The notes under the pieces are model-generated. The model had not been told where the DNA came from. It ran no database searches and was given only the letters and a program-made list of their open reading frames with translations. Both the position numbers and the translations under genes were made by a program. From Gemmatimonas sp. (lineage in GTDB: Bacteria > Gemmatimonadota > Gemmatimonadetes > Gemmatimonadales > Gemmatimonadaceae), in contig OZ257156.1 in the NCBI GenBank assembly GCA_965279375.1, positions 4,960,001-5,024,000 on the forward strand: DNA of 64,000 bases, given 5' to 3'. Shown here piece by piece: positions 1-64,000 of the stretch (its first letter is position 1; every line of letters begins with the position of its first letter).

Positions 1-84
1 GCGTCGTAACTGGCCGTTTCTGCGCGATCGTCGCGTGGATGCCTACGGACCCATCACGCAGCGCTGGCTGCGGGGATCGTAGCC

Positions 85-1161
85 GTGGCACGTGACACCG
101 TGCCGCAGGTGCGCATGCCCGCCGAGTGGGAGCGCCATGACGCCACCTGGATCGGCTGGCCGACGCACGAGCCGGATTGGCCGGGCAAGTTCGGACCGAT
201 TCCGTGGGTGTACGCGGAGATCGTGCGCGCGCTCGCGCCGTTCGAGCGCGTGGAGATTCTCTGCCACGACGAACAAGTGCGTACGGACGCGCAGCATGCG
301 CTCGCCATGCATGATGTCGATCCGTCGCGCTTCCGGCTGCAACTGCAACCCACCGATCGCGTGTGGCTGCGTGACTCCGGTCCGACGGGCGTGCATCTCG
401 CCGACGGGTCGGTATCGCTCGTGCACTGGGACTTCGACGCATGGAGCAAGTACGACAACTACTCGCTGGACGTGCGCGTGCCCGAGGCCGTCGCGCGCGT
501 CACGGGGCTGCCTCGCGTCGAAGCATTGCGCCCGGACACCGGTGCGCGATTGGTCCTCGAAGGCGGGGGGATCGAAACCGATGGGCAGGGTACGATGTTG
601 GTGACCGAAGAGTGGTTGCTCTCCGACGTGCAGGTTCGCAATCCCGGACTCGACCGTGCTGGCTATGAGCGTGCCTTTGCGCAGTATCTGGGGATCACGC
701 ACACTGTCTGGCTGGGCGAAGGGTGTGTCGGCGACGACACGCACGGTCACGTCGATGACATCGCACGCTTCGTTGCACCCGGTGTCGTGGTGCTCGCCCA
801 TGAGGAAGATCCCGCTGACGAAAATCACCGCCGTTCGCTCGACAATCTGCATCGTCTCCAGCGCGCGACCGATGCGCGCGGCGAGGCGCTGCGCGTGGTG
901 ACGCTGCCGTATCCGCGCGCCGTCATCATGGAGGGCACCCGTCTGCCGGCGAGTTACGCGAATTTTTACATCGCCAACGGCGTCTGCATCGTACCCACCT
1001 TCAACGATGCGAACGATCGCGTGGCGCTCAATACGCTCGCAACGCTGTTGCCGGAGCATCGCATCGTCGGCATTCATGCCGTCGATCTGGTGTGGGGACT
1101 GGGCACGCTGCATTGTCTGACCCAGCAACAGCCTGCCGCCCGCGTGGACGTCGGAGGATGA
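85..1161 (+). CDS. aguA: Agmatine deiminase / peptidyl-arginine deiminase (PAD) family
   Basis: Motifs RMPAEWE, WLRDSGP, LEGGGIETDG, DDTHGHVDD, ASYANF and C-terminal catalytic GTLHCLTQQQP. Start could be ATG 115. Confidence 0.9.
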   Translation: MARDTVPQVRMPAEWERHDATWIGWPTHEPDWPGKFGPIPWVYAEIVRALAPFERVEILCHDEQVRTDAQHALAMHDVDPSRFRLQLQPTDRVWLRDSGPTGVHLADGSVSLVHWDFDAWSKYDNYSLDVRVPEAVARVTGLPRVEALRPDTGARLVLEGGGIETDGQGTMLVTEEWLLSDVQVRNPGLDRAGYERAFAQYLGITHTVWLGEGCVGDDTHGHVDDIARFVAPGVVVLAHEEDPADENHRRSLDNLHRLQRATDARGEALRVVTLPYPRAVIMEGTRLPASYANFYIANGVCIVPTFNDANDRVALNTLATLLPEHRIVGIHAVDLVWGLGTLHCLTQQQPAARVDVGG

Positions 1162-1778
1162 GCATGACGCCAGCTGAAAACGAAGTGCCACAGCAGCAGG
1201 CGCCACAGCATGATGCGCCGCAGCGTGCGCCCGAGCCGGAGTTGCCGGCGTGGGCCAAGCGCCGCGCGTCCAACGGTCAGATCCCGGATGGCGTGCTGGC
1301 GGTCTTTATCGGCCGGAAGTGGGAGAACACCTACCGACGGAAGTTCGCGCCGTTTCTCGAAGACCCCGCATTCGTGCCCACCTGGAACTGGAGCGCGGCG
1401 CTGACCCCGTTCTGGTTCCTGTATCGCAAACTGTATCTCACGTTCGCGATCTTTTTCATTGTGCCGGGGTTTGCCTTCCGATGGCTGACGGGCTCCGACA
1501 CGATCCTGACCATGCAGAACATCCAGCTGCCGGAGAACCAGCCGCTGGTACTGATGAACTTTGCGGTGTACCTGTCGAGCGGCATCGCGGCAGGTGGAAC
1601 CGCCAATTGGTTCCTCTTTCGCCGTGCTCAGGCGGCCACTCGTTTGGTGACGCTGCAGCAGTTGCCCGATGGCGAGGCGATGGGACTGTTGCAGCGGATC
1701 GGTGGCGTGAATCGCAGCGGGACGCTTCTGTTTCTGACGCTCTCGCTCGTGCTGGCGGTCGCGCAAGCGAGCGCATGA
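1158..1778 (+). CDS. DUF2628-like membrane protein
   Basis: ATGA overlap with the upstream stop; WNWSAAL..FWFLYRKLY motif; several hydrophobic segments. Confidence 0.7.
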   Translation: MSMTPAENEVPQQQAPQHDAPQRAPEPELPAWAKRRASNGQIPDGVLAVFIGRKWENTYRRKFAPFLEDPAFVPTWNWSAALTPFWFLYRKLYLTFAIFFIVPGFAFRWLTGSDTILTMQNIQLPENQPLVLMNFAVYLSSGIAAGGTANWFLFRRAQAATRLVTLQQLPDGEAMGLLQRIGGVNRSGTLLFLTLSLVLAVAQASA

Positions 1779-1901
1779 CGGAGCGGGATGACGCGCCGGC
1801 GGGTCGCCGCCGGGACATCGCGGTACGCGTCGGCCGGTTGGCCGGCGCGACGGTGTCGAGGCTTCTGGTGACGCGTCGTCCCTCCCCGATGTTGTTCATC
1901 G

Positions 1902-2438
1902 ATGACTGACGCGGAGTTGGTCGCCCGGACGCGTGGCGGAGACGCCAACGCGTTCGGGGAACTGGTGTCACGGTACTACGAGCCGTGCCGTCGTTTTGCG
2001 TACCACATGCTGGGGGATCGATCGGATGCGGAGGATGTCGTGCAGGACACGCTCATGCGGGCGTATCGCGCCATCGACCGCTACGACGAGCGCGATCAAT
2101 TCCGCGGTTGGCTGTTCCGCATTCTGACGAATCAGTGCCGCAATGCCCTTACTTCGCGTGGTCGGCGTACCCGACGGTTTGTACAGGATGACGTCGCCCT
2201 CGAGCAGGCGCATGCGCCCACCTCAGGGCTGCAACTCGGCACCGAGCATGCCGCCCTCGCGCGCGCCATGGCGCAGCTCGACCCGCTCCAGCGCGAAGCA
2301 CTGCTCCTCAAGTATGCCGAAGGGCTCGAGTACACCGAGATGTCGGCGATAACCGGCGTGGGAGAATCGGCGCTCAAGATGCGCGTCAAGCGCGGCAGCG
2401 AGCGGTTGCGCGGATTGCTGGGGTCACGCGATGAGTGA
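1902..2438 (+). CDS. ECF RNA polymerase sigma-70 factor
   Basis: Region 2 (DAEDVVQDTLMRAY, FRGWLFRILTNQC) and region 4 (REALLLKYAEGLEYTEMS..ALKMRVKRG). Confidence 0.93.
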   Translation: MTDAELVARTRGGDANAFGELVSRYYEPCRRFAYHMLGDRSDAEDVVQDTLMRAYRAIDRYDERDQFRGWLFRILTNQCRNALTSRGRRTRRFVQDDVALEQAHAPTSGLQLGTEHAALARAMAQLDPLQREALLLKYAEGLEYTEMSAITGVGESALKMRVKRGSERLRGLLGSRDE

Positions 2439-3123
2439 CGACGGCATGCTGCGCTTTCCTGCCCCGGATGACGCGCCCGAAGACGCGGCGACGGTTGCTG
2501 CCAACGCGGCGCTCGCTGCGCGCGTCGCGGCCATGTACGCGGCCACGCCGGTGGCCGATGCGGGCGCGGCCGATTGCTGCGCTCGCGCCATTCTCACCGA
2601 GCAGATGCACGCGACCGCGCTGGGCGTCGGCGACAGCGTGCGCCCGCGCTGGTGGTGGGGAGCGGCCGCTGCTCTCGTGGTCACCGCCGCGCTGGCCAAC
2701 TGGCAGTCGCGTCGCAGCAGTTCTGGCACCAGCGCGTCGCCGTCAGTCGCACAGGCCGCGCCCGCACTTTCGGCTCCAATGGAGACAATGCCGGAGTCGC
2801 TGCCGATGACGGGCATGCCCTTTGGGCGGGTGACGCCGGTTGCTGGGGGCGATGCGATCCGTTTCGACCTCAGACTCCCCTCCTCCGCCAAAGCCGTTGC
2901 CATTGTGGGCGACTTCAACGGGTGGGATGCCGGCGCCACCCCCATGCGCCCACGAAACGGCCAGAATTCGTGGTCCGCTCAGGTGGAGCTCAAGCCGGGG
3001 CGCCACGTCTACGCGTTCGTGATCGATGGTACGCGCTGGCTGGTGGACCCGCTCGCGCCACAGGTCTCCGACGCCGGCTTCGGCCCCTCCAACGCTGTGT
3101 TGGTCGAGGGAGGGCCGCAGTGA
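2431..3123 (+). CDS. Putative anti-sigma factor: one TM helix plus C-terminal CBM48/AMPK-beta-like glycogen-binding domain
   Basis: Overlaps the sigma stop; TM WWWGAAAALVVTAALANW; CBM48 motifs VAIVGDFNGW, LKPGRHVYAFVIDGTRWLVDP. Confidence 0.8.
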   Translation: MSDDGMLRFPAPDDAPEDAATVAANAALAARVAAMYAATPVADAGAADCCARAILTEQMHATALGVGDSVRPRWWWGAAAALVVTAALANWQSRRSSSGTSASPSVAQAAPALSAPMETMPESLPMTGMPFGRVTPVAGGDAIRFDLRLPSSAKAVAIVGDFNGWDAGATPMRPRNGQNSWSAQVELKPGRHVYAFVIDGTRWLVDPLAPQVSDAGFGPSNAVLVEGGPQ

Positions 3124-3812
3124 GCCTGGGCTTCGTTGGGCTCCTGCTCGTCGCAACGCAAGTTGCCGCTGCCCCGCTGGCGCCCAGTGCGCTCGCGCAG
3201 ACGCCGCCGGCTCGTGTGCCACAGCAGCTGACGTTCGACGCCGCGCGCTTCGACAGCCTCACCGCCCTCGCGCTGCGCTCGATCCTCGACAGTGCTTCTC
3301 AGCGTGGCCTGCCGACGGCTCCACTCATCGGCCGTGCGCTGCAGGGCGCCGCGCTGAAGGTCGGTGGCCCGCGCATTCTGCTGGCCGTCCGAGAGTACGC
3401 CGTCGCGCTCGAGGTCGCCCGCGAAGTGCTGGGGCCGGAGTCGACGGTCTCCGAGCTCGATGCCGGCGCCGCCGCGCTCAAGTCGGGGATCGACGAGAAG
3501 GCGCTTTCGGCGATCCGTTCGACGCGCCCAGCGGGCACAGCCGTGATGCCGCTGATGGTGCTCACCGACATCGTCAAACGCGGCGTTCCGCAGGCGTCCG
3601 CGCGAGATGCGGTGACGTCGATCGCCCGCCTGCCCCGCTCGGACGAAACGCTGATGGGGCTGCAGGTCACGGTCGCAAAGAATCAGTTGAGAGGGCCGGG
3701 TATGGCCGTAGACGCGATGCAGCGCTATCTTCGCGGCACGGTCCCCGGTAGTGGTCCGCCGTCCGCGCCCGCGACGGTAGATCGTAAACCGATCCGTCCT
3801 CCTGATCCGTGA
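3120..3812 (+). CDS. Hypothetical exported helical protein
   Basis: GTGA overlap at 3120-3123; signal-peptide-like N-terminus (MSLGFVGLLLVATQVAAA); Ala/Leu-rich helical pattern. Confidence 0.7.
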   Translation: MSLGFVGLLLVATQVAAAPLAPSALAQTPPARVPQQLTFDAARFDSLTALALRSILDSASQRGLPTAPLIGRALQGAALKVGGPRILLAVREYAVALEVAREVLGPESTVSELDAGAAALKSGIDEKALSAIRSTRPAGTAVMPLMVLTDIVKRGVPQASARDAVTSIARLPRSDETLMGLQVTVAKNQLRGPGMAVDAMQRYLRGTVPGSGPPSAPATVDRKPIRPPDP

Positions 3813-5233
3813 CGCCCGCCCCCCGCTTCCTTCGCGCGTCGCGCCGCCGCTCTCTGCTGAGCCGCGGACCGGCTGTGCCGTGCGCGCTGGTCACGATGGT
3901 GCTGGTGGCGAGCCCGCTCTCCGCCCAGCGACGCGGTGATGCGCCGGTGGCTCCGTCGTCGGCACTCGGCCCGGCCACGGAATCGCCCACGCTCGCCGTC
4001 ATGGGACTCGCGTCGCTTCCTGATGGCAGCGGCAACGCCCTCGCGCAGCGCAACGCACTCTGGATGGGCGCCACGCAACCGATCGGCCGACTGGGGCGCG
4101 TGCGCTTCTCGTCGATCGCGACGGGCAACTATCTGGCCAAGGAAGCGGTCGGTACCGGATCCTCAGTCGAGGGACTTGTCTCGTTGCGCGCGCGATCCCG
4201 CGTTGGCGAGGGACAGATCTGGAGCGCCGTCAGCTACGGCCGCGCCTCGGTCAACGGCGACATGGCATCGCGTCTGCTCGGCAACTCCGTCGGCATGCTC
4301 CCCGGTGGGTTCGATGGCGCGCGCGCGGACACAACGATTTCGCGCCGCGTCGATGTTGGCACGATCGGACGCGCCGAAGCCGGCATGATTCACAACGTCT
4401 CGGGCGTCGAGCTTTCGTTTGGATTCTCGGTCGAGCGCGCCACGCGCGTGACCACGCAGACGTTGCGCATCGACCAGTCCTCCAACGGACTGCCGCCGCT
4501 ACCCACCGCCGATCAGGTCAGCACCGTTCGCACGCTCCGGGCATTGCAACGGCGCGATATCGCCACCGGTGTGGCCTCTGCGGGCTTCAACACCGGCCCG
4601 ACGACGTGGCTGGTGTCCGTCACGGCGCCCGTTGCCACCTGGATCACGAGCGACGCCCTCTCGCCGCGTCCGCGCACGGCGCCCACCGTCGCATCGCTCG
4701 CGATCGCGCAACCGATCACGGCGTGGCTCAGCCTAGTCGGCGCTGCCAGCACCAACTCGGCGTCCGTCGGGAGCACAGCACTGCGCGACGACGTTGGACC
4801 CGGACGTGGCAAGAACTTCGCACCGGTGGTCGCGCTCGGTGTGCGTATTGCGCGGCTGCCGTTCCGCGGCGGCGATGACACGCCGCGCGGCATTCTCTCC
4901 TTCGAGACGCGCACGATCGGCTCGGTGGACTCGGCGGCGATCGATCTCGCGGAACCGGCGGCCGACGCCGACACGCTGCGCGTCGTGCTGCTGATCGACG
5001 CGCCGAAGGCCGAGTCGGTGGAGATCATGGGTGACGCCACGCAGTGGGTGGTCACGCAGATGACGCGCAATCGCAACGGCCGTTGGCGCGCGGAGCTCAA
5101 GCTCGCCCCGGGCATGCATCGCGTCACCGTACGTGCCGACGGCGGTCGCTGGATTGCACCGCCCGGCCTGCCGATCGGCAGCGACGACTACGGCAGCGCC
5201 GTGGGCGTCATTGTGGTGAAGGGGAAGCAGTAG
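3809..5233 (+). CDS. Exported protein with beta-strand-rich N-region and C-terminal CBM48-like domain
   Basis: GTGA overlap; signal peptide ending SPLSA-Q; C-terminal VEIMGDATQW..WRAELKLAPGMHRV..DGGRWIAPPG..DDYG. Confidence 0.75.
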   Translation: MTPAPRFLRASRRRSLLSRGPAVPCALVTMVLVASPLSAQRRGDAPVAPSSALGPATESPTLAVMGLASLPDGSGNALAQRNALWMGATQPIGRLGRVRFSSIATGNYLAKEAVGTGSSVEGLVSLRARSRVGEGQIWSAVSYGRASVNGDMASRLLGNSVGMLPGGFDGARADTTISRRVDVGTIGRAEAGMIHNVSGVELSFGFSVERATRVTTQTLRIDQSSNGLPPLPTADQVSTVRTLRALQRRDIATGVASAGFNTGPTTWLVSVTAPVATWITSDALSPRPRTAPTVASLAIAQPITAWLSLVGAASTNSASVGSTALRDDVGPGRGKNFAPVVALGVRIARLPFRGGDDTPRGILSFETRTIGSVDSAAIDLAEPAADADTLRVVLLIDAPKAESVEIMGDATQWVVTQMTRNRNGRWRAELKLAPGMHRVTVRADGGRWIAPPGLPIGSDDYGSAVGVIVVKGKQ

Positions 5234-5251
5234 TCCGCTTCCGCCGCGGCG

Positions 5252-6031
5252 TCAGAACGTCAGCGAACGCAGCGCCTGTGTACCACTTCGACTGGCAGTC
5301 ACGCGTGTGCCATCCCGCATCTCCACGCTGAGTCGGCCCGCGTCGAACGGGGCCAGCGCTGCCACGTAGTCCAGATTCACTGCGTGCGAGCGGTGAATGC
5401 GAACGAAGCGCCGACCGTCAAGCCGCTCCAGCAGCGACGCCAGTGTGATCGTGAGCAGATGTCGACGTCCGCGCGTGATGATGGCGACGTAGTCATCCTC
5501 CGCCTCCAGCCGCTCGATGTCGGCGACCGCCACCGGGACGATGCGTCCCCGCTCCCGCACGAAGACGCGCGACAAGGTGCCCTGCACCGCGCGCAAGCGG
5601 TCCACCACGGGGCCGTTCTCGTCGGTCGCAAGCGCCCGTTCCGCTCGGCTCACCGCCGTAGCGAATCGCTCCGGGCCAAAGGGCTTGAGCAGGTAGTCCA
5701 CAGCCCCGAGTTCGAACGCCTGCACCGCGTAGCTGTCGAACGCCGTGGTGAAGATGATTGCGGGCCTATGGACGATCCGTTCGAGCACGGCGATGCCCGG
5801 CAGCTCCGGCATCTGGATGTCCAGAAAGACCAGCGACGGTCGCAACCGATCGATGAGCGTGACGGCGCTCGCACCGTCGGCCGCGTCACCGACCCAAAGC
5901 AATCCAGGCGTCGCCTCGATGAGTCCACGCAGATGCATCCGCGCCAGCGGCTCGTCTTCGCAGACGAGCACCGTGAGTGGGGTCGCGGGCGCGTCCGCCG
6001 CGAATGGCCGAGCGTCGGTGGGTGTGTTCAT
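5252..6031 (-). CDS. LytTR-family response regulator
   Basis: Receiver (EDEPLAR, FLDIQMP, DYLLKP) plus LytTR domain (EAEDDYV, FVRIHRSHAVN). Confidence 0.95.
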   Translation of the reverse strand: MNTPTDARPFAADAPATPLTVLVCEDEPLARMHLRGLIEATPGLLWVGDAADGASAVTLIDRLRPSLVFLDIQMPELPGIAVLERIVHRPAIIFTTAFDSYAVQAFELGAVDYLLKPFGPERFATAVSRAERALATDENGPVVDRLRAVQGTLSRVFVRERGRIVPVAVADIERLEAEDDYVAIITRGRRHLLTITLASLLERLDGRRFVRIHRSHAVNLDYVAALAPFDAGRLSVEMRDGTRVTASRSGTQALRSLTF

Positions 6032-7089
6032 GCGGGGATGCGCACCGAGATGGCGTAGCCTTCGCCAACGGCCGTGCGCACGTCGACGGTAGCCGCGTCT
6101 CCGTAGCGAGCGGCGAGGCGCTGGCGCAACGCGTCGAGCCCGATGCCGTGACTGCGCACGCCATCCGCACTCGACACCCCCGGGCCGTCATCACGCACTT
6201 CGAGCACAAGCGTGTTGGCCTCCAGTCGTCCGCCAACTTTCACCGTGCCTCCCGAGGCGTTCGGCGCAACGCCGTGCTTGACGGCATTCTCCACCAGCGA
6301 CTGCAGCACGAAGCTGGGGACGCGGCGCTCCAGCGCCTCGTGCGTGATCTCGCGATGCACGCGCAATCGATCACCAAAGCGCAGCGCCTCGAGCGCGAGA
6401 TAGGCCTCGGTGAAGGCCACCTCGTCGGCCAATCGCACCTCTTCGCGTCCGCCCTGCTTGGCGTCGAGTACGTAGCGCAGCAGCGCGCTGAGCCGCTCGA
6501 CCGCCTGCTCAGCGGCGGCGGGGTCGTGCCGAATGAGCACCGTGACGGAGTGCAGCGTGTTGAAGAGAAAGTGTGGATCGAGTCGGCCGCGCAGCGCCTC
6601 GAGTTCCGCGCGCGCACGAAGCGCATCGAGGCGATCGAGACGTGCCTCCTGCTCGCGTGCCCGCGCCGACGACTGGCGTGCCCAGACCACGCCGCAGAGA
6701 GCGAAGTAGATCAGTACACCTTCGAACGTCTGCCAGTGCAGCCACGGGGCGACGAGTCGGCCGACCGTCGACCAGTCCGATGCGTCCTTCCAGATGCCCA
6801 GCACGATCAGCGCGTCCCATGCGGCGGCGTAGAACAGCGCCATGCCCGCGTGCACCAGAAAAAACCGCGGCGTGGGACGCGCCGGCCAGCTCCATCGTTG
6901 CGACAGCCATTGCACAACGACGCCAAGCACCGCAGCGGTAGCCACGGTGCTGAACGCGGCGACGATCGCATCGCGTGCCGAAACACCGCTGGACGCACCG
7001 ATCAGCAGTGCATAGATGAGCACCAGCGGCGTCCATGCCGCTGCGTACCACGCGCTGCCACGCACCAGAGCCGACCAATTGCGCGTCAT
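6028..7089 (-). CDS. LytS/YehU-type sensor histidine kinase
   Basis: Multiple N-terminal TM helices; LDPHFLFNTL H-box; LVENAVKHG; DDGPG; GIGLDAL. Confidence 0.95.
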   Translation of the reverse strand: MTRNWSALVRGSAWYAAAWTPLVLIYALLIGASSGVSARDAIVAAFSTVATAAVLGVVVQWLSQRWSWPARPTPRFFLVHAGMALFYAAAWDALIVLGIWKDASDWSTVGRLVAPWLHWQTFEGVLIYFALCGVVWARQSSARAREQEARLDRLDALRARAELEALRGRLDPHFLFNTLHSVTVLIRHDPAAAEQAVERLSALLRYVLDAKQGGREEVRLADEVAFTEAYLALEALRFGDRLRVHREITHEALERRVPSFVLQSLVENAVKHGVAPNASGGTVKVGGRLEANTLVLEVRDDGPGVSSADGVRSHGIGLDALRQRLAARYGDAATVDVRTAVGEGYAISVRIPA

Positions 7090-7095
7090 GCCAGC

Positions 7096-7881
7096 CTAAC
7101 GTCCGGTTACTGCCGGTCGCAGGATGTCGCGCACCCAGCGGTACTGCGGCTCGAGTGCGAGCGCCTTGTCATACGCCGCCCGCGCCGCGGCCGCGTTGCC
7201 GCGCTCCTTCTCCATCTGCCCCAACCACGCGTACGCTTCCGCAGCCCCCCACGCGGGTAGCGGTCGCACGGGTGCATCCGACGCGAAGGCGGCGACCGCC
7301 TTCTGCACGAGCGCGTAGCCCTTGTCCTTGCCACCGCCCCACATCGATGGCGTGAACCATGCGGCGACGCCAGCGAGCAGGAGCACGCGCGGATTGGTCG
7401 GTCCGAGCACGCGCGCACTGTCGCCCGCCTCGGAGGCCGCCGATCCGTAACGCATGCCGGCGACCATGCCTGTGCCAGCCATCGTACCCAGGCACGAGGA
7501 GAGGAGCGCCTGCGTTTCGGGCAGCGATCGTGCAGCCGCCGAGCGCCGCAGGAAATCGATCGCCTTGAGCAACATCGCTTCCTGCGCATCGGAGATCGTC
7601 TCGTCGTCGCGCTGACGCATCACCTCGCGATAGAGACCGTAGCCACGAAAGTGCAGCAGCAGCGGATCGTTGGGGAACGCCGTCAGCGCCTTGTCGAGCA
7701 TCGCGCCCGCCGCGGCGAGTGCAGCCGCATCGTCGTCGCGCGCGGCCCGTTCGATCACCACGCGCGCGCTGTCTGCCCAGCGCGCGCTACCCGTGAGCGG
7801 CGTAGCGGGTTGTTGCGCCGAAAGCGGCGACACCAGCGGCAATGCAATCGTGAGAGACAGCAACATGGCAGCGACGAGCAT
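7096..7881 (-). CDS. Exported TPR-like protein
   Basis: Signal peptide (MLVAAMLLSLTIALPLVSPLSA-Q); TPR-like helices (AEAYAWLGQ..ARAAYDKALALEP); FTPSMWGGG motif. Start chosen at ATG 7881, just after the receptor stop. Confidence 0.75.
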   Translation of the reverse strand: MLVAAMLLSLTIALPLVSPLSAQQPATPLTGSARWADSARVVIERAARDDDAAALAAAGAMLDKALTAFPNDPLLLHFRGYGLYREVMRQRDDETISDAQEAMLLKAIDFLRRSAAARSLPETQALLSSCLGTMAGTGMVAGMRYGSAASEAGDSARVLGPTNPRVLLLAGVAAWFTPSMWGGGKDKGYALVQKAVAAFASDAPVRPLPAWGAAEAYAWLGQMEKERGNAAAARAAYDKALALEPQYRWVRDILRPAVTGR

Positions 7882-7894
7882 ACGTCGCAGCGTG

Positions 7895-10123
7895 TCAGTT
7901 GAGAAGTGTAGCGCCGACATAAAGAGCCCGATTGAAGGGAGCACGAACCGGCAGACGCTCGCGATAGTCGGCACTCCACCGATACCGCATCACGTTGCCG
8001 CGATTGAAGACGTTGGACAGGTCACCCCACAGCACCATGGCACGTCCACTGCCGATAGGCCGATACCAACTGGCGGAGACATCGCTGCGCCAATACGACG
8101 GCAGCCGTTCCGCATTCGGTGCACCGAAGACGGGTGATGCACGTCCGTTCTGCTGCACCACGTCCACGATGTCGGTGAACGGGCGCCCGGTGGCATGACG
8201 TAGCGCCGTGCTGATCGTGAGGGGACCGATGTGGCGCTCGGTGATCCAGCTGACCGAATGCCGCACGTCGCCGATCGCCGGAGCGTCGATGCCCGTGTCA
8301 GGATCATCTCGGTGCGAGCGCACGACGCTCCACGCCACGCGGCTACGTGCCGACGCGCTCATGCGGAATCGCAGCAGTAGATCCACGCCGCGCGCGTGCC
8401 CCGCGCCGTTCCCCGCTACGCCGAAGTCGCGCGTGAACTGCCAGAGATTCGCATACGCCTTGTCGTAGAACTCAACGCGCAGCCCCGTGCTGTCGCCGCC
8501 CCACTGCATGCCCACGATCGATTCGCGCACCCGCATCGGGTCGAACGCACGCTCACCACCTTCGGGGCGATAGAACGTGGGCTCGGCGACCTGATGCAGC
8601 ACGCCCCACGCCGCCGTGAAGCCGAGTGTGCCACGCTGCCACGCCACTGACAGACGCGGGTCCACCGTGCGCACGCCAGTGATGGTGGCGCGGTCGGTGC
8701 GCACGCCACCGGCAATGCGTACACCGTGCGTGTTGCGCGCGACGGCCTCCACGAACGCGCCCGTCCGATCGCTCCGCACGTCGGCCACAAAGAGCGGTCT
8801 TGCGGCGCTGTCGCGACTGGTGAGCATGCCATCGTAGTAGGCGTCGAGACGCTCCACGTCCCCGCCCACGCGCAGTTCGAGCCCGCGGTCGGAATGCCAA
8901 CCCAATGAGCCCACGACATGCGTGGCACCGAGTCGCGTTCCGAATTGCGTCCCGTCCACCGTCTCGCGCCGGTCTACTGTGGAGCGCGCGACGGTGACAG
9001 CGGGACGAAGTACCGTTGCGCTGTCTCGCCACGAAAGCACGAGCATCTCCTGCCCCGTGCTCGCGGCATAGCGGCTGCCGCTCTGCACGCCAGCATCGCC
9101 GACGCCTACTCGTGACGCATCGCGCAATCCGAACAAACGGATCCGTCCGGCTTTGCTGCTCTGCCACTCGACGGTGCCGCTCACGTCGCCGCCACGCGGT
9201 GGTGGATCGTACGGCTGTGCCTCGCCAAAGATCGCCACCAGCGGCGTCAGCGATCGCACGTTCGCCGTCGCGCGTACCCCCAGTCGCGCGTGCGGTGCGA
9301 GCGCCGCGGACACTCCTGCGCTCCCCACCGACAGCGTCGCGCTGCCCGTCGACTTGGCGGGGCGCCCAGCGGTTTCCATGCGCACGAGTCCGGAGAGTGC
9401 ATTGCCGTACTGGGCGCCAAATCCGCCCGCGGCGAAGACGGTCCGCTCGAGCAGGAACGGATTGACGGTCGCGGTGCTGTGGCCGAGTGGATTGTCGAAG
9501 CGTGCAGGTGAGAGAAGCCACGCGTCGTCCAGCAAGACGCGAGTCTCTGTGACATCGCCACCGCGCACGAAGAGCCCACTGCCTTCGTCCACCGCCTGTG
9601 GCCCTGGCAGCGTCTGCAGCGCCTTCGCGACGTTGGCCGCCGCGCCCGGTGTCTGTGCCACTTCCAGCGGTGTCAGCGTCGCCGAACGACCCGCGCCCAG
9701 CGTGTACTCGCCTGCCGCCACCACCGTCAGGGTGGAAAGCGACGGCGGCATCGGCTGGATCGCGAGCGCGATCGCCGTATCCAGTGGTACGCTCACATCT
9801 AGAGTCGCTGGCACGAATCCTACGCGACGCGCGACCAGGGTCGCGATGCCGCGATGCACCGTGCGCAACACGAAGGCACCGGCGCTGTCCGTTTCGCTTC
9901 GCTCCAGCGTTTCCAGCAGACTCACCGACACGCCGACTGCGCCTTTCCCTGACGGCAGCCGGACGATGCCGCGAACGACCGACGCTGCGTTGGTCTGCGC
10001 ATCCGCCGTCGCGCAGAGACCGGACGTCGCGCTGACGATCACGAGTGCATGCAGCGCGGCTCGTGCAATGCGCCTCAGGTCAGCGCATGGACTCGGTGCG
10101 TGGAAACGGAAAGAGGGTCGCAT
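7895..10123 (-). CDS. TonB-dependent receptor with N-terminal carboxypeptidase-regulatory-like domain
   Basis: Plug motif LQTLPG..GLFVRGGD..GGFGAQYGNALSG; barrel strands; C-terminal SNVFNRGN. Confidence 0.88.
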   Translation of the reverse strand: MRPSFRFHAPSPCADLRRIARAALHALVIVSATSGLCATADAQTNAASVVRGIVRLPSGKGAVGVSVSLLETLERSETDSAGAFVLRTVHRGIATLVARRVGFVPATLDVSVPLDTAIALAIQPMPPSLSTLTVVAAGEYTLGAGRSATLTPLEVAQTPGAAANVAKALQTLPGPQAVDEGSGLFVRGGDVTETRVLLDDAWLLSPARFDNPLGHSTATVNPFLLERTVFAAGGFGAQYGNALSGLVRMETAGRPAKSTGSATLSVGSAGVSAALAPHARLGVRATANVRSLTPLVAIFGEAQPYDPPPRGGDVSGTVEWQSSKAGRIRLFGLRDASRVGVGDAGVQSGSRYAASTGQEMLVLSWRDSATVLRPAVTVARSTVDRRETVDGTQFGTRLGATHVVGSLGWHSDRGLELRVGGDVERLDAYYDGMLTSRDSAARPLFVADVRSDRTGAFVEAVARNTHGVRIAGGVRTDRATITGVRTVDPRLSVAWQRGTLGFTAAWGVLHQVAEPTFYRPEGGERAFDPMRVRESIVGMQWGGDSTGLRVEFYDKAYANLWQFTRDFGVAGNGAGHARGVDLLLRFRMSASARSRVAWSVVRSHRDDPDTGIDAPAIGDVRHSVSWITERHIGPLTISTALRHATGRPFTDIVDVVQQNGRASPVFGAPNAERLPSYWRSDVSASWYRPIGSGRAMVLWGDLSNVFNRGNVMRYRWSADYRERLPVRAPFNRALYVGATLLN

Positions 10124-10160
10124 ACACCGGAGCGTACGCGACCCTCATGCAACTTCACGT

Positions 10161-10196
10161 CAACGAATCGGCGAACCGACACAACGAGTCGGCGAA
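10161..10196 (-). promoter_or_regulatory. LytTR-type direct-repeat binding site
   Basis: CAACGAATCGGCGAA (10161-10175) and CAACGAGTCGGCGAA (10182-10196): 14/15 identical, 21-bp period, 38 nt upstream of the receptor start. Confidence 0.7.
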
Positions 10197-10227
10197 TGGT
10201 GCAGCACGCTGCCCGAGTGCGCTCTTC

Positions 10228-12015
10228 CTACCGCTCGCCGCGAATGCGGATCGTCTGCGTGGTGCTGTCGGTGATGCCCGCCCCGGCGACAATGAGCGTC
10301 AACTGATACTCGCCCGGTGCGACCGGCGGGAACGTGAGCGTCAGGCTGCGACCCGGCTGCCCATCGGGACGGCCGTTGTCGTTGTACTTGATCGATACCG
10401 GCGTGACCGACTTGGACAAGCCGATCGAGCTGCCAAGCTTCTGGAAGAAGCTCGCACCGACACGCGTCGCACGAACGGACACCTGCAGTGGTGCAGCTGG
10501 CGTCGCGACCCGATACATCTCCCAGTACAAGCCGACCGTCGCACCGCGCTCGATTTCGAGCGAGCCGTACGCCTGCAGCGCATTTCGCTCGAGCGTGGGC
10601 GTGGCCGTCGGATCGCCGCGCTGCAGCAACAGATAGTCGGACAGTCGCGCGCCCGACTGGAGCGGCTGCACGGTGGTGCGCACGCGGGTCGCCCGCTTGC
10701 CTGCGGGCGCAACCACTTCAATGCTGGCCAACATCGGCGCGCCGCGGAGCGGCGCGAGCAACGCCCCGTTGGCGCCGGCGCTGTCGCGCCTCACCACGAT
10801 CGGCGCATTGCCGTCCATGCCGTCGAGCACGAGCGCCGCATTGTACGGCGCCTTGCCCATCTCCAGTTCGCGCACGAGACGGAAACCGCCAGCCACGAGC
10901 GTCGTGTCACCGCGACGGAAGCGCGCGATCTGGTGCGGCACGTCGGCGAAACCGCTGGCGTAGCGCGGCGCATAACGCATGCGCGCCTTGGCGCGGCGAA
11001 GTGCCCAATCGGCCGACGATGCACCGATCGGCGTCGCCAACGCCTTGGGCGACGCCATGAAATCGTAGCTGGGCGTGGGTTCGTGTCCGATCACCTGCGG
11101 CGGACGCGGATCGGCCACACCGCCGTTCTGCACCGACCAGTTGGTGGGCCAGCCGTAGCGCACCTGCGACTCGAGCAGGTCATCGCCCCACGTCATGTCG
11201 TAGGGAATGCGACCGAGCGATTGCACGCGCGAGATCGTGCGGCGCGACAAGAGTTCGTTGCGAACGTCGTTGGCCGGCAGCGACCAGAGCGGCTGCGCGA
11301 GGCGAAAGATTCGCGCGTTTTCGGCGTCGCGCTGCGCACAGGCGATGCGTTGATACGCGGCGTGCGCCGGGACTTCCAGCCACATCGTGACATCGGTCCA
11401 CGCGCACTTCTGCGACTCGGGCATCGCTGCCAAGGCACGATCGAACGCGGTTGCCGATTCCACGTGCCGGTTGGCGTTGTGGTACGCGAGCCCCTGCAGG
11501 GCAGCGCACCACCACGCGGTGCCTGCGCAGGCGCGCGCGGCGGTCACGGCGAGATCGGGCTTGTCGCCTTCGACGGCGTAGCGCACGCGCATGCCGCTCA
11601 CCCAATCATCGGTCGGGTCGGCGGCCTGTGCCTGGCCAAGCAGATCGAGCAGCTGATCACGCTCGAGCTTCGCGTCGTTGCGTTCGGCTGGCGGCGGGAC
11701 ATCGCCGTTGTTGTTCCAGTAGCAGATGCGACCGAGCGGCACTTCGCAGGTGGCGTCGGCGCCGCCGTTGTAAAAGCGCAGGCCGAGGCGGTGATTGCGC
11801 TCGAAGTTGTCCTGCAGCGATCGCGCCTGCGACGACAGCGGTCCGAGCTTGGAGGCGACGCCCCTGAGCGGATCGGCCGGCGCCATCTGTTGCGCGGCCG
11901 CGGAGCGCGCCGTGTCGGCGGGCGGCGTGCCCTGCGCCAACGACAGCGTTGGCGCGAAGGCAGCAGTGACGAGCGTGAACAGCGAAACGAACACGAGACG
12001 CGGGGTCGACACCAA
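10228..12015 (-). CDS. Exported Cys-containing protein with TPR-like region and divergent GWxTD-like domain
   Basis: TTG start; signal peptide; PLWSLPANDVRNELLSR..WGDD..VRYGWP; C-terminal LSDYLLL/GLYWEMY/PGEYQLTLIV beta-sandwich pattern. Confidence 0.7.
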   Translation of the reverse strand: MVSTPRLVFVSLFTLVTAAFAPTLSLAQGTPPADTARSAAAQQMAPADPLRGVASKLGPLSSQARSLQDNFERNHRLGLRFYNGGADATCEVPLGRICYWNNNGDVPPPAERNDAKLERDQLLDLLGQAQAADPTDDWVSGMRVRYAVEGDKPDLAVTAARACAGTAWWCAALQGLAYHNANRHVESATAFDRALAAMPESQKCAWTDVTMWLEVPAHAAYQRIACAQRDAENARIFRLAQPLWSLPANDVRNELLSRRTISRVQSLGRIPYDMTWGDDLLESQVRYGWPTNWSVQNGGVADPRPPQVIGHEPTPSYDFMASPKALATPIGASSADWALRRAKARMRYAPRYASGFADVPHQIARFRRGDTTLVAGGFRLVRELEMGKAPYNAALVLDGMDGNAPIVVRRDSAGANGALLAPLRGAPMLASIEVVAPAGKRATRVRTTVQPLQSGARLSDYLLLQRGDPTATPTLERNALQAYGSLEIERGATVGLYWEMYRVATPAAPLQVSVRATRVGASFFQKLGSSIGLSKSVTPVSIKYNDNGRPDGQPGRSLTLTFPPVAPGEYQLTLIVAGAGITDSTTQTIRIRGER

Positions 12016-12094
12016 TGATTCTCCGAGAGGAAAACGACAACGGAAGACTAACGTCTCGTCGCGTACCCGGCATCGGAGCCGACCCCGGCGTACG

Positions 12095-12712
12095 CTAGAA
12101 CGAGAGCTTGGCGCCTGCCGTCAACGCCCAGTTGTGTGCAAGGTTGCCTTCGGCACGGAAGCCGACGGCTTGCTGCGAGTTGAAGCGACCAATCCAGTCC
12201 TTCGCCTGTACCCGCAAGCCGAGTCCAGGAGTCAGGCCGACATCGACACCGACCGCGGCCGTGTACGCCACGTTCGACGCGCGCGTGCTGAAGAGGCGGT
12301 TCTTGATGTCATTGGTCATGCCACCGATGCCGCCTGCAACGAACGGCGCGATCCCTGCCGTCTTGTTCCCCAACCCGCCGAGCTCGACGGCAGCGTCGTA
12401 GAGCCAAGTCTTCGTCGACCCCACGTTGACACCGCCGATGAGCGGCAACCCTACGCGCAGGTCGCCAGCCGCGTAGGCGAGATTGCCCACGAGTGAGATG
12501 CCGGACGTGAGCGGGATGCTGGCCTGCGCGCCGACCATCGGCGCGTTGGTGGTGGAGAGGCTCGTGCCCACCGGGCCGTCGTACCAGTTGCCGGTGACGA
12601 GGTAGCCCGCGTACGGGGTGACCGTAGCGCCAACACCCGTCTGGGCCGTGGCACTGTGAACGGCGAGGAGAGCAGCGCTAGTTGCGAGCGCGAGACGAAC
12701 AGACAGACGCAT
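12095..12712 (-). CDS. Outer-membrane beta-barrel protein (8-stranded OmpA/OmpW-like)
   Basis: GGAG RBS before ATG 12712; signal peptide; amphipathic strands (PFVAGGIGG, GVDVGLTPGLGLRVQ); terminal Phe. Confidence 0.85.
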   Translation of the reverse strand: MRLSVRLALATSAALLAVHSATAQTGVGATVTPYAGYLVTGNWYDGPVGTSLSTTNAPMVGAQASIPLTSGISLVGNLAYAAGDLRVGLPLIGGVNVGSTKTWLYDAAVELGGLGNKTAGIAPFVAGGIGGMTNDIKNRLFSTRASNVAYTAAVGVDVGLTPGLGLRVQAKDWIGRFNSQQAVGFRAEGNLAHNWALTAGAKLSF

Positions 12713-12884
12713 GGAGACTCCGTGAAGGGTTCGGGTCACCATGGTGCATGTCCCGCGCCGATCCGAGCCCGTGCCGCAAACACATACGCGGCAATGATTT
12801 ACTCACGGAATTGCAATCCAGCGCACAATTGCCCGTCTCAAAAATGAGACATGGACGAGTTGGTGCGGTGGACGAGGATGGCCG

Positions 12885-13313
12885 CTACGCCACGGGATCG
12901 CGAAACCCTGCGTCGCGATGCGCACCGTCGCAGAACGGCTTACGACGAGAGTGGCCGCAGCGACAGAGCGCGACCCGCGTGTCCTGCAGGATCTCGTTTC
13001 CCTCCGCATCCACGATCCGAACATCGCCGCGAACCATCAACGGGCCGTTCCGCCCAACCTGCACGGTGCAGTCGTTTTGCACCGGCGGCACCGGAACGCC
13101 ATCGATAGCCACCTGCAGCGCGCCGGTGGGACAGCGGTGCACGATCTGCACGATCTCCTCGACAGCTGCCGCCTCGGGACGGATCCAGGGTCGGGCCTTC
13201 GGATCGAACACGGCGGGGAGTCCGCGCACACACACAGCGGAATGAATGCAGCGCCCCAGATCGAAGTGCACCGACAGCGAATCATGCGCGTAAACCTGCA
13301 ATCGCTTGCTCAT
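12885..13313 (-). CDS. Fer4_19 ferredoxin-like plus CDGSH iron-sulfur domain protein
   Basis: CIHSAVCV..CPTGAL and LCRCGHSRRKPFCDGAH; GGAGG RBS before ATG 13313. Confidence 0.9.
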   Translation of the reverse strand: MSKRLQVYAHDSLSVHFDLGRCIHSAVCVRGLPAVFDPKARPWIRPEAAAVEEIVQIVHRCPTGALQVAIDGVPVPPVQNDCTVQVGRNGPLMVRGDVRIVDAEGNEILQDTRVALCRCGHSRRKPFCDGAHRDAGFRDPVA

Positions 13314-13344
13314 GCCATGCCCTCCACGGGTGAGGCGCGCTCGA

Positions 13345-14112
13345 TCACGCCACTCCGTCCTCGGGCATCTGCGGCCCGCGCAGATGCACCGCCTTCTGCT
13401 GCTTGGCGCGCGCCCGGATGTTGAGCATCTCCACAATCACGGAGAACGCCATCGACATGTACGTGTAGCCCTTGGGGATGTGCTGCCCCAGCCCTTCGGC
13501 CACGAGGTTGGTGCCGATGAGCACGAGGAACGAGAGCGCCAGCATCTTGATGGTCGGGTGCTTGTCCACGAACGCGCTGATCGACTTCGCCGCGAAGAGC
13601 ATCCCGATCAACGCGATGACGTTGGCGGCAATCATGATGCTCACGTGCTCCGCCATGCCGACGGCCGTGATGACCGAGTCCAGCGAGAAGATGATGTCGA
13701 TGAACATGATCTGCGTGACCGTGCCCCACAGCGAACGCGCGGGGCCCTTGGCGGCCGCTTCCTCGTGTTCCGGACCTTCGAGCTTCTCGTGAATCTCCAT
13801 GGTGGCCTTGCCGATCAGAAACAGGCCGCCAACGACGAGAATGAGATCGCGTCCGGAAAACGCATGTTCGAAGAGCGTGAACAACGGCTCGGTCAGTCGC
13901 ATCACCCAGGTGATCGACAGCAGCAACAGCACGCGCGTGACGAACGCGCCCATCAATCCGAACGAGCGCGCCTTCGGCCGGTCGGCCTCGGGGAGCTTGC
14001 CGCTCATGATCGAGATGAAGATGATGTTGTCGATTCCCAACACGATCTCGAGGATGGACAGCGTCAGCAGCGACAGCCATGCGTTCGGATCGGAGAGCAG
14101 TTCGAGATTCAT
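13345..14112 (-). CDS. TerC family membrane protein
   Basis: LEIVLGIDNIIFI, DIIFSLDSVITAVG, HPTIKMLALSFL, IPKGYTY motifs. Confidence 0.93.
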   Translation of the reverse strand: MNLELLSDPNAWLSLLTLSILEIVLGIDNIIFISIMSGKLPEADRPKARSFGLMGAFVTRVLLLLSITWVMRLTEPLFTLFEHAFSGRDLILVVGGLFLIGKATMEIHEKLEGPEHEEAAAKGPARSLWGTVTQIMFIDIIFSLDSVITAVGMAEHVSIMIAANVIALIGMLFAAKSISAFVDKHPTIKMLALSFLVLIGTNLVAEGLGQHIPKGYTYMSMAFSVIVEMLNIRARAKQQKAVHLRGPQMPEDGVA

Positions 14113-14141
14113 TCGTGCATCACTCGTGTCTCACGCAGTCA

Positions 14142-15320
14142 TCACTGCGTGCAGGGGGCGCCGACTGCGGGAACCGGACGGTCCACGCGCGGTCTGGCGT
14201 CGTTGTTGGCGATCGTGCGCAGCAGCGCGCTGACGTAGCGCGTGACGCGGGTGTAGTGCGGGAAATCGATGTACTGCGCCTCGTCGGTCACTTCGTGGTA
14301 GTCCTCATGCAGATTGGTGAACATGAAGACGATGGGAATGCCACGACGAGCGTAGTTCCAATGGTCCGAGCGACAGTAGATCGCCTCCGGATGCCCGTCC
14401 GCGTCGAGCGAGTGGTCGAGCGTGAACGGTGTGGACTGCGACGCGTTGACGTCGTTGACGATGCGTGCGAGGTCGGAAGACAGGCGCCGCGGTCCGATGA
14501 CGCTCAGGTAGTTCGGCCCGCCCGACGCGAGATCGCGCGCGCTGCCGCGGCCGATCATGTCGATGTTGAGCTGGGCCACGATCTGTCGCAGCGGCACCGT
14601 GGGATGTTCGGTGAATTCGCTGGAGCCGTTGAGATCGATCTCTTCGCCCGTATGCCACACGAACAGCACCGAGCGTCGCAGCGGCGTCTTGCTGCTCGCC
14701 AGCTGCTCGGCGATCTCCAGCAGCGCCATGGAGCCGGAGCCATCGTCGTCGGCGCCATTGTTGATCGAATCGGGGCGCGCGGGACGGATGCGTCGGAGCG
14801 CCGCGACGTCCACCCGAATGGCGCGACGCTTCGCCCGCGACAGCTCAGGCGCGCCCGCCACGCGACCGCGCGCACTCCACACCGCGCGATCGTAGGCGCG
14901 CAGTGAATCGTGGTCCACGGGGCCGCCTGCACGGAATCCGATGTGATCGCTGTGTGCCCCCAGCGCCACGTACTCGGCGCGCAGCTTGGAATCCGCGCCG
15001 GGAAGAATCGCGACGACGTTGCGCGACCAGGCACTGTCCGACTCCCCCGACCGCACGCGTACACGCTGGAAGTAGCTCCCGTTGTCGCCGGCTGGTTTGA
15101 GGCCAAGACGGGTCAGCTCGCCGGCGATGTAGGCCGTCGCGCGTACGTGTCCGCGAGAGCCAGCGCGCCGGCCCTCCATCGAGTCGTCGGCAAAGATGAA
15201 GAGGCGCGTGCGCAGGTCGGCCTCTTCGATGCGGGCGGCGGTACGCGCCGGGGACGCCTGTGGCCCGAGGGAGACCGCAATGGCTGCAACGAGCGCCAGC
15301 GGCACGAGCGTACGTCTCAT
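14142..15320 (-). CDS. Secreted M28-family metallopeptidase
   Basis: Signal peptide from ATG 15320; DSMEGR, GAHSDH, NGADDDGSG, TGEE, NIDMIGR, SDH, DYH zinc-ligand motifs. Confidence 0.9.
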   Translation of the reverse strand: MRRTLVPLALVAAIAVSLGPQASPARTAARIEEADLRTRLFIFADDSMEGRRAGSRGHVRATAYIAGELTRLGLKPAGDNGSYFQRVRVRSGESDSAWSRNVVAILPGADSKLRAEYVALGAHSDHIGFRAGGPVDHDSLRAYDRAVWSARGRVAGAPELSRAKRRAIRVDVAALRRIRPARPDSINNGADDDGSGSMALLEIAEQLASSKTPLRRSVLFVWHTGEEIDLNGSSEFTEHPTVPLRQIVAQLNIDMIGRGSARDLASGGPNYLSVIGPRRLSSDLARIVNDVNASQSTPFTLDHSLDADGHPEAIYCRSDHWNYARRGIPIVFMFTNLHEDYHEVTDEAQYIDFPHYTRVTRYVSALLRTIANNDARPRVDRPVPAVGAPCTQ

Positions 15321-15395
15321 TCGAGGCGGGTGTGGGCGCGCATAGACTGCTGCAAGGTCGCACGTGGGCGGCCGCGGTTCAACTAAGTTCCGGTC

Positions 15396-16127
15396 ATGTC
15401 TGCCACCACCGTTTCCGACTCCATCACCCGCAAGCCGGCTGTCGTGCTGCTCTCGGGTGGGCTCGACTCTTCGACTGCGCTCGCCGTGGCGCGGCGCGAC
15501 GGCTTCACGCCGTACGCGATGACCTTTCGCTATGGACAACGGCATTCCGTCGAGATCGATGCGGCGCGTCGGGTCGCTGCGGCCCAGGGTGTGGAAGCGC
15601 ACGTCGTGGTGGACATCGACCTTCGGCAGTGGGGCGGCTCGGCGCTCACCAGCGACGTCGCCGTGCCCAAGGACCGGGATGTGGCCGCCGCGAGTGACGA
15701 GATTCCAGTCACGTATGTGCCGGCGCGCAACACGATCTTTCTCTCGTTTGCGCTCGCTTGGGCCGAAGTGCTGGGAGCGCAGGCGATCTTCATCGGCGTG
15801 AATGCGCTCGACTACTCGGGGTATCCCGACTGCCGCCCCGAGTACATCGACGCCTTCGTGCACATGGCCAACCTCGCCACGCGGGCAGGCGTGGAGGGGA
15901 CGCAGCGGCTCGAAATCCGTGCACCGCTGCAGTACCTGACCAAGGCGCAGATCGTCGCGCTGGGGCAGTCGCTGGGCGTGGACTACAGCCTGACCACCAG
16001 CTGCTACGACCCGGCCGAAGACGGGACCGCCTGTGGCCGTTGCGATGCCTGCCAGCTGCGACTGAACGGCTTTGCGGCGGCGGGCGCGCAAGACCCGATC
16101 GCTTACGCCTCGCCGGCCGAGGAGTAA
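15396..16127 (+). CDS. queC: 7-cyano-7-deazaguanine (preQ0) synthase
   Basis: SGGLDS PP-loop, [30 protein letters not shown]. Confidence 0.97.
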
Positions 16128-16130
16128 CCG

Positions 16131-16769
16131 ATGGCCTATACGGTCAAGGAGTGCTTCTACACGCTGCAGGGCGAAGGGCTGAACGCGGGGCGGGCCGCCG
16201 TCTTCTGCCGTTTTTCCGGCTGCAACCTGTGGACGGGGCGTGAGGCGGATCGGGCAACGGCCGTCTGCACGTTCTGCGATACCGACTTCGTCGGGGTAGG
16301 ACCGGACGGCGGCAAGTTCGCCGACGCGGAGTCGTTGGCGGCGTTCGTCGCGAGCCGCTGGCCTGCCGATGCGCCGGCCGACGTCCAAAAGCTGGTGGTG
16401 TGCACCGGTGGCGAGCCGTTGCTGCAGCTGGACGAGGCCGCGATCGACGCGCTGCATGCGGCGGGCTTCGAGATTGCCGTGGAGACCAACGGTACCCAGC
16501 CAGCGCCCGCGGGATTGGACTGGATCTGCGTGAGCCCCAAGGCCGAGGCCCCCGTGGTTTTGATGGCGGGGGACGAGCTCAAGCTGGTCTTCCCACAGCC
16601 GACAGCGATGCCCGAGCGGTTCGAGCATCTGGCCTTTCGCCATTTCCTGCTGCAGCCGATGGACGGCCCGAACCAGCGCGAGAACACGGCGGCGGCGCTG
16701 GCCTACTGCCTCGCCCATCCGCGGTGGCGGCTCTCAGTGCAGACCCACAAGTCGCTCGGCATTCGGTAG
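16131..16769 (+). CDS. queE: 7-carboxy-7-deazaguanine synthase, radical SAM with CX14CX2C motif
   Basis: FYTLQGEG; C-NLWTGREADRATAV-C-TF-C; TGGEP; ETNGT; CVSPK; LSVQTHK. Confidence 0.97.
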   Translation: MAYTVKECFYTLQGEGLNAGRAAVFCRFSGCNLWTGREADRATAVCTFCDTDFVGVGPDGGKFADAESLAAFVASRWPADAPADVQKLVVCTGGEPLLQLDEAAIDALHAAGFEIAVETNGTQPAPAGLDWICVSPKAEAPVVLMAGDELKLVFPQPTAMPERFEHLAFRHFLLQPMDGPNQRENTAAALAYCLAHPRWRLSVQTHKSLGIR

Positions 16770-16872
16770 CTGGGACCGGACGGCGGTTGGGGTTAGCGGC
16801 GCGAGTTAAGCCCCACGCGGTGATGGGGTTTGGCCTCAAGCGAGCTCGACCGGAGACAAAGATTTCCCGCGA

Positions 16873-16901
16873 TGTAACGGCCCCCCCTCGCGGATCGTCA
16901 A
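16873..16901 (+). promoter_or_regulatory. Candidate ECF-sigma promoter
   Basis: TGTAAC (16873-16878), 17-nt spacer, CGTCAA (16896-16901), upstream of the NlpC/P60 gene. Confidence 0.5.
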
Positions 16902-16959
16902 CGGACGGGATAGCTTGGCAGTCCGGAAAGCTCCTGCTCACACCGCCAGCAACTTCGCC

Positions 16960-17526
16960 GTGGCCCTTTCTTCTCGTCGACACATTCTTCCGTTGGTCGT
17001 CTGCGTCGCGCTCGTCGCGAGCGCATCGCGTGCCGACGCACAGATCGTCGAGAGTAAGAAGCCCTTTGCCGCGTTCAGTGCGTCGGTGTCCTCCATGCGC
17101 GACTCGATCGTGTCGAAGGCGCGCGGTCAGATCGGGACGCGCTACAAGCTGGGCGGCACCAAGCCAAACTCCGCGCTCGATTGCAGCGGACTGGTGAAGT
17201 ACGTGATGAGCGCGCTCGATGTCGTGCTGCCACGCACCGCTCGTCAGCAGGCAACCGTCGGTACTGCGGTTCCCAAGGACCTCGCCGCGCTCAAGCCCGG
17301 CGACCTCCTCACGTTCGGCAAGGGCAAGCGCATCTCGCACATCGGGATCTACGTCGGTGAAGGGCGTATGGTGCACGCCAGCACCTCGCAGCGTCAGGTC
17401 ATCGAGACGGCGATTTCACCGCGCTCACCCCTCATTCGCCAGTGGAAGGGTGTGCGTCGCCTGGTGGACGGTGCGGGACTCGCGATGCGCGACTCGCTTC
17501 TCGCAATCGCCGATACACTCCGCTGA
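16960..17526 (+). CDS. NlpC/P60 (C40) cell-wall peptidase
   Basis: YKLGG..LDCSGLV, LPRTARQQ, PGDLLTF, HIGIYVG..MVHAS; signal peptide. Start uncertain (GTG 16960 or TTG 16915). Confidence 0.92.
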   Translation: MALSSRRHILPLVVCVALVASASRADAQIVESKKPFAAFSASVSSMRDSIVSKARGQIGTRYKLGGTKPNSALDCSGLVKYVMSALDVVLPRTARQQATVGTAVPKDLAALKPGDLLTFGKGKRISHIGIYVGEGRMVHASTSQRQVIETAISPRSPLIRQWKGVRRLVDGAGLAMRDSLLAIADTLR

Positions 17527-17530
17527 GCTC

Positions 17531-17548
17531 GGCGGCGTACGCGCCGCC
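17531..17548 (+). terminator. Short GC hairpin after the NlpC/P60 gene
   Basis: GGCGGCG-TACG-CGCCGCC, 4 nt after the stop; no real U-tract. Confidence 0.35.
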
Positions 17549-17724
17549 CTCTGCAGTGGATGTGCGAACGCGCCGGCTGAAGATCTCATCATCGCTTGGT
17601 CGCGCGTTGCGGGCGACTCGTCCCCGCAGCAGGATTGAGGCGTCCCGCGAGACCACGTCGCGCGACAGGTGTCTGACAGCCGCCCGCGAGATCTTCCCGC
17701 GCTCCCCCGCCTAAGAGGTGTGCC

Positions 17725-19812
17725 ATGCGACTCCGCTCGCCCCTGCATTCCACGCGCCCGCGCCCTACGTCGTATCGCGTCCTGCCGATCGCGGCGCTCC
17801 TGTTGCCGCTGTCGCTGTTCGCGCCCGCATTGCACGCGCAGAAGGCGGCGCCCGCCGACCGTTTAACCATCGCCGACTATTTCGACTGGGAGGATGTGGC
17901 CGCACCGTCGCTCGCTCCAGACGGTCGCCAGATCCTCTACACGCGGACGTGGATCGACAAGATCAACGACAAGCGTGAGTCGTCGGTGTGGCTGATGAAT
18001 GCGGATGGCACGAAGAATCGTTTTCTGGTGAAGGGCTCCGACGCCAAGTGGTCTCCGGATGGTTCGCGCATCGTGTACGTCGCGCCGGGAGAGCCCGGCG
18101 GTGCGCAAGTCTGGGTGCGCTACATGGATGCCGAGGGCGCGACTACGCAGATCACGCGTTTGACGGAAGCCCCGAATGACGTGGAGTGGTCACCCGATGG
18201 AAAGTCGATCGCGTTTGGCATGCTGGTGCGCGGCGGCGAGAACTGGCGCATCGACATGCCGGCGGCGCCCAAGGGCGCCAAGTGGACCGAGCCACCGCGC
18301 GTGGTGACGAAGGTGAAGTATCGCGCGGATCGTCAGGGGTTCCTCGAAGACGGCTTGCGTCAGCTGTTCACGGTTCCGGCCGACGGTGGCACACCGCACC
18401 AGATCACCACCGGCGAGTGGGCCACCAACGGCACCACGTGGATGCCCGACGGCAAGGGCTTCGTGTTCACATCGCTGCGCACGAAGGATGCGGAGTACGC
18501 GTGGCGCGAGTCCGAGATTTATCGCGTGGATGCGTCGACCGGCGCTGTCACGCAGCTGACGCGTCGAAAGGGGCCGGACAACAACCCGGTGCCTTCACCC
18601 GACGGTTCGTTGATCGCGTACACAGGCTACGACAGCACCGATGCCACCTGGAAGGACGCGGCGCTGTACGTGATGGATGCGAATGGCGGCAACGCACATG
18701 CGCTCACGGAGAAGTTGGATCGCACGCCGTCGGGGATGTTCTGGTCGCCCGATGGCACGGGGCTCTATTTCAACGTGGAGAATGAGGGCTCGAAGAACCT
18801 CTACTTCGTGTCGCTCAAGGGCGACGTGCGCGTGGTGACGAAGGGTGCGCACGTGCTTACGGTCAGCGGCATCGGGCGCAACTTCATGGCGGTGGGCACG
18901 GCCACGTCGGCGATGAAGCCGACCGACATCGTGGCATTCGATGTGCGCACGCCCGCGATCAAGCAGCTCACCGATGTGAACGGCGATGTGTTGGCCGGCA
19001 AGAAGCTCGCGACCACCGAAGAAGTGTGGTACACGTCGGTCGACGGCTACAAGGTGCAGGGGTGGATCGTGAAACCGGCGGATTTCGATCCGAACAAGAA
19101 ATATCCGCTGATGCTCGAGATTCACGGTGGCCCGCACTCGATGTACAACGTGGGTTTCAACTTCTCGCGCCAGGATCACGCGTCGAACGGCTTCGTGATG
19201 CTCTACACGAATCCGCGCGGCTCCACGGGGTACGGTTCCGCATTCGGCAACGCGATCAAGAATGCGTACCCGGGCAAGGACTTCAACGACCTGATGGCCG
19301 GCGTCGATACGGTCGTCAACCGCGGCTACGTCGACACGAAGCGCCTGTACGTCTTCGGGTGCTCGGGGGGCGGTGTGCTGACGGCGTGGACGGTTGGACA
19401 TACCGACCGGTTCGCGGCGGCCGTGTCGATGTGTCCCGTGATCGACTGGATCAGCTTTGTGGGCACGACCGACGGCTCGAGCTGGTACTACAATTTCGCC
19501 AAGTTCCCGTGGGAAGACCCGAGCGAGCACCTCAAGCGCTCGCCATTGATGTCGGTGGGGAACGTCAAGACGCCAACGATGCTGATGACCGGCGTGAACG
19601 ATCTGCGCACGCCGATCGGTCAAACCGAGGAGTTCTACGAGGCGCTCAAGATTCGCAAAGTCCCCACCGCGATGATTCGCTTCAACAACGAATGGCACGG
19701 TACGAGTTCGACGCCGTCGAACTTCCTGCGCACGCAGCTCTATCTGCGGAGCTGGTTCGACAAGTATCAGACGCCGCCGTCTGCCACGCGGGTCACACAG
19801 GATCAGCCCTGA
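17725..19812 (+). CDS. S9-family peptidase (acylaminoacyl-peptidase-like, PD40 propeller)
   Basis: Repeated WSPDG; IHGGPH; NPRGSTGYG; nucleophile GCSGGG; D(LRTP); EWHG; signal peptide. Confidence 0.95.
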   Translation: MRLRSPLHSTRPRPTSYRVLPIAALLLPLSLFAPALHAQKAAPADRLTIADYFDWEDVAAPSLAPDGRQILYTRTWIDKINDKRESSVWLMNADGTKNRFLVKGSDAKWSPDGSRIVYVAPGEPGGAQVWVRYMDAEGATTQITRLTEAPNDVEWSPDGKSIAFGMLVRGGENWRIDMPAAPKGAKWTEPPRVVTKVKYRADRQGFLEDGLRQLFTVPADGGTPHQITTGEWATNGTTWMPDGKGFVFTSLRTKDAEYAWRESEIYRVDASTGAVTQLTRRKGPDNNPVPSPDGSLIAYTGYDSTDATWKDAALYVMDANGGNAHALTEKLDRTPSGMFWSPDGTGLYFNVENEGSKNLYFVSLKGDVRVVTKGAHVLTVSGIGRNFMAVGTATSAMKPTDIVAFDVRTPAIKQLTDVNGDVLAGKKLATTEEVWYTSVDGYKVQGWIVKPADFDPNKKYPLMLEIHGGPHSMYNVGFNFSRQDHASNGFVMLYTNPRGSTGYGSAFGNAIKNAYPGKDFNDLMAGVDTVVNRGYVDTKRLYVFGCSGGGVLTAWTVGHTDRFAAAVSMCPVIDWISFVGTTDGSSWYYNFAKFPWEDPSEHLKRSPLMSVGNVKTPTMLMTGVNDLRTPIGQTEEFYEALKIRKVPTAMIRFNNEWHGTSSTPSNFLRTQLYLRSWFDKYQTPPSATRVTQDQP

Positions 19813-19830
19813 CGCCCAGCATGTGCAGCG

Positions 19831-20685
19831 ATGAGTGACCTGCTCTTCCGGGGACGCGGTGCGGCCAGTCGCGCGCCCGTCCCCGGCGTGTTGCTGCGCC
19901 TCGCCGGAGCGGCTTTGGGCGTGAGCGTCTTTACCGCAGCAGAGTCGTTGGGCTTCACGAACCTGACCGGCTTGAGCGCCTGGTCGCTTCGACTCCTATC
20001 GCTCGCCGCTGGCGCACTGCTCGCGCCGACGATGCTGGGCTCCGTCCTGTGGCTCGCCCTCGGTGCGTTCACCGCGGTGCTCATGCTCGTGATGTTCACA
20101 CCGGTGGTGAGGCCGGCGGCGGAGTACTTCGTACGAGACGACACCGCCGCCGACCGCGCGGTCCCACTGCCGAAGCCGGACGCGATCGTCGTGCTTTCCG
20201 GCGACGTGAGCGAAACCGGCCGTGTGGTGGGGCCGGCGCTCGACCGACTGCTCACGGGCGCGCTCGACGCCAAGGCGCGCAGCATCAACGCCATCGCGCT
20301 TTCGTCGATCGCGCTCGAAACCGGCGCTTCACGCCCCACCACCGAGGCTGACCAGCGCGCCCTCGTGGCGCTGATGGCACCCGCAGTCGGCCTGCATTTC
20401 GTGCGCGACGTACACAGCACCCGCGAAGAGGCTGAGGCCTTCGCCCGCCTGGCTCGCGAGCAGCACTGGACGCGCCTGCTGCTGGTGACTTCGCCGCTGC
20501 ATTCGCGGCGTGCCTGCGCAACCTTCGAGGCCGCAGGATTGTCTGTAGAGTGTCGGCCGGCCGTAGCCCGGTCGCGTGACCCGCGGGCGCTGGGATCGAC
20601 CGAAAATCGACGTCTGGTGTTTCAGGACGTCATATACGAGCTGACCGCGACGATCCTCTATCGCGCGCGCGGCTGGATTCGGTAA
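19831..20685 (+). CDS. YdcF/ElyC (DUF218) family membrane protein
   Basis: N-terminal TM helices; DAIVVLSG, STREEA, LLVTSPLHSRRA, IYE motifs. Confidence 0.85.
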   Translation: MSDLLFRGRGAASRAPVPGVLLRLAGAALGVSVFTAAESLGFTNLTGLSAWSLRLLSLAAGALLAPTMLGSVLWLALGAFTAVLMLVMFTPVVRPAAEYFVRDDTAADRAVPLPKPDAIVVLSGDVSETGRVVGPALDRLLTGALDAKARSINAIALSSIALETGASRPTTEADQRALVALMAPAVGLHFVRDVHSTREEAEAFARLAREQHWTRLLLVTSPLHSRRACATFEAAGLSVECRPAVARSRDPRALGSTENRRLVFQDVIYELTATILYRARGWIR

Positions 20686-20908
20686 CGCCGCTCGAGGGCG
20701 ACCGACGCGTCGACGTTCCAAAGGCGTGACATCGGTCACCTGCGACACCCGGGTAAAATTGCGCTAGATTCGGTTCCTCGACGCGAATCGCCTGTGACGT
20801 GCGTGGCATCGATCGACGACAGAATCGGAGAGTGTGATGCGCAGCACTTTCAAGCCTAACCACGCACCGGTACGTTCCTCGTGTCGTCCTCACTTCCTCC
20901 CCAATTCC

Positions 20909-21862
20909 ATGCATCTCTCTCGTTTGCGAAATCATTCGGCCGCCCTCGTCGCATCAGTCCTGCTGGGCGCGTCGCTGAGCGCCTGCAAGGATACCAAGGC
21001 CATCGCCCGCGCCGACTCCCTGGCGGCGGCCCTGACAGCGGCCAACGCACAGCGCGACTCGCTGCAAGGCTTGGTTGCCGGCGCGTCGGCGGAGAAGGAT
21101 CGGGCGATGGCGCAGGTGGTCGAGGCAACGAAGTTCGCCGATCAGGTGGACGCGGAGCTGCGTCAGGTGCGCACCCTCTCCTCCAAGGTCTCCGTCAACA
21201 AGTCGGACGAGTCCGGCAAGGCCGAAGCAGCCGTTGCGCAGAAGGACATTCTCGATCGCCTGCAGCAGCTCCGGCAGCGTCTCGCCGCCCGCCAGAATCA
21301 GGTGAAGGCGATGCTCGACACGCTCAAGAGCATGCGCGCGGATTCGTCCGCCACCGCCACGCTGCTCACAGACCTGAACGCGCGCCTCGTGCTGCGCGAG
21401 AAGGAAATCGTCGCGTTCCAGGATGAAGTGAAGACGCTTCGTGCGCAGAACCAGCAGCTGGCCACCGAGAAGGCGGTCCTCACGGACACAGTGAAGGCGA
21501 TGGACGTTCGCGAGAACAAGGTGTTCTACGTGGTCGCGCCGCGTCGACAGCTCTTGTCTGACGGTGTCGTAACGGAAGAAGGCGGCTCACGCGGATTGCT
21601 GATCGTCAAGTTGGGCAAGACGCTCGTGCCGTCGCGCACGCTCGACGAAGCGAAGTTCACCCGCGCCGATCGCCGCGAAGTGCTGACGATCCCGCTGCCG
21701 CGCAGCGACCGGCCGTACAAGATCGTCTCGCGTCACGACGTCGGACTCATCGAGGTCGCCAAGCGTGAGAAGGATGGCAGCTTCCGTGGCGAGTCCATTC
21801 GCATCACCGATCCGGCCAAGTTCTGGGCCTCGTCGCGCTACCTCATCGTCTCCGAGAAGTAG
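20909..21862 (+). CDS. Coiled-coil lipoprotein resembling the Bacteroidota Cbp1-like adhesin family
   Basis: Lipobox LSA-C; long heptad region; C-terminal NKVFYVV..EEGG..FT..D..IPL..ITDPAKFWASSRYLIV. Family match is from memory. Confidence 0.65.
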   Translation: MHLSRLRNHSAALVASVLLGASLSACKDTKAIARADSLAAALTAANAQRDSLQGLVAGASAEKDRAMAQVVEATKFADQVDAELRQVRTLSSKVSVNKSDESGKAEAAVAQKDILDRLQQLRQRLAARQNQVKAMLDTLKSMRADSSATATLLTDLNARLVLREKEIVAFQDEVKTLRAQNQQLATEKAVLTDTVKAMDVRENKVFYVVAPRRQLLSDGVVTEEGGSRGLLIVKLGKTLVPSRTLDEAKFTRADRREVLTIPLPRSDRPYKIVSRHDVGLIEVAKREKDGSFRGESIRITDPAKFWASSRYLIVSEK

Positions 21863-23486
21863 GCAGCGAATCAGGCAGCAACGGAGCGAGCACTCCCCTC
21901 GGCCATCGTGCAGCAGCAATCAGTAACAACGCTGCACTGATGGCCGACCAGTAGACCGCGCGCTGCGTCAACGCGCGCCAGGCGACGCCGGCGTCACCCA
22001 GCAGTGATGCCGGTTCGGCGAAGCGATACCACCACGCCGACGCCCCGTGCCGGTCGAGAACGACCGCCAGCACCCAGCCCGTGATCAGCAGGAGGTGCGC
22101 GAGCACCTTGTTGCGGACGACGGCGTGCACCGCCACCGAAAGCGCGGTGAGCTGTGCGAACGGCAGCCAAAGCACGAAGAGCGTCCACGCCGCCAGCACT
22201 GTCGCCGATGTGGATCCTGCGCGGAAGGCGATCGTTAACCCCGCGCCCACCGTCAGGAGCAGCACGACCGGAAGCTGCGCGACGAACAGCCCGCCAAGAC
22301 GACCCATCGCAATGACGGACGTACGCACCGGCACCGTATCGCTCAGCGCATCGATGCGCACGTCGCGTTCGCGCCAGAGCACTTCCCCTGCGTAAACCGT
22401 CGCCAGCAGGATGAGGAATAGTCGCGCGTGCCCTGCGATGAGCATGAGGAACTGAAGGGCGCTGGCACCGTCAGGCGCTCGCGACCACGCGTTCACCAGT
22501 GCGTTGACGGCGGCCAGCACCGCGACCACGCGAAAGCCGCCGTCGCGCCACATCCACGCGGCCGTAAAACGCGCCAGTGCGAGCGCTGCGGCAACCGGCG
22601 ATGACGTCGGCGCCTCGTGTGAACGCTCGCGCAGTGGACGTGCCTGTCCAATGTCCGAGTGCTCCGCGCGCGACTGCATGAGGGCGGCCGGTTGCGACAG
22701 ATTCTGCCAGCGCAGTCGCGACAGCGTCACGCCGACCACGATGCCACTCGCGCCTAACCACAGCAGACGGTTCCACAACAACACCCCGACAAGCGGCACG
22801 TCGCGCGTGGTGCGCTCCGCCAGCGTCCATTCTCGTGTGAGTGCGAGCACGGGGGCATTGCCAAACGGATCCAGCAGGGCGCCGACGACGCGCGTGGCGG
22901 CGTTCGCCTCGAGGCTCAGCGAAAGCTGCCAGACGCCAACCAGCGCCAGTGCCGCCGCCAGCACGCCGAGTAATCGTCGGCTCAGCACCGCCGTGCTGCT
23001 CAGGATCGCCGCGACGACCACGCAGGTGGGCAGCGTGACGATGGCATACGCGGACAGGTATGGTCGCGCCGACGTCAACGTGTGAGCCGTGGCCGCGCCG
23101 AGCATCGCGCCGACGGGCATGGCGGCGTACACCGCCATCAGCACGACAAGCGCCGCGGTCAGCCTCGCGCTGAACCATCGTTGCGGCGTGAGCGCCGTGG
23201 TCGCAACCAACGACAGCGTGCGCTGCGCCGTGTCGCGGAGCATGGCCGTCGCCGCGATCATCGTCGTGATGACCTGTCCGAAGGCGGTCAGCCCGCCGAA
23301 GGCCAGCGCGAGGGCCCACGGCGACTCTTTCGGCGCACCCATGCGGTCGCTGACCAGCTCCACGGCCCCCGACGCGCCGTAGCCGAACGTCAGGAGCAGG
23401 AACACCAGCAGATACAGCGCCGTCAGCGGCTCTCGTGCCTGCTGTCGCAGCTCGAACGAGAGAACCGCTCGCCACATCGCGCTCAC
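21843..23486 (-). CDS. ABC-2-type permease (two TM repeats), no ATPase nearby
   Basis: FELRQQAR, AMLRD, LLDPFG, LLWNRLLW, YAGEVLWRERD..DTVP motifs; about 12 hydrophobic segments. Confidence 0.75.
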   Translation of the reverse strand: MSAMWRAVLSFELRQQAREPLTALYLLVFLLLTFGYGASGAVELVSDRMGAPKESPWALALAFGGLTAFGQVITTMIAATAMLRDTAQRTLSLVATTALTPQRWFSARLTAALVVLMAVYAAMPVGAMLGAATAHTLTSARPYLSAYAIVTLPTCVVVAAILSSTAVLSRRLLGVLAAALALVGVWQLSLSLEANAATRVVGALLDPFGNAPVLALTREWTLAERTTRDVPLVGVLLWNRLLWLGASGIVVGVTLSRLRWQNLSQPAALMQSRAEHSDIGQARPLRERSHEAPTSSPVAAALALARFTAAWMWRDGGFRVVAVLAAVNALVNAWSRAPDGASALQFLMLIAGHARLFLILLATVYAGEVLWRERDVRIDALSDTVPVRTSVIAMGRLGGLFVAQLPVVLLLTVGAGLTIAFRAGSTSATVLAAWTLFVLWLPFAQLTALSVAVHAVVRNKVLAHLLLITGWVLAVVLDRHGASAWWYRFAEPASLLGDAGVAWRALTQRAVYWSAISAALLLIAAARWPRGVLAPLLPDSLPTSRRR

Positions 23487-23522
23487 GAAACTGTCACCCC
23501 ACGGCCACGTGATCGAGCGACG

Positions 23523-23981
23523 TCAGCGCGCGTCTTCGGAAACAGCGCCGTGCAGCTCATCGCCGGACAGCGGGCGAATGGCGAGGTCTACCGCGAGCCA
23601 CGTGGTCTTGGCGAACGGGTAGCAGAGCACGCAGCCCGAGAGCATCAGAAACGCCGTGACGTACGTGATGACATCCCACGGCGGATCGGGCCAAGTGACA
23701 TACACGAAGCCGCAGACACAGAAGAACAGGATCAGTTCGACCGCGATGAGATTGAAGAGGTACGCGCCGACGAAATAGTCCTTCTCACCACGTTCCAGCC
23801 GCATGCCGCAGGTAGGGCAACGCTCCTTCATCTCGAACATGCTGGCGAAGATCTTTCGTCCACCGCAGTGCGGGCACCGCAGTTGAATGGCGCGCCACAG
23901 CAGCGGTCCGACGCGCGGACGCGCGAAGTCGCCCGGCTCAGCCTGACGCCCACTCGCTGCGCCGGCGCTCAAGGGGCTCAC
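23523..23981 (-). CDS. DUF983 family zinc-ribbon membrane protein
   Basis: RCPHCG..CPTCG followed by two TM helices; GTGA overlap with the upstream gene. Confidence 0.8.
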   Translation of the reverse strand: MSPLSAGAASGRQAEPGDFARPRVGPLLWRAIQLRCPHCGGRKIFASMFEMKERCPTCGMRLERGEKDYFVGAYLFNLIAVELILFFCVCGFVYVTWPDPPWDVITYVTAFLMLSGCVLCYPFAKTTWLAVDLAIRPLSGDELHGAVSEDAR

Positions 23982-25102
23982 CGCTCGCTCAGCGTCGCGA
24001 GGAAGTCACGGAGGTAGTCACCCCACACGGCCGGCAGCGAATGCGTCCCGTGGCCGCGTGTCTCCGGTGTGATCGGCAGCAGGATGAACTTCGCGTGCAC
24101 GATCTTCTTGGCGAGCGTTTCGGCGATCCCCAACTCGGGCGGGTTCACCTGATCGTCTGCCGAATTGATGTACAGCGCCGGCGCCGTGATCTTGTCGAGG
24201 AAAGGAGACGGATCGTAGTCGCGCGACGCATCGAACTGAAACAGGAAATCGTTGGCGTCGCTGGACTGCATGCGCTGGTCGAGATACGTGCGAATGACGC
24301 TGTCCGCCGCATCGCGCGTGGGTGCCTGCTTGTGGTTGAGCAACGGCGCGCTGCCCATGACGTACAGCATCATGGACGCGGTGCGCAGCCCTTCCGGTTG
24401 CTTCGTGTACTCGCCGCCCTTCCACGACGGATCGTTCCGAATGGCGTCCATGGCCATCGTGCGAATCATCCGATTGCGACCCGCGATCTGCGCCGGAACA
24501 CAGGCAAACGGCGCCAACCCATCCATGAAATCCGGATAGGTGTAGCCCCACACCCACCCCTGCATGCACCCCATCGACGTGCCCAGGATCAGGCGCAGAT
24601 GGTTCACGCCGAGCTTCTCGGTGAGCAGGCGATGCTGCGCGTCCACCATGTCGTCGTACGTGTACTTCGGGAACTTTGCGTGCAGGCCATCACTCGGCTT
24701 GCTGGAGCCGCCATGGCCGATGCCGTCGGGGAGGATGATGTAGTACTTGCTGCTGTCGAGCAGCTTGCCCGGGGCGAAGAGTCCGCCGGCGAACGCGTTG
24801 CCCAGAAAGCTCCGCCCTGCGCCGCCGGTACCGTGCAAAATCATCACGGCGTTTCGTACGATGCCCTTGGCGTCTTTCCGCGGCGTGCCGAGCGTGGTGT
24901 AGTGCAGGCGCAGCTCGGGGAGCACTTCACCCGAGCGGAACTTGAAGCCGCGAACGATGTGGTCGCCCTGCGTGCCGGCGCGTGCCCAGGACGCGGCTGT
25001 CTGCGCCGGCAGGAGTGGAGCGGTCGTGGCGAGCGAGGCCATGCCTGCGAGCGACGCGACGACTCGGCGAACAGTCCGGCGGAGCTGGTGGGAGGAAGGC
25101 AT
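23978..25102 (-). CDS. Exported alpha/beta hydrolase, homoserine O-acetyltransferase (MetX)-like
   Basis: LHYTTLG, LHGTGG, GTSMG nucleophile, NSADD, GHGTH; signal-like N-terminus from ATG 25102. Confidence 0.85.
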   Translation of the reverse strand: MPSSHQLRRTVRRVVASLAGMASLATTAPLLPAQTAASWARAGTQGDHIVRGFKFRSGEVLPELRLHYTTLGTPRKDAKGIVRNAVMILHGTGGAGRSFLGNAFAGGLFAPGKLLDSSKYYIILPDGIGHGGSSKPSDGLHAKFPKYTYDDMVDAQHRLLTEKLGVNHLRLILGTSMGCMQGWVWGYTYPDFMDGLAPFACVPAQIAGRNRMIRTMAMDAIRNDPSWKGGEYTKQPEGLRTASMMLYVMGSAPLLNHKQAPTRDAADSVIRTYLDQRMQSSDANDFLFQFDASRDYDPSPFLDKITAPALYINSADDQVNPPELGIAETLAKKIVHAKFILLPITPETRGHGTHSLPAVWGDYLRDFLATLSER

Positions 25103-25118
25103 GGCGAAAGATAGTCCA

Positions 25119-26171
25119 CTACGTCGCCTCCGCGCGGACCGGTGGCTCGCTGGGACGCAGCAGGACGCTGAGCGCCTGCAGGGATCGCTGCAGGCGCCCA
25201 CCCTGCGCCTCGAGCAGCCGTTCGGCCAGCAGCAACTCGGTGGACTCGGACGGGGACGCAGGAAACGGCCGCGAAAGGAACACCTCCACCATGTCGTCCC
25301 GCACGCGCGTAGCGACCTCCATTGGCGGCAGCTCAGCGTCGGGCATGGCCGGGTGGGCGGCAGGCTCCCGCGCGCACTCTGTGCCCAGGAGCGCGAGCGC
25401 CTCCGCCAAGCGCGCACGATCGGCGGTGACGCGAGGCAACAGCGGATCGAGTGTCGCCTGCAACCTGATCCCGTGTCGTTCAGCGGAGGCACGCAGCATG
25501 GGCAGCACGCCGCGCACGACATCGTTCACCGCGACTCGCTCGAGCAGCACGTTGATGGCATCACGATCGACGTCCATCGAAAGCGAGAGCCGGCGCAGGG
25601 CCAGGTCCATGGCGTCCGCCGCGGCACGTGCGGTGACGATGAGTTCCTCCTGATTCTCGTTCAACTCGCCGAAGGGTGCTTCGATCAGGATGTGCAACGG
25701 CAGGCGAACGTCGTCGAGTTGCGCGAGAGCGTCGCGCACGGACGCGCCGAGCATGGTTGCCTGCTGCTGCCGGCGCACGGCGGCGGCGGCGAGCGATTGC
25801 CGACGATCGGCCTCGCTGGTGGCCAAGGCGTCGCCCAACTTTTGCACCACCTGCTCGATGCGCCCAAGCTCGTCGTCCTCGGCGGGCAGATCGCGAAATG
25901 GCGACCGCGATCGTTCGACGCCTCCAGCAAGACGACGGATGCGAAGTGCGAGGTAGCGCGTGTTGGACCACGTGAGCACCAGCGACGCGACGGAGAGCAA
26001 GGCCGCACCCGCGACCACATATCCCGGTGCCTGGCGTCCGAATTCGCCATAGTAGGCAAGCACGAGGACCAGCACGACAGCCAGGAGCGAAGGTGCGAGT
26101 CCGAGGAGCAGCCGCTGTCCGACGGACAAGCCCATGATCCGCGACACTCGTGTTGTGCGCGATGTCGTCAT
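25119..26171 (-). CDS. Membrane HAMP / degenerate histidine-kinase-like protein (pseudokinase)
   Basis: Two TM helices; HAMP-like DDELGRI; DHp-like LHILIEAPFGELNENQEELI with no H-box His; no N or G boxes. Confidence 0.7.
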   Translation of the reverse strand: MTTSRTTRVSRIMGLSVGQRLLLGLAPSLLAVVLVLVLAYYGEFGRQAPGYVVAGAALLSVASLVLTWSNTRYLALRIRRLAGGVERSRSPFRDLPAEDDELGRIEQVVQKLGDALATSEADRRQSLAAAAVRRQQQATMLGASVRDALAQLDDVRLPLHILIEAPFGELNENQEELIVTARAAADAMDLALRRLSLSMDVDRDAINVLLERVAVNDVVRGVLPMLRASAERHGIRLQATLDPLLPRVTADRARLAEALALLGTECAREPAAHPAMPDAELPPMEVATRVRDDMVEVFLSRPFPASPSESTELLLAERLLEAQGGRLQRSLQALSVLLRPSEPPVRAEAT

Positions 26172-26178
26172 ACGGCCG

Positions 26179-27408
26179 TCACGAGGCGTCGTCCGCGTGC
26201 GACTTACTGCCGCGATCGGGCAGCGTGCTGGAAGGCGCGCTCGCGGACGCCGACACGACGAGTACGTCCAACCCCGCGTTCATCTCGAGCAGCCGCTCCA
26301 CGACGGAGCCACGACGCAAGCGATACCAGCGTGAACGGCGCGTTTGCCCGAGTACCGCGAGCGTGACTCCGCGCTCGTCGGCGAAGCGCGCGAGTGCTGC
26401 CGCGACATCGTCTCCGGCAAGCTTGACGACCTCGGCGCCCAGCGATTGCGCGAGCTGAATATTCTCGACGAGCTTTCGCTGCACTGCAGTGTCGATGCGA
26501 TCGGCACGTTCGGCGCTCGTCTGCACGTAAACGCAATACCAGTCGGAGTTGAGGCGGCCCGCGATGCGACTGGCTTTGCGCAACAGCACGCGAGAGAGTG
26601 GCGGATCGCTGGAGAGGCATACCATGAGTCGATCGACGGTACGAGGCGAGCTGATCTTGGTCTCGACGCGCCGCACGACGACTTCGCGCGCGCGATCGAC
26701 CGAACTGGCGACCTCACGCAGGGCAAGCTCCCGCAACGAACTCAGATTTTCGTCGGTGAAGAAGTTGCCGAGCGCCGACTCGATCTTCTCTGGCCGATAG
26801 ATCTTCCCGTCGCGGAGACGCTGCCTGAGGTCTTCGGCGGAGAGGTCGACATTTACCACCTGATCAGCCTGCGCCACCAGCCAGTCTGGCACGGTTTCGC
26901 GCACCGTCACAGCGAGTTCGCGCTCCACGATATCGTTGAGCGATTCGAGGTGCTGCACGTTCATGGCGGAGATGACGCTGATGCCTTCATCGAGCAGCGT
27001 GAGGACATCCTCCCATCGCTTGCCATGCCGTGCGCCGGGCACGTTGCTGTGCGCCAGCTCGTCCACGAGTGCCACCTGCGGCCGTCGCGCGATGATCGCG
27101 TCCACGTCCATGTCCTCGAGCACGACGGAGCGGTATTCGATACGACGCCGTGGCAAGACTTCAAGATCGCCTACCTGTGCGACCGTCTCCGCACGACCGT
27201 GCGTCTCCACAAATCCAACGACGACATCCACACGCCGTCGACGCAGCTCGTGGGCCTCTTGCAGCATGCGGTACGTCTTGCCAACACCCGCTGCGGACCC
27301 GATGTACAGCTTGAGTTTGCCGCGTTCGCGCTGCTTGACCAGCGCGAGGAAAGTACCGCTGTCCTCGCGTCGGCGTTCAGCGTGCGTTGGGTCGGGGCGT
27401 TCGTTCAC
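26179..27408 (-). CDS. kdpD: Stand-alone KdpD N-terminal sensor domain plus USP domain
   Basis: RGKLKLYIGSAAGVGKTYRML, ETHGR, LVDELAHSN, NVQHLESLND, LRELALREVA, then USP; no TM or kinase part. Confidence 0.92.
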   Translation of the reverse strand: MNERPDPTHAERRREDSGTFLALVKQRERGKLKLYIGSAAGVGKTYRMLQEAHELRRRRVDVVVGFVETHGRAETVAQVGDLEVLPRRRIEYRSVVLEDMDVDAIIARRPQVALVDELAHSNVPGARHGKRWEDVLTLLDEGISVISAMNVQHLESLNDIVERELAVTVRETVPDWLVAQADQVVNVDLSAEDLRQRLRDGKIYRPEKIESALGNFFTDENLSSLRELALREVASSVDRAREVVVRRVETKISSPRTVDRLMVCLSSDPPLSRVLLRKASRIAGRLNSDWYCVYVQTSAERADRIDTAVQRKLVENIQLAQSLGAEVVKLAGDDVAAALARFADERGVTLAVLGQTRRSRWYRLRRGSVVERLLEMNAGLDVLVVSASASAPSSTLPDRGSKSHADDAS

Positions 27409-27447
27409 GGAGGCCGTCGAACGGTGCGCGAGAGAGGGCGCCGCGGA

Positions 27448-28632
27448 TCAGAACGACAGCGCGAGCGACGTGACCGCCACAACGCTGTTGCGCGACGGAA
27501 GTCCATTCGCGCCGTCGGGGAAGAGCGCCTCGCGATTGCGCCACGCGCGCAACTCCGAGCGCCAGGCCACGCGCGCGTAGGGCGTGACATCGATCCCGAT
27601 CGATCCACCGATGACGCGCAGCGGCGCATTGGGAGTAGGGAGCGCGAAGCCACCGCGCGCATATTCGCCCGTGCCGACTATCACCTGATCCTTGTCCTCG
27701 TAGCCTTCGGCGCGGAACGCGAGCGCCACGGTGGGCGTCGTCTGAACGCGTGCGATTGCCGTCCAACCGTACCACGTCGAGCGGCCATCTGCGTTCGCCC
27801 CTCGTGACTGACTGCCAAAGTCGATGTTGCCGAGCAGGGTGAGTCGCCCCGCGGTGCGCTTGGCTCCGACGCCGTTGAAGACACGCAGTCGGTTGCCCGC
27901 CTCACTGGACACGAGGTTGTAGTAGCTGAATGTGTTGCTCGACGACGCAGCGTAGTCGAGGCGAAGACCGCCCGCCTTGCCGCTGTTGTTCTCCGAGATG
28001 TTCTGCCATCCGTTGATGGCATCCACGCGCGCGGTGAGCTTGGCCGTGGGCGTCCATGTGAGCTTGACGCCGCTTTGGTAGTAGGGGGAGTAGTCGGCAA
28101 CGAGTGAGCGTGTGTAGGTAGGGTTGTCGCGCGATGCCCACGACTCCATCCCAACGTTCGAGTAGAACACACCACCGTCGACCCACATATTCTCCGACAG
28201 CTTCACCCCAACCACGGCTTCCTGCAGCAAGCGACCGAGTGACGGACCACTGACGTATCCGTTGGCCGGTTCACCGGCGTAGTTGGACTGCACCGAATTG
28301 CCCGCCTGCAGCGCGAGGCGTCCGCGATAGTGTGGCGCCTCCAGCTTGGCCTCGACGAATGCGAGGTTGATGTTGAACTCGTTGTGCCGTGCAGGCTGCG
28401 TGGTGAACGGGGTGCCACCCGCGAAGGAGCGATCGAATGCCGGCGGCCGTCCGAAATCCCACGCGTAGTAGCCGTCCACGAACGCACCGAACGTGATCTT
28501 GGGCGTGGAGTCCGTGGGTGCCACCTGCGCGTGCGCGGCCGCCTGCGGTGCCAGCAGCATCAGCCCAACGTTTGCTGCGACGACGCCGATGCAGCGACGA
28601 GAGGCGTGCGCCAGATGTGACTGGGACGTCAT
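27448..28632 (-). CDS. Outer-membrane porin (BBP2/DUF1597-like) within the kdp operon
   Basis: Signal peptide; FVDGYYAWDF, NPTYTRS..YSPYYQSG, NGWQNI; terminal Phe. Confidence 0.85.
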   Translation of the reverse strand: MTSQSHLAHASRRCIGVVAANVGLMLLAPQAAAHAQVAPTDSTPKITFGAFVDGYYAWDFGRPPAFDRSFAGGTPFTTQPARHNEFNINLAFVEAKLEAPHYRGRLALQAGNSVQSNYAGEPANGYVSGPSLGRLLQEAVVGVKLSENMWVDGGVFYSNVGMESWASRDNPTYTRSLVADYSPYYQSGVKLTWTPTAKLTARVDAINGWQNISENNSGKAGGLRLDYAASSSNTFSYYNLVSSEAGNRLRVFNGVGAKRTAGRLTLLGNIDFGSQSRGANADGRSTWYGWTAIARVQTTPTVALAFRAEGYEDKDQVIVGTGEYARGGFALPTPNAPLRVIGGSIGIDVTPYARVAWRSELRAWRNREALFPDGANGLPSRNSVVAVTSLALSF

Positions 28633-28641
28633 TGCATACGC

Positions 28642-29277
28642 TCAGCGAGAAGAGGAGGATGACGAAGTGGGTGTCACTGGCGCACGACCAGCGCGTGACA
28701 TCGGATAGGCTGAATCGACAGCGATGTTGAGCAGCAGCACGTTGATGCGTGGTTCGCCGAATACGCCGAACTGACGGCCCTCTGTGTGTGCCGATACGAG
28801 TGCGCGCAACGCGGTGCTGTCAACACCGCGCGCACGCGCCACGCGCGACAGCTGCAGCTGTGCGTTGGCTGGCGAAATATGCGGGTCCAAGCCAGATGCG
28901 CTCGCTGTCACGAGATCGGACGGCACGGCGCCCATCTGCGCGTGGAGTTCGACGACCGCGCTATCGACGCGAGACGCGATCAGCGTGTCGGCGAGCTTGC
29001 GGTCCGTGGGTCCCTTGTTCGTGCCGGACGATGCGGCGCCATCGTAGCCCGCGCCTGCCGCCGAAGGCCGGGAGTGGAAGTACTCCGCGCGTGTGAAGGT
29101 CTGTCCGATGAGGGCGCTCCCGACAACCTTGCCGTTCACCGTGACGAGCGATCCGTTGGCCTGCGCCGGAAAGAGCAGCTGCGAGAGTACCGTCACCGCA
29201 CCGGGATACGCGAATCCGGTGAGCAGACAGAGCGCGAGCGTGAGCATCAGCGCCGGTCGAATATTTCCGCGAAGCAT
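28642..29277 (-). CDS. kdpC: K+-transporting ATPase subunit C
   Basis: QANGSL, GSALIGQ, YFHSRPS, VTASASGLDPHIS, GEPRINVLLLN. Confidence 0.97.
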   Translation of the reverse strand: MLRGNIRPALMLTLALCLLTGFAYPGAVTVLSQLLFPAQANGSLVTVNGKVVGSALIGQTFTRAEYFHSRPSAAGAGYDGAASSGTNKGPTDRKLADTLIASRVDSAVVELHAQMGAVPSDLVTASASGLDPHISPANAQLQLSRVARARGVDSTALRALVSAHTEGRQFGVFGEPRINVLLLNIAVDSAYPMSRAGRAPVTPTSSSSSSR

Positions 29278-29304
29278 GTGAGTGCCTGGTATTGGGTGCG
29301 CGAC

Positions 29305-31445
<2,141 letters not shown>

Positions 31446-31449
<4 letters not shown>

Positions 31450-33170
31450 GACAGACTCCCGGCGCCCATGAGGAACTGTTCGACGATCGGGCCGAGCGCG
31501 AGCGCCGGAAAGAACGTGAGCGCGCCGACGATGAGAACCACGCCGACGAGGAGCGCGCTGAAGAGCGGTCCGCTCACCGGGAAGGTGCCACTAGACGACG
31601 GCACTACGCGCTTCTCGGCGAGGAATCCTGCAAGCGCCAAGACGGGCACGATCAGCGCGAACCGCCCGATGAGCATCGCGACGCCGAACTGTGTGTTGTA
31701 CCAGTAGGTGCCACCGGTCAGTCCGGCGAATGCGGAGCCGTTGTTGGCCGTGGTGGACGAGAATGCGTAGAGAATCTCGGACAGACCGTGCGCGCCGCTG
31801 TTGTTGAGTCCTGCCAGTCCATTCGGCGAAACCACGCTGACCGCGGTGAAGATCAGGATCGACGCGGCGGCAGCGAGGACGTACAGCATCGTCACCTGCA
31901 CCTCACGCGCCTGGATCTTCTTGCCCAGGTACTCTGGCGTGCGCCCGACCATCAGGCCGGCAATGAACACGGTGAGCACCACAAAGATCAGCATGCCGTA
32001 GAGACCGGCGCCCACACCACCGAAGATCACTTCGCCCAGCTGCATGTTCACGATGGGAACGAGCCCGCCGATCGGTGTGAACGAGTCGTGCATGGAGTTC
32101 ACGGCGCCACAGGACGCGTCGGTGGTGATGACGCTATAGAGGGCAGAGTTGGCAATGCCGAATCGCACCTCCTTCCCTTCCATGTTGCCGCCCGGATTGA
32201 TCGCCGTCGTAGCAACGTCCACACCGCGTGCTGCGTGAATGGGATTGCCGCGCGCCTCGGCCCAGTACGTTGCGCCGACACCGCCGATGAACAGCGCGAA
32301 CATCGCCGCCCACACCGACCAGCCGTGCTTTGTGTTGCCCGTCATCCGGCCAAGCAGATACACGAGCGCCGACGGGATGGCGAAGATCGTGATCATCGAC
32401 CAGAAGTTCGACCACGGCGTCGGGTTCTCGAACGGATGCGCCGCGTTGGCGTTGAAGAAGCCGCCGCCGTTGGTACCGATCTGCTTGATGCTCTCCTGGC
32501 TGGCGACTGGCCCCATCGCGATCGTCTGCTTGGCGCCTTCGAGCGTGGTGATGTCCAGGTACGGCGTGAAGTTCTGAATCACGCCCTGTTGCACGAGAAT
32601 CAGCGCTACGATCAGAGAGAGCGGCAGCAGCACATAGAACGTCCCCCGGGTTATGTCCACCCAGAAGTTCCCGAGACGTCCGCGCGACACTTCACCACGG
32701 CGCGCGATACCGCGCACCAACGCGACGGCCACAGCCAGCCCAACCGCTGCCGACGTGAAGTTGTGAAAGGCGAGCTGCGTCATCTGCGAGAAGTACGACA
32801 TCGTCGACTCGCCGCTGTAGCTCTGCCAATTGGTGTTCGTGGTGAAGGAGACCGCCGTTTCAAACGCCTGGCGATCGGGAAGCGCCGCGAACCCCTGCGG
32901 GTTGAGCGGCAGCAGGTGCTGCAGGCGCAACACCAGATACGTCAGCAGCAGCGAGGCGACACTGAACAGCAGCAGCGACGCGAGATAGCGCGTCCAGTGC
33001 TGGTCCTCCTGTTCATCGATGCCGCACACTTTGTACAGCGGCCGCTCGAGAACGCGGAGCCAGCCGATGCTGCCATCGAAGACGCGGATGATGTACAAGC
33101 CGAGTGGCTTGGCCACTCCGAGGATCACGAGAGAGAAGAGGGCGATTTGCGCCCAGCCATTGGCGGTCAT
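31446..33170 (-). CDS. kdpA: K+-transporting ATPase subunit A
   Basis: [43 protein letters not shown]. Confidence 0.99.
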
Positions 33171-33179
33171 GGTCGATCC

Positions 33180-33269
33180 TCAGAATCGCTCTGGGCGAAG
33201 AAGCGAGTACACGAGGTAGCCGACGATCAGCGTGGCGAGTACCAGCGCCACAGTCGATTCGGTATTCAC
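33180..33269 (-). CDS. kdpF: KdpF small subunit (29 aa; not in the ORF track)
   Basis: Manual translation from GTG 33269: MNTESTVALVLATLIVGYLVYSLLRPERF*, with the canonical YL.Y.L..PE.F end; GAGGAG RBS. Confidence 0.93.
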   Translation of the reverse strand: MNTESTVALVLATLIVGYLVYSLLRPERF

Positions 33270-33394
33270 GACGCACGCTCCTCGGTCGCGACATCACCGG
33301 GATTGCGTCTGCCCAGCGCGGCACAGGCCCGCACGTAGCCAAGCATGAGCGCGAAGAACAACAGGGTTCCCACCACGTAGGCGAGATCAAGCAC
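33266..33394 (-). CDS. 42-aa hydrophobic peptide upstream of kdpF
   Basis: GTG 33394 with AGAGGA RBS: MLDLAYVVGTLLFFALMLGYVRACAALGRRNPGDVATEERAS*; GTGA overlap with kdpF. Confidence 0.75.
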   Translation of the reverse strand: MLDLAYVVGTLLFFALMLGYVRACAALGRRNPGDVATEERAS

Positions 33395-33453
33395 GGGAGT
33401 ATCCTCTGCGGAGAACGGGAACTGCTCCACGCAGAGGAGTGTGCGGCCGAGCG

Positions 33454-33504
33454 CGTAAAGACCGCGCAAAGAGGCAGTGGGGCCGGCATAAAGCCGGCAC
33501 AAAG
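33454..33504 (-). promoter_or_regulatory. KdpE-type direct-repeat operator upstream of the kdp operon
   Basis: Minus-strand CTTTGTG (33504-33498), CTTTATG (33493-33487), CTTTGCG (33471-33465), CTTTACG (33460-33454), all in 11-bp phase. Confidence 0.75.
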
Positions 33505-33521
33505 ATGTGGAGTTTCCTGCG

Positions 33522-35057
33522 CTAGCTGTTCGACGGGAGGTCGACGGCCGGGAGCTCGAGCGTGAACTGCGCGCCGCCGCCCAGACGTGCGCGATAGGTC
33601 AGCGTCCCGCCCTGCGCGTCGGCAAGTCCACGGGCAATGGAAAGTCCGAGACCGGTGCCTTGCACGTCGGGTGTCGTGCCTTCAGGGCGGTAGAACGCTT
33701 CGAAGATGCGTTCTTCTTCGCCGGCGGGGACACCGGGTCCTTCGTCAGCGACGCTGATGCGCACACGACCGCCGTCGCGTACGGCTGTCACTTCGATGCT
33801 GCTGTGCGCGGGCGCATACTTGGCGGCGTTTTCCAGCAGGTTCACGAGAATGCGCAGTGTCTGCGAAAAGTCGCAGCGCGCCGCAAGAACGTCGTCGGAA
33901 AGCGAGACGGCGACCGCGTGCGACGCCAGCGGGCCATGGGCGCGCTGCAATGCGGCACCGATCAGTTCATCCGCGGTGTTGACTGCAAGCACGGGCAGCA
34001 CCGCACCGGCCTGAATTCTCGAGAGCTCCAGCAAGTCGCCGACCATCGCGTCGAGACGATCCACCTCCTTCTCGATGATGGACGCACGCGACACGCTGTT
34101 CCCTTCCGCGGCGATCTCCTGCGCGAGCCCCTTGATGGTCGTCAATGGCGTCCGCAGATCGTGAGAGACCGCGGTAAGCAACGCGCTCCGCAGCGCCTCC
34201 ACGTGACGCTCGGCCTCGGTCCGCTCGAGCGTGGCCACCAAGCGGACGCGTTCGACACCAAGCGCCGCGTAGTACGACAAGGCGTCGAGCAGGCGCGCCC
34301 GATCGGTGGAGAGCAGCAGACCATCGCGGGACGCGACCCGCAGTACACCAACGGGCTGTCCGCGCACGCGAAGCGTTCGCAGCAGCGCACGCACCAGCAG
34401 TGGCTGCGCAATCGTCGGGTCGAGGCGGGTCGTTCCGTCCGGCAGTTCGACCGCGACTTCGGCTCGCCCCGCCATCCACGACACGAGCGAATCAGTAGGC
34501 ACCGACGCCGCGTCGACCGCGCGCACCGCCGTACCGTCGCCCTCGAGCGGAAAAAGTTCACAGCTGTCCGTACCCAGCGCATCTCGAATGACGAGCGCCA
34601 TCGCGTGCAGCGCCGCGGTGGCGTCGGGTGCACTGAGCGCTTCTGCGCCGAGCGTGGCCAGTCGATCCACCTCTTGGGCGCGCCGCATCGCGGTTTCCGC
34701 GGTCGTATTAGCACGAAAGAGCAGCTGTGCCGCGACGACGCTGGTAATGACAAATGCGATGAGCACCAGCCAATCGAGCGGGTCCGCGATGACGAACGTG
34801 TAGTACGGCGGCAGGAACAGGTAGTTGAAGATGAGAAAGGCGACCGCGACGATCATGAGCCCGATCGCGCGTCCTCCCGCCGAGCTGGCGCCTAACACGA
34901 CCAACAGGAACGCGAGCGCGACGTGCGCTTTGTCGAGGCGCTCGCGCACGAGGTACATCGACGCCGCCGTCCCCGTGAGTATCGCCAGCCACGTGAGCCC
35001 GACGCGTGCAGATGCGCGTAGCGAACCGCGGAGTGCGTGGCGCTGGGGAGCGGTCAC
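33522..35057 (-). CDS. kdpD: KdpD-type membrane histidine kinase (DUF4118-like TM, GAF-like, HisKA, HATPase) lacking the N-terminal KdpD/USP part
   Basis: FNYLFLPPYYTFVI; AVSHDLRTPL; NLLENAAKY; DEGPG; GTGLGLSI; GTGA overlap with kdpE. Confidence 0.88.
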   Translation of the reverse strand: MTAPQRHALRGSLRASARVGLTWLAILTGTAASMYLVRERLDKAHVALAFLLVVLGASSAGGRAIGLMIVAVAFLIFNYLFLPPYYTFVIADPLDWLVLIAFVITSVVAAQLLFRANTTAETAMRRAQEVDRLATLGAEALSAPDATAALHAMALVIRDALGTDSCELFPLEGDGTAVRAVDAASVPTDSLVSWMAGRAEVAVELPDGTTRLDPTIAQPLLVRALLRTLRVRGQPVGVLRVASRDGLLLSTDRARLLDALSYYAALGVERVRLVATLERTEAERHVEALRSALLTAVSHDLRTPLTTIKGLAQEIAAEGNSVSRASIIEKEVDRLDAMVGDLLELSRIQAGAVLPVLAVNTADELIGAALQRAHGPLASHAVAVSLSDDVLAARCDFSQTLRILVNLLENAAKYAPAHSSIEVTAVRDGGRVRISVADEGPGVPAGEEERIFEAFYRPEGTTPDVQGTGLGLSIARGLADAQGGTLTYRARLGGGAQFTLELPAVDLPSNS

Positions 35058-35815
35058 GCGGGACGCACCCCGTCCGGCTCGAAGCGATAGCCGACGCCGG
35101 GTTCCGTCTGGATGAAGCGCGGGCGCACCGGATCTTCCTCGATCTTGCGACGCAGATGGCCCACGTAGACACGCAGATACTGCTGCGCGTCGCCTTCGGC
35201 GTTGCCCCACACCGCGCCGAACAGCTGACGATGCGTCATCGTCTGGCGAGGATGCAGCACGAAAGCACGCAGCAATGCGAACTCTGTCGGTGTGAGGTGC
35301 AGCAGCGCTCCCTCCCGTTCCACGCGACGCCGCTGCAAGTCGACCATCGTATCGCCAAATCGTACCACCTGCGGCGCATGCTCCGGCGTCGCGCTGCGTG
35401 CACGGCGCAACTGCGCACGCACGCGCGCAAGAAACTCGACGGTGGAGAACGGCTTGGTCATGTAGTCGTCCGCGCCGGCATCGAGGAGCGCCGCCTTCTC
35501 GGTATCCTCGTGTCGTGCGGAGAGCACCAGAATGGGGGCCATCGACCAGCGACGGATCTCGCGGCACACGTCGAGGCCCGGTCGATCAGGCAGCCCGAGA
35601 TCGAGCACGACGAGCGCCGGCTGCTCCGCGGCGGCCCTATCGATGCCGTCACGCCCCGTCGACGCCTCCACCACCCGCACCCCCGTCCCCGCGGCATCCG
35701 CTCCCATCAGCGACGCGGCCGTCAGCGCGTTGGCGACCAAACGTCGAATCTGCACCTCATCGTCGACAACGAGGATGGTGAGCGATCCGGCGGCGGCTGG
35801 CTGCGTGTCGGGCAC
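35054..35815 (-). CDS. kdpE: KdpE-type OmpR-family response regulator
   Basis: VVDDEVQIRR, LDLGLPD, GADDYMTKPF, LTPTEF, QYLRVYVGHLRRKIE, TEPGVGYRF. Confidence 0.92.
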   Translation of the reverse strand: MPDTQPAAAGSLTILVVDDEVQIRRLVANALTAASLMGADAAGTGVRVVEASTGRDGIDRAAAEQPALVVLDLGLPDRPGLDVCREIRRWSMAPILVLSARHEDTEKAALLDAGADDYMTKPFSTVEFLARVRAQLRRARSATPEHAPQVVRFGDTMVDLQRRRVEREGALLHLTPTEFALLRAFVLHPRQTMTHRQLFGAVWGNAEGDAQQYLRVYVGHLRRKIEEDPVRPRFIQTEPGVGYRFEPDGVRPA

Positions 35816-35855
35816 GGCTGAACGTTAGAGTGGTGCGTCGGGTGGCGACAAGCAA

Positions 35856-35884
35856 TTTTGTGCCGACTTTGTGGCATCTTTGTG
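35856..35884 (+). promoter_or_regulatory. Three 11-bp-phased YTTTGTG repeats (KdpE-type boxes)
   Basis: TTTGTG at 35857, 35868 and 35879, between the divergent kdpE and DUF1028 genes. Confidence 0.65.
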
Positions 35885-35926
35885 CGACCCTGCACCCGCC
35901 GCTGCCACCGACTCTCCCGGAGCCCC

Positions 35927-36715
35927 ATGTTCTCCCGACTCAAGCGCCTTGCATCCGCGATCATCGCGTGCGCTGTGCTGCCGAGTGCCTCCATGGCGCA
36001 GCAGGCCACCGGCTTCGCGCTCACTTCCCCCCTGCCGTGGCCGCCGGTGGCCACCTTTTCCATTCTCGGCTATGACCCCGCCACCGGTGAAGTCGGTGGT
36101 GCGGTGCAATCGCGCGTGTTCTCGGTCGGCAACGGCGTGCTGTGGGCCGAGGCGGGCGTTGGCGTCGTGGCCACGCAGGCCATCGTCGACGTCAGCTACG
36201 GTCCGCAGGCGATTGCGCTCTTGCGTGGCGGCACCAAGCCGGTGGACGTCATCCGACAGGTGTGGGAGAGCGATCCCGATCCGCGTCCCGCCGACTGGAC
36301 CAAGTACGGCCGACAGTTCGCCGTGATCGACGCCAACGGGAACGTGGCGGCCTACACGGGTCCGCGAGCGAGCGACTGGGCCGGCGACCGACAGGGCGCC
36401 AACTGCACGGCGCAGGGCAACATTCTCGCGGGCCCGGAGGTCGTCTCGGCGATGGTCAACGCGTTCGAGCAGACGACGGGGCATCTCTCACTGCGCCTGC
36501 TCGCTGCACTTGAAGCAGGTCAGCGCGCGGGTGGCGACAAGCGTGGCATGCAATCCGCCGCGATGGTCATCGTGAAGAAAGATGCCGGCGTGTGGCTCCA
36601 CAACGACGTCGTACTGAGTCTGCAAGTGGACGACAATCCGGAGCCCATCGTCGAATTGCGCCGCCTGGTGGAGAAGGCCGCGACGATGCGACGGCCCGCA
36701 CGAAGCAATCGGTAG
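35927..36715 (+). CDS. DUF1028 family (Ntn-hydrolase-like) exported protein
   Basis: Signal peptide from ATG 35927; TFSILGYD..GGAVQS..FSVG, ATQA, RQFAVID, QGNILAG, GGDKRGMQSAA, VDDNPEP. Confidence 0.88.
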   Translation: MFSRLKRLASAIIACAVLPSASMAQQATGFALTSPLPWPPVATFSILGYDPATGEVGGAVQSRVFSVGNGVLWAEAGVGVVATQAIVDVSYGPQAIALLRGGTKPVDVIRQVWESDPDPRPADWTKYGRQFAVIDANGNVAAYTGPRASDWAGDRQGANCTAQGNILAGPEVVSAMVNAFEQTTGHLSLRLLAALEAGQRAGGDKRGMQSAAMVIVKKDAGVWLHNDVVLSLQVDDNPEPIVELRRLVEKAATMRRPARSNR

Positions 36716-36741
36716 ACACCGCGCCGCTCGCCGCCCTCGCT

Positions 36742-38763
36742 TCAGGCAACGGAGCGCAGTCGCGTCGGCACGCCGGGGATGCGCGCCAGCAACCACTCGA
36801 ACGCGGTATCGGCAGAGAGTGGACGGGAGAAGAGGAAGCCCTGACCGAGCTGACACCCCAGCAAACGCAGTTGATCGCGCTGCGCGGCTTCCTCGACACC
36901 CTCAGCGACAGTGCGCAGGCCGAGCGTGTCTCCGAGCGCGATGATCGTCCGGGCAAGTGCCGCATCGGATCCACCGCGGGCCACCCCTTCCACGAACGCA
37001 CGATCGATCTTGAGCACATCGACGGGAAACTTCTGAAGGTAGCTCAGGCTTGAGTAGCCCGTCCCGAAGTCGTCGATGGCCAGGCGGACGCCCAGCGTCT
37101 TGAGCGAACGCAAGGTCTCGAGCGTCTCCTCGGTGCGCTGCATGATCACGCTTTCGGTGATCTCCAGCGTGAGGAAGCGCGCATCGGCTCCAGTTCGTCG
37201 CAGCGTTTCAGCGACTTGTTCGACGAAGTCCTCCTCGTAGAGCTGACGACCGGAAATGTTGACGGACACGCTCGGCATCGACTCCGGATGCCCGGACTGG
37301 CGACTCCACGCCTGCTGCCAGCGCACCAGTTGAAGGCACGACTGTTCCAGCACCCACAATCCAAGCGGAACAATCATCCCTGTGTGTTCCGCGAGGGGAA
37401 TGAAATCGATCGGTGAAGTGGCGCCGCGTTCGGAGTGCTGCCAGCGCAGCAGTGCCTCCATCGAACTCACGCCACCGCCATTCAGCTCGACGATGGGCTG
37501 ATAGACGATCGAGAACCCGGCCAACTCAGGGTTCATCGACGCATCGCGCAGGTCGGACTCCAATCGAAGCCGCGCCATGATCGCATCGTACATCGCGGGC
37601 TCGAACACCGCGTGACGGGACTTCCCCGCTTCCTTGGCTTCGTACATCGCAACGTCGGCATTCCGTAACAGCGTATCAGCATCGTCGCCGTGCACCGCGT
37701 GCGCTACGCCGATGCTCGCCGAGAGCAGCATGGTCCGTCCATCGAGGACCAAGGGACCGCGCAGCACCTCGCGAATGCGCTCGACGACCTGCATCGCTTC
37801 ATCGGCGTCCTGCGTCGCTTCCAGCAGCACGGCAAACTCATCGCCACCGAGACGCGCGACCGTGTCGTATGCGCGCGTCGCGCGACGCAATCGCTCAGCG
37901 ACCGACACCAGCATGCGATCACCGGCGGCGTGACCTAGCGTATCGTTCACGCTCTTGAATTCGTCTAGGTCGAGAAAGAGCACCGTCACACGCGCCGTCG
38001 ATCCACCGCGCGCGATCCGTTCGAGCACGTGCACCGCGCGGTTGCGGAACAGCGCCCGATTCGGTAGTCCGGTCAACGAGTCGTGAAAGGCCTCGTGCAC
38101 CAGGCGCGCCTCGAGACGCTTTCGCTCGGTGACGTCGCGGAATACGGTCTGAATCGCTGAGACACCCTGATAGGACATCTGCACCGAAGCAGCTTCCACC
38201 TCGACGACCTCGCCGTCCGGACGCAGTAGGCGATACTCGGTGCGCTCAGCCGACCCGTTCGGTCGGCCGAGCACTCGCGTGCGATCCTCGTGATGGATAA
38301 ACTCCCGCGTCGAGCGACCCTCCAGCGGCGCGGATGACTCCAGCCCGATGAGACGCGCACCAGCCGCATTGACGTACAGCAGCGTGCCGTTCCGGTGGAC
38401 CGCGATCGCTTCCGGAGAAGCCTCGACCAACTCGCGATAGCGTGCCTCGCTGTCGGCCAGCGCCGCCTGTCGCAGTTCCAGTCGCTCGCTGCGCGCCTCC
38501 TCCTCCGCAAGCGTCTGCAGAATGATCGATTGGTTACGCAACGCGAAATGTGCCACGAATGCCGCCGTGACAGCGCTGACCACGATCGTGATGGTGTGCG
38601 AATGCCACGGCGCCAGCGCAGGGAGAAATGCCTCCTTGGTCGCCTCGTACAAAAACATCCAGATCGCCGCGGCGATGAATGCACGCGCCGTCGCAATCCA
38701 GCGTCGCCCCGGATGAACGGAGAATGCGCGGTACGAGGCGGTGACGCGTTGCGAATTGGACAT
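36742..38763 (-). CDS. Membrane-anchored PAS-GGDEF-EAL c-di-GMP enzyme
   Basis: Two TM helices; PAS; HDSLTGLPNR; RAYD I-site; GGDEF; EALLRW; DDFGTGYSS; AEGVE. Confidence 0.95.
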   Translation of the reverse strand: MSNSQRVTASYRAFSVHPGRRWIATARAFIAAAIWMFLYEATKEAFLPALAPWHSHTITIVVSAVTAAFVAHFALRNQSIILQTLAEEEARSERLELRQAALADSEARYRELVEASPEAIAVHRNGTLLYVNAAGARLIGLESSAPLEGRSTREFIHHEDRTRVLGRPNGSAERTEYRLLRPDGEVVEVEAASVQMSYQGVSAIQTVFRDVTERKRLEARLVHEAFHDSLTGLPNRALFRNRAVHVLERIARGGSTARVTVLFLDLDEFKSVNDTLGHAAGDRMLVSVAERLRRATRAYDTVARLGGDEFAVLLEATQDADEAMQVVERIREVLRGPLVLDGRTMLLSASIGVAHAVHGDDADTLLRNADVAMYEAKEAGKSRHAVFEPAMYDAIMARLRLESDLRDASMNPELAGFSIVYQPIVELNGGGVSSMEALLRWQHSERGATSPIDFIPLAEHTGMIVPLGLWVLEQSCLQLVRWQQAWSRQSGHPESMPSVSVNISGRQLYEEDFVEQVAETLRRTGADARFLTLEITESVIMQRTEETLETLRSLKTLGVRLAIDDFGTGYSSLSYLQKFPVDVLKIDRAFVEGVARGGSDAALARTIIALGDTLGLRTVAEGVEEAAQRDQLRLLGCQLGQGFLFSRPLSADTAFEWLLARIPGVPTRLRSVA

Positions 38764-38869
38764 GGCCAGTGTCAGTATCGGCGTCGCCGTGGCCTGACGT
38801 CAGACCGCGTTCAGAGTGTTACTGATCGGTGACGATACCTCTGGCGCATGTCACGAAATGCTATGCGCG

Positions 38870-39493
38870 TCAGTGGCCGTGGTCCGACATCGCCGCGCCC
38901 TGCGCGAGCATCAGATGGTGCGCCGTGTGGTGTTCGCCGTCGGCCATCAGCCCGATGAAGCCGAGACCACGCACCTTGGCGACGGCCCTCGCATCGGAGG
39001 TATCGCGCGCCGTGACACGCATGGTGACGCCGGTCGGCAGCTCCGTGCGCACAATGCGCGGACCGCCGTCGGCCGCCACCATCGTCACGTGCGCGCGCGT
39101 CATGCGCTGAATCGCGGCGATCGTCTCGCCGGTGCCGCGCACCGTAAAGAGCGCGCCTCCGGGAATCACGCTCGTGGTGACGGTGCTGCGCAGCGTGACG
39201 AGGTCCATGTCAACGAGATGCAGCCGCAGCCGCTCGATGTTCACACGCGACCAGTCCGTGGTGCTGTCCGCCTGCAGGATTCGCAGCACCTCAGCGATGG
39301 CGGCAAAGGCGGCCTGACCGCCCTGCGTGGGCACCGGCGCCGCTGCGCGTGGCACCATCCCCGGGGTGTGTACCATCCCGGGCGTGTGCGTCGGCATGGT
39401 CGTCTGTGCTCGCGCCACGGTTGGCGTCGCGATCAGCGCGAGTACGATCAGCAATCGCATGGGCGCGACAGCGGGTCTGTGCATCGACAGCAT
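38870..39493 (-). CDS. Exported His/Met-rich hypothetical protein (probable metal binding)
   Basis: Signal peptide; HTPGMV twice; GQAAFAAIAE..TDWSRVNIE.LR.HL.DM; C-terminal HHTAHH..DHGH. Start uncertain (39493, 39484 or 39460). Confidence 0.75.
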   Translation of the reverse strand: MLSMHRPAVAPMRLLIVLALIATPTVARAQTTMPTHTPGMVHTPGMVPRAAAPVPTQGGQAAFAAIAEVLRILQADSTTDWSRVNIERLRLHLVDMDLVTLRSTVTTSVIPGGALFTVRGTGETIAAIQRMTRAHVTMVAADGGPRIVRTELPTGVTMRVTARDTSDARAVAKVRGLGFIGLMADGEHHTAHHLMLAQGAAMSDHGH

Positions 39494-39588
39494 CGTCAGG
39501 TGGGCAATTGTTCGAAAAACCAACGGGACACCGAAATGTATCGAGCAATTCATCGACGTCGGCGATCCCGAGCGCGTTGGGTACGCAC

Positions 39589-41685
39589 CTACGCCGACGC
39601 CAGGACCGACGAGGCCGTCTCCAGTGCGCCGATCAGCTCGTCCCGCGTGAACGGCTTCGGCAAAAAGTGCGAGCGGAGCTGAAGCATCGACGCCTCGGTC
39701 ACGGTTTCGGACGCAAAGCCGGACACCAGCACCACCGGCAGTCGAGGCCATCGTGTGCGCAGTCGTGTCAGCAACTCCATGCCGGTAATCCCTGGCATCA
39801 GATAGTCGCTGACCACCGCACTGAGCGCGCCGTCGCACGCCACGACGTGCTGCATCGCCTCATCACCGGAGCTGGCCGTGAGCACATCGTAGCCCTCGCG
39901 TTCCAGCAGCCGGCGAATCACGCGACGCGGCCCCACATCGTCGTCGACGACGAGAATCGGCAAGCGCGATTCGCGGTGGACGATCGCCGACCCGAGGGCG
40001 GGTGTAATCTGCAGCGATGCCCCTGAAGCCAGCGCTTCCGGCAGGAGCAGCATCACCGTGTGTCCGCCATCGTCGTTCGTATGGCGCCGAACGCGCCCGC
40101 CAAACGGCGCCAGCAGCGCCGCTGTCGTCGCAATGGCGTCCTCGTCGCGCCTGTCGGACAGATCAGCCGCGTCGCCCACTCCATCGCTCGGCGGATTCGT
40201 CAGCGCGGGAAAGTCCAGGCGTATCGCAACCGCAGGAGTTCCCGCCAGCGTCTCGCTCTCCACGGATCGAGCATCACCAACGTTCAGAGTTGGCTCGCCT
40301 CGCGCGCTGCGCAGCACCAGCGGTCGCGGCAAACGCGAACTCCGGCCGCTCTCTCCTGTCGACACATCCACCACGCGGTCGACTTGGGACGTCGCCGTCC
40401 CCGACGCGAATTCACTTGCGAGAGCTGTGGAGGCCGTCGCCACGAGGCTCAACAGCGCGAGCGAGAGCTGCCGTTCGTCGATCACCACCTTCGCACCCGC
40501 AGCATCCAGCGCAAGCTCCAACGCGCAGCGCTTGTCGACGAGTTCGTGCACGAGTGCCTGCAGCGGCGCGCGCAGCGCGCGCAATGCATCGTCGATGGGG
40601 ACTCTAGTCGGCAGCGACGGCTGTTGTCCCGCGAACGAAAGCAACTGCCCGACGAGCACTTGTCCGTGCTTCGCCGCCCGACGCACCACCGCCAACTCGG
40701 CTTCTCCCTCGCTCGCCGATCGCGCCTTTTGCATTAGCTCCGCACTGCCGCCGATGACGGTGAGGATGCTGCTGAAATCATGCGCGACACCGGCCGCCAG
40801 CGCGCGTACCGCCTCGAGCTGCTGCCCAGTCACTTCCCGTTCGCGCGCGTCGTGCTTGGCCAGCTCTCGTCGCGTTGCGCGCTCCACTGTCACGTCTTCG
40901 ATGGTCCACAAACGACCGTCGCTCGGCGTCTCGCTCACCGGCACTGTCGAGACGCGCCACACCTCTTGGGCCGCACCGGAAAACTCCCAGTCCCAATCCC
41001 GCAACTCGGCCTGACGCTCTCTGACGAGTCGCGCGTATTCCGTCTCGATGCGATGCCGGTGTTCCAGCCGCTCGTGCACACACTGCATCGCGCCGGCCAG
41101 CTGCACCGCCGACACAGTACCCTCAGGAATTGAAAGCAGGCGCGCCGCTTCCCGGTTGACGAACGCCGCCGCGCCGTGCGCAGACACAAAGACGATGCCG
41201 TGCGGCGCAGATCGCATGATCGCCGCGAGTCGTTCCGCGGCGCGCTCGCAACTGCGTCGTGCGACGTCCGGCGCGAGTATCAGCGACGCGAGTGCACGGA
41301 GCGCCGGCAGTTGCGTTCCCGCAGTTGCGGCGAACGTGGTATGGTTGCCATCGCACCAGACGAGCAACAACGCGGAAACTACGCCATCCGGCGACGCGTC
41401 CACCGGGGAAACCGAGGCGGAGTCTGCTCGCTCGAAAACAAGTGCGCTGTCCGTCACACGCAGGGGCAACCAGTTCGTATAGGCGCTGGAGAGGAGTCGC
41501 GCAGGCAAGGCATCGGTGAGCACCAGGCCACTGCCGTTGCGCAACAGCTCATACGGGATGCGAAGTGTCCCGGCGATCATGGCTGGCGGCGACGAGTCGA
41601 CAACCACCGCGACGTCGTCATGGTGACAAGACAACAACAGTGCCCCATCAGCGCCCGTCAGCGCGCGAATCGACTCGAGCATCAT
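39589..41685 (-). CDS. Cytoplasmic PAS hybrid histidine kinase/receiver with degenerate ATPase domain
   Basis: ATGA overlap with the upstream hydrolase; PAS; GVAHDFSSIL; receiver VVDDD, SDYLMPG, LPKPF; no N or G boxes. Confidence 0.75.
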   Translation of the reverse strand: MMLESIRALTGADGALLLSCHHDDVAVVVDSSPPAMIAGTLRIPYELLRNGSGLVLTDALPARLLSSAYTNWLPLRVTDSALVFERADSASVSPVDASPDGVVSALLLVWCDGNHTTFAATAGTQLPALRALASLILAPDVARRSCERAAERLAAIMRSAPHGIVFVSAHGAAAFVNREAARLLSIPEGTVSAVQLAGAMQCVHERLEHRHRIETEYARLVRERQAELRDWDWEFSGAAQEVWRVSTVPVSETPSDGRLWTIEDVTVERATRRELAKHDAREREVTGQQLEAVRALAAGVAHDFSSILTVIGGSAELMQKARSASEGEAELAVVRRAAKHGQVLVGQLLSFAGQQPSLPTRVPIDDALRALRAPLQALVHELVDKRCALELALDAAGAKVVIDERQLSLALLSLVATASTALASEFASGTATSQVDRVVDVSTGESGRSSRLPRPLVLRSARGEPTLNVGDARSVESETLAGTPAVAIRLDFPALTNPPSDGVGDAADLSDRRDEDAIATTAALLAPFGGRVRRHTNDDGGHTVMLLLPEALASGASLQITPALGSAIVHRESRLPILVVDDDVGPRRVIRRLLEREGYDVLTASSGDEAMQHVVACDGALSAVVSDYLMPGITGMELLTRLRTRWPRLPVVLVSGFASETVTEASMLQLRSHFLPKPFTRDELIGALETASSVLASA

Positions 41686-42497
41686 TGCTCCAACCACTCG
41701 TCGAGGATTCCGCGCAGCGCCAGTCGAACCTCGGCTGGAGCCGTGAGTTGCGGAACGTGTCCGCGCGCCGCCAGCAGCATCAGCGATGCATGCGGCAACT
41801 GCTGATGCAGATACAGACTCACCGCCATCGGAACCGCGACATCGTCCTGCAGTTGCAAAAGGGTCACCGGCTGATGGACTCGTCGCGGCACGTCGCGGTA
41901 GTCGCCAAAGAAAATCGTGCGCAGCGACTGCAGGGCGACATCCGCCCGGAGCTGCAGCAGGCCGTTTGTGAATTCGTGGATCGCATCCGGTCTCGCGTCC
42001 GCTCCCAGCGCCAGCGGAGCAAACCCGGCCGCCCACCCCTGATAGTCAGCAGCCGCGCTCTCGATCATCTGCTGCACCGCCTTCGCGGTGAAGCCGCCGT
42101 GGTATCCAACATCATCCAGGTATCGTGGCGACGCTGCGATCAGCGCCAGACGTGCAATGCGCTCCGGCATTGACGTTGCGGCGATGAGCCCGATCATGCC
42201 ACTGACGGAGTGGCCGACAAACAGCGCGTCCCTTACGTCGAGTTCGTCGAGCAGCGACATAACGTCGTCCGCATATCCGTACAGCGTATCGTACGGCTCG
42301 GCCGTGTAGCCTGCCGGCGGCGCATGCGGCATGCCGATGTAGTCGAAACGCACGACCCGCACCCGTGGCGTCAGTGCCTCCAGCACTCCGCGCCAGCTCT
42401 CCTGCGTTGTGCCGAGCCCGTTGGCCAGCACGACCACCCGATCGCCGCGACCCGATACGGTCGCGTTCATGCGCTCACGAGCTGCACCTTGCTGCAT
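41682..42497 (-). CDS. rsbQ: RsbQ/KAI2/D14-family alpha/beta hydrolase
   Basis: Y.TL.GYADD, GHSVSGMIG, ASPRYLDD..YHGGF, W..GFAPL, DVAVP, GHVPQL. Start 42497 or 42470. Confidence 0.88.
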   Translation of the reverse strand: MQQGAARERMNATVSGRGDRVVVLANGLGTTQESWRGVLEALTPRVRVVRFDYIGMPHAPPAGYTAEPYDTLYGYADDVMSLLDELDVRDALFVGHSVSGMIGLIAATSMPERIARLALIAASPRYLDDVGYHGGFTAKAVQQMIESAAADYQGWAAGFAPLALGADARPDAIHEFTNGLLQLRADVALQSLRTIFFGDYRDVPRRVHQPVTLLQLQDDVAVPMAVSLYLHQQLPHASLMLLAARGHVPQLTAPAEVRLALRGILDEWLEQ

Positions 42498-42762
42498 TGT
42501 CGCTCCGGCGGCCCGTCGCGCCCTGCGTTTGTGAGCGCCCCATCATCGAAGCCCTCAACTGCCGCGCGGCGGTGAGCCCAATGCTGCGCTCAGTCCGCCA
42601 GCACGCAAGAGGCAAAAGTCCGACACGCCTCTGTTCTGTAACGAGGCGGGCCCGCTGAGCTCGCCGTCCTCAAGACGGTCGGCGCCATCGCGTCCGAGTC
42701 GCGCGCCACTTGCCACCCGTCTCCGCGGCTTGTCAGTTGGGCGTGACCTCAGCCCATTCCGC

Positions 42763-44091
42763 ATGACCTTTCCTCACTCGCGCTTCGCTCACGGCGTTCC
42801 TGCCGCCTTGGCGGCCGCTGCGCTGTTCACCGCTCCGCACACTGCACGCGCGCAGCATCCGAGCGCCGCTCCCACTGCTCCTCGCATCATTCGCGCGGGC
42901 ACGGTACTCGATGGGACGGGTCGCGTCCTTCGCAATATCGACCTGCTGATCACGAACGGACGCATCGCGCAACTCCGCCCATCCACTGGGCCGCTGCCTG
43001 CTGGCGCTCTCGATCTGCGTGGACAGACCTTGCTCCCCGGCCTCATCGACACGCACGTCCACCTCGGCTGGTACATCAACGACAAGAATCGCTTGCACGA
43101 CGATCGTGACGGCGACTCGCCGACCGTGAGCGCGCTCAATCAGGCCGGAAACGCGTGGGAGACGCTGCGCGCCGGCTTCACCACCGTGCAGAGCATCGGC
43201 GAATCGGAGAACGGCCCGCTCCGCGATGCCATCAATCGCGGGGTGCTCCCCGGGCCTCGCGTACTCACCTCCCTCGGCTCGCTCAGTGAGCGTACAGCGG
43301 GCGGCACGCCGGACTCGCTGCGCGCCGCCGTGCGTCGTTTCAAGGCGCGGGGCGCCGATGTGATCAAGATCTTCGCGTCCAAGTCGATTCGCGACGGCGG
43401 TGAAGCCACGATGACGGATGAGCAGCTCACCGCCGCGTGCGGCGAATCACGCTCGCTCGGTCTGCGATCGGTCGTCCATGCGCACTCCGCCGAAGCGGTG
43501 CAGCGCGCGGCTCGGGCCGGATGCACGCAAGTGGAACACGGCGTCTTTGCCGACGACGCCACGCGCGCGATGCTGGTGGAACGCGGCACGTTCTTCGATC
43601 CGCAGTGTGGACTCGTCTTTCACAACTACCTCGACAACAAGCCGTGGTTCGACGGTATCGGCAACTACAACGCCGTCGGGTTCGCATCGATGGAGAAGGC
43701 GCTGCCGCTGGCCGAAGCGGGGATCGGATTGGCCAGCAAAACACCCAAGCTCAAACTCGTGTTCGGAACGGATGCAGTCGCCGGAGCGCATGGTCGCAAC
43801 GCCGAGGAACTCGTCTGTCGCGTACGCAAAGGCGGACAGGGCGCGATGGACGCGATCATCAGCGCCACGTCGCGCGCCGCGGAATCGCTGGGCCTCGAGA
43901 AAGACATCGGGCGCATCGCCGAGGGCTTCAGCGCCGATCTCATCGCCACCGACGGCGATCCGTCGCAGGAGATCGAAGCGTCACAGCGCGTGAGCTTTGT
44001 GATGCGCGCCGGCCGCGTCTATCGCAACGATGCCACCACGAACGTGGCGGCGAATGCCACCGCCCGCACCCGTCGCCCGGAGCAGAAGTGA
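42763..44091 (+). CDS. Exported metal-dependent amidohydrolase (Xaa-Pro dipeptidase-like)
   Basis: PGLIDTHVH, GFTTV, GADVIKI, HAH, EHG, FGTD, ADLIA..GDP; signal peptide from ATG 42763. Confidence 0.9.
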   Translation: MTFPHSRFAHGVPAALAAAALFTAPHTARAQHPSAAPTAPRIIRAGTVLDGTGRVLRNIDLLITNGRIAQLRPSTGPLPAGALDLRGQTLLPGLIDTHVHLGWYINDKNRLHDDRDGDSPTVSALNQAGNAWETLRAGFTTVQSIGESENGPLRDAINRGVLPGPRVLTSLGSLSERTAGGTPDSLRAAVRRFKARGADVIKIFASKSIRDGGEATMTDEQLTAACGESRSLGLRSVVHAHSAEAVQRAARAGCTQVEHGVFADDATRAMLVERGTFFDPQCGLVFHNYLDNKPWFDGIGNYNAVGFASMEKALPLAEAGIGLASKTPKLKLVFGTDAVAGAHGRNAEELVCRVRKGGQGAMDAIISATSRAAESLGLEKDIGRIAEGFSADLIATDGDPSQEIEASQRVSFVMRAGRVYRNDATTNVAANATARTRRPEQK

Positions 44092-44759
44092 GCGAACCGC
44101 ACGTGCCCAACGATAGCGCCACCTCGCGTCGCAACTTTCTTCGAACCGCCGGTACGCTGGCCGCAACGGCCGCCGCATCGGGAACACTCGGCGCTGCGGC
44201 ATGCGCGCCCATCGACAGAGCGCCCGGCAACCCCGCCAGCGCGGCGGGCGGCGCCGCGCGCGCTCACGGCTTCGACCGAACGCAGCTCAACGCGCTCGGC
44301 GAGGTGCTGCTCCCGGGTGCGCTTGGTGCGGACGGTCGTGCGGCGGCCATCGCCGCGTTCGTGGAATGGGTGGATGGCTACGAACCGGTTGCTGAAGAGA
44401 TGCACGGGTACGGCTACGCAGACGTTCGCTACCTGCCTGCCGACCCAGCGCCAGCGTGGCGCGCGCAGCTGACAGCGCTCGACCTGCTGGCGCAGCGCAC
44501 GCGCGGAAAGGAATTCGCTGCGCTCGACGTGCCGGCGCGCGAAGCCATCGTGACGATGGCTCTGCGTGATGTACGAGGGGATCGCTTGCCGCCACCACTC
44601 GAAGCATCGCACATCGCGCTGGCCTTGCTCGCTCATTGGGCCTCGTCACCCGATGCGTGGAACCGCGCGCTTGGAGTGGAGGTGTCGCCCGGCACTTGTC
44701 GGCCGCTCGCCGACGCAACGCGCGCGCCGCTCCCGATGGCAGCGGGGGCCAAGCCGTGA
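44088..44759 (+). CDS. Tat-exported gluconate-2-dehydrogenase subunit-3-like protein
   Basis: GTGA overlap; SRRNFL Tat motif; possible lipobox GAAAC; L.AL.E..LP and F..LD...R motifs; precedes the GMC gene. Confidence 0.75.
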   Translation: MSEPHVPNDSATSRRNFLRTAGTLAATAAASGTLGAAACAPIDRAPGNPASAAGGAARAHGFDRTQLNALGEVLLPGALGADGRAAAIAAFVEWVDGYEPVAEEMHGYGYADVRYLPADPAPAWRAQLTALDLLAQRTRGKEFAALDVPAREAIVTMALRDVRGDRLPPPLEASHIALALLAHWASSPDAWNRALGVEVSPGTCRPLADATRAPLPMAAGAKP

Positions 44760-46375
44760 AAACGCGCGCAAAGACAATCGAGACGGATATTCTGATCGTC
44801 GGCAGTGGCATCACTGCCGCACTGATGGCCGCGCACCTAGCCGAAAAGACCACGCGCGCGATCACCGTGGTGGAAGCCGGTAAGCCAACGACGCCGTTCT
44901 CCGAGCGCGGCACCGCACGTGCACGCTTCATGGCCTACGGCGAAAGTCCGTGGAAGCAGGACCATCTCGATGACCAGAACGCCTTCGGCACGACGTGGGG
45001 CTTCTCGCCGAGCATGAACGTGGGCGGCCTGGCCATGCACTGGGGCGGCGTCTCGCCACGCTACTCGCCGGAAGACTTTCGCCTGCAATCGATGTTCGGC
45101 GTGGGGCACGACTGGCCATACACCTACGACGACCTCGATCCGTTCTATCAGGAAGCCGAAGAGCGGATGGGGGTGTCTGGCGAGCAGGGCCCCGTGGCGC
45201 TCGATCCGCGCGGCAAGCCGTATCCACTGCCGCCGCTGCCGATCAACCACAATCTCAAGCAGCTGCAATCCTGGGCGAGCAAGGCGGGGATCGCCACTTG
45301 GAGCACGCCGTCCGCCAAGAATTCCATTGCACGCGATGGACGAGCGCAGTGTCAGCGATGCGACACCTGCTATCCGGTCTGCCCAACCGGCGCGAAGTAC
45401 TCGCCGGACTTCACATGGGACGCCCTCGTACGCGACAAGAAGATCACGCTGCTCACCGAATCGCTGGTGCGTCGTCTCGTCGCCGATCCCAAGACCGGGC
45501 GCATCGTGCGCGCCACCGGCAACCGCACCGATGCCGCCGCGGAAGAGTTCACGATCACCGCGAAGACGTTCGTGCTTGCCGCCGGATTCGTCTGGTCGCC
45601 GCACCTGCTGCTGTTGTCGCGTGATGACGCGCATCCCAACGGACTCGCCAATCGCAGCGGCCTCGTTGGCGGCTATCTCGCCGGCCATCGCAACGTGAAC
45701 TCGTATTTGCGACTACCCATGGAGCTCTTCCCGGGCATCAACGCGCAACACTCGCTCGTCTCCAAGCAGTTCATGCGCGTAGGCCGGAGTTCACGCTACT
45801 TCCGCCACGACCTGCGTATCTGGGAGTCGAGTGTCGGGCGCGAGCCGCGACTCAAAGGCGACGACGGCACGCCGCACTTCGGCGACAAGCTGCTCGCCGA
45901 CTGGCAGCAGCGGGCGAAGGGCGCAACGGCGCGCGTCCGTGGGTACTACGATGTCATTCCCGATCGCGACAGCAAGCTTGTGCTCGACAACGCGCACACA
46001 AATCGCTTCGGCGATCCGATGCCCAACGTCATGTTCAAGGACGCACCGGAGAGCGCAGCGCTTCGTGACTGGCAGGAAGAGCAGCTACGGGAACTCTTCC
46101 GCACCATGGCCAAGGCCGGCGGCGGCGAGATTCTGCGCATGGAGAACAGCAACAACGACCTCGGCCAGGAGCATCCCACTGGCGGCTGCCGGATGGGAGA
46201 TGATCCCACCGCCAGCGTGGTGGACGGCTGGGGACGAGCGCACGACCATGAGAACCTGTGGGTGGCCGGCGCACCAACCCAGCCGAGTGCGTCGTGCTGC
46301 AACGGTACGCTGACGTTCGTCGCTGTCGGACTGCGCACAGCGTCGGCGATCGCGAACGAAAAGGCGACATCGTGA
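44756..46375 (+). CDS. GMC-family FAD oxidoreductase with Fe-S Cys cluster
   Basis: DILIVGSG, VGG..MHWGG, WPYTYDDL.PFY, CQRCDTCYPVCP, LANRSGLVG, H..GGCRMG..SVVD, NGTLT. Confidence 0.92.
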   Translation: MKTRAKTIETDILIVGSGITAALMAAHLAEKTTRAITVVEAGKPTTPFSERGTARARFMAYGESPWKQDHLDDQNAFGTTWGFSPSMNVGGLAMHWGGVSPRYSPEDFRLQSMFGVGHDWPYTYDDLDPFYQEAEERMGVSGEQGPVALDPRGKPYPLPPLPINHNLKQLQSWASKAGIATWSTPSAKNSIARDGRAQCQRCDTCYPVCPTGAKYSPDFTWDALVRDKKITLLTESLVRRLVADPKTGRIVRATGNRTDAAAEEFTITAKTFVLAAGFVWSPHLLLLSRDDAHPNGLANRSGLVGGYLAGHRNVNSYLRLPMELFPGINAQHSLVSKQFMRVGRSSRYFRHDLRIWESSVGREPRLKGDDGTPHFGDKLLADWQQRAKGATARVRGYYDVIPDRDSKLVLDNAHTNRFGDPMPNVMFKDAPESAALRDWQEEQLRELFRTMAKAGGGEILRMENSNNDLGQEHPTGGCRMGDDPTASVVDGWGRAHDHENLWVAGAPTQPSASCCNGTLTFVAVGLRTASAIANEKATS

Positions 46376-46493
46376 TGCGGCATCGACAAGTGTGTTGTCG
46401 CGCGTGAATCCTTTTCGTGAAGAACTGGCTCTAGAGGGCATGGGGATGGCGACCGTCGCCGCCCCATCGCCCACATTCATCCGGAGTCGCTCC

Positions 46494-46700
46494 ATGTCTG
46501 CCCTCCTTGCCAAGAACGTCGGCCCGATCGATCGCGCACTTCGCTTCGCACTCGGCGTCGGCCTGCTGTCCATCGCGTTCACCGGCCCGCAAACGGCGTG
46601 GGGCTACCTCGGCTTCATTCCGCTGATTACCGCCACACTCGGCAGCTGCCCGTTGTACTCGATCTTCGGCTGGAACACGTGCTCGGTACGTCGAGCGTGA
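46494..46700 (+). CDS. DUF2892 (YgaP-like) small membrane protein
   Basis: KNVGPIDRALR..G.IPL.T...SCPLYSIFGWNTC; GGAG RBS before ATG 46494. Confidence 0.9.
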   Translation: MSALLAKNVGPIDRALRFALGVGLLSIAFTGPQTAWGYLGFIPLITATLGSCPLYSIFGWNTCSVRRA

Positions 46701-47293
46701 TGGACGATGCCGCGCTCTTGCGCGCGGCGTCCGCTGGCGATGCGCGTGCATTCGAGACGTTCATGCACGCGCATGAGGCAGCGGTGCAACGCTATCTCCG
46801 TAGCGCCTTCTCGGATATCGACGTGGATGACGCGCTGCAGGAGACCTTCATCGCCGCGTGGCGCGGCGCGGCCACATACACCGGGAGCGGTGCTGCACGC
46901 GGATGGCTGTACGCCATTGCGCGGAATGCCGTGCGACACCAGACGCGCCGCCACGTCGGGGAGCCCGCGCAGCTGGATTCGCTCGACACAGTGTCGTCAC
47001 TCGAGTCGCTCGCCGAGAAAGCGGGCTGGGGATGCGCACATGATGCCGGCGTGCTCTCCGATGCGGCGCTCGCGCGGGAGCAGTTGGGCGCGGCGATGGC
47101 ACAGTTGCCCACCGAAGAGCGAGAGGTGCTGACGCTGCGGGAGCTGGACGGATTCTCCGGAGAGGAGACAGCCGCATTGCTCCACTGCTCGCTCGCCGCC
47201 ACCAAGAGTCGCCTGCACCGTGCGCGCCTGCATTTCGCCGCCGTCCTGCGTCACCTTGATCCAACCCTTGAACAAGGGGCACCCCATGCATGA
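46697..47293 (+). CDS. ECF sigma-70 factor
   Basis: DDALQETFIAAW, GWLYAIARN, REVLTLRELDGFSGEETA..KSRLHRAR; overlaps the DUF2892 stop. Confidence 0.92.
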   Translation: MMDDAALLRAASAGDARAFETFMHAHEAAVQRYLRSAFSDIDVDDALQETFIAAWRGAATYTGSGAARGWLYAIARNAVRHQTRRHVGEPAQLDSLDTVSSLESLAEKAGWGCAHDAGVLSDAALAREQLGAAMAQLPTEEREVLTLRELDGFSGEETAALLHCSLAATKSRLHRARLHFAAVLRHLDPTLEQGAPHA

Positions 47294-47561
47294 CGACGGC
47301 CTGAACACATCGATCGCTGGCATTCGCTGCCGAGAGGTGCTCGCGGATCTGTCGGAGTTCGTGGACGGCGCGCTCTCGTCCACTCGCATCGTAGCCCTGC
47401 AGGCGCATCTCGCCGAGTGCGACCGTTGCACGCGTTTTGGCGGCGACGTCGTCCGCCTGCTCACGGCGTTGCGCGCAGGTCTCAGCGCGCCTCCGCTGCT
47501 GAGCCACGAGTCATCGCAGCGACTGCATGCGCGCCTCGCCGAAGTGATGCGCGAACGCTGA
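47286..47561 (+). CDS. Soluble zf-HC2 (ZAS) anti-sigma factor
   Basis: C.EV...LSEFVDG.L and HLAECDRC (HxxxCxxC); overlaps the sigma stop. Confidence 0.88.
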   Translation: MHDDGLNTSIAGIRCREVLADLSEFVDGALSSTRIVALQAHLAECDRCTRFGGDVVRLLTALRAGLSAPPLLSHESSQRLHARLAEVMRER

Positions 47562-47603
47562 GCGGGCGCGCGGTTGACGCTGGTGCATCGCGCCGAGTCG
47601 TTG

Positions 47604-47640
47604 TATCTTCAGATATACGTATTCATGAATCTCTGGAGAT
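47604..47640 (+). promoter_or_regulatory. AT-rich operator candidate upstream of arsR
   Basis: AGATATACGT (47611-47620) followed by the palindrome ATTCATGAAT (47621-47630) in a high-GC background. Confidence 0.45.
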
Positions 47641-47646
47641 CGGACC

Positions 47647-47979
47647 GTGGCAAACAAGCGCATGGGAGCGGAACTGCTGGACCTGGTCGCCGATCGCTTC
47701 AAGGCGCTCAGCGACCGAGCGCGACTGAGTCTGCTGCAGGAGCTGCGCAGCGGATCGCGCACGGTGAATGAGCTGGCATCTGTTACGGAGATGGCGCAGG
47801 CCAACGTATCGCGGCATCTGGCCGTGCTGCATGCCAACGGGCTCGTTTCCCGCGAGCGCGATGGCGTCTTCGTGCGCTACCAGCTCGCGGACAAGGATGT
47901 ACTCAAGCTGTGTGACCTCGTCTGTGGTCGACTCGAGTCAGAACTGACCGAACGTCGCAAGGTCATCAGCGGGCGCTGA
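47647..47979 (+). CDS. ArsR/SmtB-family repressor with C-terminal CxxxC
   Basis: FKALSD..RL.LL, QANVSRHL..L...GLV, LCDLVC. Confidence 0.92.
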   Translation: MANKRMGAELLDLVADRFKALSDRARLSLLQELRSGSRTVNELASVTEMAQANVSRHLAVLHANGLVSRERDGVFVRYQLADKDVLKLCDLVCGRLESELTERRKVISGR

Positions 47980-48415
47980 GTAGCTGCTCCAGCGCACCGA
48001 TGGGTACGGCGCCGACTTGCCGGGCGACTTCCTTGCCCTCGCGCAGCACCGCAATCGTGGGAATACTGCGGATCCCGAAGCGCGCTGCCACCGTTGGGCT
48101 CCGATCAGTGTCAACCTTGGCAACCAACGCCTGGCCGCGCTGCCGGCGCGCGAGATCGGCGAAGACCGGCGCCATCATCTTGCACGGTCCGCACCAGTCG
48201 GCGTAGAAGTCCACGATGATGGGCACGGCGCTTCCCTTGGCGACCGCGTCGAAGTTTGAATCCGTGAGGATCACCGGTACGTCGAGTGAAATAGGCGCAC
48301 GACAGACGCCACACGCAGGCTTGGCATCGGCCCGCGCGAGATCCACGCGATTGAGCTTCCCGCAGGCGGCACAGGGCACGACCGCCGTCCGCGTCTCTTC
48401 TTTGATACTGGACAT
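47966..48415 (-). CDS. trxC: Thioredoxin 2 (zinc finger plus WCGPC)
   Basis: CAAC..NRV..CGVC zinc motif; DFYADWCGPC; IRSIPT; ATG 48415. Confidence 0.92.
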   Translation of the reverse strand: MSSIKEETRTAVVPCAACGKLNRVDLARADAKPACGVCRAPISLDVPVILTDSNFDAVAKGSAVPIIVDFYADWCGPCKMMAPVFADLARRQRGQALVAKVDTDRSPTVAARFGIRSIPTIAVLREGKEVARQVGAVPIGALEQLLSAR

Positions 48416-48456
48416 CTGCCTTCCCACCTGTCTCGAATGGTTTAACGCGGCGTTGA

Positions 48457-48646
48457 CTAATGCGGCGTACACCCGAGGAGTCGTGTCGCACCGAGCATGC
48501 GCTCCAACGGGCAGAATCCGGTAATGCTGGACTGCAGCAGGTTGAATCCGACAAAGGCCGTAAACAGCAACCACATCGGACTCACCCAGTAGGCCAGCGC
48601 CGCCGAGAGGAGAATGAATACCCCGGCAAAGCGGCGAATGATCACG

Positions 48647-48657
<11 letters not shown>
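48457..48657 (-). CDS. DUF2892 (YgaP-like) small membrane protein
   Basis: IRRFAG.FIL, FVGFNLLQSSITGFCP; overlaps the RND stop. Confidence 0.88.
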
Positions 48658-51838
<3,181 letters not shown>

Positions 51839-51840
51839 GC

Positions 51841-53118
51841 TTACGCTCCCGGTTTGACAGCAGGCGACGGATCGTTAGGCACGACGATCTCCTCGCCCGC
51901 GCGCAGGCCGCTGGTGATCTCCACCAAACCTCCCACCGCTTCACCCACACGCACCCACCGACGCTCATCGCGTGTTGAGCCGCGCACGATCACTCCGGTC
52001 AGATCACCCTCGTGCACCAGTGCTGATGCAGGCACCAGCAGACCCTTCCGCTGCGCCCCTGGAATCGCGACGGAGGCCGCGCTCCCCGAACGCAGATGAG
52101 CGGCGACATTTGGCTTGCTCGTGTTGGGAACGATGACGTTGACCACGAAGAGGTTTCCCGCCCCTCCGGCAACGATTCCTTCCACCCTTCCATCGACACG
52201 GGCACCATCGACCGTCACCGACAGCCGCTGACCGCGCGTCAGCGCGTTGGCGATATCTGCGGCGACAGTCACCCGGACTCGCAGTGACGACTCATCGTCG
52301 ATCGTGAGCAGCGGAGCTCCGGGCGCTGCGAACGCGCCGACATCCACCATCCGGCTCGAGACAACGCCAGAGAAGGGCGCACGGACCGTCGCATAGCTGC
52401 TCATTGCTTCCACTTCACTCGCGCCGGCGCGTGCCGCAGCCACTGCTGCCGTCGCTCGCGCCAGCCCCGTTGCGGCCGCGTCGTACTGCGCGCGCGTGGC
52501 TGCGCTGTCTGCATACAAGGCGCGAAATCTCGCGGCCTGCACCGATGCGTCCTGCTGCGTCGCCTCGGCGTCCGCGATGGATGCGGCCACTTGTGCGCGC
52601 TTGGCGCTGAGCTCGCGCGCATCGATCTGCAACAGCGCTTGTCCCGCGCGCACCGACTCGCCTTCGCGCACTGAGACGGCAGTTACCGTGCCCATGAGCT
52701 TTGTACTGAGCGTCGCGTGCTGCATCGGCTCAGCGACGCCAGAGACGATCGTTGCCGCCGTGTACGAAGTGTCCGCAACCCGGCGCACAGTGCCCGACAC
52801 TCGGGCAGCGGCACCGTCTGCCGCAGCACCGGCCGCTTCGCCTGCAGCGGCCGAGTCCTCCTTTCCGCACGCGGCCCCGGCGAGCACTGTTGGCGCGAGC
52901 AGCATGAATGCCAGGCGTCGTGTAGCAGCGCGCGTGATGCCGCGCCCGCTCGTGCGATCGGCTTTCGGATCGGTCGTCATCATGGAGTTCATCTCGGACG
53001 TCGCGTGGAAGCTCGCTTCGGAATGCATCGTGGAGTCCATCTTGGGTTGTCTTTCGGACTCGTTGGAGGCGTCCGCTGCGACCTTGGTGCCGTTGTTCGG
53101 CTCGGCGTTCCCTTTCAT
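51841..53118 (-). CDS. RND periplasmic adaptor (membrane fusion protein)
   Basis: G.V..V.VREGESV..GQ.L, VRAPFSGVV, VEITSGLRAGE; ATGA overlap with the OMF gene (true start may be further downstream). Confidence 0.92.
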   Translation of the reverse strand: MKGNAEPNNGTKVAADASNESERQPKMDSTMHSEASFHATSEMNSMMTTDPKADRTSGRGITRAATRRLAFMLLAPTVLAGAACGKEDSAAAGEAAGAAADGAAARVSGTVRRVADTSYTAATIVSGVAEPMQHATLSTKLMGTVTAVSVREGESVRAGQALLQIDARELSAKRAQVAASIADAEATQQDASVQAARFRALYADSAATRAQYDAAATGLARATAAVAAARAGASEVEAMSSYATVRAPFSGVVSSRMVDVGAFAAPGAPLLTIDDESSLRVRVTVAADIANALTRGQRLSVTVDGARVDGRVEGIVAGGAGNLFVVNVIVPNTSKPNVAAHLRSGSAASVAIPGAQRKGLLVPASALVHEGDLTGVIVRGSTRDERRWVRVGEAVGGLVEITSGLRAGEEIVVPNDPSPAVKPGA

Positions 53119-54665
53119 TGCTCGCTTCCTGGTGGTGTTACGCTGGCGGCACGCGCACGCGCGTCTGCGTCGAGGTTCGCGAGCGCCGATGGATCCTCGC
53201 CCAGGGCGCGGCGATACGAGGCGAGCGCGTCGATGACGGCGAAGCGTGCAGCCGATCGCGAGAGCGATGCGCTCGTCGCCGCCGCCTCTGCGCCCAGCAG
53301 TTCGGCAACGGTGGCCAACCCACCGGAGTAGCGCTTCTGCACGAGCCGATGCGCCTCTCGGCTCTGCGCCTCCGATTCGGCGGCAAGCGTCAGTCGCTGC
53401 ACCGCGACATCCACGGCGCGTCGCGCCATGTTCGCCTCCAACGCGCCACGCGCCACGGAGGCTTGTACGCCTGCGCGAGCACCGTCGGCGCGTGCGCTGG
53501 CCCCCGACACGTCGGCAAGTTCACGATTGCCGCCAAAGAGCGACCAGGACGCCATCACGCCCACCGTCCAGTTTGGACGGCCGGCAAAGAGCGCGTTGGC
53601 AGAATTCCAGTCGTACCGCGCGAAGCTGTTCAGTCGAGGGAGGAGCGTGCTCCCCCCGCGAAGCAGATCCGCATCGGCGGCCTTGAGACCGGCACGCGCG
53701 GCGCGTACGTCTGCTCGCTCGGATGCACGATCGACGTCGCCGGTCAAGGCGCTGTTCGAATCGCCGCGACCCTCGTGAGCAATCGCACTCGCGTACGCCA
53801 ACACCAACGAATCAGCCGGCAGCTCGTTAGGCAGCTCGCTGGGCAGCGACGCGACGGATGGCGGTGATCGGCCGAGCAGCAGCGTCAGCTGCTCCCGTGC
53901 CGTGACAACGTCAGTGCGCGCGGCCAGCAGCTGACCGGACAGGTCGAGCGTGCGCACGTTGGCCTGCAACGCGTCCGCCTTCGTCACGAGCCCCTGCGTC
54001 ATCATGGCGCGCACTTGCCGCGTCGCCTCTGTCGCGGCGCGCTCCGCCGACTCGAGCGTGGTCACCTTCTCTGCGGCGAGTACCGCCCCGTAATAGGCGC
54101 GGATGACGTCCGCGCGAAGCGAGCGCGCGGTCCACTCCGCGGACGCACCGCTGGCTTCAGCCGCAGCGCGGGCCGCGCGCAGGCCAAGCCAGGCATCGCT
54201 GTTGAGCAGGGGCAGCTCGACGACCACCCCGCCCTGCACGTTGGTGATGGCGGCGGGCGCGTTCAAACGTGCCGGGTCAAAGGCCGCCGGCGTGACCGCG
54301 CGTTGGCGCAGCGTCGTCCCGAAGGCGCCGATCGGATCCGTGGTGCGAAGCACGCCGCTCTCCACACGCACCGCCGGAAGAATCGCCTGCAAGGGCAGTC
54401 GCGCCCGTGCGCGGTCAGCGCTGGTGGCAGACGCGGCGATGCGGTTGGCGAACCCATGTGCGTCTGCCTCGCGCAGTGCTTCAGCCAGCGAGAGCGTCGC
54501 CAAGCTCGTGGTTGTCGACGCTGCAGAGGACGACGCGGAGGTTGGCGCGGTCGATGCCGTCTGTGCGCCCGCGCGAGTGGCCATGGCCAACCCGGCGACC
54601 CAGACCGCACCCGCGCTGCCACGGCGAACCCGTCCAGCCCAGGTCTGATGTGTTGTTGTACGCAT
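53115..54665 (-). CDS. TolC-family outer-membrane factor
   Basis: Signal peptide; LSLAEAL, LP.V, AYY, GL.TK.D.L, W..G...SW.LF.G, RY..GLAT..ELL.AE. Confidence 0.92.
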   Translation of the reverse strand: MRTTTHQTWAGRVRRGSAGAVWVAGLAMATRAGAQTASTAPTSASSSAASTTTSLATLSLAEALREADAHGFANRIAASATSADRARARLPLQAILPAVRVESGVLRTTDPIGAFGTTLRQRAVTPAAFDPARLNAPAAITNVQGGVVVELPLLNSDAWLGLRAARAAAEASGASAEWTARSLRADVIRAYYGAVLAAEKVTTLESAERAATEATRQVRAMMTQGLVTKADALQANVRTLDLSGQLLAARTDVVTAREQLTLLLGRSPPSVASLPSELPNELPADSLVLAYASAIAHEGRGDSNSALTGDVDRASERADVRAARAGLKAADADLLRGGSTLLPRLNSFARYDWNSANALFAGRPNWTVGVMASWSLFGGNRELADVSGASARADGARAGVQASVARGALEANMARRAVDVAVQRLTLAAESEAQSREAHRLVQKRYSGGLATVAELLGAEAAATSASLSRSAARFAVIDALASYRRALGEDPSALANLDADARARAASVTPPGSEQ

Positions 54666-54667
54666 AT

Positions 54668-54703
54668 GCACATATATCTATGTGCGAATATATTGAAAGT
54701 CAA
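54668..54703 (-). promoter_or_regulatory. Sigma70-like promoter with overlapping inverted-repeat operator
   Basis: Minus-strand TTGACT (54703-54698), 17 nt, TAGATA; perfect inverted repeat GCACATA-TATC-TATGTGC (54668-54685), 3 nt from ATG 54665. Confidence 0.65.
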
Positions 54704-54960
54704 CCGCCACACCGCCGGACATCAGGGTGCGGCATCTGCGCGGCCTGATCGGCCGGTCGCGATCTGCGTGTCGCCGTCCGCCCGTCGCGGTCCGGCGGTC
54801 GCTGTGCGCCTACGAGGGACCGCACGATTCGATCCACCTCAATCACCGACGGCGGACTCGCCTGCTCCGGAGGCCATGGCCCCGGGGGGAACGGACGCCC
54901 GATCCAGCCTTGGCAGGACCGGCAACCGCACGCCAGCTTTGAGGGGTCCTCTCACCCACC

Positions 54961-57207
54961 ATGCCGATGATGCACCGCCTCTCCGCGCTGCCGCGCGTGT
55001 GCTCCTTCGCGATCCCGGTCGCGCAGCTCGCCGCCTCGCTGCTTGCCGCGCCTCCGCTCGTCGCCCAGCAGCGCACGCTGACCGCCAGCGACTACGGCCG
55101 CGCTGAGCAGTTCCTCGCCGCGAGTGCCAACCCGCTCGTTTCCCGCACCGCGACGCCGCCGACGTGGCTGGATGGCGACCGCTTCTGGTATCGCGTTCGG
55201 TTGGCCGATGGTACCTCACCGATGGTGCTTGTCGACCCGGCAAAGGCGCTGCGTACCGAGTGCAGCACCAATGCCGCGGCCTGTTCGGCCCTGGTCCCCG
55301 CCAACGCGGGCGCGACGGCCGCACCGCGTCGCCGCGGCGGTCGCACACCCGAATCGCCGTCACCGGACGGCAAAAAGGCCGCGTTCATCCGCGACTGGAA
55401 CCTCTGGGTGCGCGACGTCGCCACGAACACCGAGTCGCAGCTCACCACCGACGGCATCAAGGATTTTGGCTACGCGACGGACAACGCCGGTTGGGTGCAC
55501 TCCGATCGCGCACTGCTGACCTGGTCGCCCGACTCGAAGAAGATCGCGACCTTCCAGCAGGACCAACGTGGCGTGGGCGAGATGTATCTCGTACGCACCA
55601 ACGCCGGCCATCCGCAGCTCAGCGCGTGGAAGTACCCGCTGCCCGGCGACAGCGTCGTCTCGATGATCCATCGCGTCATCATCGATCTCTCCGGCAGCGC
55701 ACCCAAGGTCGTTCGTCTGTCCATGGGACCCGATCAGCACCGCTCCACCGTGTGCGACCACATCTCCTGCAACGATGGGGAATTCGCCGACGTGGAGTGG
55801 TTCCCCGACGGGTCGCAGTTGGCGTTCGTGTCGTCGTCACGCGACCACAAGATCGCCACGCTGCGTGTCGCCGATGCTGCGACAGGCGTGGTGCGCGACG
55901 TGCTGCGCGAAGAAGTGAAGACGCAGTTCGAATCGGGCGACAACGTCCCCAACTGGCGCGTGCTCCCGGCCACCAACGAAGTGCTCTGGTTCTCCGAGCG
56001 CGACGACTGGGGCCAGCTCTATCTCTATGACCTCACTACCGGCGCGCTCAAGCGTCAGATCACGACGGGCGTCGGCAACCTCACGTCCATCGCGCGCCTC
56101 GACCTCAAGACGCGGCAGCTGTGGTTCGTGGGCGTCGGCAAGGAGCCGTCGCACGATCCGTACTTCAAGCATCTCTATCGCATTGGCCTCGACGGCAAGG
56201 GGCTCACGCTCCTCACTCCTGAAGACGGCGATCACAACGTCACGCTGTCGCCGTCAGGCAAGTATCTGGTGGACAGCTGGTCTCGCCCTGATCTCGCCCC
56301 CACGGTCATGCTGCGCGACGCTACCAGCGGCAAGCTGATTCTGACGCTCGAGAAGGCAGACGTCAGCAAGCTCGTCGCGACGGGCTGGAAGCCGCCGACG
56401 CGCATCACCGTGAAGGCGCGCGATGGCAAGACGGATCTCTACGGGCTGATGTTCACCCCGACCACGCTCGACTCCACCAAGAAGTACCCGATCATCAACT
56501 ACATCTACCCGGGTCCGCAGGTGGGCAGCGTCGGCAACCGCAGCTTTGGCGCCGCACGCAGCGATCATCAGGCGCTGGCCGAACTGGGTTTCGTCGTGGT
56601 CGCCATCGATGGCATGGGCACACCGTTGCGCTCCAAGTCATTCCATGACGCCTACTACGGCCGCATGGGCGACAACACGCTTCCCGATCAGGTCGCGGGG
56701 ATGAAGGAGTTGGCGCAGCGCTATCGCTTCATCGATATCGACAAGGTCGGCATCTGGGGCCACTCGGGCGGTGGCTTCGCGACGGCGGGGGCGATGTTCC
56801 GCTATCCGGACTTCTTCAAGGTCGGTATCAGCGAGTCGGGCAATCACGACAATCGCGTCTACGAAGACGACTGGGGCGAGCGCTATCACGCGCTGCTCAC
56901 ACGTGGCCCCAATGGCACGGACAACTACGACGCGGAAGCCAATCAGGCGCTGGCCAAGAACCTCAAGGGCAAGCTGTTGCTGGCGCATGGTACGATGGAC
57001 GACAACGTCCCGCCGGACAACACGCTCCTCGTCGTCGATGCGCTGATCAAGGCCGGCAAGGACTTCGACCTGCTCATGATCCCCAACGCGGCGCACGGCT
57101 ATGCCGCAGCCTCCGCCTACATGATGCGCCGTCGCTGGGATTACTTCGTCACGAACCTCCTCGGCGCGATTCCGCCCAAGGACTACATCATCGGACGCCG
57201 CCAGTAA
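54961..57207 (+). CDS. S9B dipeptidyl-peptidase IV family
   Basis: DPPIV_N propeller; IYPGPQ; GIWGHSGGG; HGTMDDNV; HGY; signal peptide. Confidence 0.95.
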   Translation: MPMMHRLSALPRVCSFAIPVAQLAASLLAAPPLVAQQRTLTASDYGRAEQFLAASANPLVSRTATPPTWLDGDRFWYRVRLADGTSPMVLVDPAKALRTECSTNAAACSALVPANAGATAAPRRRGGRTPESPSPDGKKAAFIRDWNLWVRDVATNTESQLTTDGIKDFGYATDNAGWVHSDRALLTWSPDSKKIATFQQDQRGVGEMYLVRTNAGHPQLSAWKYPLPGDSVVSMIHRVIIDLSGSAPKVVRLSMGPDQHRSTVCDHISCNDGEFADVEWFPDGSQLAFVSSSRDHKIATLRVADAATGVVRDVLREEVKTQFESGDNVPNWRVLPATNEVLWFSERDDWGQLYLYDLTTGALKRQITTGVGNLTSIARLDLKTRQLWFVGVGKEPSHDPYFKHLYRIGLDGKGLTLLTPEDGDHNVTLSPSGKYLVDSWSRPDLAPTVMLRDATSGKLILTLEKADVSKLVATGWKPPTRITVKARDGKTDLYGLMFTPTTLDSTKKYPIINYIYPGPQVGSVGNRSFGAARSDHQALAELGFVVVAIDGMGTPLRSKSFHDAYYGRMGDNTLPDQVAGMKELAQRYRFIDIDKVGIWGHSGGGFATAGAMFRYPDFFKVGISESGNHDNRVYEDDWGERYHALLTRGPNGTDNYDAEANQALAKNLKGKLLLAHGTMDDNVPPDNTLLVVDALIKAGKDFDLLMIPNAAHGYAAASAYMMRRRWDYFVTNLLGAIPPKDYIIGRRQ

Positions 57208-57246
57208 GGCTCAGCAGGGCGGCGCCCGCAACCGTGTGTTAGGCGC

Positions 57247-58035
57247 TCATTCGAAGGAAAGCTGCACGCCGGTCGTCACGAACCGATCGGTCTTCTTGAA
57301 GCCGACTTCCGGCAGATTGTCGTAGCGCAAGACGTACCCCGCCTTCAAGGACAAGCGCTTGGAGAGCGGGGCGACGACTGAGGACTCCGTGTTCACACGC
57401 CAGTCCTCGCTCACGTCGAGATTGGGAATCGACTCGACCGTCTGCAGAAAGAACGCGCTCGGCGAGAACCCGTGCTTGTACCACAGCGCGCCGCGGGCGG
57501 CCGGATAGTTGTTCGTGAGTCCATCCGTGCCGCGCTGCTGGGTCATCGAGCCACCGGTTTCGATGCGCAGCGTGTCCGATTTCGCATTCAGCACGCGAAA
57601 GAGCAGGCCGAGGTACTCCTCGGTGCGCTGCGCGATACCGGCAAAGCGATTGCGGTCGTACATGACGCCCGTCGCCAGACTGATGGAAGGCCGCAGCGCG
57701 TACCACGCCCCCACCGACGCGCGCAACAGGTTGGTGTTCTCCTTGCCGGCGTTCTGTCCATACACCGTGTTGAATGCCTGCTCGAAGCGCCAGAACCCTG
57801 AGGTGTGCGTGACCTTCTCCGACGCACTGACCGTCGTGACTTCCGTGTTGCCGGTGGTATTCAGGAATCCGAGATCAGCGACGAACGCCGTCTTCGCCTT
57901 CGCGGGCTGCTGCGGCGCCGCGACCGGCACACGCGTGCGCTCGGTCGGCGACGGTTGCGCCGCCAGCGAAGCGTCTGGAACCATCATCATCACCAACGCC
58001 GACAGCGCCGCCGGCGCAAATACACCACATCGCAT
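57247..58035 (-). CDS. DUF481 (YdiY-like) outer-membrane beta-barrel
   Basis: G..NTTGNT, DRNRFAGI, LSLKAGY..RYDN.P..G.KKTD, terminal LSFE. Start uncertain. Confidence 0.85.
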   Translation of the reverse strand: MRCGVFAPAALSALVMMMVPDASLAAQPSPTERTRVPVAAPQQPAKAKTAFVADLGFLNTTGNTEVTTVSASEKVTHTSGFWRFEQAFNTVYGQNAGKENTNLLRASVGAWYALRPSISLATGVMYDRNRFAGIAQRTEEYLGLLFRVLNAKSDTLRIETGGSMTQQRGTDGLTNNYPAARGALWYKHGFSPSAFFLQTVESIPNLDVSEDWRVNTESSVVAPLSKRLSLKAGYVLRYDNLPEVGFKKTDRFVTTGVQLSFE

Positions 58036-58183
58036 CGCAACTCCTTGCGTGATCGAGGGAAAGGGAAACCGCACGTACATCAGCTAACGAGCGCCCGTGT
58101 ATCGCGAACGATGAGGGATTCATGAGCACGAGATTACGAATCAGTTAATGGTGTCACCGGAGCGCCTCTTGGCGTAACCCACA

Positions 58184-58212
58184 TGCAACCGGTCCCGTAC
58201 AGCCGGTGTCAA
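58184..58212 (+). promoter_or_regulatory. Candidate ECF-sigma promoter
   Basis: TGCAAC (58184-58189), 17-nt spacer, TGTCAA (58207-58212); same layout as the site at 16873. Confidence 0.45.
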
Positions 58213-58248
58213 AAGGACGGCCGTCGCTTCCCTCCCCGCCCCTTCCAA

Positions 58249-59601
58249 ATGTCAATGTCCCGTTCCTCCCTCACGGTGCGCGCGCTCACACTCGCCCTCC
58301 TATGCGCACCGTTCGCATCACAGCGCAGCGACGCACAGCCGCCCAAGCCGCCCGACACTCCGGCCGCTTCGCCGGATACGTCGCAGGCCGGCGCGATCCG
58401 CGCCTACATGGACTGTCAGAGCAGCCGCTGCGACTACGACTTCATGCGCGACCAGATCCGTTGGGTCAACTGGGTGCGCGATCGACTCTTCGCCGATGTG
58501 CAACTGCTCGTGACCTCACTGCGCACCGGCTCTGGCGGCTCGGAATACACCATCACGGCGATCGGCGTCGACAAGTTCAAGGGGCGGGCCGACACGGCGG
58601 TCGTGTTCATCAACCCCAACGACGCTGACGACGTCGCCCGACGCAGCCTCGCCCGCACCTTTTCGCTGCTGCTGGCGCCATATGCCGCGAAAACCCCGCT
58701 CGCTTCACGGCTATCGCTCAGCTACGCCGCGCCAACAGGCGGCCCCGCGTCGCCCAAATCGGTCAAGGATCGGTGGAATTTCTGGATCTTCCGCGTCTCC
58801 GCCAATGGCTACGCCAGCGGAGAGAAGCAGGCACAGTTTCGCGAGTCCTTCGTGAACGCCTCCGCCAATCGCGTCACGGCCAACTGGAAGATCAACATCG
58901 GCACGAGCCTCGGTTACGACGAGAGCAAGTTCGACTTGGGCGATGAAGGCACATTCGTCAACCTGCAGCGCAACTACGGCGGCAGCATGCTCGCCGTGAA
59001 GAGTCTGGGCGAGCACTGGTCTGCCGGCGCGAGTGCCAATGCCTCCTACTCGGACTACTACAATCAGCAGCTCAATTCACGCTTCGCCGGAGCCGTGGAA
59101 TACAATCTCTTCCCCTACAAGGAATTCACGCGTCGCCAGCTGACGGCCTACTATCAGCTCGGCATGGCATCCTACCGCTATAAAAGCACCACGATCTTCG
59201 GACGCATCGCGGAAAACCGCCCGGTGCACAACGGCACCATCGCCTGGAATGCCCGACAGCCGTGGGGTACGGTCAACGTGAACGTCTTCGGCTCGCAATA
59301 CCTGCATGATCTCGGACGCTACAACTATGGCGCGGGCGGCTTCGTCGACCTGCGCATCACCAAGGGGCTCTCGATCAACCTTGGCGGCAACTACTCGCGC
59401 GTGGCGGATCAGCTCTACCTCAAGCGCGGGGAACTCGACGACACCCAGATCGTCGCGCGGCAGCAGGCGCTGGCCACCAACTATCGCTACTACGCCAACT
59501 TCGGCGTCAGCTACACGTTCGGCTCGATCTTCAATACGGTGGTCAACCCGCGCTTCAATGGCGCACGCGGCGGTGGCGGGCAGATGAGCTTCTCCTTCTA
59601 A
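58249..59601 (+). CDS. Uncharacterised outer-membrane beta-barrel with N-terminal periplasmic domain
   Basis: Signal peptide; DCQSSRCD..VRDR..ADV domain; aromatic-rich amphipathic strands; terminal FSF. Confidence 0.8.
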   Translation: MSMSRSSLTVRALTLALLCAPFASQRSDAQPPKPPDTPAASPDTSQAGAIRAYMDCQSSRCDYDFMRDQIRWVNWVRDRLFADVQLLVTSLRTGSGGSEYTITAIGVDKFKGRADTAVVFINPNDADDVARRSLARTFSLLLAPYAAKTPLASRLSLSYAAPTGGPASPKSVKDRWNFWIFRVSANGYASGEKQAQFRESFVNASANRVTANWKINIGTSLGYDESKFDLGDEGTFVNLQRNYGGSMLAVKSLGEHWSAGASANASYSDYYNQQLNSRFAGAVEYNLFPYKEFTRRQLTAYYQLGMASYRYKSTTIFGRIAENRPVHNGTIAWNARQPWGTVNVNVFGSQYLHDLGRYNYGAGGFVDLRITKGLSINLGGNYSRVADQLYLKRGELDDTQIVARQQALATNYRYYANFGVSYTFGSIFNTVVNPRFNGARGGGGQMSFSF

Positions 59602-59618
59602 CCTCACGCTGCAATGCC

Positions 59619-59647
59619 AAACGGGGACCCACCGTGGGTCCCCGTTT
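59619..59647. terminator. Intrinsic terminator between convergent genes (probably bidirectional)
   Basis: Perfect 13-bp stem AAACGGGGACCCA-CCG-TGGGTCCCCGTTT followed by a pyrimidine tract. Confidence 0.8.
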
Positions 59648-59707
59648 CTCTCTCTGCCTTCCGCATGCGACGCAGCCGCACGAGACACGCGCGGTGCGCG
59701 ACCGCGA

Positions 59708-60523
59708 TCACGACATACGACGACGCCGTGCCGCCACGCCCGCAATGCCGACCATACCAGCGGCGACCAGCGCGACGGAGGCCGGCTCCGGCACGACGTT
59801 CGTGTTGGCAGAGAAGCGCCAGTTTTCGATGTAGGCGGTTTGCGTGCTGAGGCCTGTGCCCGAAACGAAGCCCACATAGACGTTGTTTGGCGTCAGTCCG
59901 CTCATGTCGAATGCCTGCGTCGCCTGATACGCGTCGGCCAGGTTCGACGTCAGCGAGATGTCGATGAGACCGAGGCCGTTGTAGGACAGGTTGACCGTGC
60001 CGGTGACCAGACGCGACGTACCCCAGTTGGCGTGGGCCGTGCTCGTGCCGAAGTTGCCGTTGGTCGCGACGAACAGGTCGTTGTTGTCCCAGCTCCGGAA
60101 TCCAACGGCCGCGCTGTTGGACAACCCGCTCAAACCGATTCCACCGCCACCACCGCCGCTCGCCAGCGGACCCACGCTCTGTAACACGAACGCAAATCCG
60201 TCCGCCTGCGGATCGAAGCCAGCGTACTGCAATCCGAAATCGAAGCGCGTCGTCCAGGGCGTAGACGAGGTGAGCGCCTGCGCGGCAGTCGTGAACGCCG
60301 TGCCGGTCGTGGCGTACTGGCCGTTGGTGAGCACCAATTGGCCACTACCGTTGAGGAACACCTGATTCGTCCCCGTGACCGCGCAGGTGTTCGCGTCATC
60401 GATGCACGCGGCATTGTTGCTCAAGGTCATGGGAAAACCGCCAAACGTCTGCGCAAACAACGCCGAGGGCGTCAACGCAGCGGCAGCGACGAGCAGAGGA
60501 GCCAGAAGACGGGACGTTCGCAT
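59708..60523 (-). CDS. PEP-CTERM surface protein with L-type (legume) lectin-like domain
   Basis: GGAG RBS before ATG 60523; signal peptide; ADGFAFVLQ..GGGGGIG, YVGF.SGTG..I.NW.F; VPEP-TM-RRRR tail. Confidence 0.9.
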   Translation of the reverse strand: MRTSRLLAPLLVAAAALTPSALFAQTFGGFPMTLSNNAACIDDANTCAVTGTNQVFLNGSGQLVLTNGQYATTGTAFTTAAQALTSSTPWTTRFDFGLQYAGFDPQADGFAFVLQSVGPLASGGGGGGIGLSGLSNSAAVGFRSWDNNDLFVATNGNFGTSTAHANWGTSRLVTGTVNLSYNGLGLIDISLTSNLADAYQATQAFDMSGLTPNNVYVGFVSGTGLSTQTAYIENWRFSANTNVVPEPASVALVAAGMVGIAGVAARRRRMS

Positions 60524-60639
60524 GCATCTCTCCGAGGTGGGGTGGAAGGCGGGGCTGTCGCCCCCTCGGAGCAACGGGCGCAAAACGGGACCGAAATGGC
60601 TCACGGCCAGTCGAATCGCAGCGCGCCGCGCGTGCGACC

Positions 60640-62100
60640 TCAGGCGTACGTTCGGAGCTCCACCGGCCGAGGCGTGTCGATCGTCTCCACCCGTAGCTCT
60701 AACGCCGTCACACGGCGGGCAGCGACGTCCGCCGACAAGCGCCGCAGCTGCCGGTAGCCGATCGTCGTGCCCTGGGCCAGTTCGACGGGGGTCCCGCTCA
60801 CAGACACCAGTGCCCACGACGCCACACGCTGGCCCTCCGCAATCGCCTCTCGCAGATCGATCGTGGCAATCGCGGTAGGCGCGGCGAAGCGCAGCGCCAG
60901 TACACCACTCGTCGCACCGGTCACGCGCCAGCGCGTGGTGGCTGGCCGCAGCGCCTTCCCAAAGGTGCGATCGAGCAGTGCACGCATCCCGCGCAGTCGC
61001 GCGACATCCGTCTCATGAAACAGACCGTCGCGCGTAGGGGGCACGTTGAGCAACAGCTTGGAGTTGCGACCGACGCTCGTGAAGAACAGGCCCGCCAGGT
61101 CTTCGTCCGAACGCACGCGCGCATCTTCCGCCGCGTGATAGAACCACCCCGGCCGGATCGACACATCGGTTTCGCCCGGGCGCCACACGCTCCCATCGGC
61201 GTGCCCTTCCTGCAGTGACTTGATGACGTCGTCGCCGCTCGCGCCGATGTACGGCACCGACTCCGGGCGGATCGTGCTCCAATGCGTCTCGCCCGCGACA
61301 CCGCGCTCGTTCCCGATCCAGCGCACATCCGGCCCTGCATCGGAGAACATGATCGCGTTGGGCTGCAGCTTGCGTACGAGCGCCCAGGTGCGAGGCCAGT
61401 CGTAGACCTGCCGTTTGCCGTTCGGCCCCTCGGCATTGGCTCCGTCAAACCACACTTCGTTCAACGCACCGTACCTCGTCAGCAACTCCGTAAGCTGCGC
61501 GATGTACACGTCGTTGTAGCGCGCGGAGTCACCGTACGCCGGATGATTGCGATCCCACGGCGAGCAGTAGAGCCCGGGCTTGAGCCCTTCGGCGCGGCAT
61601 GCATCCACGAACTCACGAACCACGTCGCCCTTACCGTTCTTCCAAGGGCTCGAGGCAACCGAGTGCGTCGTGGTAGCGGTGGGCCACAAGCAGAATCCGT
61701 CGTGATGTTTCGCCGTGAGAATCATCGCCTTGGCGCCAGCGGCCTTGGCGGCGCGCGCCCACTGCCGCGCGTCGAGGCGCGCAGGGTTGAAGATGGACGG
61801 AGACTCGGAGCCATCGCCCCATTCACGATCGGTGAATGTGTTCACGCCAAAGTGCACGAAGATCGCCAACTCATCGCGCTGCCACGCGAGCTGCGCCGCA
61901 CTCGGCGTGGGGCGTGCGGCAGAGCCGTCGCTCCACGCGACACCCGGCCTCCCCATGTGGAGGAGTGCGCTCCCTGCGGCGAGCCGTTGCAGAAAGTTCC
62001 GCCGAGAGAGGCCGTCGGCAGGGACGTGCGCGGCGGGCGTACTGCTGTCAGGGGCCAGCGAGGTCGTGCGGGAAGACGCGCGAGTGGGCAGATTAGGCAT
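60640..62100 (-). CDS. Tat-exported GH29 alpha-L-fucosidase
   Basis: SRRNFL; FVHFG.NTF..EWG, LTAKHHDGFCLW, SPWDR, WFDGA, W.GNE.G, SIRPGWFYH, LLLNVPP. Confidence 0.93.
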   Translation of the reverse strand: MPNLPTRASSRTTSLAPDSSTPAAHVPADGLSRRNFLQRLAAGSALLHMGRPGVAWSDGSAARPTPSAAQLAWQRDELAIFVHFGVNTFTDREWGDGSESPSIFNPARLDARQWARAAKAAGAKAMILTAKHHDGFCLWPTATTTHSVASSPWKNGKGDVVREFVDACRAEGLKPGLYCSPWDRNHPAYGDSARYNDVYIAQLTELLTRYGALNEVWFDGANAEGPNGKRQVYDWPRTWALVRKLQPNAIMFSDAGPDVRWIGNERGVAGETHWSTIRPESVPYIGASGDDVIKSLQEGHADGSVWRPGETDVSIRPGWFYHAAEDARVRSDEDLAGLFFTSVGRNSKLLLNVPPTRDGLFHETDVARLRGMRALLDRTFGKALRPATTRWRVTGATSGVLALRFAAPTAIATIDLREAIAEGQRVASWALVSVSGTPVELAQGTTIGYRQLRRLSADVAARRVTALELRVETIDTPRPVELRTYA

Positions 62101-62186
62101 GCCGCTACGCTAGCGCGCGCTGCGGGAAATGCCAGCGCCTGAGCGCACCACCGCGACGCCGTTCCATACGCCACCGAGCCCGACGC

Positions 62187-63476
62187 ATGAGCCACTCCTC
62201 GTCTCGCAACCTCCGTCGCAGCGTTCCTGTGCTGCTGACCGTGGCCGCATTCGCGGCCGTGGCGATGGGCAACCGCGCACCAGCAGTCGACGACAGCCGT
62301 GCTCCTGAGCGAATTCCTGCTCACCGCACACACCCGCTGCGCATCGACAGCCTATCCAGCCCGACCGGCCCTGGCAGCGCCGAGCCGTTTCTGGCCGTCG
62401 CTCCCGACGGGCGCGTGTTCATGTCGTGGCTCGAGCAAACGTCGTCGGGCTACGCGCTCAAGCTTTCGCGTCACGATGGATCCAAGTGGTCCTCGCCCAC
62501 GACGATCGTGGCACGCAACGACTTCTTCGTGAACTGGGCGGACTTCCCGTCGGTCATCGCGCTCGACAACAAGCGGCTTGCCGCGCACTGGTTGCAGCGC
62601 ACAGGCAGCAGCACCTACGCGTATGGCGTTCGCATCGCGCAGTCGTCCGATGGGGGAGTGACGTGGAGCAGCGCCATCACACCGCACCGCGACACCGCGC
62701 AGGCGGAGCACGGCTTCGTGGCGCTCTGGAACGAGCGTGGTGCGTTGGGAGCGGCGTGGCTCGACGGACGAAAGTTCCAGAAGGGCGGCCACGACATGAG
62801 CAACGAGATGATGCTCGTCTCCACCACGCTCCAGCCCAACGGCACGCTCGGCGCGGAGACGCGTCTCGATGAACGCACCTGCGACTGCTGTCAGAACGCG
62901 GTGGCCGTCACCAGCGATGGACCGATCATCGCGTATCGCAATCGCTCGCCCGACGAGATCCGCGACATCTACGTGACTCGTCGCGTGCGCGGTGCGTGGA
63001 CTGCGGGCGTCGCCGCGCACAGCGACCAGTGGAAGATCGCCGCCTGCCCAGTGAACGGCCCGTCGCTCGCAGCGCGAGGCAAGCGCGTGGCACTCGCGTG
63101 GTTCACCGCGGCCAACGACAGTGCGCGTGTGAATGTCGCGTTCTCCGACGATGCCGGTGCGACGTTCTCTGCGCCGAGTCGGGTGGATGGCGGTACGCCC
63201 GCCGGTCGCGTCAGCGCAACGCTGCTCTCCGACGGAGACGCGTTGATCACGTGGGTGGAGCGGTCAGGTGCTGATGGCGCGGAGGTGCGTGCGCGTCGCA
63301 TGTCGCGCAGTGGTCGCGCCGGCGAGGTAGTTACGATCGCGGCGTCATCCGCAGCTCGTGCGAGTGGATTCCCCAAAGCAGTCATCACGGGTTCGAGCGT
63401 GATGTTCGCCTGGACTGTGCCGGGCAAGCCATCCACCGTGCGTATCGCACGTGCGGACATCGGCGCGTTTCGCTGA
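62187..63476 (+). CDS. Exported BNR/Asp-box beta-propeller ('sialidase-like') protein with Cys motifs
   Basis: SSDGGVTWS and SDDAGATFS Asp-boxes; FFVNWADFPS, EHGF, WLDGR, CDCC, CPVNGP. Confidence 0.85.
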   Translation: MSHSSSRNLRRSVPVLLTVAAFAAVAMGNRAPAVDDSRAPERIPAHRTHPLRIDSLSSPTGPGSAEPFLAVAPDGRVFMSWLEQTSSGYALKLSRHDGSKWSSPTTIVARNDFFVNWADFPSVIALDNKRLAAHWLQRTGSSTYAYGVRIAQSSDGGVTWSSAITPHRDTAQAEHGFVALWNERGALGAAWLDGRKFQKGGHDMSNEMMLVSTTLQPNGTLGAETRLDERTCDCCQNAVAVTSDGPIIAYRNRSPDEIRDIYVTRRVRGAWTAGVAAHSDQWKIAACPVNGPSLAARGKRVALAWFTAANDSARVNVAFSDDAGATFSAPSRVDGGTPAGRVSATLLSDGDALITWVERSGADGAEVRARRMSRSGRAGEVVTIAASSAARASGFPKAVITGSSVMFAWTVPGKPSTVRIARADIGAFR

Positions 63477-64000
63477 TGCGTCCGAGCACTCCGAGCAGGA
63501 TCGGCCCGTGCACCTCTGCATGGTCGCGTCTACTCGTCGTCGCGATGACATCGCTCACGCTGAGTGCCTGCGGTGGTAGTGCAGACTCTTCAGTCGACAG
63601 GAGCGCGAAGAACGCCAGTGCGGCGCCGGAAGACGGACGCGTTGCTGTGGGATCTCCCGCGCCATCGTACGCGGCGGTTTCGCTGGCGGGCGATTCAGTC
63701 TCGCTCGCCAAGTTGCGCGGACAGGTGGTGTTGCTGAACGTCTGGGCGACGTGGTGTCATCCGTGTCGCGCGGAGATTCCGCAGTTGCGCGCGCTGCACG
63801 CCAAGCACGCGTCGCAGGGGCTCGCGCTCGTTGGCGTGAGCGTCGACCTGGACGGCACCGACGAGACGATTCGCCAGTTCATGACTGAGTTCCAGATGAC
63901 GTTCCCCATCTGGCGCGACCCCGACGAGCGTGTGCTGTCACGCTTCCTCGTGGTGGGCGTGCCCGCGACGTTCCTGATCGACCGTGAGGGAATCCTGCGC
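63476..64000 (+). CDS. TlpA/ResA-family thiol-disulfide reductase lipoprotein (3' end truncated by window)
   Basis: Manual translation from ATG 63476 (TGATG overlap): lipobox LSA-C, LRGQVVLLNVWATWCHPC, GVPATFLIDREG. Confidence 0.9.
   Translation, partial: MRPSTPSRIGPCTSAWSRLLVVAMTSLTLSACGGSADSSVDRSAKNASAAPEDGRVAVGSPAPSYAAVSLAGDSVSLAKLRGQVVLLNVWATWCHPCRAEIPQLRALHAKHASQGLALVGVSVDLDGTDETIRQFMTEFQMTFPIWRDPDERVLSRFLVVGVPATFLIDREGILR

Follow-up and report, generated by a model that had tools for sequence, protein, structure and literature searches.

A four-gene operon in the window analysed here, a 64,000-nucleotide stretch of a Gemmatimonas sp. genome (contig OZ257156.1), encodes an ECF sigma factor, a predicted anti-sigma factor, an exported helical protein, and a predicted outer-membrane beta-barrel. 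It is read, tentatively and with somewhat less than an even chance of being right, as a self-regulating trans-envelope switch in which CBM48 folds on both membranes would dock the helical protein and not glycogen. Soils are rich in Gemmatimonadota, a phylum whose regulation has received little study. The cassette is widespread in this phylum: the helical gene occurs in 90 of the 151 genomes searched, and cassettes are spread phylum-wide in 1-5 copies, often several per genome. If the proposed switch is real, it would provide a signalling route from the outer membrane to the cytoplasm without TonB and a case of the CBM48 fold being reused for protein binding, and both 'glycogen-binding domain protein' labels and the guess that ECF278 systems sense glycogen may mislead.

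Operon structure and gene order

The preliminary description of this DNA had reported four coupled open reading frames, and a check of reading frames and translations recovered all of them on the plus strand: an ECF278-like sigma factor gene of 178 aa (gene 1, 1902..2438), a predicted anti-sigma factor gene of 230 aa (gene 2, 2431..3123), the gene of an exported all-helical protein that is a candidate periplasmic adaptor (gene 3, 3120..3812), and the gene of a predicted outer-membrane beta-barrel carrying a CBM48 fold (gene 4, 3809..5233). Genes 1 and 2 overlap by 8 nt (ATGAGTGA), and the overlaps between genes 2 and 3 and between genes 3 and 4 are 4 nt each (GTGA). A Pfam search of the four proteins found no glycoside hydrolase domain, as had been claimed. 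A membrane gene upstream (1164-1778), which among the loci compared was confined to close relatives, is separated from the cassette by the promoter described below. The neighbours on the other side, LytTR two-component genes and a TonB receptor, lie on the minus strand (5252-10123), facing the cassette.

The genes of the sigma factor, the CBM protein, and the helical protein were adjacent at 113 of 137 helical-gene matches, and this conservation of gene order excludes a chance assembly of the operon. Nearly everywhere, a CBM gene stands immediately before the helical gene: the anti-sigma gene at those same 113 matches and the barrel-CBM gene at 7 of 130 loci, while at 6 of 130 both CBM genes have a helical gene behind them (four scored SAHOH and two SOHOH, the anti-sigma gene being mis-scored in the latter two). 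The full order sigma, anti-sigma, helical, barrel was scored at 62/130 loci, or 74/130 once rows with a mis-scored anti-sigma gene or a second helical gene are added, while at 36/130 the fetched stretch yielded no barrel gene. In some loci (L034, L037, L056, and L061) the barrel gene has shifted to a divergent operon.

The source genome holds two cassettes, and a third sigma/anti-sigma pair (L022) with a degenerate CBM and no adjoining helical or barrel gene. This pair and the divergent barrel genes would fit an ordinary sigma/anti-sigma pair with two targets, genes 3 and 4 being output only, a porin and its helper. Such an arrangement is very improbable, however, given that the helical gene is fixed beside a CBM gene and occurs twice where there are two CBM genes, that CBM anti-sigmas from two different sigma clades are accompanied by it, and that loss of the K126-equivalent residue (see below) is common to both CBMs.

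Sigma factor, promoter, and candidate targets

Gene 1 matched Pfam sigma region 2 (E 3.5e-21) and region 4_2 (E 4.2e-12) as well as TIGR02937 above cut-off, and consists of regions 2 and 4 only in about 180 aa, which upholds the original call of an ECF sigma factor. A quick tree grouped six sigmas of the Desulfobacterota phylum as sisters to the cassette sigmas of Gemmatimonadota (SH-aLRT 93), and the same grouping appeared in a second tree (support 94/92, not starred) from which 10 long-branch genome ECFs had been dropped and in which 18 of 41 Gemmatimonadota rows were kept and no mixture model was used. The six carry GTGAC-N17/18-GTA upstream, a motif of the ECF278s1 type (exactly GTATA in three of them), and one shares 34% identity with the gene 1 sigma. 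Within Desulfobacterota-phylum loci, the pair of CBM anti-sigma and helical gene occurs with sigmas from two distinct clades.

A leaderless ECF promoter is predicted upstream of gene 1 (1868..1895, plus strand) from orthologue conservation, with the -35 element GTGAC(G) at 1868-1873, the -10 element TGTTGT at 1890-1895, and the ATG at 1902. GTGACG-N16-TGTT was found upstream of the sigma gene in 23/23 orthologue rows (22 different sites), with an unconserved spacer and at a distance of 6-7 nt from the ATG. Phylum-wide, GT[GA]AC-N18-GT stood before the sigma gene in 83 of 144 cases, where shuffling gave a mean of 2.8; the -10 element is TGTTG(T) in the source clade and GTCT, GTCA, or GTAT in other Gemmatimonadota cassettes. 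By its motif pattern, the operon promoter looks bipartite and autoregulatory.

Searching the source genome for GTGAC-N17/18-TGTT placed the motif before 6 of 44 TonB-receptor-like genes versus 5 of 2647 other genes, and ten other spacings of GTGAC/TGTT gave 0 matches before TonB-receptor-like genes. Of 19 non-self sites lying upstream of genes in other genomes, nine stand before TonB-receptor-like genes, six of which were confirmed as SusC/RagA-like, and the motif precedes 10/24 orthologues of one SusC gene, 4 of the 10 being previously known carriers. To judge from these sites, the output of the sigma factor probably includes SusC/RagA transporters. Some SusC sites double as sigma70 extended -10 promoters, and because the genome contains at least three further sigmas of the same clade, two of them with an upstream GTGAC box, the SusC sites are not assignable to the gene 1 sigma. 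Matches at spacing 16 before SusC homologues were rejected as cassette motifs, being TTGACA promoters. A genus-wide count (284 sites versus 83 in the summed reversed-pattern control) was set aside since GTG-ACG is a common codon pair; among 90 fetched genus-wide sites, 37 lay inside genes and 30 were unassignable.

The predicted anti-sigma, helical, and barrel proteins

The preliminary description placed a transmembrane protein with an outer CBM48 domain in the anti-sigma position. Coupling to the sigma gene at +1 and the CBM48 domain were confirmed, while the membrane helix proved marginal. Gene 2 encodes a helical N-terminal part, a short Arg-flanked hydrophobic stretch (about 2650-2703), and a C-terminal CBM48 fold (about 2851-3114), all on the plus strand. 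AMPK1_CBM (E 2.8e-9) and CBM_48 (E 3.6e-9) both scored above cut-off, Pfam gave matches of CBM48 type only, and an NCBIfam anti-sigma match was weak (E 0.024, far under cut-off). No 19-residue Kyte-Doolittle window of gene 2 reaches 1.4; in its family, the median 17-residue hydropathy is 1.39, with 26/128 members at 1.6 or more. In 117/128 relatives, the segment ahead of the best hydrophobic window carried the more positive net charge, although that window is not always the true helix and does not coincide with it in the gene 2 protein itself. I infer that the sigma factor is held at the inner membrane by the N-terminal part of gene 2 and that the CBM48 domains of the cassette are periplasmic.

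Gene 3, described earlier as an exported helical protein, lived up to that description, with a signal peptide at about residues 1-26 (by eye) and an AlphaFold model (pLDDT 93.6) of nine helices followed by a Pro/Arg-rich tail. The protein has no Pfam family and no Foldseek match at E<=0.001, and its best VIA match was a designed repeat protein (Z 10.7). The lack of a natural PDB match for gene 3 does not in itself establish a new fold. An atlas search returned Gemmatimonadota clusters only, and 3012 representatives were found at E<=0.001. In 5 of the best 150 relatives gene 3 is fused to the barrel-CBM protein of gene 4.

The 'exported beta-rich protein' with a second CBM48 had to be revised in one respect: gene 4 is modelled not as a soluble protein but as a 12-stranded outer-membrane beta-barrel (about 3989-4852, plus strand), followed by a CBM48 fold predicted to face the periplasm (about 4967-5230, plus strand). 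The model (pLDDT 73) has 12 amphipathic strands, with long loops alternating with short turns. VIA matched the barrel to KdgM (Z 16.7, rmsd 2.3, 168 aligned), the COG4313 channel (Z 16.2), and autotransporter barrels and FapF (15.5-15.9), and an atlas search gave generic barrel clusters at 0.89-0.90. Checked against the CBM_48/AMPK1_CBM models, gene 4 fell just below cut-off where gene 2 had passed (AMPK1_CBM, E 2.4e-5, 24.9 bits versus 26.8), and its domain was supported by Foldseek, which likened it to AMPK-beta CBMs (TM 0.88 by target, rmsd 1.6).

The same domain faces the periplasm from both membranes in the predicted topology, and the layout of gene 4, with its periplasmic domain after the barrel, resembles that of OmpA. 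Both features would also suit a gauge of envelope integrity. In such a gauge the two CBM48s would grip either one another or a periplasmic polymer made by the cell, with the helical protein fixing the distance between them; damage to the outer membrane or a change in periplasm width would be reported, and the sigma factor would respond as stress sigmas do, by raising expression of outer-membrane proteins. The candidate targets are indeed outer-membrane proteins and the phylum-wide cassette is not tied to sugar loci, but the 25 best-scoring promoter sites of the source genome included no chaperone, protease, or Bam gene (N-terminal sequences, by eye), and a periplasmic glucan has to be presupposed for Gemmatimonas. 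Such a gauge is distinctly unlikely.

Glucan sensing or protein docking

The preliminary description favoured alpha-glucan sensing. Worked out for the present cassette and likened to RsgI control of cellulosome genes, such a scheme would make the barrel an oligosaccharide porin and have both CBM48s catch maltodextrins that enter the periplasm, leading to cleavage of the anti-sigma factor and expression of starch uptake genes. The aromatic sugar cradle is conserved: W100 is kept in 144/144 anti-sigma CBMs and 87/87 barrel CBMs, and cassette CBMs keep both Trp and the aromatic residue at the L146 position (W165, W203, and F217 in gene 2, which also has N221; W413, W448, and Y461 in gene 4). N150 is kept in 93/144 anti-sigma CBMs and its equivalent is lost in the barrel CBMs, with Asn outside the seven commonest residues and Val in gene 4. 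Further points in favour of glucan sensing are that the top barrel match, KdgM, is an oligogalacturonate porin (tied with non-sugar barrels), that the source genome has exported starch-use genes, that in one starch locus the SusC gene has a GTGAC-N17-TGTT site 440 nt upstream, and that glycogen sensing has been put forward, as a suggestion, in the passage on ECF278s1 (PMC7826278).

Against this stands the residue at the K126 position, Ala195 in gene 2 and Thr in gene 4. The K126Q exchange is described as abolishing glycogen binding by AMPK beta1 (PMC6274970). Lys or Arg was found there in 0/145 cassette anti-sigma CBMs, 0/87 cassette barrel CBMs, and 0/18 CBMs in Desulfobacterota-phylum loci with the helical gene, versus 42/48 CBMs in loci without it, a contrast that may reflect one or two ancestral losses and not hundreds, the cassette CBMs being kin. 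Glucan sensing is weakened because the K126-equivalent is never Lys or Arg in cassette domains; a changed sugar ligand is possible from the residue pattern. Of 16 homologues of the starch SusC at >=55% identity, only 2 retain the site, and the link between the starch locus and the cassette motif was rejected as not conserved; other motif-bearing SusC genes adjoin peptidase-like or unrelated genes (by eye). No GH13 gene adjoins either cassette of the source genome, whose starch-use and glycogen loci are far from both, and the constant helical gene is left without a role. Glucan sensing is rather unlikely, and the other suggestion of the preliminary description, that the CBMs serve as interaction domains, is the better fit. 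The near-constant place of the helical gene behind a CBM gene, the helical-barrel fusions, and the association with two sigma clades also speak for docking of the helical protein. Inter-protein coupling across 145 paired cassettes (87 with the barrel) gave a best z of 5.7 for anti-sigma CBM and helical protein (F217 with a helical Arg), below shuffled pairings (6.1-6.5) and below two pairs used as no-contact controls, sigma/CBM (6.2) and sigma/helical (7.4).

In the docking switch, the predicted inner-membrane anti-sigma factor and the outer-membrane barrel would each point a CBM48 fold into the periplasm, and at rest the helical protein would bridge both folds and shield the anti-sigma factor. 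A change at the barrel (solute in the pore, loss of the barrel, or loss of the membrane-to-membrane link) would release the bridge, and regulated intramembrane proteolysis would then cleave the anti-sigma factor. Once free, the sigma factor would use GTGAC-N17-TGTT to transcribe its own operon, and probably some SusC/RagA transporter genes as well. A bolder version, possible though on the doubtful side, would make the cassette a distinct TonB-independent signalling class, with a carbohydrate-binding fold converted to protein docking on both membranes: without K126, the cradle formed by the two Trp would be open to the adaptor's Pro/Arg-rich tail, the adaptor would link barrel and anti-sigma factor, and the sigma factor would govern SusC/RagA importers across Gemmatimonadota, with relatives in Desulfobacterota.

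Comparison with known systems

The barrel fold of gene 4 is common to KdgM/NanC porins, the COG4313 channel, autotransporter translocators, and FapF (Z 14.9-16.7), with 7-12% identity and scores tied across unrelated functions, so that the substrate of gene 4 is unreadable from its fold; unlike these barrels, gene 4 ends in a CBM48. The CBM48s of AMPK-beta (PDB 1z0n, 1z0m, and 4yef) share the fold (rmsd 1.6) and the residues at W100, W133, and the L146 position with the cassette domains, which differ at K126 (Ala in gene 2, Thr in gene 4) and N150 (Val in gene 4) and are predicted to lie in the periplasm.

ECF278s1, in the passage devoted to it, is a predicted ECF sigma with a single-pass putative anti-sigma factor bearing an AMPK glycogen-recognition domain, listed for Desulfovibrio and Syntrophobacter only (PMC7826278). 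The present cassette likewise has a putative anti-sigma factor at +1 with a domain of this kind, predicted to be periplasmic (PF16561, E 2.8e-9), and the same -35 element GTGAC, but its -10 element is TGTTGT and not GTATA. That passage names no helical gene, barrel, or experiments and does not mention loss of the K126-equivalent (PMC7826278). The novelty seen by the preliminary description is therefore narrowed: the sigma/CBM-anti-sigma pair is in print as a prediction, albeit uncharacterised and without the helical and barrel genes. Full-text searches, with subscription journals mostly outside, found no paper on an ECF sigma/anti-sigma pair with a CBM48 or glycogen-recognition site, on a Gemmatimonas ECF sigma/anti-sigma pair or Gemmatimonadota CBM48 with a sigma factor, or on CBM48 protein-protein interaction (SnRK1 included).

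SigI/RsgI of Clostridium thermocellum, as far as its published account covers these points, resembles the proposed switch in joining an outward-sensing membrane anti-sigma factor to an alternative sigma and regulated intramembrane proteolysis, with a Sigma-I family member, no outer membrane, an autoproteolytic periplasmic domain, and demonstrated polysaccharide sensing (PMC10328401). In the cassette the sigma is of the ECF type, the envelope is diderm, the CBM48 fold lacks the K126-equivalent, and hydrolases are absent from the neighbourhood.

The FecIRA-type transducer is a 22-stranded barrel with a plug and an N-terminal STN domain. The barrel of gene 4 is modelled with 12 strands, has no plug, STN, or TonB-related Pfam match, and carries its CBM48 C-terminally, and the helical periplasmic protein is an addition. 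The proposed likeness to FecIRA as a trans-envelope ECF system nevertheless held, on conserved synteny, an autoregulatory-looking promoter, CBM48s predicted to be periplasmic, and an outer-membrane component. In the sections of the PupR work drawn on here, PupR is stabilised by the signalling domain of its transducer, a parallel for the proposed shielding of the anti-sigma factor by the helical protein, and PupR STN and PupB NTSD place one fold on both membrane partners (PMC7186176). FecIRA/PupIRB and the cassette both co-encode an ECF sigma, a single-pass anti-sigma factor, and an outer-membrane barrel (the last two as predictions in the cassette), with a fold shared between anti-sigma factor and outer-membrane partner, STN there and CBM48 here (PMC7186176, in those sections). 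The comparison concerns layout and shared fold, kinship of the sigma factor with FecI being no part of it.

Gene content and predicted topology of the cassette

The four coupled genes proposed in the preliminary description were recovered on the plus strand at 1902-2438, 2431-3123, 3120-3812 and 3809-5233, with neighbouring ORFs overlapping by 8, 4 and 4 nt. Gene 1 encodes the expected ECF sigma (Pfam region 2, 3.5e-21; r4_2, 4.2e-12; TIGR02937 above cut-off), and gene 2 carries the expected CBM48 as a C-terminal CBM48/AMPK1_CBM domain (E about 3e-9) whose closest solved structures are AMPK-beta CBMs. Gene 3 matches no Pfam family, while the second CBM48, placed at the end of gene 4, gave a weaker AMPK1_CBM match (2.4e-5). 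The domain search found no hydrolase domain in any of the four genes, which bears out the claimed absence of a glycoside hydrolase. Directly upstream lies a plus-strand membrane protein gene (1164-1778; weak DUF2628 match, E 0.005) that is kept directly 5' of the cassette in 20/20 genus loci (L001-L020). The convergent minus-strand locus at 5252-10123 holds a TonB-dependent receptor, a TPR protein, a LytS-type kinase and a LytTR regulator.

Residues 74-91 of gene 2 form a Trp/Ala stretch without charge, flanked on both sides by arginines, and the membrane helix is marginal (19-residue windows all <1.4). The 17-residue window scoring highest in each of 128 relatives has a median of 1.39, and in 117 of them the side ahead of it carries the more positive net charge; remoter homologues have clear membrane helices. 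The N-in, C-out topology is therefore a putative one.

The gene 3 model has nine helices and is confident (pLDDT 93.6), and fold searches found no natural PDB match to it. Its family is large and unnamed (3012 representatives at E<=0.001). Gene 4, modelled as the mature protein from a 132-row alignment (pLDDT 73), has twelve long strands, in most of which hydrophobic and polar residues alternate, with long loops alternating with short turns and the CBM following. The best fold match was KdgM (Z 16.7, rmsd 2.3, 168 aligned), followed by a COG4313 channel (Z 16.2) and autotransporter barrels and FapF (Z 15.3-15.9); Foldseek likewise returned outer-membrane barrels. The model corrects the earlier label of an exported beta-rich protein to a predicted outer-membrane barrel. 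The strand number is even and the last strand is preceded by a long loop, an arrangement that in outer-membrane proteins places the C-terminus in the periplasm; the gene 4 CBM would accordingly face that compartment. The gene 4 N-terminus is a long, basic extension ahead of the hydrophobic signal (3809-3925), conserved with the GTGA overlap in 8/8 genus loci; database entries begin the protein 22 codons downstream of the 3809 start.

In five of the 150 family representatives listed (529-595 aa), the helical domain is joined in one protein with a region resembling the barrel and an end resembling the CBM; 3/4 of the fusion proteins scanned have an AMPK1_CBM match. These fusions indicate that genes 3 and 4 function together as a single unit.

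Conservation across relatives

The cassette is real, widespread and uncharacterised. The gene 2 protein was matched in 37/41 related genomes (CBM-only matches included), and the helical gene is present in 90/151 genomes of the phylum at 1-5 copies each. Synteny, a check set by the preliminary description, proved conserved: sigma, CBM protein and helical gene are adjacent at 113/137 helical matches (130 loci fetched). As scored, 62/130 loci have all four genes in the order sigma, anti-sigma, helical, barrel, or 74/130 when rows with a mis-scored anti-sigma or a second helical gene are added. The barrel gene is absent from the fetched stretch in 36/130 loci, precedes the helical gene in 7/130 and is divergent in four others. 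A genome-collection scan showed the cassette at 21 of its 80 best loci, by title 20 Gemmatimonadota lineages and one Candidatus Eisenbacteria; homologues carrying organism names were from Gemmatimonas species.

This genome has four AMPK1_CBM matches in all, every one within its two cassettes. The second full cassette (L021:6772-9985; G000 C1 about 1149771-1152984) has a shorter barrel gene and a sigma without a visible GTGAC-N17-TGTT site in front of it; an upstream gene (6139-6735) has no Pfam match. A third clade sigma (L022:8468-9752, minus strand; 46% identical) has an anti-sigma partner with a degenerate CBM, neither a helical nor a barrel gene adjoining, and GTGAC-N18-GTTAG upstream. The sigma at G000 C1 2340646-2341679 branches as sister to those of the cassettes (99/98); it has a GTGAC-N17-GTCC box, and its 157 aa partner lacks a CBM. 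Short proteins with sigma region 2 only (L034:5580-5972, L037:5067-5573, L056:3641-4099, L061:3534-3944; Pfam E 2e-7 to 4e-3) precede divergent barrel genes, with a small secreted protein too in at least two loci, and are possibly half-sigma regulators.

CBM matches were obtained in 76/301 genomes of the phylum to which a Desulfocapsa genome belongs, and 30 fetched Desulfobacterota-phylum loci included a helical homologue in 16 and a sigma in 15. Some of these cassettes have a small stand-alone second CBM48 before the sigma (L138:1297-1746, L142:1495-1950, L144:1492-1884), with a lipoprotein-like signal by eye and the equivalent of AMPK beta1 K126 missing.

Promoter and candidate targets

The motif GTGACG-N16-TGTT, with a variable spacer, precedes orthologous sigma genes in 23/23 rows (22 different sites), and phylum-wide GT[GA]AC-N18-GT lies ahead of 83/144 cassette sigmas (shuffle mean 2.8). 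Because it has no conserved A/T at the sigma70 -11 and -7 positions, the motif reads as a putative ECF promoter, most simply that of the cassette's own sigma. The ATG comes 6-7 nt downstream of GTGACG-N16-TGTT, which fits a leaderless sigma transcript.

Using gene calls from our own gene caller, GTGAC-N17/18-TGTT was found before 6/44 TonB-receptor-like genes of this genome (0 at ten other spacings) and 5/2647 other genes, the cassette sigma among them. In other genus genomes, 23/90 fetched sites lie ahead of a recognisable gene; four of these are the sigma gene, and TonB-receptor-like genes make up 9 of the remaining 19, six confirmed as SusC/RagA-like. The motif precedes 10/24 orthologues of one SusC gene (four of the ten known as carriers beforehand), against 6 matches over ten control spacings. 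At one starch locus, which has two GH13 genes, a trehalase and an MFS permease, a site lies ahead of the SusC gene but is retained in just 2/16 closer homologues. GTGAC boxes also occur upstream of other clade sigmas in this genome, and some SusC sites resemble a sigma70 extended -10. It is about an even call whether the cassette sigma controls a SusC/RagA-type regulon. Another conserved promoter-like element, TTGACA-N15-(T/C)GTTTC, lies 150-290 nt ahead of a genus SusC group (L422-L431, L433, L434, L436).

Possible ligand of the CBM48 domains

Aligned to AMPK beta1, the gene 2 CBM retains W100, W133, an aromatic at the L146 position and N150, and has Ala at K126, a key sugar-contacting position; in AMPK, PMC6274970 reports that K126Q abolishes glycogen binding. 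Lys or Arg at this position occurs in 0/145 cassette anti-sigmas, 0/87 cassette barrels (where N150 is lost too) and 0/18 CBMs of Desulfobacterota-phylum loci with the helical gene, versus 42/48 CBMs of loci without it, a contrast that may reflect few events as the compared sequences are kin. Within cassettes some ten different residues occur here, varying freely, and a basic one never reappears. Glucan sensing by the cassette CBMs, as first proposed, is weakened by this loss and now appears doubtful. Two secreted proteins, P0275 and P0312, have three tandem CBM48 domains with the Lys kept and no catalytic domain evident.

Conservation of the Trp cradle implies that it binds something. The helical gene nearly always follows a CBM gene and is doubled at 6 loci where there are two such genes; its product has a Pro/Arg-rich C-terminal tail (final residue Pro in 82/136). 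The simplest candidate ligand is a protein partner. Coupling analysis for a CBM/helical contact did not exceed its controls. Of the two roles first offered for the CBMs, sensor or interaction domain, interaction is favoured.

Proposed switch and known systems

That the cassette is built as a trans-envelope ECF switch has good support and is very probable, in keeping with the FecIRA-like signalling without a TonB receptor suggested before. How it would operate is more tentative, at somewhat under an even chance: both CBM48 folds would dock the helical protein, which would tie the barrel to the anti-sigma and keep the anti-sigma shielded, with an outer-membrane change triggering its release. Sigma release by proteolysis is assumed by analogy with other single-pass anti-sigmas, among them RsgI (PMC10328401). 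That the same parts instead gauge envelope integrity is unlikely, and that genes 3 and 4 are passive targets of the sigma is very improbable.

In the literature searches, no publication came up on the helical gene, on the barrel-CBM48 or on the cassette as a whole. A sigma paired with a CBM-bearing anti-sigma is in print, as a prediction. In the supplement of Casas-Pastor et al. 2021 (PMC7826278), ECF278s1, from Desulfovibrio and Syntrophobacter, has a single-pass putative anti-sigma with a periplasmic AMPK glycogen-recognition site, a GTGAC/GTATA promoter, and glycogen as a possible signal. GTGAC-N17/18-GTA lies upstream of six Desulfobacterota-phylum sigmas (exactly GTATA in three, by eye), and these six group as sister to the cassette sigmas of Gemmatimonadota (94/92, slightly under the starred level; SH-aLRT 93 in the other tree). 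Four further sigmas of that phylum form a separate clade with zinc-finger-type anti-sigmas, the CBM and helical gene still being kept. Being sister to sigmas with ECF278s1-type promoter boxes, the cassette sigma is classed here as ECF278-like and is a candidate member of ECF278. The cassette shares with ECF278s1, as described there, the GTGAC box and an AMPK-type CBM on the anti-sigma, but differs in the -10. PupR and PupB (PMC7186176) offer a precedent for a single fold shared by both partners and for stabilisation through binding. The cassette would work much like cell-surface signalling, yet it is not a TonB-dependent system.
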